Assembly (NCBI GenBank): GCA_013265495.1
Contig: MU062844.1
Span: forward strand, 923,548 to 987,547
Source: Vicugna vicugna
Taxonomy: Eukaryota
DNA length: 64,000 bases
Reading direction: 5' to 3'
The notes under the pieces are model-generated. The model worked only from the letters and a program-made list of their open reading frames with translations, was not told the origin of the DNA and did no database searches. Both the position numbers and the translations under genes were made by a program. Position 1 is the stretch's first letter, and each line of letters opens with the position of its first letter. Shown piece after piece: positions 1 through 64,000 of this stretch.

Positions 1-414
1 ATACAATAGAGATTAACAAGACCATAGAAAAAATCAACCAAACCAAAAGCTGGTTTTTTGAAAAAGTAAATAAAATCGACAAACCTCTGGCCAAACTCAC
101 AAAGAAGAAAAAAGAGAGAGCACAAATTAGCAAAATAAGAAAGGAAAATGGAGAAATTACAACAAACAAAATAGAAATACAGAATATCATACGAGAATAT
201 TATGAAAAACTATATGGAACCAAACTGGATAACCTAGAGGAGATGGACAAGTTTCTGGAAACATACTGTCCACCAAAACTGAATCAAGAAGAAACTGAAC
301 ACTTGAACAATCCGATCACTAGAAAGGAAATAGAAATAGCAATTAAAAACCTCCCTACAAATAAAAGTCCAGGACCGGACGGCTTCACCGGGGAATTCTA
401 CCAAACATACAAAG
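1..414 (+). mobile_element. Young LINE-1 ORF2 segment (region between endonuclease and RT domains), continuing off the left edge and ending abruptly on the right
   Basis: Frame from base 3 is open with no stops: [30 protein letters not shown]...MDKFLETY...[17 protein letters not shown], typical L1 ORF2 motifs. Similarity stops at ~414-419. Confidence 0.95.
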
Positions 415-744
415 GAAGATGTGCTTCTTAGCCAAAAACATTTCCACTAGTAAATATGACGCCGGCTGACCTACTTATGCTCATATTTATATATGTGTGT
501 GTGAGTTGATATATACGTAGGTTCTCTGCTTTTCAAATATCGTCTACCCTTTAGGATGATGTAAAGTTCTTTGGGGATCTGGGTTGGTGATGCAGGGATC
601 ATAAATTCCTCCCCCATGCCAGGCAAATTTATACTGAATTACTCACACACTTACAGAAAGTGAGGATGTTGGTTTTCAGCCAAATCCAAGGGCCTAAAGT
701 GCCAGGACTTGGGGATTTAAAAAAAATTCAAGGATCTGAGAAGT

Positions 745-1200
745 GTAGAGTCTTGGAGTTAGAAAGGACCTCAGAGGTGACCCAATCCAGTCTTGCCAAT
801 GTGAGTCCAACTCTATGCAATCCTGACAGATGGGCAGTCACTCTTGGCTCAGTCGGGTCAGCAGACACATTATTCTATGAAACATCACAGTCTTCTAATA
901 GAGACCTAACTGCCAATGCTTATTCCTCATAATAATCTTATAATTTTATCCTCTTGCCTCAGTTCTGTCCTCAGAAAAACAACAAAAAATTAAGAGCCTA
1001 TGAAGTATTTGAACACATCTCTCCTATCCTCTCTGAGATTTCTCCAGGTTGAACTTTCCTAAATATTTCTTCTGAGACTCTTATCATATATCATTTAGAT
1101 ACTACATAATCCTGGAGGCTCTTCCTCTGGATATACTGAAGATTTTCAACATTCATCTTCAAATATTAATCCCTAGAACTAAGTCAAGTCTACAGATAAT
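745..1200 (-). mobile_element. L3/CR1-like (and MIR3-like) ancient fragment
   Basis: gagttagaaaggacctcagaggtgacccaatccag followed by degenerate CR1 3' motifs (ctggatatact..ttcatcttcaaatattaatccctagaact). Pattern recognition only. Confidence 0.45.
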
Positions 1201-1239
1201 GAACAGTGTCAGTGTTGCTGGAGACATGATCAGGGGTAC

Positions 1240-1702
1240 CAGCTAACCACTGCTCCTACACCTTTGCTAACAGAAGCAAATTTTGCTCCAGTGGCAATTA
1301 TCCATTCTTGGAGAAGAATCTTGATTATTAGTCTCTATCAGTGACATTCAAGGGGTGACACATGACCCAGTTCTGGCCAATGAAATACAAGAGGAAGTCT
1401 GCTCTACTGAAAGGATAGAGGGCCTAGAAGAAAACTTCTTTTCTCTCCCTTTTCTTCCTTTTTTGAATGCTGGCAGGTGAAGATGTGATGGCTGGAACAG
1501 AAGCAGCCATCTTGTGACCACAATGAACCAGCAGCCAAGCAAGGCAAAGTAGAAGAATGGAAAAGACCTGAGCCCTTACTGGATTACTGAGACACTAAAC
1601 CAGACCTGGGGCTCCTTGTTAAACAATAAAACTAAACATCTTAATGGTTTAAGCCACCATTGCTCAAATATTGTTACTTGGAGCTGAAGACACTCCTAAC
1701 AA
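1240..1702 (+). mobile_element. MaLR solo LTR, MLT1J/K-like
   Basis: cacatgacccagttctggccaatgaaata, gcagccatcttgtgaccac, aataaaac..tggtttaagccac..tgttacttggagctgaa are MLT1 hallmarks. Confidence 0.7.
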
Positions 1703-1865
1703 CAGAAAAGGTATAATAGAACCATCATCTCTCTTAATTTGAACATTATATTTCTAGAAATGTGGCCTTTACTTTTTGAAAAGCCCTACCACTCCTTGGG
1801 ATGGGCTGAGCATCTGGTCAATGCAAAACAAATGAACAAATAAACAGAAACCCTGTGATTGAGGA

Positions 1866-2100
1866 TCACAATATCAAATGCTTACAAAGGCCATGCAGTT
1901 AACATAAATATGTGAATCTGGCTAGATGTGAGGTAACAGGGAGCAAGGAGGGCACAGTGAACTTGAAAATGCGTGCCTCATACAAAGACATTAAAAATCA
2001 AGCATTTTAAAATACTATGCTGGTGAAATCAAATACTAACACAACTATGAGCCAGATTCAGTAGGCAGTCCACCGTTTCATGACCCTTGCAAAAATCAGC
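1866..2100. mobile_element. hAT-Charlie MITE remnant (MER102-like)
   Basis: caaatgcttacaaaggccatgcagttaacataaat...ttttaaaatactatgctgg...gagccagattcag..caccgtttcatgaccctt resembles the MER102 consensus as recalled. Confidence 0.45.
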
Positions 2101-2884
2101 CTCGAGTGAGTTGGAAAGCCCCATCTCCCCCTTCCTGCAGGAGTGTACATTCCTCCTACATAGGTCAGTGCAGTCCAAAGTATGGGTTCAGCATTTCAAT
2201 CTGGAAAGACAGCTTTGAATTCTAATTCCATCATCCAACATCTTAATCATTTCAGTTAAGGCAACCAGATTATTAACATCAAAATCTATATAGTTCAGTT
2301 TGAATCTAAGCCCCTTCTCTAAACCAACTGGATTCACAGTCATTAACTTGAAAGGATAATAAAATAAGAGCAAAAGAATATGATCACAAGGATTCTTTAA
2401 TCGAATATCTTTCGGACTGCCAGGGTCCTTGGGTTATGTATCTCAGAGCCACTTACTCCCTGGCAGAGAGAAAATGAGAAAATATACGTGTCCACATCCT
2501 AAAGCCCTAAGCCTGGTGCAAATATGTGTTCCTTTCAGAGGAATTATGTACAGTAAAGGTCACTGAGACAATCTCCTCCTACAGTCAGTTTCACACTGGC
2601 CACATTTAATCTTCAGTTTGCCAGGATAACGCTCATAGCAAGTCCTAAGAACTCAAAGGAAGCTTCTGGTTGTCCCAGTTAAGAAAATATAAATCATTTC
2701 ATGTTGGACTCTCTAGTTCTGTGAGATTCGTTCCCAATCTTTTGCAGGGGATATCCTCATATCAGCACATCACCCTTCAGGTTATTATAATAATATTATA
2801 ATATGATTATATTGGTTATTAAAAAGTACATGTACTTTGGAGAAAAATAAAAACCACAAAATATAAATACAATTAACAACAGTG

Positions 2885-3095
2885 TTTAGTATGAGCTAAG
2901 CTCTGAGATTTATGTCCACCATCACATTTAAATCTCACAACTCTACAAAGCAGGTACTATTATTGTCCCCATTTTAAAGATGAAGACACTGAGCCTCAGA
3001 GACATTAAGGAACGTCCCCATGATCACCCAGCTGGTAAATGATGGCACCTGAATTTAAGCCCAGACATTCTAGTTCAAGGTCCAACTTATTAACC
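2885..3095 (-). mobile_element. MIR SINE
   Basis: Core ccccattttaaagatgaagacactgagcctcagaga plus flanking MIR motifs. Confidence 0.75.
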
Positions 3096-3212
3096 ATGCT
3101 GTAATGACATTTCTTAAAAGATGAAAATAGCCATGAATCTACCACCAAAAGATAACCACTGCTCACATTTTTGTGTGATTCTTGCCCATCTTTTCTTGAA
3201 GGTAATACAATT

Positions 3213-3365
3213 TTCAGAGCTGGAAAGGGCCTTAAGAGATAATATCACCCCAGACTCTCATTTTGCAGAGGGAGAAGCTGAGGTTGAGAAAGCTGCAGGG
3301 CCTTTCTTGAGGTCACACCACGATTTGGAAATGGAATTTAGGTCCTCAGACTCTTTGTCCAAAGG
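3213..3365 (-). mobile_element. MIR/MIR3 fragment
   Basis: gagctggaaagggccttaagaga...cattttgcagagggagaagctgagg...aggtcacac. Confidence 0.6.
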
Positions 3366-5449
3366 TATTCTGAGATTTTCTGACTTGAGTTGGTTGCTAG
3401 TGGCTCCAGTTGGTTGGTGGTGGCTTCCTGGAGGACTGTGTTTACAAGGGTTTAAGGCCTGTGGCCAAAAAGGACAAAATGCTACAGTAGATTAGTGGTG
3501 ATGATAGCTGTGAACATAGCAGCATGGCTGCATGCACACCCCAAATTTGCCACCTGCCAAGGAGCAGCCCTGGGGGAGAAGAAGAATGCCCAGGAAAGGC
3601 TCTCATAACAAAGACCAGCTATTTTCTTTGCCTGCATCGGGGTGTCAAACCCCAGTGCCTTCAGGACCAAGTCTGTAACATAGATGAGTGAGGTGGGCAA
3701 GCTGGAGCCAGAAGGAAGGAAGAGCCCTGCCCTAAGTGGGGAGGGGCTCTCTTCATCTCTAGTCAACTGTCACCATGGGGAGAAGCAGGTCCAGGGTTAC
3801 CAGGCCTTCTGGTTTTTCCAAAGAAGCAAGAAATTTGGATTTTTTTTTAATATGATAGGGCTTAACTTTAAAATGTTGGTAACTAATTAAAATTTAAATA
3901 ATTAGGGAAAGTGCAGAACAAACCAAACACACTAGTTAATAACATTATAACCTCTCCTTTTCATGATGGCCTTATCAGAAGCCACTAACTCTCTGTTACA
4001 AACCCAGGATTTTCCCCTCTTTCTTTTTCTCTTTTATTTTCTCTCTCTCTCTCCCCCTTACCCTACCTATAGAAGCATTTTCCATCTGAGGCTACAAAAG
4101 AGATGAACCCCACCCCTAACCCCACCAGACCACATCTATCTAGCGTCCAAGTGATCGCCAGTGACCCCTGAGGGCCATTTGGAAAATTAATTAATCTCTC
4201 CAGTGATGCCTGTTGCTCTCAGATGACTGATGTGAGGAGGAGGGGATGACTGCATCTGACATGCCTCATGGAAGAGACTAAAGATAGGCCTCCTCACTCT
4301 CCCAGAAGCTATCTAATGCCTTTATGGTAGGAACTGAGTGGGCTCCACCAACATTCTGATGTGCGTGTCTGCCCTTTCCATGAGCTTTCTGTGTTTAATG
4401 GGAGGGCCTGTCACTCACATCCAAACTCCGCAGCTGCCAGGTTACAAGAGCACAAGCTCCCACCTCCTGCAGATGAGTTGTTACTCAGCAGCACCACATC
4501 CCCCAATTTCTGTTAATCCCCAGGATGGCTGGTAATTATCGGCCCACTAGAGAGAAGAGAAGACTTGGCACACACCTATGAAATCAGTCAGCATTTAGGA
4601 ACAAACACTGCATGGAAAGCCCTGCCCCACAGTGTGGTAAATTCTTCCGGGAACTGCAGTAAGCTGGCATCGAAACCAATGACTTGATTCATTCAGTCAA
4701 CAAATATTTACCAAGAAACAAATGCAAAGGGCAAGGTCAGTGCAAGGTGCTACATGTGTAGACCAGAAATTAACTTTACTAAAGTTGGAAAAAAAAAAGA
4801 CTAGTTCAAATAATTGTGATACAAACAGAATATTCTGCAGCCATTTAAAATCACGTTAGAGAGGTCTGTTTAATGATAAGAGGAAATTCCAAGAATACAT
4901 AATCAAGTTTGAAAAAAATAAAAGCAGGTTGTGAACTATAACTGGGTCAAAATCAGAGTGAACACATTCAGCAGCCTCCCTTTTCTCCTCCTAAGACATA
5001 GACTCTATAGATAAATCTTAGGTGTTTTAAAATTTACATAGTAGTGCTTAGAAATAAGAAAAGAGAATTACAGATCAGAAATAGAGGGGATTCCCTAACA
5101 ATAAATGGATCTTAAGATGGGACGCCACAATTTCAAGTAGGAATCAAAGACCATGGGGGAATGAGCCTGGTATGAGCCATGGGCAGAGGTCCTAACCTAG
5201 GCAATAAGAGGCAGAACTGGACCCAGAACCACGCTGCTAGCTGTGAATGGGAACGTAACATCTGCACCTTGAGTCACAGCCAGAAGGATGCCTCTGTATG
5301 TGTCAAGGGGCCAAAATGAAGTCACCTGCATGAGACTGGGACCCGAACCTGCACCACAGACTACATGGAGTAGAAAGAGAGCTCTGAGCTGAGCGGTTGA
5401 CGGAGCTGTGGTTTAAAAGCACACACCCTTTACAGATATAGGGCAGAAG

Positions 5450-6210
5450 AAACCATAAAATTGCCTTGAAAATAAGTTCACACACAAAAATTAGAGACCA
5501 TATGAGGACATCCAACGATCAGATTCTACAAAATGGAAGAATTCATACTGGAAGAAACAAAGATACTAGAACACTCGGAGAAGGGCGTCATAATAAGTTT
5601 TTTTTTTTAATCCTCGAAGGTACAGAGAAGGGATTTACAACCACAAAGTGAGAAGAGTTTTTATAAAACAAGAAAAAGCAGGAAGGTATGAAAAGGAACC
5701 AATTATGTATCTCAGAAATAAAGTGAAATTTGTCGAAATTTAAAACTTGACAGATAGGCAGAATAATAGACCAGACATAAATGAAAAGAGCTGGTTCAGT
5801 GGAATGCAGAATTGATGAAACATAGCATAAACATAGAATAGAGAGAAAACTTTTAAAAACGTTTAAGATACATGGAGAATTGATTAAGAAACTACATTTT
5901 GAGAGAAAAGAGAGAATGTTGGAGGGGAAGCATCCAATAGACAATGGCTGAGATTTTTCTAGAATTAAGAAAAGCCTGTATCTTCTAAGAAAGCCCACAG
6001 AATGCAAAGTACAATAAACAAAGCCATATATACAGTACAATCCTAAACTTGTAACTAAACACATGGAGCTTAAAGCGAAATAGACCCAAGTGTCCACAGT
6101 GGTTACTCCAGTGACAAGATTTAAAGGGAGGGTTTTATTGATTTCTTTAAACTTCAGTACATTTTCTAAGTGCTCTACAATGAAAAGACATAATTTTTAT
6201 AAATTGTGAA
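5450..6210 (+). mobile_element. Ancient L1M/HAL1-like remnant (ORF1-like A-rich body followed by an L1ME-type 3' tip)
   Basis: Strongly A-rich + strand with decayed ORF1-like phrases (aatggctgagatttttctagaattaag, aagcccacagaatgc), then acagtggttact...gtgctctacaatgaaaagacataatttttataa. Confidence 0.55.
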
Positions 6211-8479
6211 GGAGGAATATCATTATTTCAAATATGCATATACACATAAACACTTAAAATTTGCCCTCAAGGAACTTACACTCTAGTAGAGGAGAGGAGG
6301 TATTCATAGAGATAATACATAAAGCAAAACCCACCTAGTAACCCACATGGCTAGATGTACCTAAAATGTAAGCCTTACCTTTTCCCCCCATGGAGAAGTT
6401 AGGAATAAGCGGGGGAAAGGGAGGGGGAAGTGAGCAAGTTGAGCAAAAACGTAAAGGTCTAGTGCTCACGCTTGATTCATGAGGGGCTGTTATTAAAATC
6501 AGAGTGCATTTCACTTGGATGGGATCAAAATGGTAAACCGAGATAAGATTAGAACTTTATCTACATCAAGCATTATTTTCACCTCTAAATTAATTATATT
6601 TCAAGACCACCCACTGATGGAAGCAAATATTAATATCTCTCCACTGTGAATCAAAGTAAACCACAAATATCTGCCACGTAGCATATTTCAGTTATTATGA
6701 AGCTTTGTTCTTTTTTTTTCCCAAGGGTCAAGTAGACTTAGGAAAAAGCAAAAAATAGGGGGAAAGGGTTCGATTTAACTGATACTCAAATTAACTACCA
6801 CTCATCCACAGGGACCTATCATGCTACCAATTTAGAAATGCAGGCAATATGTTCTGAACTTTACCAAATGAGCATCATCTTAGGTGGGCACAGAGAGATC
6901 TTATAGGCTTAGGGAGGTTCAGGTTTTGTGGCCATAACCCCACTGGCACACGCAACCAAACAAGTCGGAGTTTTAGGCAATGCCCACAACTGCTTCTTCA
7001 CAGCCACACAAACTGCACTCAGACTTGAGTCCCACAAGAAATAGGTGGCAAAAAGCACCAGCCAGCTCGATGTGTCACTAGTGGAAGGAAGGGCTGCTCA
7101 CATCTCAGACACTCTCCTTCCTTTTTTAACATGACCAGGTTTCTCAAAGTATCACCCTTTAACCCACTTCCTCTCAACATCATCTGCACAGCCCACACAT
7201 GGGACCCAACACATACCCCAATATTATCCCACTGACTTCTTTGATTTCCTGCCATAAGGACCAACTTGAAAACCCTGACAATAATGAGGAGTATCCAGTT
7301 TCTTTCACCACTTTTGAGCCAACAGATACTTTCATTCCTCTCCTCTCTGTGCCCTCTTAAATCTCTCTCGCATCTTGACTCCTCTGAAAATGTCCTTTCT
7401 CATTTTTCTTTTGCCATTTCCTGACTCCGTTTTTCTTCTTTACTCTTAAGTGGAGTCACACTCTTGTCCAATCCCCATAAGGCAGTTTCATGCTCTAGGA
7501 GAGGAAGATGCTTCCGCCCATATTCCCTGGACTTCACAAAACTCCCTTTCTAACACCCGCATCAAGGGAGGAGCAGGGTCACTGCCTATCAAGGGGGTGT
7601 TCAACTATGGGGACCCACTTCTGTTCCTGCTTCTTTGCCTACAATCAGGTGGGTAAGTCAGGTAAGACTCTAAGCCCCATACTTGCCAACTCAGATCTCT
7701 CAGCCTAAGCCTCACTCCAGTTTTTACCAGATTTCTCCACTGATTGTGCTGGGCCCTAGTCAATTCAGAATTTGCACTTACAATATGGCTGTTTTTGTGT
7801 GTGCTAGCTACTCCTTCCATCAAAACTTCAGAAGGGAGAAGGAATTGGTGGCAATTTTTAGGTCCCAAAGTCATACTCTAAAACCCTGTAGGAAAAAAAA
7901 AATGCTGCTATTCTCCTTCTCTGTGCCTTCATCAGAAATCAGAGAACCAGAAAACCAGAGGTCTAGTTCCCTCACACACCATGTGGTCTTGGCTGAGTCT
8001 TTAACTGCCCTATGCCCCCGTCCCTTCATCTGAAAGTTACAGGATGCTCTAGTAGACTCTTAAGGCCATTCTCAGTTCTGAAATAGCCATACATCAGTGG
8101 CAGGACATGGCTGTTCCCTACTTTTTTCATCCCAGAAGGAAGCCCCCCAAAACTGAGAGGGGGCTGGGAAAATGCTCAGCCACACATAGGAATTCTGCTA
8201 GGCTGCAAACCACTTAAAATGAATGTTTAATAAGATACTGCATCCGTTGTGTACTTCAGCTGAATGTGCTGCAGCCCAGGAGACCTGAAAGAATTAATAC
8301 GGTTCCCAAAGGAGATGGTGGGAATTGCTGAGGCAGAAGCAGACTCTGACTTGATAAATGTAAAAGTGCTTTGAGAACGTCAGAAGGAAAGTGCTATGAC
8401 AAATGTCTGCTCGCTCTATTAGGATGTCTCCTGCTATCTAAGGAACACACTCCAAGAAGGTCTCAGGGCTGGGGACCAC

Positions 8480-8760
8480 AGCACACAAGTGCATTCACGC
8501 TTCCCTTCCCTTCCTCACCCCTCCAATCCCTTCCTGGGGCTTAGATCGAGCCACAGTGCCCTGCAACACCAATCCTTCCCTGTTTCTCATTCTTCACTTT
8601 GCTTTTTCTTTCCGACCTCCACTTCTGCACAATTCTCAAATCAGGCACTCATGACATCTCACTCAAATCTTCAAATCTCTCCCCCGACCCTCTCCAAATC
8701 AACACTCTAAGCTGGTCCATAGAAAGACACCCCCCCACCCCTGTCATTCTAAGCAAGAAA
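8480..8760 (+). mobile_element. L2 fragment
   Basis: Pyrimidine-rich L2-like text (ctcaaatcaggcactcatgacatctcactcaaatcttc). Confidence 0.4.
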
Positions 8761-9433
8761 TTTGGACACACCTTCCTTCATTCTGACTGCCTCTAACTTC
8801 AGTATCAAAACCCATTCTTGGGAGCCAACCCCTGCACCAGAGGGCCTTGCAGCCCTTATCAGTCCCTCCCAAGGAACATGTAGGAAAACACCAGGCCCCC
8901 GATGCTCTGGGTCTGCAGTCAGTTCTCTCCACTCACAGCCGCTCCCCTAGAGAAGCACAGCTGCACGTGCCTCTGGCCCAGGGCTTCTCAAACTTTCCAC
9001 CTCGCTCCCCATAACCGTAGAGAGTCTGCGGAAGTATGACATTTTTCTGCCTTTTTGGGGTTCACCTAAAAACTTTGCATTTTATTCCACAACATTCCCA
9101 CATTTGATCATTTAGAAATCATTTTAGTTGCTTACCACGGTAGGGGGAAAATGGACATTTTTCACAAAACAAGCAGGTAAAATTGACATTATAGGACTAT
9201 AAGCCTTATTCAAGTTCCCCAGGCTCTCCTCTGTGCACTACTTAGAAATCTCCAAACATTCCACTACCACTCACCCCATCATAGTTTTCATCTCCTGAGT
9301 TCTTCCAGGCACACCAAGGTGCCTCTGAGTACCCCGCTTTTCAGAACCAACGCAAAAAGCATTTCCATTCAATTCCAGGTTGGAGAGGCAGGACCTGGTT
9401 CTCACTTGAGTCAGTGGCCACTACCCCTTTTCA

Positions 9434-9961
<528 letters not shown>

Positions 9962-10739
9962 CTGCAAGGTGAAGAAGAAGAGTCAGGGCTGCTGTGTGCA
10001 AGAGTTCTAGACGAAAGGGATTACCGACCCAGCCCGTTGCTCTAGGAGCCAGGTACAGAACCCACTCCCAGCGAGAGCTGCTGGAGTCACTAACTCCATT
10101 CCCCATGCCCGATGCCATCCACAACTCTCGACCCATCTCCAACTCTATCTACAACTCAAATCCGAGCTAATTCTCCATCCCTGTCCCCCAAACCATCTTC
10201 GCATTCAGCCTCCTCATCCCCGGTCTTCAGCCTCCTCTCCATCTCTGACTCTCCCCACAACTCCCACCGCATCCCCCAAGTTAGCTTTGGACCACTGCCC
10301 CTGAGCATAGGCGCAGAACAAACCCTCCACCCACCCGGCTCCCACCCGGGCTAGTGCGGACCAAGTTACTGACCCCGCCCCCTTTTCACAGGGAGCAAAC
10401 TGCGAAACAGTCACGGGCGTGCGGAGGCGACAGAGCGACTCTGCATCTCTACTCCCGCTCTAAGCGAGTTGACTGACCCCGCCCTCTGCGAAACCGCGGG
10501 GTTCAGCACCCACCTGACTCCACTCGGCACCGGCACCGGCACGGGCTGCAGACCCCGCACCTCTCCTGCAGGGTACATCCCAAACGCATGGGAGTAAGGA
10601 CGCTCGCTTGTGTGCCCCAGGATCTAGGGTGCCTGGGAGAACTTAGGGTCCGCCCCACCTTGCGCAAAGGGGCCGTAAAGCGATTTTCACTCAACTGCAA
10701 GCAGCCCTAGGATCCACCCCTTACACGCGAGCGTACACA

Positions 10740-10740
<1 letters not shown>

Positions 10741-10773
<33 letters not shown>
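10741..10773. repeat. (AC)16 microsatellite
   Basis: Perfect dinucleotide run read directly. Confidence 0.99.
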
Positions 10774-10776
<3 letters not shown>

Positions 10777-11271
10777 TCTGACGCTCGCCGTGTGCAATGC
10801 AGAATTCCGGAGAGGAGGCAGGTTCCCCCGCGGGCCGGCGCGTGGGAGCTGGCGAAGAATGTGCACAAGGGTGTGGGGCAGGGGACAGTTGGCTCCCTAG
10901 AAACCTTCCGACCGACGTGAAATGTACAGCACCCCCACCCACCCATCCCAGCCTTTCCTTCTGATTCTGTTACCAAGTCTTAGGTGCACGTGGGCAGCGG
11001 GCTGCACACCCTCACAGGCACGCACGCATTTCTGCGCACATCTGCAGGCCGCAGTAGGGGAGCCCACGGCCATCCGGAGTCTGCACACGTCCTCGGGCGG
11101 TGCACACACGTATCGCGCCAGGTACACAGCAGTGCCTGCCTGCAAATACCGGCACAGTCGTGCACGCGTGCACTGGCGCGCGCCCCTCGGGCCGGGCGCT
11201 GCTGGAGCCCGGGGAAGTTGAGGCGAACTCGCACGGGCCTCGGCACTCTTCGGCTGAGCATCGCGGAGCCG

Positions 11272-11290
11272 CAGCGCCCCCTGGTGCTTC
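11272..11290 (-). promoter_or_regulatory. CTCF motif
   Basis: Minus strand GAAGCACCAGGGGGCGCTG versus the core CCACCAGGGGGCGC (one core mismatch). Confidence 0.7.
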
Positions 11291-11425
11291 TCCCGCACCT
11301 CGCTAGTAGTGCTCCCTCTCCCGCTTTATTTCTCCCTCTCCCCCCTGATCCTTCTCCCGCTCTCCCTCTAGTCGAGTCTTCCTTCTGCCCGGCCAGCCGA
11401 GCCCAGGTCTCCCGCTGGGACGTAC

Positions 11426-11630
11426 CNNNNNNNNNNNNNNNNNNNNNNNNNNNNNNNNNNNNNNNNNNNNNNNNNNNNNNNNNNNNNNNNNNNNNNNNNN
11501 NNNNNNNNNNNNNNNNNNNNNNNNNNNNNNNNNNNNNNNNNNNNNNNNNNNNNNNNNNNNNNNNNNNNNNNNNNNNNNNNNNNNNNNNNNNNNNNNNNNN
11601 NNNNNNNNNNNNNNNNNNNNNNNNNNNNNN
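11426..11630 (-). other. GRIN2A: Assembly gap (204 N at 11427-11630) probably hiding a non-coding GRIN2A exon
   Basis: A branch-like CTGAT and pyrimidine tract (cctgcctctccatctctt) run into the gap from the right; a donor exits on the left. Confidence 0.75.
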
Positions 11631-12202
11631 AAGAGATGGAGAGGCAGGATCAGCCCACCGGCGGGGGGTGGAGAACGGGGGGACAGACTGCAGTCTGCAG
11701 TGCTCACAGCCCCTCTGTGCGCACAGGGGGCTCTACCGGAGACGGGGAGCTGAAGCTCCGTGCTCGAGACGCCCCCAGTTGGGATCCTAAGACCCTGAGG
11801 CCGAAATGGAGAGCTCCACTTCGGGGAGCACAAGAGAACCGGAGCCCCAGGTTGGCCACCCTCGAGAAGCTAACAGGGCACCTCCACTCTCACCCCCTGC
11901 CACCTCCCTGGCGCCGGCTGCTGGGAGTTGTGCGGCCAGGAGCTGCTGAGCAAGGCGGGTAGGGAGAGAAAGAGGAGGGAATCGGGGGTTGAGTGGGGGT
12001 GCTGGCTGAGTTTGCGATGTGTCGGCAGGAGGAGAGGGGGAGGGAAGGACTCCGGCTCCCGCGGTCCCGGATCCCCGAGGGAGGTGCGATCTTTCCCACG
12101 CAACGATCCTCTTGCGGTCCTGTCGCCCCCTCTTATCAAGGCCTCCCACCGTCCTCTTCCCAAAGGGGCTGCCCAGACCCAGCGTCCCATGCCAGCACTC
12201 AC

Positions 12203-12300
12203 CGCAGCCTCTCTCCACATACTTCTCAGCAGTGGCCGCCCCTGGTCATCTCCAGGGATGATGGCTGCGGCCGCGACTCTCAGCGCTCACCCGGCCCCAT
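12203..12300 (-). other. GRIN2A: Non-coding first exon (5' boundary/TSS approximate)
   Basis: Donor GCG|GTGAGT at 12202..12197. The exon text ...CTGCTGAGAAGTATGTGGAGAGAGGCTGCG resembles the recalled GRIN2A mRNA leader. Confidence 0.75.
12226..12249 (-). promoter_or_regulatory. uORF MTRGGHC* in exon 1
   Basis: ATG ACC AGG GGC GGC CAC TGC TGA read directly. Confidence 0.6.
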
Positions 12301-12466
12301 GCCCCGGCTAAGCCCTCGGCGCCTCCCTCCGAGAGCCTGAGCTCGGCTTCCTGCCCCACTCCGGACAGCAGCTGCCCGATCCTCTGAGAGCGCCCAGGAG
12401 TCCTCTCCGCAGCCCAGGCTCCGAGCTGGTGTGTGTGTGAGGGCGAGTGTGTGATTGAATGTGGGA

Positions 12467-12483
12467 GCGCGCGCGCGCGTGTG
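12467..12483. repeat. (GC)6-GTGTG alternating purine/pyrimidine tract
   Basis: gcgcgcgcgcgcgtgtg, preceded by (GT)n-like runs from ~12429. Confidence 0.9.
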
Positions 12484-12968
12484 GCCGGGGATCCCCGCGG
12501 TCCCCGGCCGAGAGAGGCGCGGGCGGGGGAAGGCAGCTCCCTCTAGCCCTTAGCTGCGGGGCCAGCTCCGCGCCTGGCGTTCAGCTCCCCACTTTCCGGC
12601 GGGAGTCCTGAGAGCTCCTGGCCACCCTGATTCGCAGCTCTGGCCAAATCGGGCTCCCCAGGCGTGCTTCTGCTGCGGTCGCCTCGGAGGAAGAGGAGGA
12701 GGAAGCCAGGGGCGCCCCCACTGCAACTTGGGGACTTGTTCTCAGTCGGCGAGACGCAGCAGCCCCCGCGAAAACCGTAAAGGCTTGGAGCTCCGGCGAG
12801 CGAAAGAAGTCTCCCGTCCGCAGCCACCCTCCCCAGCGGCGGGCTAAGGCAGACCCCGCAGTCCCTCGGCGGCGGCGCAGAGCGCGGCCACCGGCTCCCG
12901 GAGCGCACGGCGGCGATAAGGCCAGGATAGGTGGCTGGCTAGAGGCAGGGGCGCCTGCGGCGGCGCTC

Positions 12969-12989
12969 GCCGCTGTCCGTCGTGCTGAA
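12969..12989 (-). promoter_or_regulatory. RE1/NRSE (REST-binding) element
   Basis: TTCAGCACGACGGACAGCGGC, 19/21 identical to the consensus TTCAGCACCACGGACAGCGCC with canonical spacing. Confidence 0.88.
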
Positions 12990-13112
12990 ACCACGCTCTC
13001 CGCCCGCTCCCGCTCCTGGGCGTCTGGTGCGGCTGAGGAATCAATTATTCAGATCTCAGCTACCGCTTCCTCCTCCCCCAGTGCCTCGCGCTGGGTACAG
13101 CAATCCCCGCTC

Positions 13113-13149
13113 CACGCACAGGCGCGCAGACACACATATACACACACAC
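13113..13149. repeat. Interrupted (CA)n tract
   Basis: cacgcacaggcgcgcagacacacatatacacacacac. Confidence 0.8.
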
Positions 13150-14114
13150 CCCACAGAATCTGCTCCAATGCTTCTCCCTGTGCCTCGCCACCCCCGAACA
13201 GGAACCCACTCCTCTGATCTCAGGGAGCCAGAATCCTAAAACTAAAACCATCTCTACATCCTCCACTTGCTTCTTTTTTGTTTTCTAAGTTATATCATAT
13301 AAAAGTCGTCCTGAGGCTGCCACTTTTAAGCTACCAGCAGGGGCAAGCCTGAGAGCATGGGACTGCTTGGGTGTATAGGACTTGACTGGCTTAAATTCTG
13401 GTAACTGGACATGAAAAGCATGGTCAAGTAAGGACCTTTGCCCCTTTTACACTCAAGTGTGTCTCTCCTTTCAACACGCCTCTCTGCTTTTCTCCCCTCA
13501 GGCCCTGGAAAGAAAGGGATCTTAAATTGTAAGGGGTTTTGCAATCACTGTTCTAACCCTGAATCTTCCACTTAATCAGCCTGATGTCACCTTCAGGCCC
13601 ACTATTTATCTTCCCTTATCAATTACTAATCTGGAAAATGGGGAGGACAGTAAAAGAGATCAACTTCTCAGGGCTACTTTGAAAAGAAAATGAGATAGCC
13701 TTGGTAAAGGAGCCACCATGGTCCAGCACATAGTAGGTGCTCAGTAAACTACAGAGTGGCCTGAGATGGAAGGGACTCCTTCCAGGAATGCAGGTGTGGC
13801 TACTGAAATGGAGATAGGAAAGAAGCACTGTTCCTGGAACCTATGTGTTTATTATTAAGCTGGTTATTGTATGTTGAGTTCTCTAGAGTTTCATCATCCA
13901 AAAGACAGAGAAAGGATGGGAGAAATTTTGGAGGGTAAATGAGAATGGGGAGTTGTGTGATATAAGGCAGAGAGAGGTTGGCGAACTGTTCCACTGCTTG
14001 AGGCTGTCACTGGGCTGAGCTGGGTTAGGCCCATCCCTTGGGTGGAGATGATTCTTTCTTGGGCTTTGGCACAGGGATAGGACCCTAATGTGGGGACTTA
14101 CAGGGAAGTTGAAC

Positions 14115-14550
14115 TTTTTCTGTTTAAATGAGGTAAAAATTATATACAATAAAATGCAGATCTCTTATGGGTCCAGTTCACATTTTAAGCTGTATGTATC
14201 TGTGTAGACTGTCACGTAAAACAAGGTACAGAATATCTGCATCACCCCTAGGAAGTGCCCTTGTGTCCTTTTGTTGTTAATTCCACTTTCCCTCAGTAGA
14301 AACCACAATTATGATCTCTTACACAGGTACTAGCTTTGCCTATTTTTGAACTTCATGTAAATGGAATTCTACCTTGTACATTTTTAGTGACTGAAACTTT
14401 TGTCACTTAGCCTAATGTTTGAGTGTTAAGCATCCATGTTGCTGTGTATAACAACAGCATTTTCCTTTTTATTGCTGAGTAGTTTTCCATTGTGTGAATA
14501 TACCACACTTTGTGTATCCAGTCTCCTATCGATGGACATATAGGTTGTTA
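14115..14550 (-). mobile_element. Old L1 3' region (L1MB-like)
   Basis: gaacttcatgtaaatggaat, catccatgttgctgtgtataacaacagc, tttattgctgagtagttttccattgtgtgaatataccac. Confidence 0.8.
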
Positions 14551-14551
14551 T

Positions 14552-14675
14552 CTGTGGAGCTTTCTAAAATATTGATGCCTGCAAACACATCAGAGTCTTC
14601 AGGGGTGGAGCCAAGCATGTTTGTTTTAATTTTATAAATGATTCAGATGGTGCTTTGGTTAATAATAACCACTGC
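14552..14675. mobile_element. MER5-type hAT MITE fragment
   Basis: ggagctttctaaaatattgatgcctg...ggggtggagccaagcat...aataaccactg. Confidence 0.55.
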
Positions 14676-14799
14676 ACTTTCCATTCTTATTTATCAATGC
14701 TGACCCTGAAATAGTCTTTGATGAAAACTATTGGTATGGAGAGTTTGAAGTTATTCGTGACCAGACTTCCTGAAAGGTAGATTAAATAGATGTGACCTC

Positions 14800-15103
14800 A
14801 AATACAAAACAGAAACAGACTCATAGACATAGAATACAAACTTGTGGTTGCCAAGGGGGCAGGGGGTGGGAAGGGACAGACTGAGATTTCAAAATGTAGA
14901 AAAGATAAACAAGATTATACTGTATAGCATAGGGAAATAAATACAAAATCTTGTGGTAGCTCACAGAGAAAAAATGTGACAATGAATATATATATGTTCG
15001 TGTATAACTGAAAAATTGTGCTCTACACTGGAATTTGACACAACATTGTAAAATGACTATAACTCAATAAAAAAAATGTTTAAAATAAGTAAATAAATAA
15101 AAG
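14800..15103 (+). mobile_element. 5'-truncated lineage-specific L1 3'UTR with A-rich tail
   Basis: acagaaacagactcatagacatagaatacaaacttgtggttgccaaggggg...gactataactcaataaaaaa; TSD tgtgacctc at 14791-14799 and 15104-15112. Confidence 0.92.
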
Positions 15104-16131
15104 TGTGACCTCTTTTGAATAGAGAAAGATAGCCCTTCATTTGAAGGAATAGTCTGTCTCTAGGAAAGTCATAGGCAGCAGGAGTTGCCCCAGGCTGGAC
15201 ACCTCCCCAGTGTGGAGAGCCACCCAGGGTTGGGCACCTAGAACTCCACCACACTGTGGATGGAGACTAACATTGTGTATGTCTCCCTGACAACTTTACC
15301 CTACGCTGTGCTGAAGTGCTAAACCCACCACACAGCTTGGGACAGAGTAGGATTTTGCTACTTGAAACTTTCAAATGGAAAACCTTCACAGCAGCTATGC
15401 TGACAAAAATACCCCTAGTCAACACTGCTCTGCAGTCAATTCTGCCAGTTGTTTTTATCACATGATTTACATCATTAAAGTAACTGAAATAACCTAGTCT
15501 GGTCTTAAGGAAAAAAATCATTTCAGTTGTTCTTAACCTGATTGATTTATCTTCAAATGCTCAACTAGAGAAATGACCCCCAGGGTTGCCATTTGCTTTG
15601 AGCCACTTAAATGCTGTGGTTAAAAATCAACCACCATATCATATCTAAGGGAGAGAACTAAAATAAGCCAGTCATTGATTATGCATCTCTTTATACCTCT
15701 ATTCTCAAAGGAAATCGGTAAAGAATTTTGGCATTTTAAAGCTGAAAGACCTTTAAGGACTATGGTGTATGGTGTATTCCCTGTTTTCAAGTAAGTCTGG
15801 GGAACTGAGTAACTTTAAGGTGAATTCTTATTACAAATCTAAAATGTCTTGTAGTTAAAAAAATGTTTTTATCAGTCTAGCAATATTCCAAAAGAAAGTA
15901 GTCATGGAAAACTATTCCACGTAATAGCTGCTACCATCCTAAGGAACTACTGTTTCTTTGCATGCTTTTTGAGAATTAGTGCCCTGTCCCAACACCTTTA
16001 TTTTGCATATGGGGAAAGTGAGACTCAAGTGGAACTAATCAATGTTGGTACTAGGGGAGACAAAATGCTGAAGGCAAAATTTGGAGCAGGATCCAGAATT
16101 TTTGCTTTAATTGTCTGCTGTGTAAAATAAG

Positions 16132-16151
16132 GTGTGTGTGTGTGTGTGTGT
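16132..16151. repeat. (GT)10 microsatellite
   Basis: Read directly. Confidence 0.97.
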
Positions 16152-16904
16152 TTGCATTCTACAAGGTTATTGGGATTCTAAAGCAGTATAATAGAATTCT
16201 GAGAGAGAAGGATAGAGCAAAAAAGGAATTTAGGGTGGTGGAGTAACCGAAACTCCAGACCAGCCACCAACTTTTGGCATCATTTTGTCACTGGTGACCT
16301 ACCTTCTTCACTGCTCCAAATTCCAGCCTGTGGCTTAACACATGAGCTAACCATGGTCCTAGCCTTCTTTACCTGGTCTTTTCTGTAGTAGCAGATGTCC
16401 TGTGCCAAGGCAGACATCACTAATCAATTCTTGAAATATTTCTCTCAATTTTTAGTTAGATTTTCACAAGCTTGCTCAGTTCCAGCTGCTCTGGGTAGCC
16501 CCATCCATAATATCTTAACTAAAAGGCTAAAAGTCCCTCTCTGCTCCTATTACCCATTAAGGTATCAATAGTTTACCAATAGTTCTAATCAAAGGACAAG
16601 GCTTGTTCTAAACAAATCCACTGCTAGTTTTGAGAACTAAAATGAAGACAGCAGCAAAGGATTCCATTTCTTGTTGGTCTTCACCCAAGTGTCCTTCCTT
16701 ATATCAGAGAGGTGCCTGGGGGACACCAAGGTTTGCCACTGAGAAAAGGACAGTGAGTTGGGAGTCAGGGTCTACCATTTTGGTACCTCCAATCTCCCAT
16801 TTTGGGAAAAGTCATTAGCCTCTCCAGGCTTCAGTTTCTTCATCAGTAAAATGGGAGTAAGATCATCCTACCACCTCCAGCACTGCAGTGAAGTCTGTGA
16901 CAGG

Positions 16905-17706
16905 ACATGTCTTACTGTGGATCCCTTCAAGAGCAGTGAAGTTTCTGCATCAGTCCATTGTGAGGGCAGAGCTCCCACACCACCAAGCAACTTTCCTCCA
17001 ACACCAGCTGGGTGTCCTGCAACGCAACTCAGTTCTGGCACTCTCTATCTGGAGACAGCATTAGACTCCACGGGTTAGGGGCTCAGTCCCACAAGACTGC
17101 CCTCTGCTTCAGATGCCAATGGCAAGTCCAATGGTCATCTGTGCTTCAGACCAACTGGCTCTGTAAATCAGAGGTTCTCACAACCGCCTCATGGAGATTG
17201 GTTAATTTACTAAAGTGACAGAAAACTCAGGAAACCAGTTTATTCACCACATTACCAGTTAATTGCAAGGAATGTTAAAGGATACAAATCAACAGCCAGA
17301 AGGAGAGACACAAAGGGCAAGGTATGGGGAAAGCGTGCGGTGCCTCCGGGCCCTCTCCAGGTACACTCCTCTCCCCACATCTCCAAGAGTTCACCAACCT
17401 AGTAGCTATCCCTCTGGGTTTTATGGAAGCTTCATTACACAAGCATGCGTGATTAAATCATTGGCCTTTGGTGATTGGATTCAATCTCCAGGCCCTCTCC
17501 CCTCCCCTGACATCCAACTCTCTAATCATGTGGTTGGCACCACTGGCAGGCAACCAGACTCATCCTTAAATGCTTTCCAAAAGTCACCTCATTAACATAA
17601 CAAAAGACACCTTTGTGATCTCATCACTTAGGCCATTCCAAGGGTTTTAGGAGCTCTGTGCCAGAACTAAGACCAAATATATGTTATTGTAAATCACAAT
17701 ATCCCA
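16905..17706 (-). mobile_element. MER21-family solo LTR
   Basis: Ends aagggttttaggagctctgtgccagaac..cacaatatccca (reverse complement of the MER21 start); contains cagctgggtgtcc and ggttaggggctcagtcccacaagactgccc. Confidence 0.8.
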
Positions 17707-19719
17707 AGCAAACCCTGAGATAGATAGGAACTAAGAATCCTGACTTATCTGAGAGGTGCTTCAGAGAGTGCAAGAGGAAGTGGGAAGGGAGGGAGCCAAC
17801 CAAAGGTGTGCTAATGGGAGAGTGGTAACTGGGCGCAACTAAGACCCCATCCAGGTAAAGACTGACTAAGAGACTGCAGAATACACCCCAACATTACCTT
17901 CACTTGGTGGCAAGGAATCAGGGGGTTTATCAACCCCCATATCCTTCCCTGGCTGAAGGTCACTCCTGGGGCATTAACTCCCCACCCTCCCAGCCCTCCT
18001 TGTGCACAGAGAAACACAGGAAGCCATCAGGATGAATTTTCCTCATGTGACCTTGTAGACAGGGCAGGCCAAGGAGATGTGAGTGGGGCACTGACCACGA
18101 TGTCTAACAGACCAGAAAAGCACGGGTCCACTGAAGGCACCAACGCACGTGGGGCTGACGGGAGGGGGCAGAGGGACAGAGGTGCCCCGGCCTCTGCTGT
18201 GAAACCAACCTGAGTCTTTCACTATTCGGACCTCAGACAGGAGGAAGCCTTTTGTCAGCCAGTCACCCAGCCTGCTAGGAAACATGGTTCCATCATTGCT
18301 TGGAAATCTAACCAACCAAATCAGCACCTTCTCCTTCTAAGAGGAAGAGAAAGGACGAGTCCCCGAGGTGGCCACACTGACCACACTGCTCTACCCCGAG
18401 CAAGTGCCCTATCTCACACCCCCCCCCCCGATGTCGAGCAGCATCTGTGCCCAGGGGAAGACAGGCCTCTCCTTCCGGAAACTCTACCCTGAGGTGCTCA
18501 GACTCCGCTGTGTGCAGACCTGGCCTAACCTCGAGCTCTCCCACTGGGCTGTGGCTGGGTCAGAGTTGTCCCTCAGGATAGCGCTCTGAAAGCCCCACAG
18601 CCACACCATTTGAGGCCAACTTCCCAAGGCCAGGAGAACTAAAAATTTCATTCTTCGCCACACAGATAAAGGAGGGAGGCTTGGTCATCTCCGACTCTGT
18701 CTGATTCATGAGTCTGCGCTTAGGGAGAAGACTTCTCAGGGAAATGTCTGCATGCAGAGGAGAGAGGTCATATTTCCTGATGCCTGGGATCACTGAAGCA
18801 TGCCGTCATGAAGCTGCCGAGGCCCATGAAGAGCATCGCACCTCCAGCACTGCTCTTTAAAGATGAGGACACTGAAGTCTGGAGATGTGAAGAAAGGTAC
18901 TGAAGGTCACACAGTTACTAAGGGTCATATGCAGTCTCTTGTTTGTGTCTTCATGTCACCAGCCCAGCCCTCCCCCTATCCATGAATACAGACTCTGTTG
19001 AGCATAAATTCCAGTAGATTCCTTTGTGGAGAGTGGAGGGACAGTTCTTGGGTACCCCTGACATCTGCATCATAACTGGGCAGGTCCAAAGGCATTTGGG
19101 TGCTCTGGGCCCTTTGAGTTGGGAGTTGGGGTAGGGGATGCAGAGTTGCAGGAAAAATGACCCAGTTACTGAGCTCTTCCACCCAAGAAATAGCTCAGGG
19201 CCTCAACTATCCCACTGGGACCATTTAGCGGTAGTAAAATAGGGATTGTCTATCCTTCGGGCTAGACTCTGCCCAAGGACACCACTAGTGGTAGGCAGAG
19301 CCAGGGCTTGAACCATTGGTGTCTGGCTCCAGAACCTGCAGTTTTAACCAATACATTATCTGCCCAAGTCACTGGTTTGCTGGGTCTCTTTAAATGGGTC
19401 CCTTACCTTCCCTGAGGTTTGTTTTCCTCCTCTCTTTATGGTACAAGAATGTCAGATCAGCAATTGCTAGTGTTCAAATCTATCATAGCCCCTTCTGTAA
19501 GCCACCTCTTAACATCACCCTGATAGAGGGAGAAGCAAAAAGTGGCGTTTGTTCTCAGGTTAAAAGCAGTAAGAGGTTGGGAGTCAGATACTCATCCTCA
19601 GCTTCTCCTCACCCCTTCCCCAACTCCTAACACACCCACACATAGCTTCTGTCAGAATTCTGGGACCCTGATGAACACATTGTGAAAATGTGGTCCAACT
19701 CCCACAAAGTACACAAGGA

Positions 19720-19990
19720 GAAACTGAAGACTTTTAAAGAGCAGGAGACTGAACAGAAGTACTCAACAGTAAGAGATTGGGCAAAGATTAGAATCCAGAA
19801 CTCATGAGACAGCCAGGCTTTAAAACAAGGAATCTGAACCCTGGCTCTGAAGCACACCAGCTGCACGGCTCTGTGCCTCTCTATGCTTCTGCTTCATCTA
19901 TAGAATGTGGATAATAACACTACTTAAACACGGGAATGTGTAATAATGAGTAAGTTAAGCGAGACAATATATGTGAACCACTAAGCCCAG
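19720..19990. mobile_element. Two adjacent MIR fragments in opposite orientation
   Basis: gactgaacagaagtactcaacagtaagagattgggcaaag (minus), then cttcatctatagaatgtggataataac (plus). Confidence 0.55.
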
Positions 19991-20784
19991 TGCCCTGCCG
20001 TGAGAAAGTTTTGACAAACGTTCATCATTAGTGTGATTATTATCGTCAGATACAGCCTCTGGGACTAAAGAAGAGGTTCCCCAGGGAGGTTCTGTCCCCT
20101 GACATTCTGACACCTTCCTGGGCTGTGTGCTCAGGGAGGTGAGGCCCGCAGGGCGGAGGAGGCAGCCATTGGCTGCCCTGCTCTCCAGCTCAGTGCATCC
20201 CAGATGGTGCCCAGTGGGGAGCTGGCCAGTGACACGTTGGCAGAGCCTCCCTTCCTTGCACAGTTCACCGAGCCACGCAGGGCTCAGGAGCCTCAGGCTG
20301 TAGCCCACTCTGCCAAGGAGGCCGGCTGCCCAGCCCAGACGGATGGAAGCCAGGCTTGGCGAGCCCCAGGGAGCGACCTGTGCCTCCAACCTCCGGAGAG
20401 GGTGCAAGTGAGGCATTGGTGCAGCAGCCTCCCCAAACTCCTCCGCACAGCTTCTCCCTGAGAGGCAGAGGGAAGGGATTCTTCCGAAGCCAGCCTCCAC
20501 CCCACATGATCTGAGTCCACACCTAGCTTAACCCTTTTCCCAAAGTGACAGTTCTTAGAAGACAATCATGGAGCAGGTGAAAACCCCTCACCAAACACAT
20601 GAGAAGTCAGTTTCTTCATCTGAAAAAATGGAGATGATAATAATTTTGACTTCACAGAGTCATTCTGGGAATTAAATGATATACTACATACAGGGATGGA
20701 ATCGCGTATACCACGTGGAAATGTTCAATAAATGTTAGCTGCTATCCATGTCTGTATTACATCCATATATGTATCAATATGACA

Positions 20785-21035
20785 GCACAGTGGTGAAACA
20801 CACAGACTCTGAAAGCACAGGCCCAAATCATGGATGTAACCCCTCCTATCTGTGTGGCACTGGGCAAGTTGCTCAATGCCTGAAGCCTGTTTCCTCATCT
20901 ATGAAATGGGGATATTTGTACCTCCCTTCCTCTCAGGATTGCTGAGAAGAATAAGTCAGGTGGCGCACATGAGTTGCTCAGCACAGCACCTGGTGCACAC
21001 TAAGAGATCAGTAGGTAGAGGCTATTATTATTACT
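20785..21035 (+). mobile_element. Near full-length MIR
   Basis: cacagtggtgaaacacacagactctg...gggcaagttgctc...tttcctcatctatgaaatgggga...cagcacctggtgcacac...attattattac. Confidence 0.8.
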
Positions 21036-21571
21036 GATGAGCATTTGTATTGTTGCCCAAGGTCACACAGGCAGTCAGGACTGGAACAGGTGCTTTCTGA
21101 CTCCCCACACCAACACTCACTGCTGCCTCTCACCCAATTAAAATTCCTGGCTCTGCCCTCCAGAAGTCACTGTTCCTAAAAAAGAACTCCATTTTTACTG
21201 GGAATTCACAAAATAAATTGTCACCATGTCCAGCGGTCAGATCCAAATTGCATCAAGAACATTTCTCTTCATTAGGCAAAGCCGCCCAAGGATCCCGGCT
21301 ACAGGGAGAGGAGGAAAGACTGACGTTCACCAACCAGCCCCGGGCGCCAAGGGACCAGGCAGGAACCCCACTCCTGTGTCTGCCCTCCAGTCGTGTGAGT
21401 GCGAGCAAGCCATTCTGCCTGCCTGAGCCTCGGTTTCCTCATCTGCAAAACCACGGCTGTGTGAAAATTAGATTAGGTAAAGCATCTGGCACATATGGGG
21501 TCTTAAATAAATGGTGAGTATTATACTTCCCAGCTTTCTTTCTTGAGTGAAGTTATCTGTGGGGTTTGGGT

Positions 21572-21630
21572 TGTCTTGTTTTGTTTTGTTTTTGTTTTGT
21601 CTGTTTGGAATTTTGTTTCGTTTTGCTTTT
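21572..21630. repeat. (GTTTT)n-like low-complexity tract
   Basis: Read directly. Confidence 0.85.
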
Positions 21631-22119
21631 AGTGAAAGGGTGAAGGGTTTTTGTGATTTCTGCCCATAGATGCGTGTCTACTGACACCGAGGTCTGTGGC
21701 CCCTGGCAGACAACTGGCTCTCTTTCCATTTGAAGAGATGGATCAGGACAAGGAGAGTGTACCTCTGGGACCAGGAGCACCAGCATGATGCAGCCTGGGG
21801 CCCTGTCACGGCCACGGCCAGGCCCTCTCCTTCGCTTCCCATTGGAGTTGCTGCTTTAACTCTGTCACTTGTGCTTGCCCAGACTGTGAGCACAGAAACA
21901 CATATGCTCACCCATGAACACACACACCCACTGCTACCTGCCACCTCAGTCTTTTTATTCATTTTGCAAACGAAAGGTAAAATATAAGTGCATGCCAAAA
22001 AACAAATCAAGCCCTGCAGTGAGACATAACCCCCCTTCTCTCACAAGTCTCTCTCTACTGTCCCTTTCTCCCCCCACTGCCTTCCTTGCTCCCTGCCACC
22101 TAGTTTCCCTTCCCAGAGG

Positions 22120-22602
22120 CAACCACTATTGCCACCTCCCCATCAAGAGGCTGAGTTTATGAACCCGTGAAACTAGGTGGGCCCTTCTTACTCTCTTGAT
22201 CAGTAGAGCACAGTGGAGGTGTCACTAAGTGACTTCTGTGGCTAGAACATAAAAACACAATGTAATTCCATCTTGCTCTCTTGGTACTTTCACTCTTGGC
22301 ACCCAGTCTCCATGCTGTGAGGAAGACCAAGCATTCAGTGGAGAGCCTGACATAGAGAGGAACCAAGGCCCACAGCCCACAGCCCTGGCAGGATTCTCTG
22401 CCAATAAGCACACCAACCTGCCAGCCAGCTGCTTGAGCCATCCTGATAGCAGATCCTCCAGTCCCCAACTGAGCTGCCCTAGCAAAGGCAAGCCATGACT
22501 GCTGCACCCAGCCCTAGTTGCAGTTTCCTCAGCAAACTACTGCTGTTGTTTTAAGCCACTAAGATTAGGGGCAGTGTGTTACACAGCAATAGATAATGGG
22601 TA
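22120..22602 (+). mobile_element. MaLR solo LTR, MLT1F/G-like
   Basis: ccatgctgtgaggaagaccaag, gcagatcctccagtccccaactgagc, tgttttaagccactaag...tgttacacagcaatagataa. Confidence 0.8.
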
Positions 22603-22791
22603 GACCACATTTTTAACAAGTCTCCCAGGCTTTTCTGTCACAGGTGATCAGAAATTGACGCTTTGAGTAGATTGCCCTTTGTCACCTCTGTGAACTTGGA
22701 AGCCACCTTAGTGAGCCATCCCTGTCCACCACAGGGCATACTTCTGTTATAAGCACCAAAGCCACCTTAACAGGGAGATGTCAAGAATCCT

Positions 22792-23521
22792 GTACACTGC
22801 TGGTGGGAATGCAGTTTGGTGCAGCCACTATGGAAAACAGTGTGGTGATTCCTCAAAAGACTAGGAATAGACTTACCATATGACCCAGTAATCCTACTCC
22901 TGGGCATGTATCCAAACCCTACTTCAAAAAGACACCTGCACCCCAGTGTTCATAGCAGCACTNNNNNNNNNNNNNNNNNNNNNNNNNNNNNNNNNNNNNN
23001 NNNNNNNNNNNNNNNNNNNNNNNNNNNNNNNNNNNNNNNNNNNNNNNNNNNNNNNNNNNNNNNNNNNNNNNNNNNNNNNNNNNNNNNNNNNNNNNNNNNN
23101 NNNNNNNNNNNNNNNNNNNCATTCTAAGTGAAGTAAGCCAGAAAGAGAAAGAAAAATACCATATGAGATCGCTTATATGTGGAATCTAAAAAAAAAAAGA
23201 AAAGAACATAAATACAAAACAGAAACAGACTCATAGACATAGAATAAAAACTTGTGATTGCCAAGGGGGCAGGGGGTGCAAGGGACAGACTGGGATTTCA
23301 AAATTTGTAGATACTGGCTGGCATATGCAGAATAGACAAATAAGATTATACTGTATAGCACATGGAAATATATACAAGATCTTGTGGTAGCTCACAGCAA
23401 AAAAAATGTGACAATGAATATATGTATGTTCATGTATAACTGAAAAATTGTGCTCTACACTGGAATTTGACACAACATTGTAAAATGACTATAACTCAAT
23501 AAAAAAATGTTATTAAAAAAA
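22792..23521 (+). mobile_element. 5'-truncated lineage-specific L1 (ORF2 C-terminus and 3'UTR) containing a 157-N gap (22963-23119)
   Basis: [22 protein letters not shown] zinc-knuckle region, ILSEVSQKEKEKY end of ORF2, same 3'UTR as 14800; TSD aagaatcct at 22783-22791 and 23522-23530. Confidence 0.93.
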
Positions 23522-23874
23522 AAGAATCCTTTTCTCTACCATGGAGTTGATGAGCAAAATCTAGGCCTTTTTTTGCACACACATATGTTTGTACCAACAT
23601 TTCCCAAGATGCCTAAAGCTCTCCCCACTTCTGGGTAAGCAAAGCCAATTTTCCATCCATATTTACAAAAGTATTTTTTACCTAAGCAAGAAGCAGACTT
23701 GCAAATTCTTGGGTAAATAGCACAAGCCCAGGAACTCCCAGGCCAGTGGCCACAGGATACAGGAAATGACAGATCTCTTGGGACTGCTCAAGCTGAATTA
23801 TAGACTCATTAAGGGACTGTCTCAAAGGAGTGTGTGGCCACTGCCCCTCTCAATAGAGCAGGAAGTCAAAGACA

Positions 23875-24120
23875 GGGTAGGGCACCATGATTAAGCACAG
23901 GGGCTTGAGGACTTAAGTTTGTGACTCTGTGACTGTGACTGACTACCTGTGTGTCTTTGGGCAAGTTGTTCAACCTTTCTGAACTCCAGGGTTCCACTAT
24001 GCAGAATGGAGAGGAACTGAAAAAAATAACGTCTTCATTGGGTCATTATTAAGGTAACGCATGAGAATCACTCAGCATAGGGAGGAACTTAGTATACACT
24101 CAGTAAATAGTAAGAGTTAC
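23875..24120 (+). mobile_element. MIR
   Basis: gattaagcacagggg...ctttgggcaagttgttcaacctttctgaa...cagtaaatagt. Confidence 0.65.
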
Positions 24121-24384
24121 TGGGTTTTAACATGTTGTCATTATGCTATGATGCCCAGATAGAAAAGAGGAAGACTGGAGAGGCCCAGGGATGGAAGTCA
24201 GGAGACCTAGATTCTTGTGTTGATTTTGCCGCTCACTTGCTCAGATACCTGAGGCAACGTGGTTAACAATGCTGGACGTTAGCTGTGAAATGAGGTGGAG
24301 GGACCAGAAGGTGGTCTTCAAGTTCCTGGTATACTCTAGCTTTCTTCTCCTCGGGAATGCTAAGAGTGTCCTAAACCTGAATAC

Positions 24385-24800
24385 ACTGGACACCTTTTTA
24401 GCAATAGATGGCAGAAACAATCTCAAACACCCTTAAGCCAAAGAAAGGAGAAATGGTTGGCTCAGAGAAGCCAAAAATGGGTTGAACAGTCAAACCTCAG
24501 GGATGCAGTCAGATCCCAAGAACAGCTGGAACCTGGGTCTCATGTGTCTCCCTTCCTCTCACTTGCTCACAACATTCATCTTCCTCACCGAACTGTTTCC
24601 CTCATAGTTAGAAAGCATCCATATCAATGCTCTCTGTTTCCAGTTTGGACCTAAACTCAAAGGGAAGGAATGACTGGACACCCACCCTTCCCAAATCCAA
24701 ACATCCCAGGGCAGCGTGGGTCAGTTGCCAAGGCCTTGACCAAGCAGTCAACTGTAGCTTTGGGGCGGGGTCCTGTTGGAACACGGGAACCATATGCTCC
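24385..24800 (-). mobile_element. MLT1K/L-like LTR
   Basis: tggcagaaacaatctcaaacacccttaagccaaagaaaggagaaatggttggctca opening typical of antisense old MLT1. Confidence 0.55.
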
Positions 24801-25949
24801 CTACCTAGCCAGCATGTGCATCTGAATTTGCAACTCCTGCAGTACACCCGAGAGGAGCTCCTAAATCTCCAATGTTACTCCCACTCATTCTCGTATAATC
24901 CTTATAACAACCTTACGGTGGAAATTGAACTGACAGTTTTAAGTTGGATATAAGACAGGACACCTGGGCTCTGGGAAACTGGGTGCCATAGACAAAGACA
25001 TACAGGCTGTCCACGGCAGAGGCAAATCTTGCTAAGGATCCAGGTGCCTAGACTCCCCTTCCAGTGTTCTTTCCCGAAACACACAATCTACTTTGCCTGA
25101 TTTTTCCAGAATGCTCATGAATGAAGACCCAGGAGTGGAATAGCTGGTGGATCCCACAGGTCCTTTACCCTGGCAGCTGTGGAGGCTCCGTTGAGAGCTG
25201 CTTTCTGGGTCTGATATCTCCTTGTCTAGAAATAGCAGATCCAGGGATTCTCAAGCCTAGAGAGGGAAAAGCAAAAGCTTTCTATGGCCCATCCAACCTG
25301 CTAAGAATGGAAGAAAACGAGGCAGAAGGAAACTCTGGAGATGCCCAGGGTAGCTCCAAGCTCTGGCAGAAGAACAGATTTAATCACTGAAGACACCATT
25401 CCATCACCTCCCTGCAGACCTCTCCCCGGGCATCATGGGGAATCTGCTTCCTGGTTGTCATTTAGCATCTCCAAGGGAGGCAGGGTTGGTCTCCCTGCCT
25501 TTAGCTAGCAGCATCTCTTTCAGTTGTTTTAATACTGCATGGATGTTAAGCTTGCCGGCTGGAGAGCTGGTCTGCTCAATGATGGGGCCTTGGCAAGTCA
25601 TTCTACTTTTCACCATTTACATAATGATATTGATAAAAAGGGTATTTATGTCATGGGTTTATTGTGAGAATTAAATAAGATAAAACTAATAAAATTCTAA
25701 GTGTCACGCCTGGCACATGGAAAATATAGTTACGACTATTGCTCACACAGTTGAGAATGTGGCTAGATCTACAGAGGGAAGATTTTGGGTTTTTTTCTTA
25801 ATCACATTGTTTTCATATTATAAAAGCATTGCAACCACAAAGAAAAGGCAAATACAGAAGTTGAGACCTTCAACAGAATAACTGACCTGGTCTGTTCAGC
25901 AAGTCAATATGATGGATACAAAGGTGGGGCTATGTTTTGCTCCATTTAA

Positions 25950-26815
25950 AGAGAATTAAAAGATGTGACAACCAAATGTAATGAATGGTCCTTAACTGAA
26001 TCCTGGTTCAAACAAATCTGTTTAAAAGGAAAATTTTTTTGAAGGACAACTGGGAAATTTGCATACAGATTATGTACAGACAGACCTCAGAGATACCACT
26101 AGTNNNNNNNNNNNNNNNNNNNNNNNNNNNNNNNNNNNNNNNNNNNNNNNNNNNNNNNNNNNNNNNNNNNNNNNNNNNNNNNNNNNNNNNNNNNNNNNNN
26201 NNNNNNNNNNNNNNNNNNNNNNNNNNNNNNNNNNNNNGTACGTACCTTAACTAAAAAATACTTTATTGCTAAAATATGCTAACCATTATCTGAGCCTTTA
26301 ATGAGTCATAGTTAAAGACCATGGATCACAGATCACCATAACGAATATAGCAATAATTTAAAAGTTTGAAATGTTGTGAGAATTACCAAAATGTGACACA
26401 GAAACACAAAGTGAGCAAGCGCTGTTGGAGAAGTGGTGTTGATAAACTTGCCTGACCAGTACATATAGGGTGGCCACCAACCTTCAATTGGTAAAAAAAA
26501 TGCAGTATCTGGGAAGCACAATGAAAGAAGGTAGGCCTCTATTAGATAACATGAAAGATTTATTCCTAATTTTGTCAGATGTGATCATGGTATTGTGGTT
26601 AGGTAGGAAAATATTTTTACTTTTTAGAGATACCTACTGAAATATCTAGGAATAAAATATCATGATGTCAGTAAATTTAAAATATTTCACTCAAAAGAAA
26701 AAAAAGTTAAGCAAAGATGGCAAAATGTTAAAAATCAATAAATCTAAGTCATGGGTTTATAGGTGTTCATAAAACTGGTATATTTTTGTGTATGTCGGGA
26801 AACTTTCATAATAAA
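25950..26815 (+). mobile_element. L1ME/L1MC 3' end split by a Tigger insertion
   Basis: gatgtgacaaccaaatgtaatg...gggaaatttgcatacagattatgTA | TAttagataac...ggtattgtggtt...gcaaagatggcaaaatgttaa. Confidence 0.7.
26077..26539 (+). mobile_element. Tigger2a/MER28-like Tc1/mariner MITE (134-N gap at 26104-26237)
   Basis: Termini cagacagacctcagagatac... and ...aggtaggcctc with TA on both sides; internal tactttattgctaaaatatgctaaccattatctgagcc and gatcaccataac. Confidence 0.85.
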
Positions 26816-26825
26816 CAAAACATGT

Positions 26826-27065
26826 TTATTGTAAAAAGTTAGAAGCCACATAAAATATACTAAAGAAAATAAAATAACCACTTAGAAAAAAAATCACCAA
26901 TGATGTTTTTGATGTATCTCCATCCTGTTTTTGTCTATGTTTAAAATAACTGCAATCACAAAGTACGTGAAATTCTGCAGTCTGCTTTTTTAAACCTAAC
27001 ATAAGCATTATTCCTTGTTATTAAAATGTCTTTGCAAACATCATTTTTAATGGCTACAGAATATT
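26826..27065 (-). mobile_element. L1ME fragment
   Basis: tttattgtaaaaagttagaa...catcatttttaatggctacagaatattt. Confidence 0.6.
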
Positions 27066-27144
27066 TCTCTGAGGGGTTGAACTAGAAAACCTTTAAGTTC
27101 CTCCAACACAGAGTTGCAATTACAATTAAAATGATGATGAAAAA

Positions 27145-27165
27145 GATGATGATGATGATGATGAT
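27145..27165. repeat. (GAT)7 microsatellite
   Basis: Read directly; sits at the tail of a minus-strand MIR. Confidence 0.95.
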
Positions 27166-27174
27166 GGCGAATAT

Positions 27175-27355
27175 TCACTGAGCATTTACTATATGAGTTA
27201 TAACAGACATATTCTGTTTTTATCTTCGCAGCCTGTGAAGCAGCCACTATTATCATCAACTCTATTTCATAGCAGAAGAAACTGACACAGAGAAGTTAAG
27301 TGACTAAGTCGGGGTCACACAGCTAGAAAGCAGCAGAGCCCAGACTCATGCTCAG
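27175..27355 (-). mobile_element. MIR
   Basis: gaagaaactgacacagagaagttaagtgact...gtcacacagctagaaagcagcagagcc. Confidence 0.75.
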
Positions 27356-28299
27356 AGGTACAAATACAAACTAGAGACTTTAATTTCATTCATTCACTCA
27401 CCAGACATTGATAGGGCACCTGCCTGGGGTCAGGACTGGCTTATGGCCCACACTGTGAGTACGGTCTACTGCAGGATGCTAACAATTTAGATTCGTCTGG
27501 CTAGAGGTCATGAGAGCAGTGATTCCTGGGGCCTGAGTCTCCAGTGTCTGCATTCTTGCTCCAAAGCAGGTGAATAAGCCAAATGTCAGACTTCTGGTAA
27601 TAACTCTTCCTGCCCAGGGAAGAAGGGATCCCTGGCAGCCAGAAAGAGGGTGGGGGTAGGGGATAATTTATTATTGATAATTAATGACACCAGAAACCTT
27701 TTAATATTCATATTACTTATTCTTAGCCCTGTCTGCCTGCATCGACACTAACAGTTTGCTGTTAATGAGAACAGGAGCGTTTTTAAATCAACTTAATTGA
27801 CATTTTTACGGTGTTTAGCAAGCCCTAAACACAGAATTTCAGCTGGGGAGCTGAATGTGAGCTATGGGAAGGGATGGTGTCCCATGGAGCCTGGTGCAAA
27901 GGCAGGTCACTGAGAAATAGTCAAGCAAAGAAGGAGACTCATATTTCCGCAGCTGGATCCAGGAATTCTGTCCTATGACTGCTTCCTGGTCCTCCACTAA
28001 GTTTCCAGCCTGGAGGGAACCGGAGGTTCTTGTCATCCAGCCCTGAAGGTTCCACCTAAGCTCTGGAACCTTAGGCACGGGGCTTTAAATGCTCAGTGCC
28101 TTGGTTTCCCCATCTGTAAAATGGGAATAAAAACAGTCCCTTCCTCACTGAGTTGTGATGAGGGTTCAGTGGGTTAATTTATATAAAGAACTTGGAACTG
28201 CACCTGGTGATTTGCTGCTATTAGTATTAATATTGTTCATAAAGTGAATTTTATAAGATTTACATGGTAGATTTTAACACTATTTGCCAAAGATTCTGG

Positions 28300-28658
28300 A
28301 TTACCTCCCACAAGAAGATTTTTTACATCCCCATTCTCCCAAACTCAACAATGACTATGTGGTTTGTTTTGGCCACCCATATGCAGATGGAACTGACACG
28401 TGTCACTTCCTAGCAGATTCAACAGCCAACACGTTATTCACTATGTCTTTTCTTCCCCTCTGCCATGAGACTGGCAATATTCCACATAGAGTTTCTTCCA
28501 TCTGGCAGGTCCCAGAGTGAAGATGACATGGAGCAGAGCCACTGCCAACCCACGATGGACATGCAATGTGAGAAAGAAATAAACCTTTTCAGTTGGAGGC
28601 CTCTGAGCTTTGGAGGTCATGTGTTACTGCAGCAAAAGCTAGCCTATCGTAACTGATA
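28300..28658 (+). mobile_element. MLT1J-like solo LTR
   Basis: tgtcacttcc, ggtcccagagtgaagatgacatggagcagagcc, gagaaagaaataaacctt...tgttactgcagcaaaagctagcct..aactgata. Confidence 0.8.
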
Positions 28659-28829
28659 TAGAACCTTGCTTTAATGCAAAAGATATAATAAACAAAGATG
28701 AGCTGTGACTGTAGAGAGCAAAAGGGCCATGGAAGTCCCAAAGAGGGACACCTGATCTAGCCAGGAAGGACTGAAAACCTTCCTTCCAATTTCGACTGAG
28801 AGGAAGCATTGTGCAACAGAATGATACCT

Positions 28830-29020
28830 AACATGTGTTGACTGCTTACTCTGCTCCAGGTAGTCCTTACGTGTTTTCTCAATCTTCGAAACAGCCCTGT
28901 AAAGTAGATATTATTGTTACTATTTATTATGATGACTCCTATTTTTTAGGTGGAGGTACTGAAACTTTCAAAGTTTAAGTAACCTGCCCCAAGTCCCACT
29001 GAGAAAACCTGGACTCAGGC
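28830..29020 (-). mobile_element. MIR
   Basis: cctattttttaggtggaggtactgaaac...aagtaacctgccccaagtcccac. Confidence 0.6.
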
Positions 29021-29127
29021 AAAGTGCACATACTCTCCATCACTGTTGCTTCTATAGGTCTTCCCCTTCCACCTGCATCCGAATCACTGGGGACACGGGA
29101 GGAGTGGGCTCATTAAAATGAAGATTT

Positions 29128-29260
29128 TGTGGTTTGTCGCTGTACGCAGAATTCTCAGATGTCCCCCGTGATCTCCACCCTCTGGTGTCTCATCCTGTAT
29201 AACCCCCTCTCCTAAGTGAGACTGGGGTTTGTGATTTGCTTCATCAATAGAATATGATAT
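29128..29260 (+). mobile_element. MLT1E/F 5' fragment
   Basis: cagaattctcagatgtcccccgtgatctccaccctctggtg...tgtataaccccctctcc...tttgcttcatcaatagaatatg. Confidence 0.6.
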
Positions 29261-30342
29261 CTATAATCAGGCATCTTAATGTTATCTAGAAAGCAGGGAA
29301 GGAAGGCCAAAAGGCACAGAGGTCACTCATATTAGCCAGGATGGAGGCTGTTTGGTCACTTCTGTGGTTCGGGCAACATTCCTGTCTTGTGTGTGTTCAC
29401 ACATAACTGCAGAGTGGCCTCGATCCATCATCGCCACAGAGTGGCCTTGTCTGGTGGTGCTGATCTGTGAAATCGTTTCTGCTCCACAGAAGAGTACCAG
29501 GCCAGCTTCCAGCTGTCAGAGGCTGCTTTTCTCTTTCTCAGAAAGGTTCAAGGTAAAGAACAGGGGAAGGTAAACCTGGAGAGAGAGGCAAGAGCCAAAT
29601 GCGTAAGGGCTTGTGTATCAGGACCTGGCCTCCTGGAGGCTGTTAAAGAGACAAGGACTAGCTGGTTAGAGGCTTCTCACTCCAACCATGGGTCGGGCAA
29701 GGGAAGAGATCGCTCCTTCCTCCCCTTCTTCCCACTGCCAGCAGCTGGCATCACTTAGGACTCAACTGGGGAATTACAATCACATTGTTGCCCAAAGTCA
29801 ATGGCAACCCACCTTAGGAATTTAAATACTGACCACCCTGCTGGGCTTTCGATCTCCACGTGCCCAACCCCAGCAGACTGGCTATTCATTGATTCCTTCC
29901 TTCCTTCTTTCATTCTTTATCTAATATTCATGAAATGCCTACTGAGCGTCAGGCAATGCGCATTATCGGGCATTACTGATTAAACAGAAAACAAGACCAA
30001 TGACTCTGTCAACCAAGCTGCTTTCAACAAAAATCACTTTTCCCCAATCACATGCTTCCCTCTTACACTGCCCTCTCTCCACACCATCCCCACCTGTGAA
30101 CCTTCAAGGTTCATTTCAAAGACATCCTCCTCCATGAGGATTTCTAGATCCATCCTGACCCCAACGTCCATCTCTCCCATAAACCATTTCCCCCAGAATC
30201 CTTTCATAGTTACGTGATAGGAGACAGGTCTGATGGTCCTGACACTGGTTGGACTTGAAAGACAAACAGCCTCCTCCAACAAGAAGAGAGAAAGGGCCCA
30301 AAGGGGTTATTAGGGTCTGGGGGGGCATTACTCCCTAATGAC

Positions 30343-31363
30343 TGTGAAGAGACTTGACTACACTGGGAAGCCCCAGAAATTCAGCCAGAAGTACCTGCCC
30401 ACCAACTTGGGGCCAAGTGAACTAGACTGAGGAAGTGCCCACCTATGGAATCTGTGCATTGGACAATAAGACCCAGAGTTGAAGAGAGGACTTTCTTTAT
30501 ACATTCTTCTGGGCTAATGATCATTTAGTCTTAAAGACAGTTATTTTTGGCCCTCCCTCAGGTGCAGAGGTTAATTAATTACATTCAGGAATCATGGTGG
30601 CTGCAGGGTTAAGTTCGTGGTACACACAGGGCTCTGGGCAAGCCAACCAGACAAGTTCAGGTGATGCTCCTGAAACTTAAGACATTTACCTCTGAGGACC
30701 AGGGCTCCCCACGTACTTTTAACAAGCTCCTTTTCTGCCTAATGAACCCAGGTTGGTTTCTGTTAAGAACTCTGGTGGGTATACCCACGATGGAATAAAT
30801 TTATGCTTTGAGTGCTGTACACCTGAAACTAACACAATATTGTAAATCAATTATATTTCAATTTTAAAAAATTTATGTTTTGAGGCAGGACAAGACAATT
30901 TAACCATAACATACTCCCTGCCCAGATTGGGCCTTCCCTCATGAACAATTTGTATCTGCATTATATATTAACCAGACCTCCCCTTGGCAGGAATGCCTGC
31001 TCAGTCATAAAGATCAGTGTTTTCCCTTCTTCCTACACCAGCAATGGACCTCTTTAGGAGGTAACATTCCTCTCCCAATCCTGTAAGGGGCCATGGTGAC
31101 CTGTTGCTCATTTTCTACATGCTTATCTGGAATTCGTATCTCTGGTGAACTTTATGTAAAACGTCAGTGTGTCATTTGATGTACAATCCTTTGCCTTGAA
31201 AATGTATGTAACTGTGTAAATGTATACAATGACTTCTAACAAGCAGAACAGTCTTCAAAGTTCCCTGGAAGGCTCTCTCCCAGGTTATAATCCTCATGTT
31301 GGCTGGAATAAAATTCTCTATTTCTTCTTTGGATCAACTATTGATTACTTTTTTCTGTCAACA
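30343..31363 (+). mobile_element. ERV1-type solo LTR (5' boundary uncertain)
   Basis: U3-R-U5 layout, AATAAA at 31307-31312, ends ...ttattgattactttttctgtcaaCA; no TSD found. Confidence 0.7.
30813..30868 (+). mobile_element. 56-bp extreme 3' tip of an older L1 inserted in the LTR
   Basis: tgctgtacacctgaaactaacacaatattgtaaatcaattatatttcaattttaaa; 16-bp TSD aaatttatg(c/t)tttgag at 30797-30812 and 30869-30884. Confidence 0.85.
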
Positions 31364-31699
31364 CTCACAATCCACCTACTCAGAGAGAATCATTATTAAC
31401 TCCATGGTGTTCAAATTTTCAAATCTTTTCTGGCTATATACGGATAAATACTTTTTTGTAAAAAATGGAATTATATTTTATATAATGCCGTATGACCCAC
31501 CATAATTTATTTGAGCAATTCACCAATTGTTGGAAGTGTTCAGCGTTTTCCTAGTAATCCTCTATTTTTAAACAATTTGATTGTTCCTACTAATCTTGTT
31601 TCCAGTACTTAGAGTGGAACTACCTGAATGATAACAGATTATAAAGGAAAGAACTACCTCCTTCCCCACTCCAGTTCTTCAAGGTACATAAAATATTAA

Positions 31700-31940
31700 T
31701 GGCTAGCCATCAGGGGTTTGAATGTTTACTATGCATCAGGCACTGTTTTAAATTCTTAACATATATTATCGTATTTAATCCTCACCAAAATCCAGGGGTG
31801 GGTGGATGAGTGGTAAGAGGTGGGTCACATTCTCCCCATTTTCCAGATAGGGGAGCTGAGACTGAGGACAGGTCTGATGCTTGCCCACGACTGAAAAGCC
31901 TATGGGTACTAGAGCCAAGATTCAAACCTGGATATTCCAA
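31700..31940 (-). mobile_element. MIR
   Basis: tttactatgcatcaggcactg...atttaatcctcacc...ccccattttccagataggggagctgagactgag. Confidence 0.75.
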
Positions 31941-32399
31941 CAAAAAGCCCATGGCACACTGCAGCAGGAAGACTCCAAGTCTCTTGTGAATGCTCAGAAA
32001 CACCTGCATAGGAATTGCTCTTAGGCAGCCCTGATCCTCTTCAACATTTGCTTCAAATACCTGGTAAAGTCCAACTACATACTCCTCTAAATTTCTTACT
32101 CCACCTGCCATTCCCTCCCCTTCTCCTCTCCAGGACTAACTTGGTAACAGAGATAGCTGATACTAGGTATACGTGCCACCTCTCTCTTATCTGAAACCCA
32201 TTGCAGACATTGATAATCTATCATGCTCTTTTTCCTGATGCATCTGCACTGATCCTCAGAATCTTTCTTAACACAGTAACCCCAAGCACCCTCTATCAAT
32301 CCACCAGAGTTGACATGTGAGATAAAGCCCCTTGCCATCTCTACTCTACACTATGAGTTTTTCCAGAATAGGAACCGTACATTTTAAAAACAGTATCAC

Positions 32400-32630
32400 C
32401 ACCAACAACTAACATTCTGTATGCTTTTAATATGCTTTGGGCACTGTGCACAGTGGTTTATATGTATTCTCTCCTTTAATCTTTACAAGGGAGATATTTA
32501 TAATACCCACTTCTCAGACGAGGAAAGTAAGGCAGAGGAAGCTTAAACGACGCACGAAACATGGCACTGTTACTAAATGGTGGAGCCAAGATTGCAACCT
32601 GAGGAGTCTGACTGACAACACACTGGTAAC
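32400..32630 (-). mobile_element. MIR
   Basis: tttaatctttacaag...cccacttctcagacgaggaaagtaaggcagaggaagcttaa...ggtggagccaagattgcaacc. Confidence 0.75.
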
Positions 32631-34573
32631 CACCAGGCCACATGCCCCTGTCCCTCTTCCAGTCTGTATTCCCAGGCTCCATACAGCGCACGGAATGCAG
32701 CAAGTACACAACCAGCATTTCATAAATGAACGAATGCACGCATCAATGAATGAACTGGCTCGAGGTCTGGCTCCAAGGTGGAAGGGCAAGGTAGGATCAG
32801 CCTCTTGTGGGGGCTGGGCTGTGGGAGATGGCGTCTGACTCAGACCCAGCTCCCAAACCGAGCAGGAAGAACTGCCTCCCTGCTTCTCTGCCTGAGAGTC
32901 CAACCTTCCAAGATTATAATTATCCCGCTCGCCCCGCCCACGGCCCTGCTTCTCCATGGAGCCACCACACACGGCCTGGGGGCTCCAGAGGAGAGGGGGC
33001 GGCTGGGGGTTGACAGAATGGGGGGGCCTCAGGGGTTCTCTTAGTCAGAGAAGGGGAGGAAGGAGTGGGAGGAGGCTGCCGCCCTGGGTTGGGGAGGGAA
33101 GCCATGGAGGGAAGAAGCCACAGGTCACCACGGATCCCCTGGCATCCTCAGTTGATCCGGCTGGTGGGGCCCAGGCAGCGGGGTGAGCATGTGCCCTGAG
33201 AGCCGGGATTCAGTGGGCGCGGCCCTGCACTGCCCCTGAGAGGCAGGAGGATGGTAAACGTTCATTTCCTCTACCCTGGCCTCCCTTGCCCCAACCTGAA
33301 AGTGCAGGCGCTAGATCATCTCAGGTCCTCTGAGCCAAATGTTCTCTAACTGGCACCGTTCTTGTTGTAAAGGAAACAAGTCTGCATCACCCTCCATCCA
33401 CCTCCACCCTCTCCCTCTCAGCTTGGATCCAGCTGGCACTTCGGAGCAGACTTCCTGTGCCCTTCAACATTGGTACCATCACCCAGTGCTAATGTCAAAG
33501 TTACCTACGACCATTAGTCATTTCCAGTCCCTCCCTCACCAGGCACTAACAAGGAGGCCGTGAGGCCTGGCACCAGATGTTACCTGGGCATGTGTTATAA
33601 TATCAACTCCTCTGTTATGCACTCTTACCTTTGTGGACTTTACGGCCACCCTACAGAAGACAGCCTGTAAATGCTAGTGGGGACTCTCACAGGCTTTGCA
33701 ATCAGACAGGCTGAGTTCGAAACCTGGTTCCCACGTTTACCACCTGTGTGGCTTTGGGTAAATCTGCACTTCCCAAAGCCTGTTTCCTCATCCATCCAGT
33801 GGGAATCGGTCAGGTGCAGAGGTAACAGGCCTGTGTTACTTAGTGCACAGTAATTGTTACTGTTACTTGGATTACCACTTTCCCAAGTGTTAAGAGTTGT
33901 TTCAACACCAGGCAGGTAAGCAAAGGGCCCCCAAGGAACATCTAATGAAACTTCGAGGTGCCCCCTTGAGCATCTGAGCACACAGTATGTTACAAAGAGG
34001 CGAATAGGCACCTGATGGAAGGGAGGGTAGCAGGTGACATGGTTATGGCTTGAAGCCTTGTTCCACCTCATGCTTGAAATGTCTACCTCTCTGAGCCTCA
34101 GTCTCCTCATCCGTAGTGTAGGGTGTTAACAGAACCTAGCACAGGGGCAGTTTAGAACTGAGATGAGGTAAGCACCTAGCAGAGGGCCTGGCTGACAGTA
34201 AATCACTAATGTCAGCTGTAGCTATCATTAAAGGGGAGACATTAGCAGCCAGGCCACCCAGTGGAGCAAATAATCAGGCCACATTCGTTGCTCACAGCCT
34301 GTGTAAATGGATTAAGAGAGAGATCAGGAAAAGAGAGAGGGGTCCTCTGAGAGCGCTGATCTAGCCCGAAATGAACCTCAAGGAATTGGCTGCCAAGAAT
34401 CCGTAGCTTTTCTAGCATTTCCGTCTGACCACGGCCAGCTGCTCTGCATCTCCTTTTAGGCTAAAACAAAGAGAAACAAGAAGAAATTACAGCAAGAGAG
34501 ATTCTTGGTGGACTTAAGAATTTCCTGACTTCAGTGGAAGGCGTGGAATTGCAGGGCGAGGGCACTGGAGCAC

Positions 34574-35049
34574 TGTGTTATTGTCGTTTCCGGAGCGAAT
34601 CCCTCGCCCCCTCCGACTTCCCTCTACCCACCAGCTTCAGTGGCAGCTGCGTGTCTGGATCCACGCACCTGACCCCGTCCCTCCTAGGCTCTCACATCCC
34701 TCCGAGTTTCTGTCTCTGAGCTTTTTCCAGGGCTATGGAAGCTCATTCTGTTGTTGTCTCCACACACAGGAATTGCAGAAGAGTTACACCCCAAGGCAAC
34801 CATCAGCCATCATGGATCAATGCCTGGACCCCGTGCTCTGGAGGGACGATTCTGAAGTACATTCTTGTGGCTCCTAGAGAGTCTCAGAGGCCCCAAGGCC
34901 CAGGTGCCCACAGCTCAGTTACACACCTGTTATCGGCTTCCTCTCTCCCTGCTCCCTCCCTCCTGCCTGCTGGAGTCCCCTCCCAAATAAAACACCTGCA
35001 CCCACATCCGCATCTCAGTTGTGCTTTCAGAGGAGCTTCAACTAGGACA
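34574..35049 (+). mobile_element. LTR16-family (ERVL) solo LTR
   Basis: ccccaaggcaaccatcagcca, ctcccaaataaaacacctgcaccc..atctcag..tgctttcagaggagcttcaactaggaCA. Confidence 0.8.
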
Positions 35050-35930
35050 TAAACCCATAGTGCTGTCACCACTGTACCTGCTCCAGGACACCCTTGCCAA
35101 CCTCCCCCCCAGGTCTGCTGGTTCCTGGGTCTCCATCCGACATCTGTGGGGCAGGCATCTGTGTGGTGAGCCTCACCCTGTCCCACCATCACAGTGAGTT
35201 TGTGAGCTTGCTGTTCAGCTCCAAGAAGCTTCCAGACTGAGACGATCTCCTCATCACCTGGGGGTCCAGTGGCTCAGGGCACCTCTTACTTTTTTGCATT
35301 TGTGATCATCATTATCAAGAGCACAGATGCTCCAGTGGCCTCTGCATTGACATGTCGCTTTTCTAGAAGGTTAGACAGTGCTATATAGGAAAAACTGGGT
35401 TGAGAATTGGCTTGATTACCTGATCCTTAACTACTACCTGTGGGCTCAACAAAGGAACAGTTACATGAATAATGACACAGTCGCTCAACAGACTACTCAT
35501 TTATGACTGCTAAATACTTCATTATAATAATGTTTTGCTATATCACTCACTGGTAAAAAATTTTACATGCATTTTCTCTCATTTAATCCCCACAATAATG
35601 CTATAATATAGGTACAGGTATTATTGTCATTTTTATTGTTATTTCCATTTTACAAATGAAGAAATTGAGTCTTTTATGAGGTTATCAACTAACACTCATA
35701 ATGTAATATTGAGGCAAAGAGTAGAATATAAAATGATTCATTCAATATGTGTCATTTATGTTTAAATATATACATGGAGGGGGAAAAAGACTAAAAGGTA
35801 ATGTATTAAAATGTTAGCCATTGTTATCTCTGGATAATGGGATTATAGGCAATATTTATTTCCTCTGAGTACAACTTGCTTGGTGATTATGGGCAATTCA
35901 CACCTTCAGGCTGGGTTTCTGCTGCTCTCT

Positions 35931-36033
35931 CTTCTCCTCCAGGAGATGCAGGTTGGGTCCAAGGGCCCACCTTCTCCTCCAGGAGATGCAGGTTGAGTCT
36001 CCATGGCTCCATCTTCTCCTCCAAAAGAAACAG
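35931..36033. repeat. Short ~41-bp tandem repeat, ~2.5 copies
   Basis: cttctcctccaggagatgcaggttg exact at 35931 and 35971; degenerate third copy at 36013. Confidence 0.9.
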
Positions 36034-36842
36034 ATGCCAGAGCCCATGAGCTCGGAGGGCCCTCCCAGATGAAACATCCCAGGATTCTACCATTTCAGTG
36101 TCAGAAGAGGAAACTGCCAGGAACCAAGGCCCAGCATACAAGAGAGGCTGCAGCAGTTATGCTGAGTCCAGTCACTGAAAGGACTCACAAGAAGCAAGAG
36201 TCATGAAAGATTTCGTTACAGGCAAAGGATGCAGAAAATAAGAGCAAGGAAACTCAGAACAACTTTAGGAAGATCCAAAACACTCAGGAGCAGTTGCTAA
36301 GGGCCCCTCTTGGTCGCACAGAACTAGCTTGGTCTCTGGACCACGAACCACCCAAATGTAAGTGGGAGATCTCAGCCTCAGGGATGCCAAGGCATAAGTT
36401 TCCATGAGATGTTTGTTCATTTTGTCTCCCTCTGGTCACGTAGCCAAAATAGGGGTGAGTAACCAGCATAATAACTGAAACCAGGTGCACGCCATTCATC
36501 TATGTTTTCCCAATACACTGCACTGTGAGTTGGTACTTGGCACCTCCAGGCGGTTTTTGGACTTCAGACAACACACGACAAATCACTGACTAAAACATCC
36601 CATCCCCTCTTGACCAAGTCCATGGTCCCAGTGTCTCTGGAGATAAGCACAGAGTTACACAGACCAGCTGCAAGTTGGCCGATGGTGAAGATCAGACTTC
36701 CTGGGGCCTCTGAAGTCATATCCAGCCATGCTCCAGGTGAGAACAGCGCCAGGTGTGTGGGAAGTCTCTCTGCCAACATCCCATAGTCTGGCAGACAGAA
36801 AAAGCTTGGGATGAAGGGGAACTGACCAACATGATCTCCATC

Positions 36843-37345
36843 TTCATTCAATAAATATTTATTAATTATGCCCCATGTGTCAAGAGCTGTGCCAAACTCT
36901 ATAGAGTCCATGGGACTAGGCAGAGGCCATCTCTATTTACAAGGGGTTTACAGTCTAGTAGGGGACACAGAAAACAAATACTCAAATAAAGATACGACTT
37001 CAAATCCACATGTGGTAAAGGAAACAGGTTGTCATGAGAGAGAATAAAGGGGGCCAGAACCTACAGGAGATGAGGCCAAGAGGAAGTGATGCTCTCTAGG
37101 GGACTGATGTTTAAGCTGAGACCTGAAGGACTGACACGGATAAAGAGTGAGAGGAAAAGCATTCTAATCAGAGGGAACAGCATGTGCAAAGGCCCTGAGG
37201 AGGGAATGCTTGGTAAGTTAAAAGATGACAGGAGGCTGGTGTGGCTGGAAGGCATCAGGCAGTAGGGAGAGTGATGGGAAATGAGGAAGGAATGATGAAA
37301 TTGCTGGAACCTACAGTCACACTAAGGAGTTTGTATCTTATTCCA
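36843..37345 (-). mobile_element. L2 3' fragment
   Basis: ttcattcaataaatatttatt...tttaagctgagacctgaagga...gggaacagcatgtgcaaaggccctgagg. Confidence 0.85.
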
Positions 37346-37355
37346 GGCATGATGA

Positions 37356-37900
37356 TGTTGTGAACTGGGTTTCCCCCAAAGCAGAGCCTGAGACAAGGGT
37401 TTAGTACAGAGGGTTTATATGGGAGATGACTTTAAGAAATAGAAATGAGCATGTGGAAAGATTTGGGAGGGAAAGCCATATATATGTTCACCATCAAGAT
37501 GACTGCCAGGGTTCCCTGATGCTGCCAGGACCCCACAGAGGCATGCAGGAAGCCTCTCAGAAATTTCCTCCTGCAGGAAGGAGGACAGAACCTTTATCCA
37601 TTAGCTCCTTTCCTTGTTGGTTGATGGCTGTCCCCTGGGCTCTTTACTCTGCACTTCTGCACTTTTGCACAGGTTGAGAAGGTTCTGGCAGGTTCTGGGA
37701 ATATTCAAGAAAGCCCCAGGGAAGAAAGCAGCAGATGCTGGACATACTCTTGAGGTGGACAGCTGTGAGCAAGTGAGTTTCAGCTCAAAAGAGGACCGTG
37801 GGGATATGATGCAGGCATGGGGGACCTCTGCCACCAATAGGGAGTCTCAGAAAGTCTTTAAGCAGGAGAGGCCCATCTGATATGCAAGTGAGATGGTGTC
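37356..37900 (-). mobile_element. LTR16-like LTR
   Basis: gggtttcccccaaagcagagcctgagacaaggg...gtttatatgggagatga...tttatccattagctcc...ggttgatggctgtcccctggg. Confidence 0.65.
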
Positions 37901-39481
37901 TGCCTAGCTGTGCACACAAAGGAACAAGAAGACTCTGACATGTATTAAGCACCTACTCTATGCACCAGTACTGGGAGCTTTATATACAGCATCTTTAACT
38001 CTTCACAATAGGAATGATCACCCCCAACTTACAGATGTGGAAACTGAGGCTCAGGCAAGCAAACTAATTTGCAGGAGTTCTCACAGTGAGCAATGTCGCC
38101 AGGATCCCTTAGCAGCCCCCACTGCTCTTGTGTGAGGCTGCAGCAAGACTGGGGGGCCCCGCCACTATGCTCTTGTCTGGGGGGCTTCACTCCCCATAGG
38201 TTCACCAGCTCAGATGGCACCACGGAGCCAGCTCTCAAGAGCACCCCAGGCCCTGCATTTTGACTTTCTGCCCCTGCAGGTGTTTGCCTCCCCCATACGC
38301 AGAACTGTGCCGCCACGAAGACTAATTATAAATGCAGGGTATTTATAGTGAGTTTCTCCACCCAGTGCTTCCAGCACCTCGAGGGAACTATTTACAGAAT
38401 CCTCCCAGCACCTCAGAGAGAAAGACAGAGCCTGGAAGGGGAGACTGGGGTGAAGAGAGGGGCTGACATCTCTCAGAGTAAGGACCCTCAGCCAAGGAAG
38501 ACTTGCAGGGGTGTCTTTTGAAAAAGCTGGGATTTGACCAGACAGCTGTCAGGGAGGAGGGGAGAGAGAGGGAGAAAGAAAAGAGAGAGAGAAAGAGAGG
38601 ACCCGTGACTACACACCTGCCCGTGGCCACAGACTAGGCCATTTCCAAACATCAGCCCATTTCCTCTCTCCGCCTTGACATCCTCATCTGTAAAATGGGG
38701 CTATGATCGTACTGCTTCCTGGGCTTGTAAGATTTAAATGAGCTCAAACACATAAAGAACAGAGCTTGGCAAGGAGTAAACCTCAATAAATGTTATCTAT
38801 TTCTTATTATCATTATTATCATCCTCATGACTAACCCAATAACAGCAGGTAAGTGATATGCATTGGGTCTGAACTTCAGAAAGTTAATAAAAACAATAAT
38901 TAAGATTTCCAAGTGTTTCCTCTGTAATGTGTGGTTGTGTCATGAGGCTATTTGGGAACCAAATTAATGAAGGTAAAGGCAGGTGGTTTCTTGATGCCTC
39001 CACTCAGATCAGAGGAAAAAGAAAAGAAAGAACGGAGATGCGCAGGGGACACACAGCAGCCTGTTTCTGGTCCTGTGCTGACGGTCAAAGAACAGTGACC
39101 ACAAAGCACGCGACAGATGAGTTGGTAGAAACAGGAAGTTAGGACAAGATCTTTGGGGGCTGCTGCACACCCAAACCTCTCAACCTGTAACAGGGGCCAA
39201 GCCCAGAGGTCAGCTGTCAGCTAGGTTCCAGTGCCTAAACCAAGGAACTCTAAAGGTCACCCAAAAATGTGCAAAGTGGGGCAATTACCTCTCACCCAGC
39301 CAAGGCAAGGTGAAGATTGAATGAAAAACTATGTACAAATTTCCTGGTACATGATGATGGCTTTTACAAAAATGGTCACCATTATTAGAGACCTAAGTTT
39401 CATTATGATTTGTCTCTTTTCCGGTCTTTATTATATATATTAAAATTACAGCATGCTTGACATTAAAAATAATTCAAACTC

Positions 39482-39758
39482 CCCTTCCTGGTCCTCTTTG
39501 ATAAGAATCTCATCCCAGGTGCCAGGCTTCTGTACTGTATGTGCTGGACATGGACGTGATGGTCTGGCTTTTTTTTTGAAACCTTGAAGAAATATATCCC
39601 TGACTTGTTTAATGTTCTTTGTTCTGACAAAATACAAAACTGTGCTAAAAACCCTGCTTCTCCAGAGCAGTTTCTCAGGGTAATCTGGGAAGTGGGCTTC
39701 CAGGCTAGTCCTCAGTTTGGCTCAAATAAAACTCTTCTCTATTCTTAAAAATAATAAT
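39482..39758 (+). mobile_element. ERV1 LTR-derived (U3-R) insert with L1-type integration signature
   Basis: LTR-like text, AATAAA at 39725-39730, A-rich run from 39747, exact 14-bp TSD aataattcaaactc (39468-39481 / 39759-39772), left site TT|AAAAA. Confidence 0.8.
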
Positions 39759-40013
39759 AATAATTCAAACTCTTAAGAAAGATACAGGCAGGAAAAAAAA
39801 GGCTCCTCCTCCCTCCCCTCACTCCACCCAAACTGATGTTGGTATTTTTGCTATTATTTTTGTCTTCTTAGTCAGGACAGAAATCCTCAGTCCATAAAGT
39901 CAAGAGTGAATCCTCTCCTGGCATGAGCAGTGACCCTCTGCATGACCATGGGCAAGTCACTTTCCCTCTCTGGGAAATGGCCTTTTCTGCACAAGAAGGA
40001 AGCTGGACTAGTC

Positions 40014-40360
40014 CAGCCATTCCCAAATTGGACCAGCAGAATCTCAGGCCCTGGAAGATTCAAAAAATCCCAGTGCCCAAGCCACACGCCAGGCCATGAG
40101 TCAAGCGGAACCCAGGCATCCACATGTTTTTAAAGCTCTCCAGGTTGTTTCAATGAGCAGCCATGGTTACAGGAGACTAGCCCAGACCTTCTTGAACTCT
40201 AATGTGCACACACATTGCCCTCAGTCTGTGCAAAAATGTCGATTCTGGTTCAGCAGTTCTGGAGCAGGGCTTGAGGTTCTGAATTTCTAACAAGCTGCCA
40301 GGTGGTGTCCGCACTGCTGGTCCAGGGATCCTGTTCAGACCAAGGAGGGACCTGACCACT
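40014..40360. mobile_element. Two abutting MER5-type MITEs
   Basis: cagaatc...aaagctctccaggttg..aatgagcagcc, then aactctaatgtgcac...gattctggttcagcagttctgg...ctaacaagctgccaggtg; CTAG at the boundaries. Confidence 0.7.
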
Positions 40361-40497
40361 AGCTGAAAAACTTTGTTAGCCTTGGAATACTCTCTCCCAA
40401 AGGAAATTTTGCATGAAAACATATTTAACAGAGTTAGTCTGGCTGAACTAAGAGATTGGAAACAGAGGTCTCACACTCAGACCTACCCCCATCGCCC

Positions 40498-40990
40498 TGT
40501 TAGGCAGAACCATGGCCCCCTAAAGAGATCATGTCTTAATCCCCAGATCCTGTGAATGTGTTCCTTTACATGGCAATGGGGAATTAAGGTTTCAGATGAA
40601 ATTAAAGGTTGTTAGTCAGCCAACCTTAAAATAGGGAGAGTAGTCTGGATTATCCAGGTGGGCTCAATTAATCAGAAGGGGTCCTTAAAAGTGGAAGAGG
40701 GAGGCAGAAGAGGTCAGAGTGATGATGTGTGGGAAGAACTCAACCCGCCACTGCTGGCGCTGAAGACAGAGGCAAGAGCCACAAACCAAGGAAAGCAAGC
40801 AGCCTCTAGAAGCTGAAAAAGATGAGGAAACGGACTTCTCCTCGGGAGGCTCCAAAAAGAACACCTTGATTTTAGCCGAGTGAGACCTGCACCAGGCTTC
40901 TGACATCCAGGACTGTAAGATAAATTTGTGTTTTTGGTAAGCCACTCAGTCTGTGTTAATTCGTTACAGCAGCCATAGGAAACTAATAAC
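40498..40990 (+). mobile_element. MLT1D-like solo LTR
   Basis: tgttaggcagaaccatggcccc..., ggattatccaggtgggc, cagcctctagaagctgaaaaa, gttacagcagccataggaaactaata. Confidence 0.9.
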
Positions 40991-41596
40991 CCCTCTGAGG
41001 CACCTCCTGTGAAGACACAGATCACTGAAAAACAGCTGCGCTAGACGACCTTCATCACCTGGATCCGTGATGGGACTGAGATGCACTAAGTCGGCCCCAC
41101 ACGGCTACCTCCTAGGCAGTCAGTGTTCCGGGGCCTGCTGACACATCCTGGTCCAGTGGTATCAGCTTCCCCAGGATTCCAGGGCCCCCACTGCCCCCAA
41201 CCCCCCACTTTCTGGCAGGAGGGGAATCCCTGGTAGCCTCCTCAGCACTGAGGAAGCTATTTTCAGCTCAGCAGCTGAGCATTTCAGCAAAGAGCAGCTT
41301 GGAAGTGTCTTCTGGCCCCCGCCAGAGGAGACCTCTGTTCCTCTCCTTGTGGTGTGCCTGGCCAGATTTAGCCTAACACCTGCCCACTCCCCACTGCCAT
41401 GGTACCCAGAGCACCTCCGGTCCAGCACAGGGCAGGACAGGGGGTGAGGAGGAGACCCCAGGTCTGTCCCAGTCTCATCTCCCCTATCATAGAGGTAGAA
41501 GATTGAACTATTCTATAAGGAGAGGAGGAGCGGGGGTCTTGGAGGTGGGGGTGGGGGGTCCCGGAACAGATAAAGTCTCAACAAAAGGCATCAGGA

Positions 41597-41936
41597 CAGT
41601 GGTTCTCAGCCCTGCTACACACTAGATCCCCCCAGGAAGCATTTAAACTCTTGACGCTCAGGCTGCTGCTCTCCAAACTGATTAAATCAGAATTTCTGAG
41701 GTGGGGCCAAGGTGGCCTTTTATTTATTTATTTTTTATCTCAATGTGCACTCAGGAGTGAGACCCACTAGATCAGTGGTTCTCAGAGTGTGGGTCACAGA
41801 TCGAAAGCTTCAGCATCACCTGGGAGCTTGTTAGAACTGCCGAATCTCAGCAGCCCTCCCCCAAGATCTGTTGACCCAGACCCTGCATTTTAACAGGGCC
41901 CCAGGAGAGTCCTCGGCACATTAAGTTTAAGAAGCA
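41597..41936. mobile_element. Two abutting MER5-type MITEs (MER5B/A1-like and MER5A)
   Basis: cagtggttctcag starts at 41597 and 41773; agcatcacctgggagcttgttagaa...tgcattttaacag. Confidence 0.8.
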
Positions 41937-43029
41937 AGACGGCAGAGCATCCTAGGTAAGACTGCCAGCTCTGGGTCAGACCACTGCCTGAGTCTGTGAC
42001 GTGTCTCCACCGCCTCACAGCCACGAGGCTTTGGGCCAATGACAGTCTCTGAGTTCCTCCTTTTGACTTCCTCCTATTTCCCACCAGAAGGGTTGAGCTG
42101 GGAAACCCCAGGAGCCCACCATAGTCCAGGGAGCCTTGTGGAGAAATCCAGGAGAACCCACAGCCTGTCTTGGAGGAAGAGATTCAGACGGATCCTGAAG
42201 CTGAAACATTCTGGAGGGCCTCCTGAAGAAAGCGAGTCTGAAATCCCAAATGTAAGATCAGCTGCAGTAGGCAATGGCTCCCATTTAAAGGGTTCTGCCG
42301 TTCTGTCTCTTTCAGTGAGCACCCTCATCTCATCCTATGTCCCGAATTCCAGTTTCAAAAAAAAAAAATAGTCTTGGTGTATGTATAAATGGAATTACAA
42401 TCTTGGCCTCGTGAAAAAAAAATTAACTACCCATCCATAGTTGCTGAACAATAATAGAAGCTTCAGGATGTACAAGGGAAGGATTAGAGAGAGTCAGCAC
42501 TTAATTGAAGCTCCTCCGTTGATGTCATCAGAGACCTGGAAAAACGTTGGAAAAGCCAGGGCTTCAGAGGGAGAACCAGGCAGCTCTACGAAGAATCTTA
42601 AAAACAGGAACAAGGATTTCTCAGTTTGCAGGGCTCTCTGGAAGCGGGCCCTTTCAGATGAAGGCAGGCAGGCTATAGTTAGAAAGAGACGCATGGTGGA
42701 GAGCAGTTCTGTTACTATAAATTCATTTCCAAAAGCCAAACATATGTGTGTGCACACACATAAATACCATATATGTGAGGAGATAAATTGGCATATGACA
42801 TTTAGCCCTTCCTAAATTGGGAAATATATAAAATTACTATTTTTTTTTTTGCTAGTGTGGGAATAGGGAAGACATCTCACTCCAATAAGATCGATCTGGT
42901 AGAGAGTAATCTATATTCCTGAGTGTAGTTCATTCATTCATTCACTTGTCCAGTCTGCAAAGAGTTCAGAGCCTCCATGTGCCAATGACATCGTTCCAGT
43001 CTTCATGCAGTCTAGTGCCCACATCTCAG

Positions 43030-43185
43030 AGTGCAGTCCTCAGCCAGCAGCCCTGGCTTCTTGCAGGAGCTTGCTAAAATGCAGATTCTCAGGGCCCATT
43101 CTAGACCTCCTAAATCAGAATCTGTACTTTAGCAAGACCTCTCAGGGACTCATATGCACACTGAGGTTTGAGAAGCGCTGATCTA
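43030..43185. mobile_element. MER5A
   Basis: ggagcttgctaaaatgcagattctcagggccc...aatcagaatctg...gcacactgaggtttgagaagcgctg. Confidence 0.8.
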
Positions 43186-44447
43186 ATACAACCTCATTTC
43201 TAAATTTGCTTAACCACAGAGGAAAGCTGCCTGGAATTTAGATTTCATACATGACCCACAGATAGGATATCCTTAAATGGAAAGATTAATGAAGATATCC
43301 AACCCAATCACCCCCTCATACCAATGCAGATTATGAATCCAAGACATTGATCTACATCATCGCCGAAGACGGTGGAAATTGGCAACAGCCAACTAGGGGA
43401 GATACCGTACAACCGTTTCATGATTCATCAGTGCCCATGGGTCCAGGGTCCCTCTTAGGAAGGAAGAGATGGGTTCAAGATGCAGGGTAAGAGGGTTTGA
43501 AGGGAAAGTTTGCTTATCTTGGTACAGAAACTGGAAAGTGTCAGATTCTAACTCCAACACTCAAACCCGCTAATGGATGGATTGGCTCCAAGATCGGCAG
43601 GGTAACAGATGGAAGCAGAAGGAAAAAATATCATTTCCCCCAAACTTGCTGAGTCCGATGAAGATGTTGGAAGATTTGGATGCAGCCAGCATGATTAATC
43701 TTACCAACTTTACCTTGAGTTTCATTTTTGGTAGGGGAATGGCATCAGCTTAAAAGTTAATTACAAGCAAGAAACAAATCATGCAGCCAATGTGCACATC
43801 ACAAACAAATTAAGTTCTTAAAATAGGCAACACACCACTTGGAACAATGGTTTATGAGCCCAAGGGTGCATGAAAATAATTGTGGAAGGTGAGCAAACTA
43901 ATAGCTAAGAAATGTGAATTAAATGAGGGCAAATTACAGATATTAACCAAAAAAGAGAAACAAGGTCAACCTCTCATTTTGTAAACAACAAGCCAAGCGG
44001 AATGATCCAGGATGCAACCCCCTATGGAGTGAGAAGGGACGCCCCTGATGGAAACAGGGCTCCCTGAAGATGTAGAAGAAGCCAGAGTGCTGGGAATCAG
44101 GGCAAGAGGAGGGGCTGTCAGCAGGGAAAGCTCAGCTCCAGGCTGGCAGGCAGCATCCCACCACAAAAGGGTAAATTCAGAGGTGTGTGGGAGAGGAAGT
44201 TTCAGCCGTAGAAAGTTAGAATTAAGTCCAAAGTCCTCATCACGAAATGAAGAAAGCAAGCACAGAGAGGGGAGGTAGTTTCCCAAGATCACACAGCAAG
44301 TGTCAGAGCCAAGACCTGAATTCAAGTCTCCTCACTCCAGGTTATACTTCCTTCTCATTCATCAGGGATTGCAAATTCATGTGCCTATACGGAGACAGGC
44401 AGGCAGCAGAAATGCACGATTCTGGCCTGACAGGGAAGACTATGGGC

Positions 44448-44590
44448 CAGCACTGTCCAAGACAAATCCAATGGGAGTCAGATTTGTCATTTACAATTTT
44501 CAGGACGACATCTCAATTTGAACTAGTCACATTGCAAGTGCTTGACAGCCACATGTGGCTGGTGGCTACCTTACTGGATAACAGAGTTAT
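44448..44590. mobile_element. MER3/MER33-type MITE fragment
   Basis: cagcactgtccaa...ctagtcacattgcaagtgcttgacagccacatgtggctggtggctacc. Confidence 0.7.
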
Positions 44591-45239
44591 AGGGAGTGGT
44601 GGGGAATGTTTAAAAACTGGAGACAGGATGATGCATCTATAGAGGATTACCGCCACAATCTCAGCCAAGGGGGTTAAGATCACAACATTGTGCTACCCAG
44701 AACACACCTGAGAATTCGCATGTAGGTCACCAATTTTACAACCTGTGTCTTATACCATGTTGCCTCAGAAACAAAGACAATTTCATTGAATCATCATCTT
44801 AAGCATCTTTAGGAACCTAGTCATTATCAACCACCTTTAACAACAAGTCCAAGTCCCACCTCTGTCACTCCTCTGTGTATGAAATTTAATGAGTTCTCTG
44901 AGCCTCAGTTTTCTCACCTCGAAAATGGGTGTAAATCTTTTTCCTGGGCATGTTTTAAGGGCCAAATGAGAAAAATAAATGGAAAAGCAACTTATAGATA
45001 TCAAAATGCCATACAAACCTAATGACTTACTGGAACATTCTCAGACAATAGGGTATGGCTAACCAACATGAAGGCATCTGAACCTCACCTGTCATTGTCA
45101 CTGAGATTCCAAGCCCTGCCCGTCCACATCCTGTCCCTGAAGCTTAGAAGAGCCTTCTGCACTAAGATTTTTCTGCCTTCCTAGTCACCTCATACCCCCT
45201 GCAATCCATACCAATCTGAAATCCTGGGCAGTAATTCAC

Positions 45240-47480
45240 TTATTCATTCAACAAACACCATGGAGCACACATCGTGCAGCAGGTTCTGGGAACTGAGGCT
45301 AGCGAGTGTAGTAAACACAGTCAGTGCTCTGCCCACCCCTTTAACCAGTTCTCTGTGCTCATCCCCCAGCTTCTATGTGCATAGCTCACTCCTACTACCT
45401 TCTTCTGCCTTTAAGCTGCAGAATCCCTGTCACTCATATTCCTGAGCTGTAGAAGTGCCTGTGAACTGACATCCCCAATGATTCATGGGGGCAGGAGGGT
45501 ACAAGCCCAGCTCCCCTTGACTTGAGGCGGGTCAGACTCTAAGACGTCATTTACCCTCCAGAGCTCCCAGCAGGATCAGCTGTGGCTAGACTCGGTCTGA
45601 AATCTCATCCCTGTTTGGCTGCTTTCTTTCCCTATCCGTCTTCCCCACCCCTTTGCTGTCCTTTTCTCCTGGGAGCACATCCCTAATAAATCATGTGCAA
45701 CAAACCCTCATCCCAGGGTCTGATTCTGGGAGAACATGACCAAGGACACAAACATTGTTCCCACACAGCCCCTACCCTCAAGGAGCCCTCCAACTAACTG
45801 GAGAGGCTCACACACCACAAAGTGGAAAATGTTTGATTCACCAGGATTCCTTTTGGAGGACATGCTATATTTGTTTGCAAAGATGTCTTGATAAATTCAC
45901 TGGAGGCAAAATTGGTTACCTACAGACACAGGGCTGCTGATGCCAAGACTTCAAATGAAGAGGATGAAATTGCTCTGCATGAAACCATGAGAGGGGTTTG
46001 TTTGTTTCCCAGAGCAAAAACTGAAGGAGCAAGCCAGGCATGGAGGAGAGGCCAGGAGCAGTGTGACGTGGTATGTGATGCCTCTCAGCTTCAGCAAGTT
46101 AGCAAACCAGCATGCACATACAGGGGCTGGAAATGGAAGAGACCACGAAGAACTAAGCCCTTGAGGAATCATGGGGAAGGCTTTGGACCATCTCAGGCCA
46201 TGGAATCAGGGATATCTGAGTCAAGTGTGAAAGCTGCCACCAGTCCCCACCAGGAAGACGGCATTAGCCTCCTAAGAGGTCTCCTGCATCTTTGTCTACC
46301 CCCTCTCACATTATCAATTCCCTACCAGCAGCCAGAGTGAGCTCCTAAACTGCAACTAGGGCTTGACATCTAAATTTATAAAGTCCCTGAGTCCAGGTCA
46401 CGTCATGCCTCTGTTTAAAACCCTCTGGTGGTTTCCCATTGCATTTAGAAAAAGGAAAAGGAAAAAACCAAAACAAAACAGAGTTCTTATCCTGGCCTGC
46501 AAAATCCTGTAAGATCCCTCTTTCTCTTCCTTGAACAGATCCACCTTGCTACCACCCCAGGGCCTTTGCACTGGCTATTTGCTCTGACTAGACCACTCTC
46601 TCAACCCCTAGCCCTTCCCAGGACTGGGTCCTTCTCATCATTCAGTTCTCAGCTCAACTATCACCTCCTCACTGGTCTTTCCCTACCATTCTGTGTCTTT
46701 TAGCACCATTCCCTCAATCCACACCACATAATTCTATATCAGTTTCTTCAGGGCATTTCTTATCCTCTGAACTTGCACTATTGGTTCATGTGTTCACTTG
46801 TTTATTATCTATCCCCAGAACATAAGCCTCATGAAGGCAGGGACCTTATTTACCAATATGTCTGTAGGGTCCAGCACACAGTAGGTGCTCAATGAACACT
46901 GAGTAACAAAATGAGTTTCTGAGGGACACAGGAGCCCCAGTTGGCATTTAGATGGCATAAACAAGGGGTATTCACATATGAGTGCACACAGGAAGGATGC
47001 ACCAAGTTCTGTGAGAGCAGAGAAGGGTCAGAGAAGGTTCCCCAGAAGAGAGGCTGTTTGAGCTGAGCCTTGACATGCTGGCCTTTGCTGTGTTCAAAAT
47101 GTCCTGATTATTCCTCAAAAGCACAAAACTCCTTCTGATTCGAGCCTTTCATAGAGGCTGTTCCCTCTTTCTGGGACATTCCTCTCCATTTTTCATCTGG
47201 CTAACTTCTGCACACACTCCAGGTTTCAGCTTAAATGCCTCTTGCTTAGTCAAGCACCCACTCCTTGACCCACTCCCACCCAAATTAGGTCCTCCCTACG
47301 GGTCTCTCTCCAAGCATCCTATCCTCATCATTCTTAGCACTTGCTCTCTGGGATTCTCTGTTTCATGTCTGGCTCTCCCCATGAGACTATCAGCTCCGTG
47401 AGGGCAGGACTATGTCTTCTTCACTGTTGTACCCTCAGCACCCACGGTGCTGCCTAGCACATAGTAGGTGTGAATGAGTC
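45240..47480. mobile_element. Cluster of L2 fragments in both orientations (minus ~45240-46260 and ~46900-47070; plus ~46290-46900 and ~47070-47480)
   Basis: ttcattcaacaaacac; ccagggcctttgcactggct; cagcacacagtaggtgctcaatgaa; ctccgtgagggcaggactatgtc..cctagcacatagtaggtg. Confidence 0.75.
45307..45748 (+). mobile_element. LTR16-family LTR nested in L2
   Basis: TGtagtaaacacagtcagtgctctgccc...ccagagctcccagcaggatcag...ctaataaatcatgtgca...gaccaaggaCA; L2 text resumes after it. Confidence 0.8.
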
Positions 47481-48159
47481 AATGGGATTCATCCCACATT
47501 GGAAGGGAGAGGAGGAGGACATTCTCAGCACAGCTAGGAGCATATGGTGCATTTGGGAAGTCAGACATCATTTTGTGTGCCAAGGAAATAATGTGCATGT
47601 GGAGAAAAAGCATGGGACAGGGTAAAGGAAGCAGGGAGATGTGAGGCCTGAGTGAGATTTTCCATCACCCCTTGTGTTTCCTGCCAGCTACACAGGTCCC
47701 TATAATTACTGTCCCCTCTGCATCTTTGAGTGATGAAGGAAAGAGTGGGTTTGCTTTTCCAAGGTGTCTCGAGATAAGGGAAGAATCTTTGTGAGAAACC
47801 TCCCATATGCCAAGAGGAGGGAGAAAGAGACAGAAAGAGGGAACAGCTAGTTACTCTAATGAGCTGCAGGTCATCATGGGTCTGCGCCAGCAAGACCATG
47901 CAACACACTCACCTCAGAACGAGATCCAAACAAAACCCAAACAAGTTTAGGTCAACTTGAGTCACTCTGAATCATCTAGTTTTCTCTCATGATAATGGCT
48001 TTCTGAAATAGTCAGTCTGTTGACAAAAGACGACTGGATGGAAAACGTTTGAAAGTCAGTTGATTCTGGGGCAGGGAGGTTTATGTATTTATGTATTATT
48101 TTATGTATTTATAGTAACTCCAGTGGCAGAAGATTGGGGTCCCAAGATGCCCACTATAG

Positions 48160-48330
48160 TGGTCATCAGTGCTCTTCCAACAAATGTGTTCAGCCTTCCG
48201 CCTCCCTGGCTCACGGTGGGATAACACTTCCTGGGCCCTCTGTGGTTGAGTCGGGCTGTGTGACTAGTTCCACACAAGGAGTTGTGAGCACGGTGATATG
48301 TGTCACTTCTGAACTGGGGCACTTAAATGA
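48160..48330 (+). mobile_element. MLT1J/I 5' fragment
   Basis: cacttcctgggccctctgtggttgag..tgtgtgactagttcc..gtgatatgtgtcacttctg. Confidence 0.65.
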
Positions 48331-48479
48331 CAACGCAACATCTTCCTTAGACCTCTTTACCTTGGTCTTTCTCCAGGATGCACCATTATTTCTGCTCAAC
48401 TTCTCTCTTCCCTCCCCTCCCCTCAATCTAGGGAGAAGCCTCACTCTTCTTCGTCTCTAATTATTCTAACCATTTGGAA

Positions 48480-49500
48480 ATTCTTCTGAATCCATTTAAT
48501 TCTCCTAGAGGCTGAGATATGTGAACACTAAAGCCAGGCACTTGCAGACTTTCTTGTTTATACTGTCCCATATATATTTTTATACTGTGCTATATTTCCC
48601 CCTAAGAAATTGCTCAGCCATCTGTTTAGATTGGGGTGGAAGGGGCATGAGAGAGAAAGGAAAATGAAGAGAAAGTACATCAATTAATATTTCAAATTCA
48701 CTGACTCTTTCCTCTGTCATCATTACTCTGTTAACCTCTTATTGTGAACCCCTTGCTTGCTTGTTTTATTTTGAATTTTGTATGTTTTAGGTCTAGGATC
48801 TCCATTTTTATCTTTTCTATTTTTGGCTGAGATTTCTTATCATTTCATTCATCACGAGCAGATTTTCCTTTATATCACTGAGCATAGTTACAACAGATAC
48901 TTTAAAAAAAAACCCTTGTCTACTAATTCCAACGTTCGGGTCATCTTAGACTCAGCCTCCATGGATTGTCTTTCCTTTTGAGTATGGGTCACATTTTCCT
49001 ATTTGTTTGCATTTTGAGTAATTTTCGGATAGTATCCTAAATATGTCTAATGTCACATTGTAGAGACTCTAGATTCTGTTCTACTTCCCCCAAGAGTGTT
49101 GTTTTTTTTCTTAATTTGCTTAAGGAGGCAATTAACTTGGCCGGACCCAAGCTGCAGACTCTACCAGTTGGGCGCCAGCTGAATTCTCAGTTTCTCTCTT
49201 TTCGCCTCGTCTGGACGCTTGGGGTTTGCTGTGTGCAAAGATGCTTCAAAAGTCAGCCAGAGATTTGGGCGGAATTTCTCCACAGATCTGAGGCTCCCTG
49301 TCTCTGGCTCCTTTCCTGTGGCAGCAGTTGTCTGTAACTCTTCCTCTGGCCCTTTGGGTGCAGGTTTCCTGCTGGGGTTTTAGCCACCACCATCCACCCT
49401 GCAGGTAGTTGGGCTTTTAACACTGTTTTCCAGAGTTTATGTTTGTTATTTGTGGCAAGATGGGTTCAATCGGCACTTACTTGGCTGTTACCAGAGCAAA
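48480..49500 (-). mobile_element. Old L1M 5'/ORF1 region remnant
   Basis: T-rich + strand, ttgtctactaattccaacgttcgggtcatc, gggtcacattttcctatttgtttgca. Confidence 0.6.
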
Positions 49501-50280
49501 ATTGCATATTTCACTTAAGAAAGGGTTTTAAGTTCTAAAAAATGAACCAATAATAAATCAAAAGCACATTATCTCATAAGAAAAGGCAAGGCTTTATAGA
49601 CACACACACACATACACATAGACACACATAAAGAATTGCCTACACATTATTTTTTCATTTAGTCACATGCTGTGAAAACTTCATCTGGGATATTCAAGAG
49701 TCAAAGAACCGGTGCGGAAATGATTGAATTTGTAAGCATTTCCCACCTCACCTCCGGCCTGGTTCCTCTTTAGAAATAAAAGGACAAAATTAATGTTTGT
49801 ACAGTACCTTCTACATGTCAAGCCCTTTGCTAGGTGGTCTTCCAGTTTAAATTAGAGCTTTACCTTCATTTTTACTGATGAGAAAACCTGGGCTTCAAGA
49901 GAGTAAGTATATTGGCAAAGTCTCAAAGTTACAAAGCGATGGAGCTGGAGTTTTCCCCCAGGTGAAAGAGGTGTCCCATAGAGAAAGGTGCTATCAGCAA
50001 GGAAGACATGTGCTGGGCACAACCCCTGCACTTCAAAAATTCAGGTGTGTCTATCTTTTCTAAACACTACCCAGGCTCAGCCAGAGATCACACCGCTAGA
50101 GGTGATCAGGCAGGTCAAGGATGCGGGGATTCCTTCAATGCCACACTTAATGGAGTTCCACATGATTCCAACTTGATGGTCCTGTGTAAGCCACAGACTC
50201 AAAGTGACCCCAGTTCCAAGGTATGTGCTTTGAAATTTCTCTGACGTGCCCTTATAAATTACAAATACCAACCCCTCTCC

Positions 50281-50850
50281 TATTCTGCTAGTGGGGCTAT
50301 AAATTGCCCTTTCTGGAGAACAATTTGGTAATACCTTACTAAAATTGTTCAGACCCTTTCACCAAGGAATTTCGCTTCTAGGAACATAGCCTAAAGGAAT
50401 AATCATAGAAGCACACTGAGATTTATGTACAAAGATGAACACTGCAGCATCATTTGTAATAGTGAAAAATTGCAAAGAATTGAAATGTCCAAAAGTAGGG
50501 AATGGTTAAATAAAATATGATACAGCAACACCATAGAATATTCATATGCATCTGCTAAGGATCACATTCCTGGAAAATATTTAAGGACATGGCGAAATGC
50601 TGGTGTATATAAATATTGAACTAAATAAAACAATGCAGAACACAGATCTCTATACAATGTTATCCCATTATCTGTATGTGTGTGTTCATATAGGTTCGTA
50701 TAGGTTTGTATCTATCTCTGTGTATGTCTGATAAGATATACAACAAAATGTTGACACTGTTTATCTCTGGAGGTTGATATCACACATAATTTTTTAAAAC
50801 TCTTTCCTTCTCATACCACTTCCTGAAATGAGTGCATATTGCTCTTAAAA
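50281..50850 (+). mobile_element. L1ME 3' region
   Basis: ctttctggagaacaatttgg, aattgaaatgtccaaaagtagggaatggttaaataaa, caaaatgttgacactgtttatctctgg. Confidence 0.8.
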
Positions 50851-51000
50851 TTTTAAAAGAAATATTTAACTTATAAATGTCATCAAGAGAAACCAGAGTG
50901 TCAAAGAGTGAAGAAAATAGTAATGTAGACCCTTAAATACTGGAATTTCAAATACTCAGGGAGAATGAAGGTATTTCAAACCAAATAAGTAATAGCCACG

Positions 51001-51360
51001 TATCAGTCAGCCTCTGTCACATAAAACCACAAAATCTTGGTGACATATGACAAAAACCATTCATTTAACTCACATGTCAGTGAGTTGGCTGGGGTAGGCT
51101 GATCCAGGCTAATCTTACTTGTGTGTCTTTGGGCTGGCAGGGTTTGCATGACCTAGACTGAGCTGGGTTAGGGTACCTGCAGTGGTTCTGTTCCACTCGC
51201 TTCTTGTCCTCTCCAGTGGGTAGGGGTCCATCCAAGTTCTTCTCATGGTGAAGAGAGAGGTGCCAGATGGCAACCCCCACCATGCAAGTTCTCAGTAAGA
51301 CTTTGGTGGCCTCAAGCACAGTTACAGTGAATCACATGACCAAACTGAATCAAGAAGCAA
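51001..51360 (-). mobile_element. MLT1K/J-like LTR
   Basis: tatcagtcag..cacaaaatcttggtgacat..catttaactcac...aatcacatgaccaaactgaatcaag. Confidence 0.65.
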
Positions 51361-51848
51361 TCCTGCTTCTTTAGCTGGAGGAGATGCAAAGGCACATGTC
51401 AAAGAGCATGAAGACCCGGAGCCATTAATTCCATTTCCAGTGGTCAGCCTCGTTGATAGATGCTTGCAACTGGTGTGAGTTGCAGACCAGACTTAACAGG
51501 TCATCCTTTGCGGTCAGTGACAGATTTCTGCACCTCCACCGCCTCCACCAACAATACTTTTAGTTCCATGGATACCAAGCATGTTTCTTGATGACTGGCC
51601 ATTTGAGTTTGTTTGTTGTTTGATTTTGTTGGTTGGTTGGTTTGGGCTTTTCTATATCATTCAAACCATTAATTATCCTTGGGATGGCTGTTATTAATTT
51701 GTTCCATTGCGTATTTTACTCTAGCCTTCCTGATGACACAAAGGAAAATAACAGTGTTCTGAAAGGCAAGTGATTTGCCCAAGAAATGTATCAGTCAAAA
51801 CCACAACTTATAGCCACACAGGCTGGGCCCTGCAAGACTCCAGAGTTC

Positions 51849-52066
51849 TGCTGTCCAAATGGTAGCCACTGTTGACATTTAACTTTTAATTAATTAAAAT
51901 TAAATGTCATTAAAATTAAATACAGTTAAAAATGCAGTTTCTCAGTCACATGAGAGACATTTCAAGTGCTCAATCACCACATGTGGCTAGTGGCAACCAT
52001 AATGGACAGTACAGACACAGAACAGCTCCATATTTGCAAAAAGTGCTGGTGGACAGTGTTGCTCCA
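51849..52066. mobile_element. MER3 MITE
   Basis: ctgctgtccaa...catttcaagtgctcaatcaccacatgtggctagtggcaacc...cagaaca..tccata.ttgcaaaaagt.ctggtggacagtgttg. Confidence 0.8.
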
Positions 52067-52329
52067 GATGGCACCACTGTCATGAACTACGATGTGGATG
52101 GTGCCCCCTGGAGTTGTGCAATCCAGCAGTCCCAATCCAGTAACCTGGGTAACTTGTATCCAGGTCTCCTGGCACTCAGTATAATTCTGCATATGCTCAG
52201 ATTTTTGGTCAACATTTTTAAATGCGCTGGCTTTGTTTCATCCTTTCAATTTAACAAACATGTACCTACTGTCCTTTTAATCAGACTCTGCAAATCTAGT
52301 TCATCCTGGATACTTTTCAGAGACTAATG

Positions 52330-52800
52330 GGTTCCTCTGATGTTCTAGTTCCTCCCCTTGGCACCCTCTGGCCCTGGACCATACCATCTCCCAACACTCC
52401 TTGCCTCACACTCTTGGCTCCAGTACATTTGTAGTCCACCACACATGTTATGTTGTTCTGTGTCTTTGGACTTGGGGACGTTTGGACATTCTGTCCCTGT
52501 AGCTAGAATTCTTTTGTCCCACTCATTACCTGGTCTTCTGAGGCAGAAACTCAGTCTGCCTTTTGACGGATGCTTTTCCTGACCACAGTGATTGAGAGGC
52601 TTCCCTCTACCTTTATGCTCCCACCGTATCTGGGATTGCCTTTTTCCTTCCCCCTCTGCTCTCCTATCTGGCTTCCCTTCCAGGCTGGGAGCTCCCTCAG
52701 GATAGGACATTTTGTCCAACTTGGAAGGTTGAAGTGGCCCTGTAGGCAGATCCACCCTGAACTGCTGTTCCATCACTTGCTGGCTCTATAATCATAGACA
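52330..52800 (+). mobile_element. L2 fragment
   Basis: ccttgcctcacactc, cattctgtccctgtagctagaattc, tcagtctgcc..gatgcttttcctgacc. Confidence 0.55.
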
Positions 52801-53319
52801 AGATGCTTTAGCTTGTCTGTGTCTCATTTTCCTCATCTGCAAGATGAGGATAGTAAGAGGAGTGTTTTGAGGGTGAATTGTGGTGACACATGTAGGAAAC
52901 TTAGCAATGCTCGGCATACTTTAAGGGCCTACTAAGTGTTAGCAATTCTTCTTTATATTGTGAGAGTCTGGCATACAAGAGGTGTTCATTTATTGCTGCC
53001 TGAATTAGTAAAATGATAGGAGACCCAAACTATGGAAATCCCCATGGGTTATCATGGTGCTATAGAAGACCCAGGTACTTTTAAATGGTCCACTCCCTGA
53101 CACAAAAGAACTGGGAGCAAATTTTGCTTATTATCTATCGCCAAGGAGAAAGCACAGACCTTTGTTTGAGATGGTTCTTCCTTCAGATAGTCCCAGGCAG
53201 GGAGCAACTCCCCATTTCTTCAAGAGGCTGCCTCCTGGATGTGAAAATGGTTAAGGATCTACCTAGCACACTAGCTTTGCAGTAGCTTAAGGTCCGGTCA
53301 GAATAATCACCATCAAATG

Positions 53320-53800
53320 TCTATCACATATTGGGTACTTAATATGTGCCAGTGATTCTCAAATGAGGGCAATTTCTCCCCCAATAGTGGACATTTGTCA
53401 AGGTCTAGAAGCAAATTTGGTTGTTACAGCTGGAAGTGGGAGATGCTACTGGCATCCAGACCAGGGACACTGGACAGAGACAGAGGGATTCTGCTCGACA
53501 TCCTTCAGTGCACAGGACAGGCCCCCACAAAGAAGAAGGATCCAGCTCCAGATGTCAATAGCCTCAAGGCTGAGAAACCCAGGTATGTTCCAAGACACTG
53601 AGCATTACAAGCATTGTCTCATTTAAAATTTCATGATGACCAGTTATGAGGAGGCACTGTTATTATCATCACTGTCCCCATTTTCCAAATGAAGAAACTG
53701 AGGCTCAGTTATACAAACCGCCCACAGTGGCACAACCAGAAAGTGGGAGAGACCTGATCTGAACCCAGGCAGCAGGATGCAGGGCCCATGCTCTTAGCAG
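53320..53800 (-). mobile_element. MIR interrupted by MER20
   Basis: tattgggtacttaatatgtgc | caagacactgagcattac...ccccattttccaaatgaagaaactgaggctcag. Confidence 0.75.
53350..53582 (+). mobile_element. MER20 hAT MITE
   Basis: cagtgattctcaa...ggacatttgtcaaggtctagaag...gatgtcaatagcctcaaggctgagaaacccag; degraded 8-bp TSD atatgtgc / gtatgttc. Confidence 0.9.
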
Positions 53801-56559
53801 CTGCCACATGCTGGGGGTCGCTGCACCCTCCAAATCCATGGAGCCGAACAGTGAGAACACCAGCTTGTCACCGTTAAACCTGAGGTGGAATCCTCATTTG
53901 GCTACAAGGCATCCACGTGATCTTGGGCACCCTGACTGTTAAGCCATGTAAACTTCTATTTTCCCACCTGTAAAATGGGGGCAGGATGCTCACCTCATGG
54001 GGTCGTGTTAAGGGTTAAATCCGACAATGAATGTGAAGTACCTGACAAATAGTCTGACACTCATTAAAAGGTAGCTGCTGCTATTACAGTTGTCCTTGTC
54101 AACATCACTATTATTATTCCCATCGCCTTGGAGGCCCAGATTCCCTCCCACCCGATCCTAAGGAAACAGAACTCAGTTTTGTAGCTGGTCCCAGTGCGCC
54201 AGCTGGCTCTCAGAGACCAGTGGGATGCTGCCTCCCCAACGCCAGATTGCTCCCCTGCAGAAGGGGGCCTGCACCTCACCTCGGGAGGCCACAGCAGCTC
54301 CCAAGGAAAGGGGGATGTTGCTCACATGTTCAGGGTTGTGGGACCCAGAGCAGAAGGCTGGACCACTCGGGCTGTTCCCTCTTTCCTGGGGGTTGGTTCT
54401 TCCTGGTTCCTCCATCAAGAAGTATCCAGGTCCTTCAGTGTGGGAAGCAGTGATCCCTGCCCTGCCCCAGATTCATGCTGTCCTCAGAGGCTTTGTTCCC
54501 CCACGCAGGGAGGGAGATGATGGCCATGGGGGAGAGCAGAATACTTTGAAGAGAAAAATCATGTCTCTCTGCTAACTGTCTGGGAATGCCTATCTTTTGG
54601 AAGGTGCCAAGAGAATGCAACAGCCAAACTGGAGGGACAGTGCTAGAAAAGCTTCCAAAACATAGGAGGTGGGGTTGATTAAGGCAGTGCTTTCATGAGG
54701 CCCCTCAGACCCAAGACCAGCATCACTTCTTGCCTCTATTAATCACAAGAAGACCCACCATTTATAGCCCACTGTGTGTCAGGCACTGTTTTCATTGCTT
54801 TGCACTTATCATCTTTCATCCTGCAATCAGCGTACCCATGAAGAGGACTGTTGTGTCAACACATAAAAGATGCTCAGAAGGGGGCAAATAGGAAACAATA
54901 CGTAAGTGTTGGCTATTGTCACCATCATTATTACTACAACTATTGCTGTTATGACTGCTCTGCAAGACAGGTATTATCTCCATGGAATAGCAGGGCAACT
55001 GGAGGCTTAGAGAGGCTGATTTGCCCAAGGCCGCTAAGGAGGTGGGAAAGCACAGTAGTTAAAACAACAGGCTTTGGCATCAGACCAACATTCACATCCT
55101 GATTGAGCTGTTTAGTAAGCACATGCTGACTTGGGCAAGTTATTTCCCCTTCTGAGCCCTGGATTTCTCTCCTGCAAAATGAAGAAATAGACTAAAGGTT
55201 CAGGTGACGATTCCACCTGCATGTTTAATTTTTGGTCAAGGTCTTCATTCCTGCCAAGTGCCGATGCTGCAAGAACAGACACCTCCCCACCCCTTGACAA
55301 CTGTAAGACCCAAGGCAGCCTTTGGACACCTAGCGGGCAGCAAGGAAGACACTCCCTTCCCCCACCCACATATGATGAGTTAAAGTGATCCCACTCGGGT
55401 CTTGTGAGCTGGGTCAGTAGGAGTGGGTGCCACACCACCCCATTATCATTATCCAATGTCATTATCATTTGCATTTTCATCATCATCTCAGGTTGGACTG
55501 CAGGTTGGAGAAGAATCTTCTGACCTCTGCACTTAAGTCTCTCCAAAGCCTCTGACCCTCCCCAGTGGTGACCTCCTTCTCTGCCCGTCCAGAAGCCTGG
55601 AAGCAAAGCCATCCTGATAGCCACCCTCTCTCCAACCATGCAGGCTGGTCAGCAAGCCCTCCCCTGGCAAGGAATGGGAATGCAGGAAGCAGCCTGGATC
55701 CCCACTTGCTCTGCCTCTGGGGGAGGGGGATGCTGGAGGAGGACAAGGCTTTTATACACAAAGCAGATGCACCATAAACTCATACTCCCTGGGCACAGAC
55801 ATTCCGGGGGAAATGCTGCCGATTTTACCCACTCGTTCCTCTGAAAATAACTGCACACACTACCTGCCAAGTTTCCGGAACAGAACAAGTGCTGAGGAAT
55901 AGGGAACTGATGGAGAGATGGAGTTTTGGGTAATAGGAAGTGAACCACATTGCTTGGTTCATCAACAGGTCTCTGAAAGAGGAAAAGGATCTGTAATGGA
56001 CTTTATCACTTGTCAAATGTTTTTCATGATAGCGATATTAATTGCTGTCATTTTTAAAGCAGCTACTCTGTCCTGGCTCTGCCCTTACACGCACAGTTCC
56101 ATTTAATTCTGCTGCTACTAGAAGTATCACCATTTTTACAGATGAGTAAAGTGAAGCTCAGATAGGTTAAGTAACTACCCCAAGGTCACACAGAATAAAA
56201 TAGCAGAATTTTGATTCAAAGCCAGGCCTCTCTGACTTCTGAACTCTCTTCTTCTAAAGCTGCCCTTCACACAATCCATTTACCTGTGCTTCTCAACAAT
56301 GGATGGGTAGAGATAGACTGCTAGGTAAGAGAGAAGATGGAGACAGATTAGGTGGAGATAGGGAGAGTGATAGATGACAGATAAATAGATAAATGAGAAA
56401 GAAAATTAAATATACCTTTGATGAATGTCAAACATATCTCTATACCCACTTTTCTAGACGAGACAGCTGAAGTTCCTAGAGGTTGAATAAAACTTGCTCT
56501 AAGTCCAGGTCAGCAGAAATCAGAACTCATTAGTCTCATATTCAGTGGCTGTGTGTTGA

Positions 56560-57120
56560 GGGTCTGCTATGTGTGAGGTGTTGCACCAAGTGCTAGAGAC
56601 AAGACCTGCCTCCATGGAGCTTAAAGCCCAGCAAGGTGGACAGATTGAAAGGAGCAACTAACAGCCAAGTTGGGTCTGCATTGCGACAGGGAGAACCACT
56701 CTGGTGGTCTAGGAAGGCATCCTTGATAGTCTCTGGAAGAGCGAAAGACAGGAGCCAGAGACAGGGGTCAGCCGGAGCGTCTGCTGGTAGGGATGGTGGC
56801 AGCAGACAAGATTTAGCAGCCAGCTCACGTAGGACTCTGGGGACCACACTTATGCACTTGAACGTTATCCAGACAGCAATGAAGCCTTATTGGAGACTGT
56901 CATCGGGGACTGACATGAGTAGTGTGTGTTTAAGAAAGACCCAGTGGGCTGCTGGGTGGCTGCAGAGACCTGTCAGGAGGCCACGGGAGTCATCTGGGTG
57001 AGGCTCAGTGGTGGCTTGGACAGGTGGGCAGCTATAGGGATGGAAAGAAGTAGGCAAACTGGGAAATGTCTAAAGGGAGAACTGATAAGATGTGGTTGGA
57101 GGGTCAGGAGTGGCCAGGTG
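56560..57120 (-). mobile_element. L2 fragment
   Basis: ctgctatgtgtgaggtgttgcaccaagtgctagagacaagacctgcctccatggagctta...gggtgaggctcagtggtggcttggacagg. Confidence 0.7.
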
Positions 57121-57337
57121 TCCTAGATATTTGAGAACCTTCCTATTTAGATCTTATGTCCTGATTCTTGGTTCAAAATCTATAGTTCTCTTAACAATTA
57201 CAGGTAGGTATCCCAGCTCCTAGTTTGGTATTGACTCCTATCCTATTCCTATCTTTTTGTATGAGAGAACTACCTCTCCAGAGAGATCTATTCAGTATGT
57301 GTAAAAAAAATTTTTCACCATGGGTGTGGAACTCCCC

Positions 57338-57828
57338 TGTGATAACAGAATAAATAATGTCCTGCTCCAAGATGTTTGCATCCTAATGCCCAGAACCTGT
57401 GAGTATGTCACCAGACACAGCAAAGAGATTTAGCAAGTGTAATTAAGTAAGGATTTGGAGGTGGGGAGATTAGCCTGGATTATCCAAATGGACCCAATGT
57501 AACCACAAGGGTCCTTGTAAGAGGCAGGTGGGAAGGTTAGAAAAAGGAGATGTGGTGAAGGAGGCAGAGGTTGGGGGGATGCACTGTGAAGATGGAGGAA
57601 GGGGCCGTGAGCTAAGGAATGCAGGAAACCTCTAGATTCTGGAAAAGATAAGGATACAGATTTTTCCTTGGAGCCTCCAGAAGAAACACAGCCCTGCTGA
57701 CACCTTGATGGTGGCCTCCATGAAACTCATTTGGGACTTCTGACCAGAACCTTAAGGTAATAAATTTGTGTTGTTTTAAGTCACTAAATTTGTGCTAATT
57801 TGTTACAGCAGCCATAGGAAAATAGTAC
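57338..57828 (+). mobile_element. MLT1C/D solo LTR
   Basis: ggattatccaaatggacccaatgtaaccacaagggtccttgtaagag, ggagcctccagaagaaacacagccctgctgacaccttga, tgttacagcagccataggaaa. Confidence 0.9.
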
Positions 57829-57980
57829 CATGGGAATCTTAAAACTGTACTTCACGAAATAGCAAATAAAAAGATGTATCAGGTCTGTATTACATTCATG
57901 CAAGGGGAGAGGTAAAGGGAGAAGACAGAAACAGAGAACCACCACAAACAGAAATAAGAACAGAGTGCCGAAGCTACCTC

Positions 57981-58422
57981 TATTATGGGGATTGAACTGT
58001 GCGCCCTCCAAAAAAAGATATGTTGAAACCCTAACCCCCAGTACCCCTAAGTGTGACCTTATTTGGAAACAGGGTCATTGCAGATGTAATAGGTTAATAT
58101 GAAGTCTTACTGGAGTAGAGTGGGCCCCTAGTGCAGTGTGACTGGTGTCCTTGTAAGAGGACACAGACACACACGCGTCATGTGATGACAAAGGCAGAGA
58201 CTAGAGTCATACAGCCACAAACCAAGAAAAGCCAAACACAGCCAGGAACCGCCAGAAGCTAAGACGTGTCAAGGAAGGACTCCCCTACAGGTTTCAGGGG
58301 GAGCGCGGTTCTGCAGACACCTTGATCTCAGACTGCCAACCTCCCAAAACACAAACAAGACAATCTATTTCTGTTGTTCTAAGTCACCCACTTCGCTACG
58401 GCAGCCCTAGCAAACAAATACA
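57981..58422 (+). mobile_element. MLT1B solo LTR
   Basis: gatatgttgaaaccctaacccccagtac..gtgaccttatttggaaacagggtcattgcagatgtaat...gcagccctagcaaacaaataCA. Confidence 0.9.
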
Positions 58423-59489
58423 CCTACTTTCATGAAGCCCCGCCTACTGGGCTTCTGGGATACTGGTATTAAATAAGTTGCACTTTTGCAGCTATAGGCA
58501 TATTTTTTCAGGCCCCTTCCCCCCCCAAAATCAAACCTTATCATATTTTCGTGTTTCTAAAACTTCTTACCTCAAGTATGTACATTTAATATAGACTATC
58601 TTCCTTTCTTTTTTCCTTCCTTCACAACTTCCTTTCCTCTTACCATCAAAAGGCCACTCTTAAATTAGTGGTGCATTTTACGATCAAGAGCATTTCAGAA
58701 TCAAGAAAATGAAATTCATGGTTATCTAGTAAACAACTGAGCATCATAAATGCTGAGATACCTCTGAACGCCGTGCTTACAGCAGAGCCTGGCAGGTAGT
58801 CATCTAGCTTAGTAAATAATTGAGTGTTGAAAGTAGGGGGCCAGGGGACAGATAGAGAGTCTGGATGTTATCCAAAGGACCTGGAAGGAATGGGGTTAAG
58901 GCTACACGAGGCCCCAGGCAGAGATACACCCCACCATGAAATATGCATTTCTTCCCTCAGTGCCGTTACATTCTATGACTGTAATTCTAACAGCACAATT
59001 AATTCTCTACTGAGAACTCCACGTGGTCGCAGAAACTCATGTTAAAGTTTCTGGAGGTGAAATCCTTTTCAGCCATATCCGTTTCTGAAGAACGTTACCA
59101 GGAAGGTGAGGGAAATGACAACTCCCCGTAGAAGGATAGCTAGGCAAGGGGCATGGAGTGGGGAAAAATGGCATCTGGGAGAAAGTCTCAGAGGCGTATA
59201 AATCCTGGGGGACACCCCCAGGGCTGTGGCCCAGGACAGGGGGCAGTAAGCACAGATGAGTCCAGCCAACCCAGAGGTCAGTTCGGCCCCAGACACCAGG
59301 CACGGCTTTGCCCCTAACCCAGCGGAAGATGACATCCATTTGGAGCCACAGGGTCTTCATGTGAAGAGGAAGCATTTGAGACCTAGGTGAGGGAATGGCA
59401 GCTGGGGTCGTGCTAGTAACCACTGGGAAAGGAGGTCAAGTGTGACACCGGTGGTCTGGGGTGGCAGTGAGGGGGCTAATGGCCTACAG

Positions 59490-59715
59490 CAGGGGTTCTC
59501 TATGGGAGGGCCAACTGTGCCTCCCAGTGAATATCCGGCAACGTCTGGAAACATTTTTTGTTGTCACAGCTTGGGGAGGAGGCAGGGTATTACTGGTATC
59601 TACTGTGTGGAGGCCAGAAATCCTGCCCATCACCCTACAGTGCACAGAACAGCCCCCCTGGATAACAAAGAATTATCTGGCCCACGATATCAAGTGCCAA
59701 GTTTTAATAACCCTG
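59490..59715 (+). mobile_element. MER20
   Basis: caggggttctc...ggcaacgtctggaaacattttttgttgtcacagc...aacaaagaattatctggccca...ataaccctg. Confidence 0.88.
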
Positions 59716-61899
59716 GTGTATAATCTACCAGCATTCAGGTTTGATTTATATTTTTTAAAAATAGGTAGGGGGTAGTTAGACAAAATAGGTGAATCGATGG
59801 GTAAGTGGGTGGGTGAATGAATGGACCAATGGACAGAAGGATGGACGGACAGACAGACAGATAGAAAAACACAGATAACTCCAGTGCCATCAGTCATCAG
59901 TTTATTACTGCGACACATTCTACGGGAGCAACGAGCACATCCCAAATAGAGCTCCAGGAACTTGCCTAGGGAAAATGTACTCACTTACCAGGCCACCCCA
60001 CAGCAAGTAACTGCTGGGGAGCAGGTATGACCTGTTAAACCACCACAGCTGCCTTCACTCTGTGGGCTCCTCTCCATGTGCCTCTACTGCAAAGGAAGCA
60101 GGGTCAGGGAGCCGCCCTGAACAGTCCGCAGCTGGGCAGTGGGTTGGGAAAGAGACACACTCCCTCAAGATCCCCCAGCTTCTATTACGTCCCCCTTTCA
60201 TATACCCCCACTCTGCTGCACAGCACTGGTCACAAGTGTAATTCAGCAGCAACTGGTATTATCAGGTGAGAATTACCTCCCCGACTGGACCATAAGCCCC
60301 ATGCAGTTGGCACTTGGTGTGTCCTGCTTCCAGCACCATCTCCAGCAACAAGCTGGAGTGCTCATTACTTGTTTGTCAAATGAATACACAACCGTAGGTG
60401 ATGACCGCACTATCAGAACCGAACCCAACAAACCCGGCCCTGACAAATGAGCTGCCCCGAGGAGGGCTGAAATCAAGGCTGTCTCTCAATATCCGGGTCA
60501 CGTCATCACCATCTGTGGGGGTCACCTTTTCTTCTGTCTGCTTAGCTACATCATCTGGTGCCTCAAAGTCAAGGGGCCCACTTCAGGTCTCTCCTGCTCC
60601 TAGCCATATCCATCCCACGGAGAAGTGTGGGAAATGGTGCTTGAGAAAGCAAGTCGGAACACTCTCGGCCATGTGAAATTAGGGTCTGGAAGAACACGGG
60701 TGTAACTCAGACAAATGTGCGGACATGTTTAGCATCTTTATTTTCCTTCTAAGTACCAATTACTCATCCGAGGCCCAAATGGTGGCAAGTTTTCTTCCCC
60801 AAGGGGACAGACTGCAGACACCAGAGAAGTGGGTAGAAGGGAGGTTGAGAGGGACACAGGATAAGAAGACTGGGTCCCACCTTTGCTGCAGAGGAAGCTA
60901 GGGAGAGCATAGGGGAGTGGCTACCTTCCAGGGCAGCTGCAGCCTCCTGCAAGGTTATCTGCAGCGGGCACAGGCTTGAAAGTGACGGGGCAATAAAAGT
61001 GAGTCATCGTCACCCAGTGAGAGCCAACTCAGCCGCCCGGGGCTCTGTGAAGCGTATCCCCAGATGCAAAGTTACTCAAATTCTGGAATGAGTTTTGCCT
61101 GAATAAAGGGCATAAAAATGTCCGTGCCCATAACGACTGGCTGCTGTGTATAGCCAGCGCAGCTGACCGAGCCAGGGTGATCAGCTGACAAGTGCCACCT
61201 GAAGTGAGCCTCACGCTGGAGACAGTGTCATATCCTTTAGAGACATCTGTCCTCAGGCTCCTAACCCAGCTCCCTGGCTGCCTAGCTGTGTGACCTTCAG
61301 CAAGAATGTCTCCTCTCCGATCTTCAAGTCCCACACACCTAAGGGATCACTAGGTGCCCTTCGTTCTCTGAAATGCACGCAACCACTAGGAACAGCTCTG
61401 TGTATTATTCCTCCCAGGGTTGATGTTTGCGTTTTAACCAGAAGCGTCCGCTGGCTCCAGCAGCCTATTGGTGAAGGTTATAGGTTCCAGAATACAACTG
61501 TCCAGATTCAAACCCTGCCCACATCAACAATTACCTCTGTGACTTCAGGCAGGTTACTTGGCCTCTCTGAGCCTCTGTGTCTTCGGGCTAAGGTTAATAC
61601 AACCAATGGAAAGGCAAGGAATCTTTTCCCAAATCCCCAGCCCCAGGCATCCGTCTTTTGATTGGATTCCCCATGATCCAACATCTTTGTGCTAAGGTTT
61701 CCAGACCCTTCTGTTTGGGGCAGAAGCCAGAGCATCCTGACAACCATCGCCATCTGCTCCACAGAGCACTAGCACCAATACAGTGTGTTGGAAGGAAGGT
61801 GTTTGTAGTTGAACAAGAAAGTTTTGGTGAAGGCAGAGCACCAAAAAGAGGTTGGGACATGAGCTCTGAGCCTGCCAATCTCGGGTTCCCCCTCAGGAC

Positions 61900-62075
61900 T
61901 ATGATGGACTGACTTGGTCAAGCGACCTAGCCTGGGCCTCAGTTTCCCCATCTACAACATGAGGATAATACTATTAATATGCTCCTCTTGAGGCAGAGAT
62001 TATCAGGAAGAGGAAGCACACTTTGCACAGTGCTTGGCAAGTAGCAGGCCCTCAGTAAATGTTAGCTGTAATAGC
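61900..62075 (+). mobile_element. MIR
   Basis: gggcctcagtttccccatctacaacatgaggataatac...cagtaaatgttagct. Confidence 0.75.
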
Positions 62076-62989
62076 TAACGCATCACTACCTCCGCAACCT
62101 TGTGGAAAACCCCACGGGACTGGTCCGCAGGCCCCGCTAACCATTCCATTTCTCCCTCACTCCCTCTTTCTCACTGCCATCTCAGGAGAGAAGCATCTCG
62201 CCCCCAAGTGGGCCCCTTCCACTCTGTTCCACTCCCACCCCACAAGCCACGTGGAGGCTGGCACACGTGGTCCTGCGGCAGCCCGCACCACTCTGCTCTC
62301 CATTTCGGGCTGTGCACTCCCAATGCCGCCCTGGGCCACTGTCCTCCCCTGCCACCTCCTGCGCCCACCTGCATGCCCGTGGCACATGTGGGCACACGCG
62401 TTCCTGTCAGGCCCACACCTGTGGGAGGAGAGTCCCGGCTGCCATGGCTGAAGCAGAAGAGCAGGTCTCCCCCCTCGTCACTCCTTACTCCATCACAATC
62501 TGGTTTCCTCCCTGTGCCACCCAAACCTGCCCAAGCCACTAATGACTCCCACCTGCCAAGTCCAGCATCATTTCTAGGGCCCTGCACGCCTCCTGGGGGC
62601 ATACAATATAGATGGCCAGCACCACCTCTAACTCCTCCTCCCTCAACTCCTCTGACCCAGCAGGCTCCTGCTGTTCCTTCCCACCTTGTTCACATTCACT
62701 CACTCCTACACTCTTTCACTCAACAAACGTTTACTGAGCGCCTACCCTGAGCTGAACGCTGCTGGGACATGATAAAGAACAAGGCAGACCCCAAGCAGAC
62801 AGTATGCTCCTACAGTAGGAGACTTTGCATCAACACCACCTGGAATCAAACCCCAGTTCGGCCAACTTTCTCTCAGCAGCTTGCTTACCCTCTCTGGGTC
62901 TCAGTTACCACCTCCGGCTCAATTGTGGGATTTGCACGAATGACCATCAAGTATTTAGCACAGTGGGTTTCCTTTGCTGACCCACCCTA

Positions 62990-63420
62990 ATCCATTTTCT
63001 GCACAGCAGCTAGAAAGATCTGGAAACATATATTGGATCTTGGCAATTGCTCACCTAAAACCCCTCCAAAGGATTCCCATTGCTCTAAGCATAAAATCCA
63101 AACTCCTCACTGTGGCTCCCACGGCCCTGGCGATCCTGTGACCTCAAGTTGGGCCACTCTTGCCTTAGCTCAGAAAATCCTAGCCACACAAGCTCCTCAG
63201 CCTCTCCAAGGTTCCTGTATCAGGACTCATGTGGTGGTGTTCCTTCTGCTCAGAACGCTGAGCTTTGCCTTCTTTCTGCTGGCAGCGTGCCCCCAGGCTT
63301 TCTCTCAGCCGACTTTCCACACCCTCAGGTCTCAGCTTAAATGCCACCACCTCGAAGGTCTTCCCCGACCACTAGGAAGCAAACAGTATTGGTGCCCACC
63401 CCCCACCCTGTCACCAGACT
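62990..63420 (+). mobile_element. L2 fragment
   Basis: ttcccattgctctaagcataaaatccaaactcctcactgtggc...tcaggtctcagcttaaatgccaccacctc. Confidence 0.8.
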
Positions 63421-63619
63421 GCTGGACCCACCTCCCAGCCGCGGTGGGAACTGGCCACTCGTGGCTCACACCCACCCACTTCTCCAGGGGCGTATGCTCA
63501 GATGAAGGGAGCTGCCTCACCTGGAAGTGCCTGAGAGTTTATGTCCTTCCCATGGCCAATGACTGACTGATGGTGCACAGGGAGCCCTAGCTCCCTTGTC
63601 CCTGGGTGGGACAGTGTCT

Positions 63620-63802
63620 GTGATGCAGTTCATGCTCCAGAGCTGAGCTTCTGTGGGATCAGGTCACGGCTAGACCTCCCCTGAAGCCACACGTTCAACC
63701 AGCTCCTTCCCAGGCCTTTCTCCTGAGAGCATCCCTACAGCACGTCCCTTACACAGGAATCCCCATCTCGGACTCTGCTTCTGGGTAACCCAACCTAAGA
63801 CC
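63620..63802 (+). mobile_element. LTR16/LTR33-like 3' fragment
   Basis: ttctcctgagagcatccct...cacaggaatccccatctcggactctgcttctgggtaacccaacctaagac. Confidence 0.65.
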
Positions 63803-64000
63803 GGTTGGGTCTTACCCTTTATCTTGGTTTCTTTCAGAGAGCTTATCTTGATTCCCAATTACATAAAATGTTTGGTACATTTCTTCTCTCTGTCTCCTCC
63901 ACTGCACGGGAAGCTCCATGAGGGCAAGAATCACACCTGTTTAGTCCATCACTCCATACCTGACACCTGGCCTGGGGCTTGTATGCAAGAGGTGCTGGAA

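Follow-up and report, generated by a model that had tools for sequence, protein, structure and literature searches.

Processed pseudogenes of HERV-W (LTR17) are defined, in the accessible text of PMC5537654 and PMC5016936, by a U3-R end, an A-tail, a TT/AAAA target site and a target-site duplication (TSD) of 5 to 15 bp. According to the same passages, processed copies make up 135 of the 213 non-solo HERV-W elements, and most of them carry internal genes (PMC5016936, PMC5537654). Excerpts of PMC4351823 describe the HERV-K(HML-2) elements ERVK-30 and ERVK-31 as retrocopies of a spliced 1.5-kb rec mRNA. In L1 3' transduction, L1 copies an RNA whose end lies at a poly(A) signal further downstream, adding a fresh A-tail and TSD, and 5' truncation can leave the transduced part alone as an orphan transduction (PMC4862182, in the sections available). 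The available part of PMC11359688 mentions tailed LTR copies for HERV-W only. A literature search at the level of titles and abstract openings retrieved no account of LTR retrocopies with an A-tail for camelids or other artiodactyls, and the words "pseudogene" and "solo" are absent from the accessible text of the camelid survey PMC8605555.

The locus described here lies in a stretch of 64,000 nucleotides from Vicugna vicugna (assembly GCA_013265495.1, contig MU062844.1, positions 923,548 to 987,547, forward strand), referred to below as the window. It contains an insert, a piece of an ERV1-type LTR composed of the end of U3 and R, which very probably derived from a polyadenylated RNA and was inserted once by L1 through target-primed reverse transcription (Table 1). 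The insert has no TG start, no U5 and no CA end, and R would begin about 25 to 30 nt downstream of its TATA-like box. Sequence inspection and a repeat search agree on the duplication that the first-pass annotation had placed at a TT/AAAAA site. The two copies (39468-39481 and 39759-39772) match exactly over 14 bp, and over 17 of 18 nt when extended, with a spacing of 291. An exact 14-mer would occur at one given position with a probability of 1.3e-8, which rises to 5e-6 if 20 by 20 offsets are allowed, and the TSD score of 15 compares with 5 to 10 at six control positions. Moreover, the repeat pair falls on borders that were set independently by LTR homology. The duplication is within the range of 7 to 20 bp of L1 retrocopies and begins at a TT/AAAA site, and its left copy is also LTR-like.

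Table 1. Features of the insert and of the related solo LTR in the window (all on the forward strand)
Feature	Position	Strand	Basis or remark
Solo LTR of the sister subfamily B, with U5 and CA end	30881..31363	+	for comparison only, not the source
L1-endonuclease-type target site TT/AAAAA	39463..39469	+	TT 39463-39464, AAAAA 39465-39469, read from the sequence
Left target-site duplication copy, 17 nt	39465..39481	+	39468-39481 (AATAATTCAAACTC) repeated exactly
Piece of an ERV1-type LTR of ~510 bp (family A): 5'-truncated U3 plus R	39482..39746	+	homology to sibling loci
Putative decayed TATA-like box	39633..39639	+	sequence and position relative to sibling copies
AATAAA polyadenylation signal	39725..39730	+	the A-run starts 16 nt later
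A5 followed by (TAA) repeats, 12 bp	39747..39758	+	decayed poly(A), or A-rich start of the duplication with slippage; both fit
Right target-site duplication copy, exact 14 bp	39759..39772	+	repeat search and sequence

The insert had been reported as 277 bp of LTR-like sequence. Its LTR likeness stands, and the true split between the repeats is 265 bp of LTR and 12 bp of tail. This tail, A5(TAA)3, starts at +16 from the polyadenylation signal and is absent in 29 of 29 sibling loci. The caveat attached to it at the outset remains valid, as the tail can be read wholly as a duplication of 17 to 19 bp in which (TAA)3 arose by slippage, leaving no poly(A) of its own. TAA repeats arise in A-tails, as noted in the accessible text of PMC3812793, and the (TAA)3 run fits either the decay of an A-tail or slippage within the duplication.

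A search of the vicugna genome with the insert gave 460 candidates, of which the best 40 were scored and are 79 to 90% identical to it; 29 non-self loci were fetched. Past the 3' end of the insert, all 29 have a T/G-rich U5 (in L019 just about 10 nt of it), which bears out the proposal that the LTR-derived sequence stops 16 nt past AATAAA, and 28 of the 29 reach further 5' than the insert. The parent LTR, designated family A, is about 510 bp long; in L009, L013, L014, L015, L021 and L025, among others, it has TG..CA ends and is flanked by 4-bp TSDs, in contrast to the insert. These 4-bp duplications indicate a class I (ERV1) element, which we take to belong to the MER4 group. Pairwise identity among the family copies has a mean of 81.9% (465 pairs).

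Only one of the 29 family-A loci, L016, shows a proviral junction. This locus (L016/L091) is the 5' LTR of a family-A provirus whose other LTR lies at a distance of 7.8 kb and is preceded by a purine tract. The provirus retains remnants of an integrase (rve, PF00665, E = 3.6e-8) and of an RNase H (E = 0.006, below the curated cut-off), and a search of the PDB with the integrase remnant gave 0 matches. L091 (G000:C8534:2762500-2772400) and L072 (G000:C1699:170800-178600), the latter representing the provirus type of family B, are old and heavily broken proviruses of sister LTR families. The two LTRs of each provirus are 79% identical in L091 and 74% in L072, their internal sequences are 65 to 74% alike, and L072 contains no long frame. 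At L073 (G000:C12065:1776800-1779300), a near-perfect tandem duplication of 689 bp (99.9%) takes in a family-A LTR end and is either a recent duplication or an assembly artefact.

The solo LTR near 31 kb in the window had been considered homologous to the insert over its R region, at about 31245-31330. The two sequences are indeed homologous (68.5% identity, 170/248; alignment score of 80 against 24.8 ± 3.6 for 300 shuffles, with a maximum of 38), but the homology is not confined to R and spans 31045-31326. With 68.5% identity, against 79 to 90% for true family members, this element was rejected as the parent of the insert. Its true 5' end may be situated 10 to 20 nt further left, judging by comparison with the LTR starts of L072. 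Directly upstream and on the same strand, positions 30770-30870 present what looks to us like the 3' end of an L1. The layout of an apparent L1 followed by a solo LTR, at 30770-31363, is the arrangement that would yield an LTR-terminated transduction.

The flanks of the insert may belong to an L1ME element. A genome search with the left flank matched only itself, a pattern across the junction gave 0 matches, and alignment of the flanks one by one to 56 stretches (268 kb) gave best scores of 40 (left) and 26 (right), with a shuffle maximum of 28. The insert's own branch in the tree of family copies measures 0.088. At a neutral rate near 2e-9 per site per year, this corresponds to an age of roughly 40 million years, a value that is uncorrected for CpG decay and is an upper bound only for the insertion. 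In 20 runs from 7 studies, carrying four close organism labels, 0.88 to 0.96 of the sampled words of 38900-40350 are present. Because the insert accounts for a fifth of this interval, such word shares suggest that it is present under all four labels, in which it is likely fixed.

Comparison of 100 of the 208 stop-free window frames with Pfam gave one weak match, below cut-off, and no gene was recognized near the insert. Elsewhere in the window, positions 8000-14000 form a CpG island (observed/expected 0.45 to 0.74; no Pfam match in the frames scanned) that is likely a promoter, and two copies of a repeat of about 300 bp, 86% alike, are found at 14800-15088 and 23210-23521. Among the loci fetched, a 4-kb stretch is 99.2% identical on two contigs (L089:404-4438 and L090:5859-9901, one of them near a contig end), as a segmental duplication or an uncollapsed haplotype. 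The flanks of several LTR loci contain a tRNA-headed SINE, which we take to be the camelid Vic-1 element (3 matches in 94 kb, 0 in the window), and the copy in L067 has an Rfam tRNA match (E = 4.3e-5). The description of the lineage as SINE-poor holds for the window and fits the accessible text of the camelid survey, where SINEs amount to about 2% and are nearly all MIR (PMC8605555), but the presence of the tRNA-headed element elsewhere makes it only partly apt.

Other A-tailed LTR ends were found elsewhere in the genome. A strict pattern of the tailed end matched only once, at the insert itself, against 60 matches for the end that continues into U5, while looser patterns revealed 15 A-tailed LTR ends, including the insert, from three LTR subfamilies. 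This count excludes L096, L097, L108, L109 and L111, which were discarded solely on the basis of the text that the pattern had matched. For one anchor, 8 of 10 matches were tailed, to be set against 260 anchors with an estimated 85% passing the filter, so that about 2 to 3% of the ends are tailed; counted by eye, tailed ends number 2 in the first 100 listed of the 260 anchors and 1 in the first 100 of 276. Because exact anchors miss diverged copies, the true number is likely some tens. In all 15 copies the A-run begins 13 to 24 nt after the signal and the LTR homology ends at one common coordinate, at which some of the others carry pure tails of A10 to A18. This common 3' stop shows that the end is a real cleavage site and not a chance break.

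At the other end, the copies are scattered, with LTR homology over 40 to 473 nt. TSDs are clear in 4 of the 15, namely the window copy (14 bp exact), L063 and L102 (13 bp each, with long clean A-tails) and L099 (17/18). Five more are plausible at best, A-rich or mismatched (L055, L061, L066, L068 and L070), the call for L054 is confounded by SINE tails, and none was found for L051, L065, L067, L071 and L098 in searches to 8-9.6 kb upstream. None of the 15 copies reaches proviral internal sequence, and this includes L065 and L099, which cover essentially all of U3 and are preceded by neither a polypurine tract nor internal sequence. A search for the source locus of L065 retrieved two flank paralogs, both of which lack the LTR. 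Eight further candidates, or candidate pairs, did not qualify as tailed copies: L032, L053, L058, L059 and L104 have no LTR homology, L033 and L057/L106 are whole LTRs interrupted by another repeat, and L064 runs on into U5 after its A-run. At L066 (1280-1560), the 5' target copy belonging to a tailed LTR end of very small size is occupied by a tRNA-headed SINE that has a duplication itself, so that the same target text occurs three times; the roughly 35 nt between these occurrences do not align to the LTR. L070 (around 1450-1550) and L054 (minus strand, around the anchor), both of family B/C, start about 30 nt past the TATA-like box. They may derive from a tiny LTR transcript and consist of R only, although with two cases the truncation could be due to chance.

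The left repeat of the insert displays a likeness to the parent LTR. When this repeat is compared with the LTR over its full length, the best local match lies immediately before the junction in 24 of 26 copies (the exceptions being L019 and L020), and consists of a 10-nt identity plus patchy matches. L014 is the closest and shares with the insert a short deletion just downstream of the junction, and the alignment of the insert to the provirus LTR runs through the left repeat. The first-pass annotation had named the presence of the TSD text within the LTR itself as an observation against a retrocopy; this is partly the case, inasmuch as the likeness between the left repeat and the parent LTR falls at the junction. 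The left repeat could be LTR-derived. The simplest explanation, and a likely one, is 5' microhomology, as any TT/AAAAA target resembles an A-rich stretch of U3, and by eye the junctions of L063, L055 and L068 also lie at A-rich LTR text. Microhomology at the 5' junction and annealing of the cDNA to the 5' target are among the models in the accessible part of PMC2912911, where microhomology was seen less often in mRNA retrocopies with truncated 5' ends than in L1. A match as long as that of the insert is unusual.

The sequence of events proposed for the insert begins with a Pol II transcript that would have run through a family-A LTR and been cleaved 16 nt past its AATAAA. L1 ORF2p would then have nicked TT/AAAAA and primed on the poly(A), and the top-strand overhang, resembling the A-rich stretch of the LTR itself, may have annealed to the cDNA, which would have fixed the point of 5' truncation. 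The tail would subsequently have decayed to A5(TAA)3.

A DNA-level event that involves no RNA is improbable but retains some weight, because microhomology is rarer in mRNA retrocopies than in L1. In one version, a break in A-rich DNA would have engaged a solo LTR where the A-rich text is alike, used it as template for 265 nt and been sealed at a short TT/A match; in another, the left repeat would be locally duplicated LTR sequence. Such an event would account for the resemblance of the left repeat to the LTR exactly at the junction, including the closeness of L014 with its shared downstream deletion, and for a tail that can be read without poly(A). Its stop at the coordinate of copies with pure A-tails of 10 to 18 nt would, however, have to be a coincidence, and such an event does not by itself give a staggered duplication of 14 to 17 bp starting at TT/AAAAA. 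The insert had also been put forward as belonging to a SINE-like family of LTR origin that has not been described before and would have spread from a single master. This reading draws on the other tailed copies, of which L063 and L051 group together (support 87/92), on an AU test that does not reject one clade for the four tailed family-A copies (p-AU 0.10), and on L070 and L054, which begin near the expected start of R. Yet the best 40 of the 460 candidates include no near-identical sibling. The best full-length identity to the insert is 84.8% (ordinary copies: maximum 84.8%, mean 82.9%), and identities between tailed copies, at 70 to 87%, are no higher than those to ordinary LTRs (insert against L063, 77.6%; L055, 71.7%; L051, 83.2%; L068, 86.9% over 99 nt). 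The tree, which omits L068 as too short and whose bootstrap had not converged, requires three changes of the tailed label and recovers a single tailed clade in 0% of 200 bootstrap trees, and the clustering of tailed copies is not beyond that of shuffles (54/500 as low). Shared 5' ends and diagnostic changes are lacking, as is a Pol III head, a promoter module or a tRNA-like head; the alignment to the LTR covers all of the insert as far as the duplication, with no added module, and three subfamilies contribute tailed copies. A SINE-like family is thus highly unlikely and largely refuted for the window copy. Other tailed copies do stop at the same LTR coordinate, and the pattern that they form is the one expected if retrocopies with truncated 5' ends arose independently of one another, and not the pattern of a family descended from a master. 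The 3' end of SVA, its SINE-R part, is likewise an LTR cut at the poly(A) site and moved by L1, but SVA is a multi-module family amplified from masters, whereas the insert has neither other modules nor siblings. The composite nature of SVA, with a HERV-derived part, is outlined in the accessible text of PMC2912911.

For L1 retroposition of a polyadenylated LTR RNA, two sources of that RNA have to be weighed, and the window copy alone cannot settle between them, being truncated inside U3. On present analysis the RNA was somewhat more probably a transcript that had run on into a solo LTR, having started at a host promoter or in an L1 lying upstream (as an orphan 3' transduction). The analogy is with one copy, L099/L118 (L118:6140-9741, G000:C3089), where a 17/18 duplication, with its copies 3.55 kb apart, encloses an L1 and an LTR. 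The L1 comprises a 5' end, an ORF1 remnant with ORF1p domains (PF02994, E = 2e-11, and PF17489), a rearranged middle and a 3' end, with its 3' part 88 to 90% identical to other L1 copies. It is followed by about 90 nt of flank, then by a whole U3-R without a polypurine tract, and then by A10. This is an L1 3' transduction terminated at the poly(A) signal of a solo LTR, and it shows that L1 read-through RNA ending in a solo LTR has been retroposed in the vicugna genome. With stronger truncation, a product of this type would look exactly like the window copy, and a host transcript ending in a solo LTR, if copied, would likewise resemble it. Alternatively, L1 could have copied a genomic or spliced provirus mRNA, giving a processed pseudogene of the HERV-W type cut inside its 3' LTR. 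This is possible but rather doubtful. A family-A provirus exists in L091; HERV-W copies, in the accessible text of PMC5537654 and PMC5016936, combine U3-R, poly(A) and a TSD at TT/AAAA, and the early HERV-W data set consisted mostly of pieces below 0.5 kb; and rec mRNA of HML-2 was also retroposed (PMC4351823, in excerpt). Against it stand the lack of internal sequence in all 15 tailed copies, the lack of a polypurine tract upstream of the near-whole U3 of L065 and L099, the latter having an L1 instead, the rarity of the proviral junction among family-A loci (1/29), and the identity of the insert to the two LTRs of L091 (81.7% and 79.7%), which is no closer than that to solo LTRs. Read-through of a solo LTR is ranked above proviral mRNA because L099 carries an L1 and none of the 15 copies carries internal sequence. 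The initial comparison with L1 retroposition of ERV RNA in HERV-W keeps the LTR origin, the stop at the R/U5 boundary and the L1-type signature, while the proviral nature of the RNA is not established.

The insert is a new instance of a known process. It shares with HERV-W processed pseudogenes a class I ERV LTR, a 3' LTR reduced to U3-R without U5, the TT/AAAA site, a similar TSD and possibly an A-tail; it differs in the ERV and the host, and here about 2 to 3% of the LTR ends are tailed, with internal sequence in 0 of 15. It works like a HERV-W processed pseudogene and yet is not classifiable as one, because it cannot show colinearity with a proviral mRNA and other copies point to read-through. 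The HML-2 retrocopies are similar in that L1 occasionally made single copies, bearing a TSD and an A-tail, of RNA from an ERV group that is not HERV-W, but they copy a spliced proviral mRNA of 1.5 kb, unlike this LTR-only piece of 265 nt. As for L1 3' and orphan transductions, L099 is such a case in the vicugna genome that ends in a solo LTR, whereas for the window copy the transduction is a candidate route only, no source L1 or locus having been found.

Taken singly, the insertion matters little, being old and likely inert, without descendants, and could serve at most as a presence/absence phylogenetic marker. Repeat annotators will count tailed U3-R pieces of this kind as truncated solo LTRs. 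At least one tailed end is an L1 3' transduction, so that U3-R-poly(A) pieces alone are no evidence of proviral expression; they do record the RNA cleavage points of extinct LTRs. Reviews, as represented in the accessible text of PMC5537654, regard HERV-W as the only human ERV group mobilized by L1 on a large scale, and three related LTR subfamilies in a non-primate, with about 2 to 3% tailed ends, stand in contrast to that view. We tentatively suggest that the poly(A) signals of camelid ERV1 solo LTRs repeatedly ended L1 or host read-through transcripts, that L1 scattered tens of U3-R-poly(A) pieces without a provirus, and that the shortest, R-only copies may be full-length tiny LTR transcripts, the seed of an LTR-only SINE-like class. 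If so, tailed LTR fragments would be a general and overlooked by-product of L1 activity and not a peculiarity of HERV-W.
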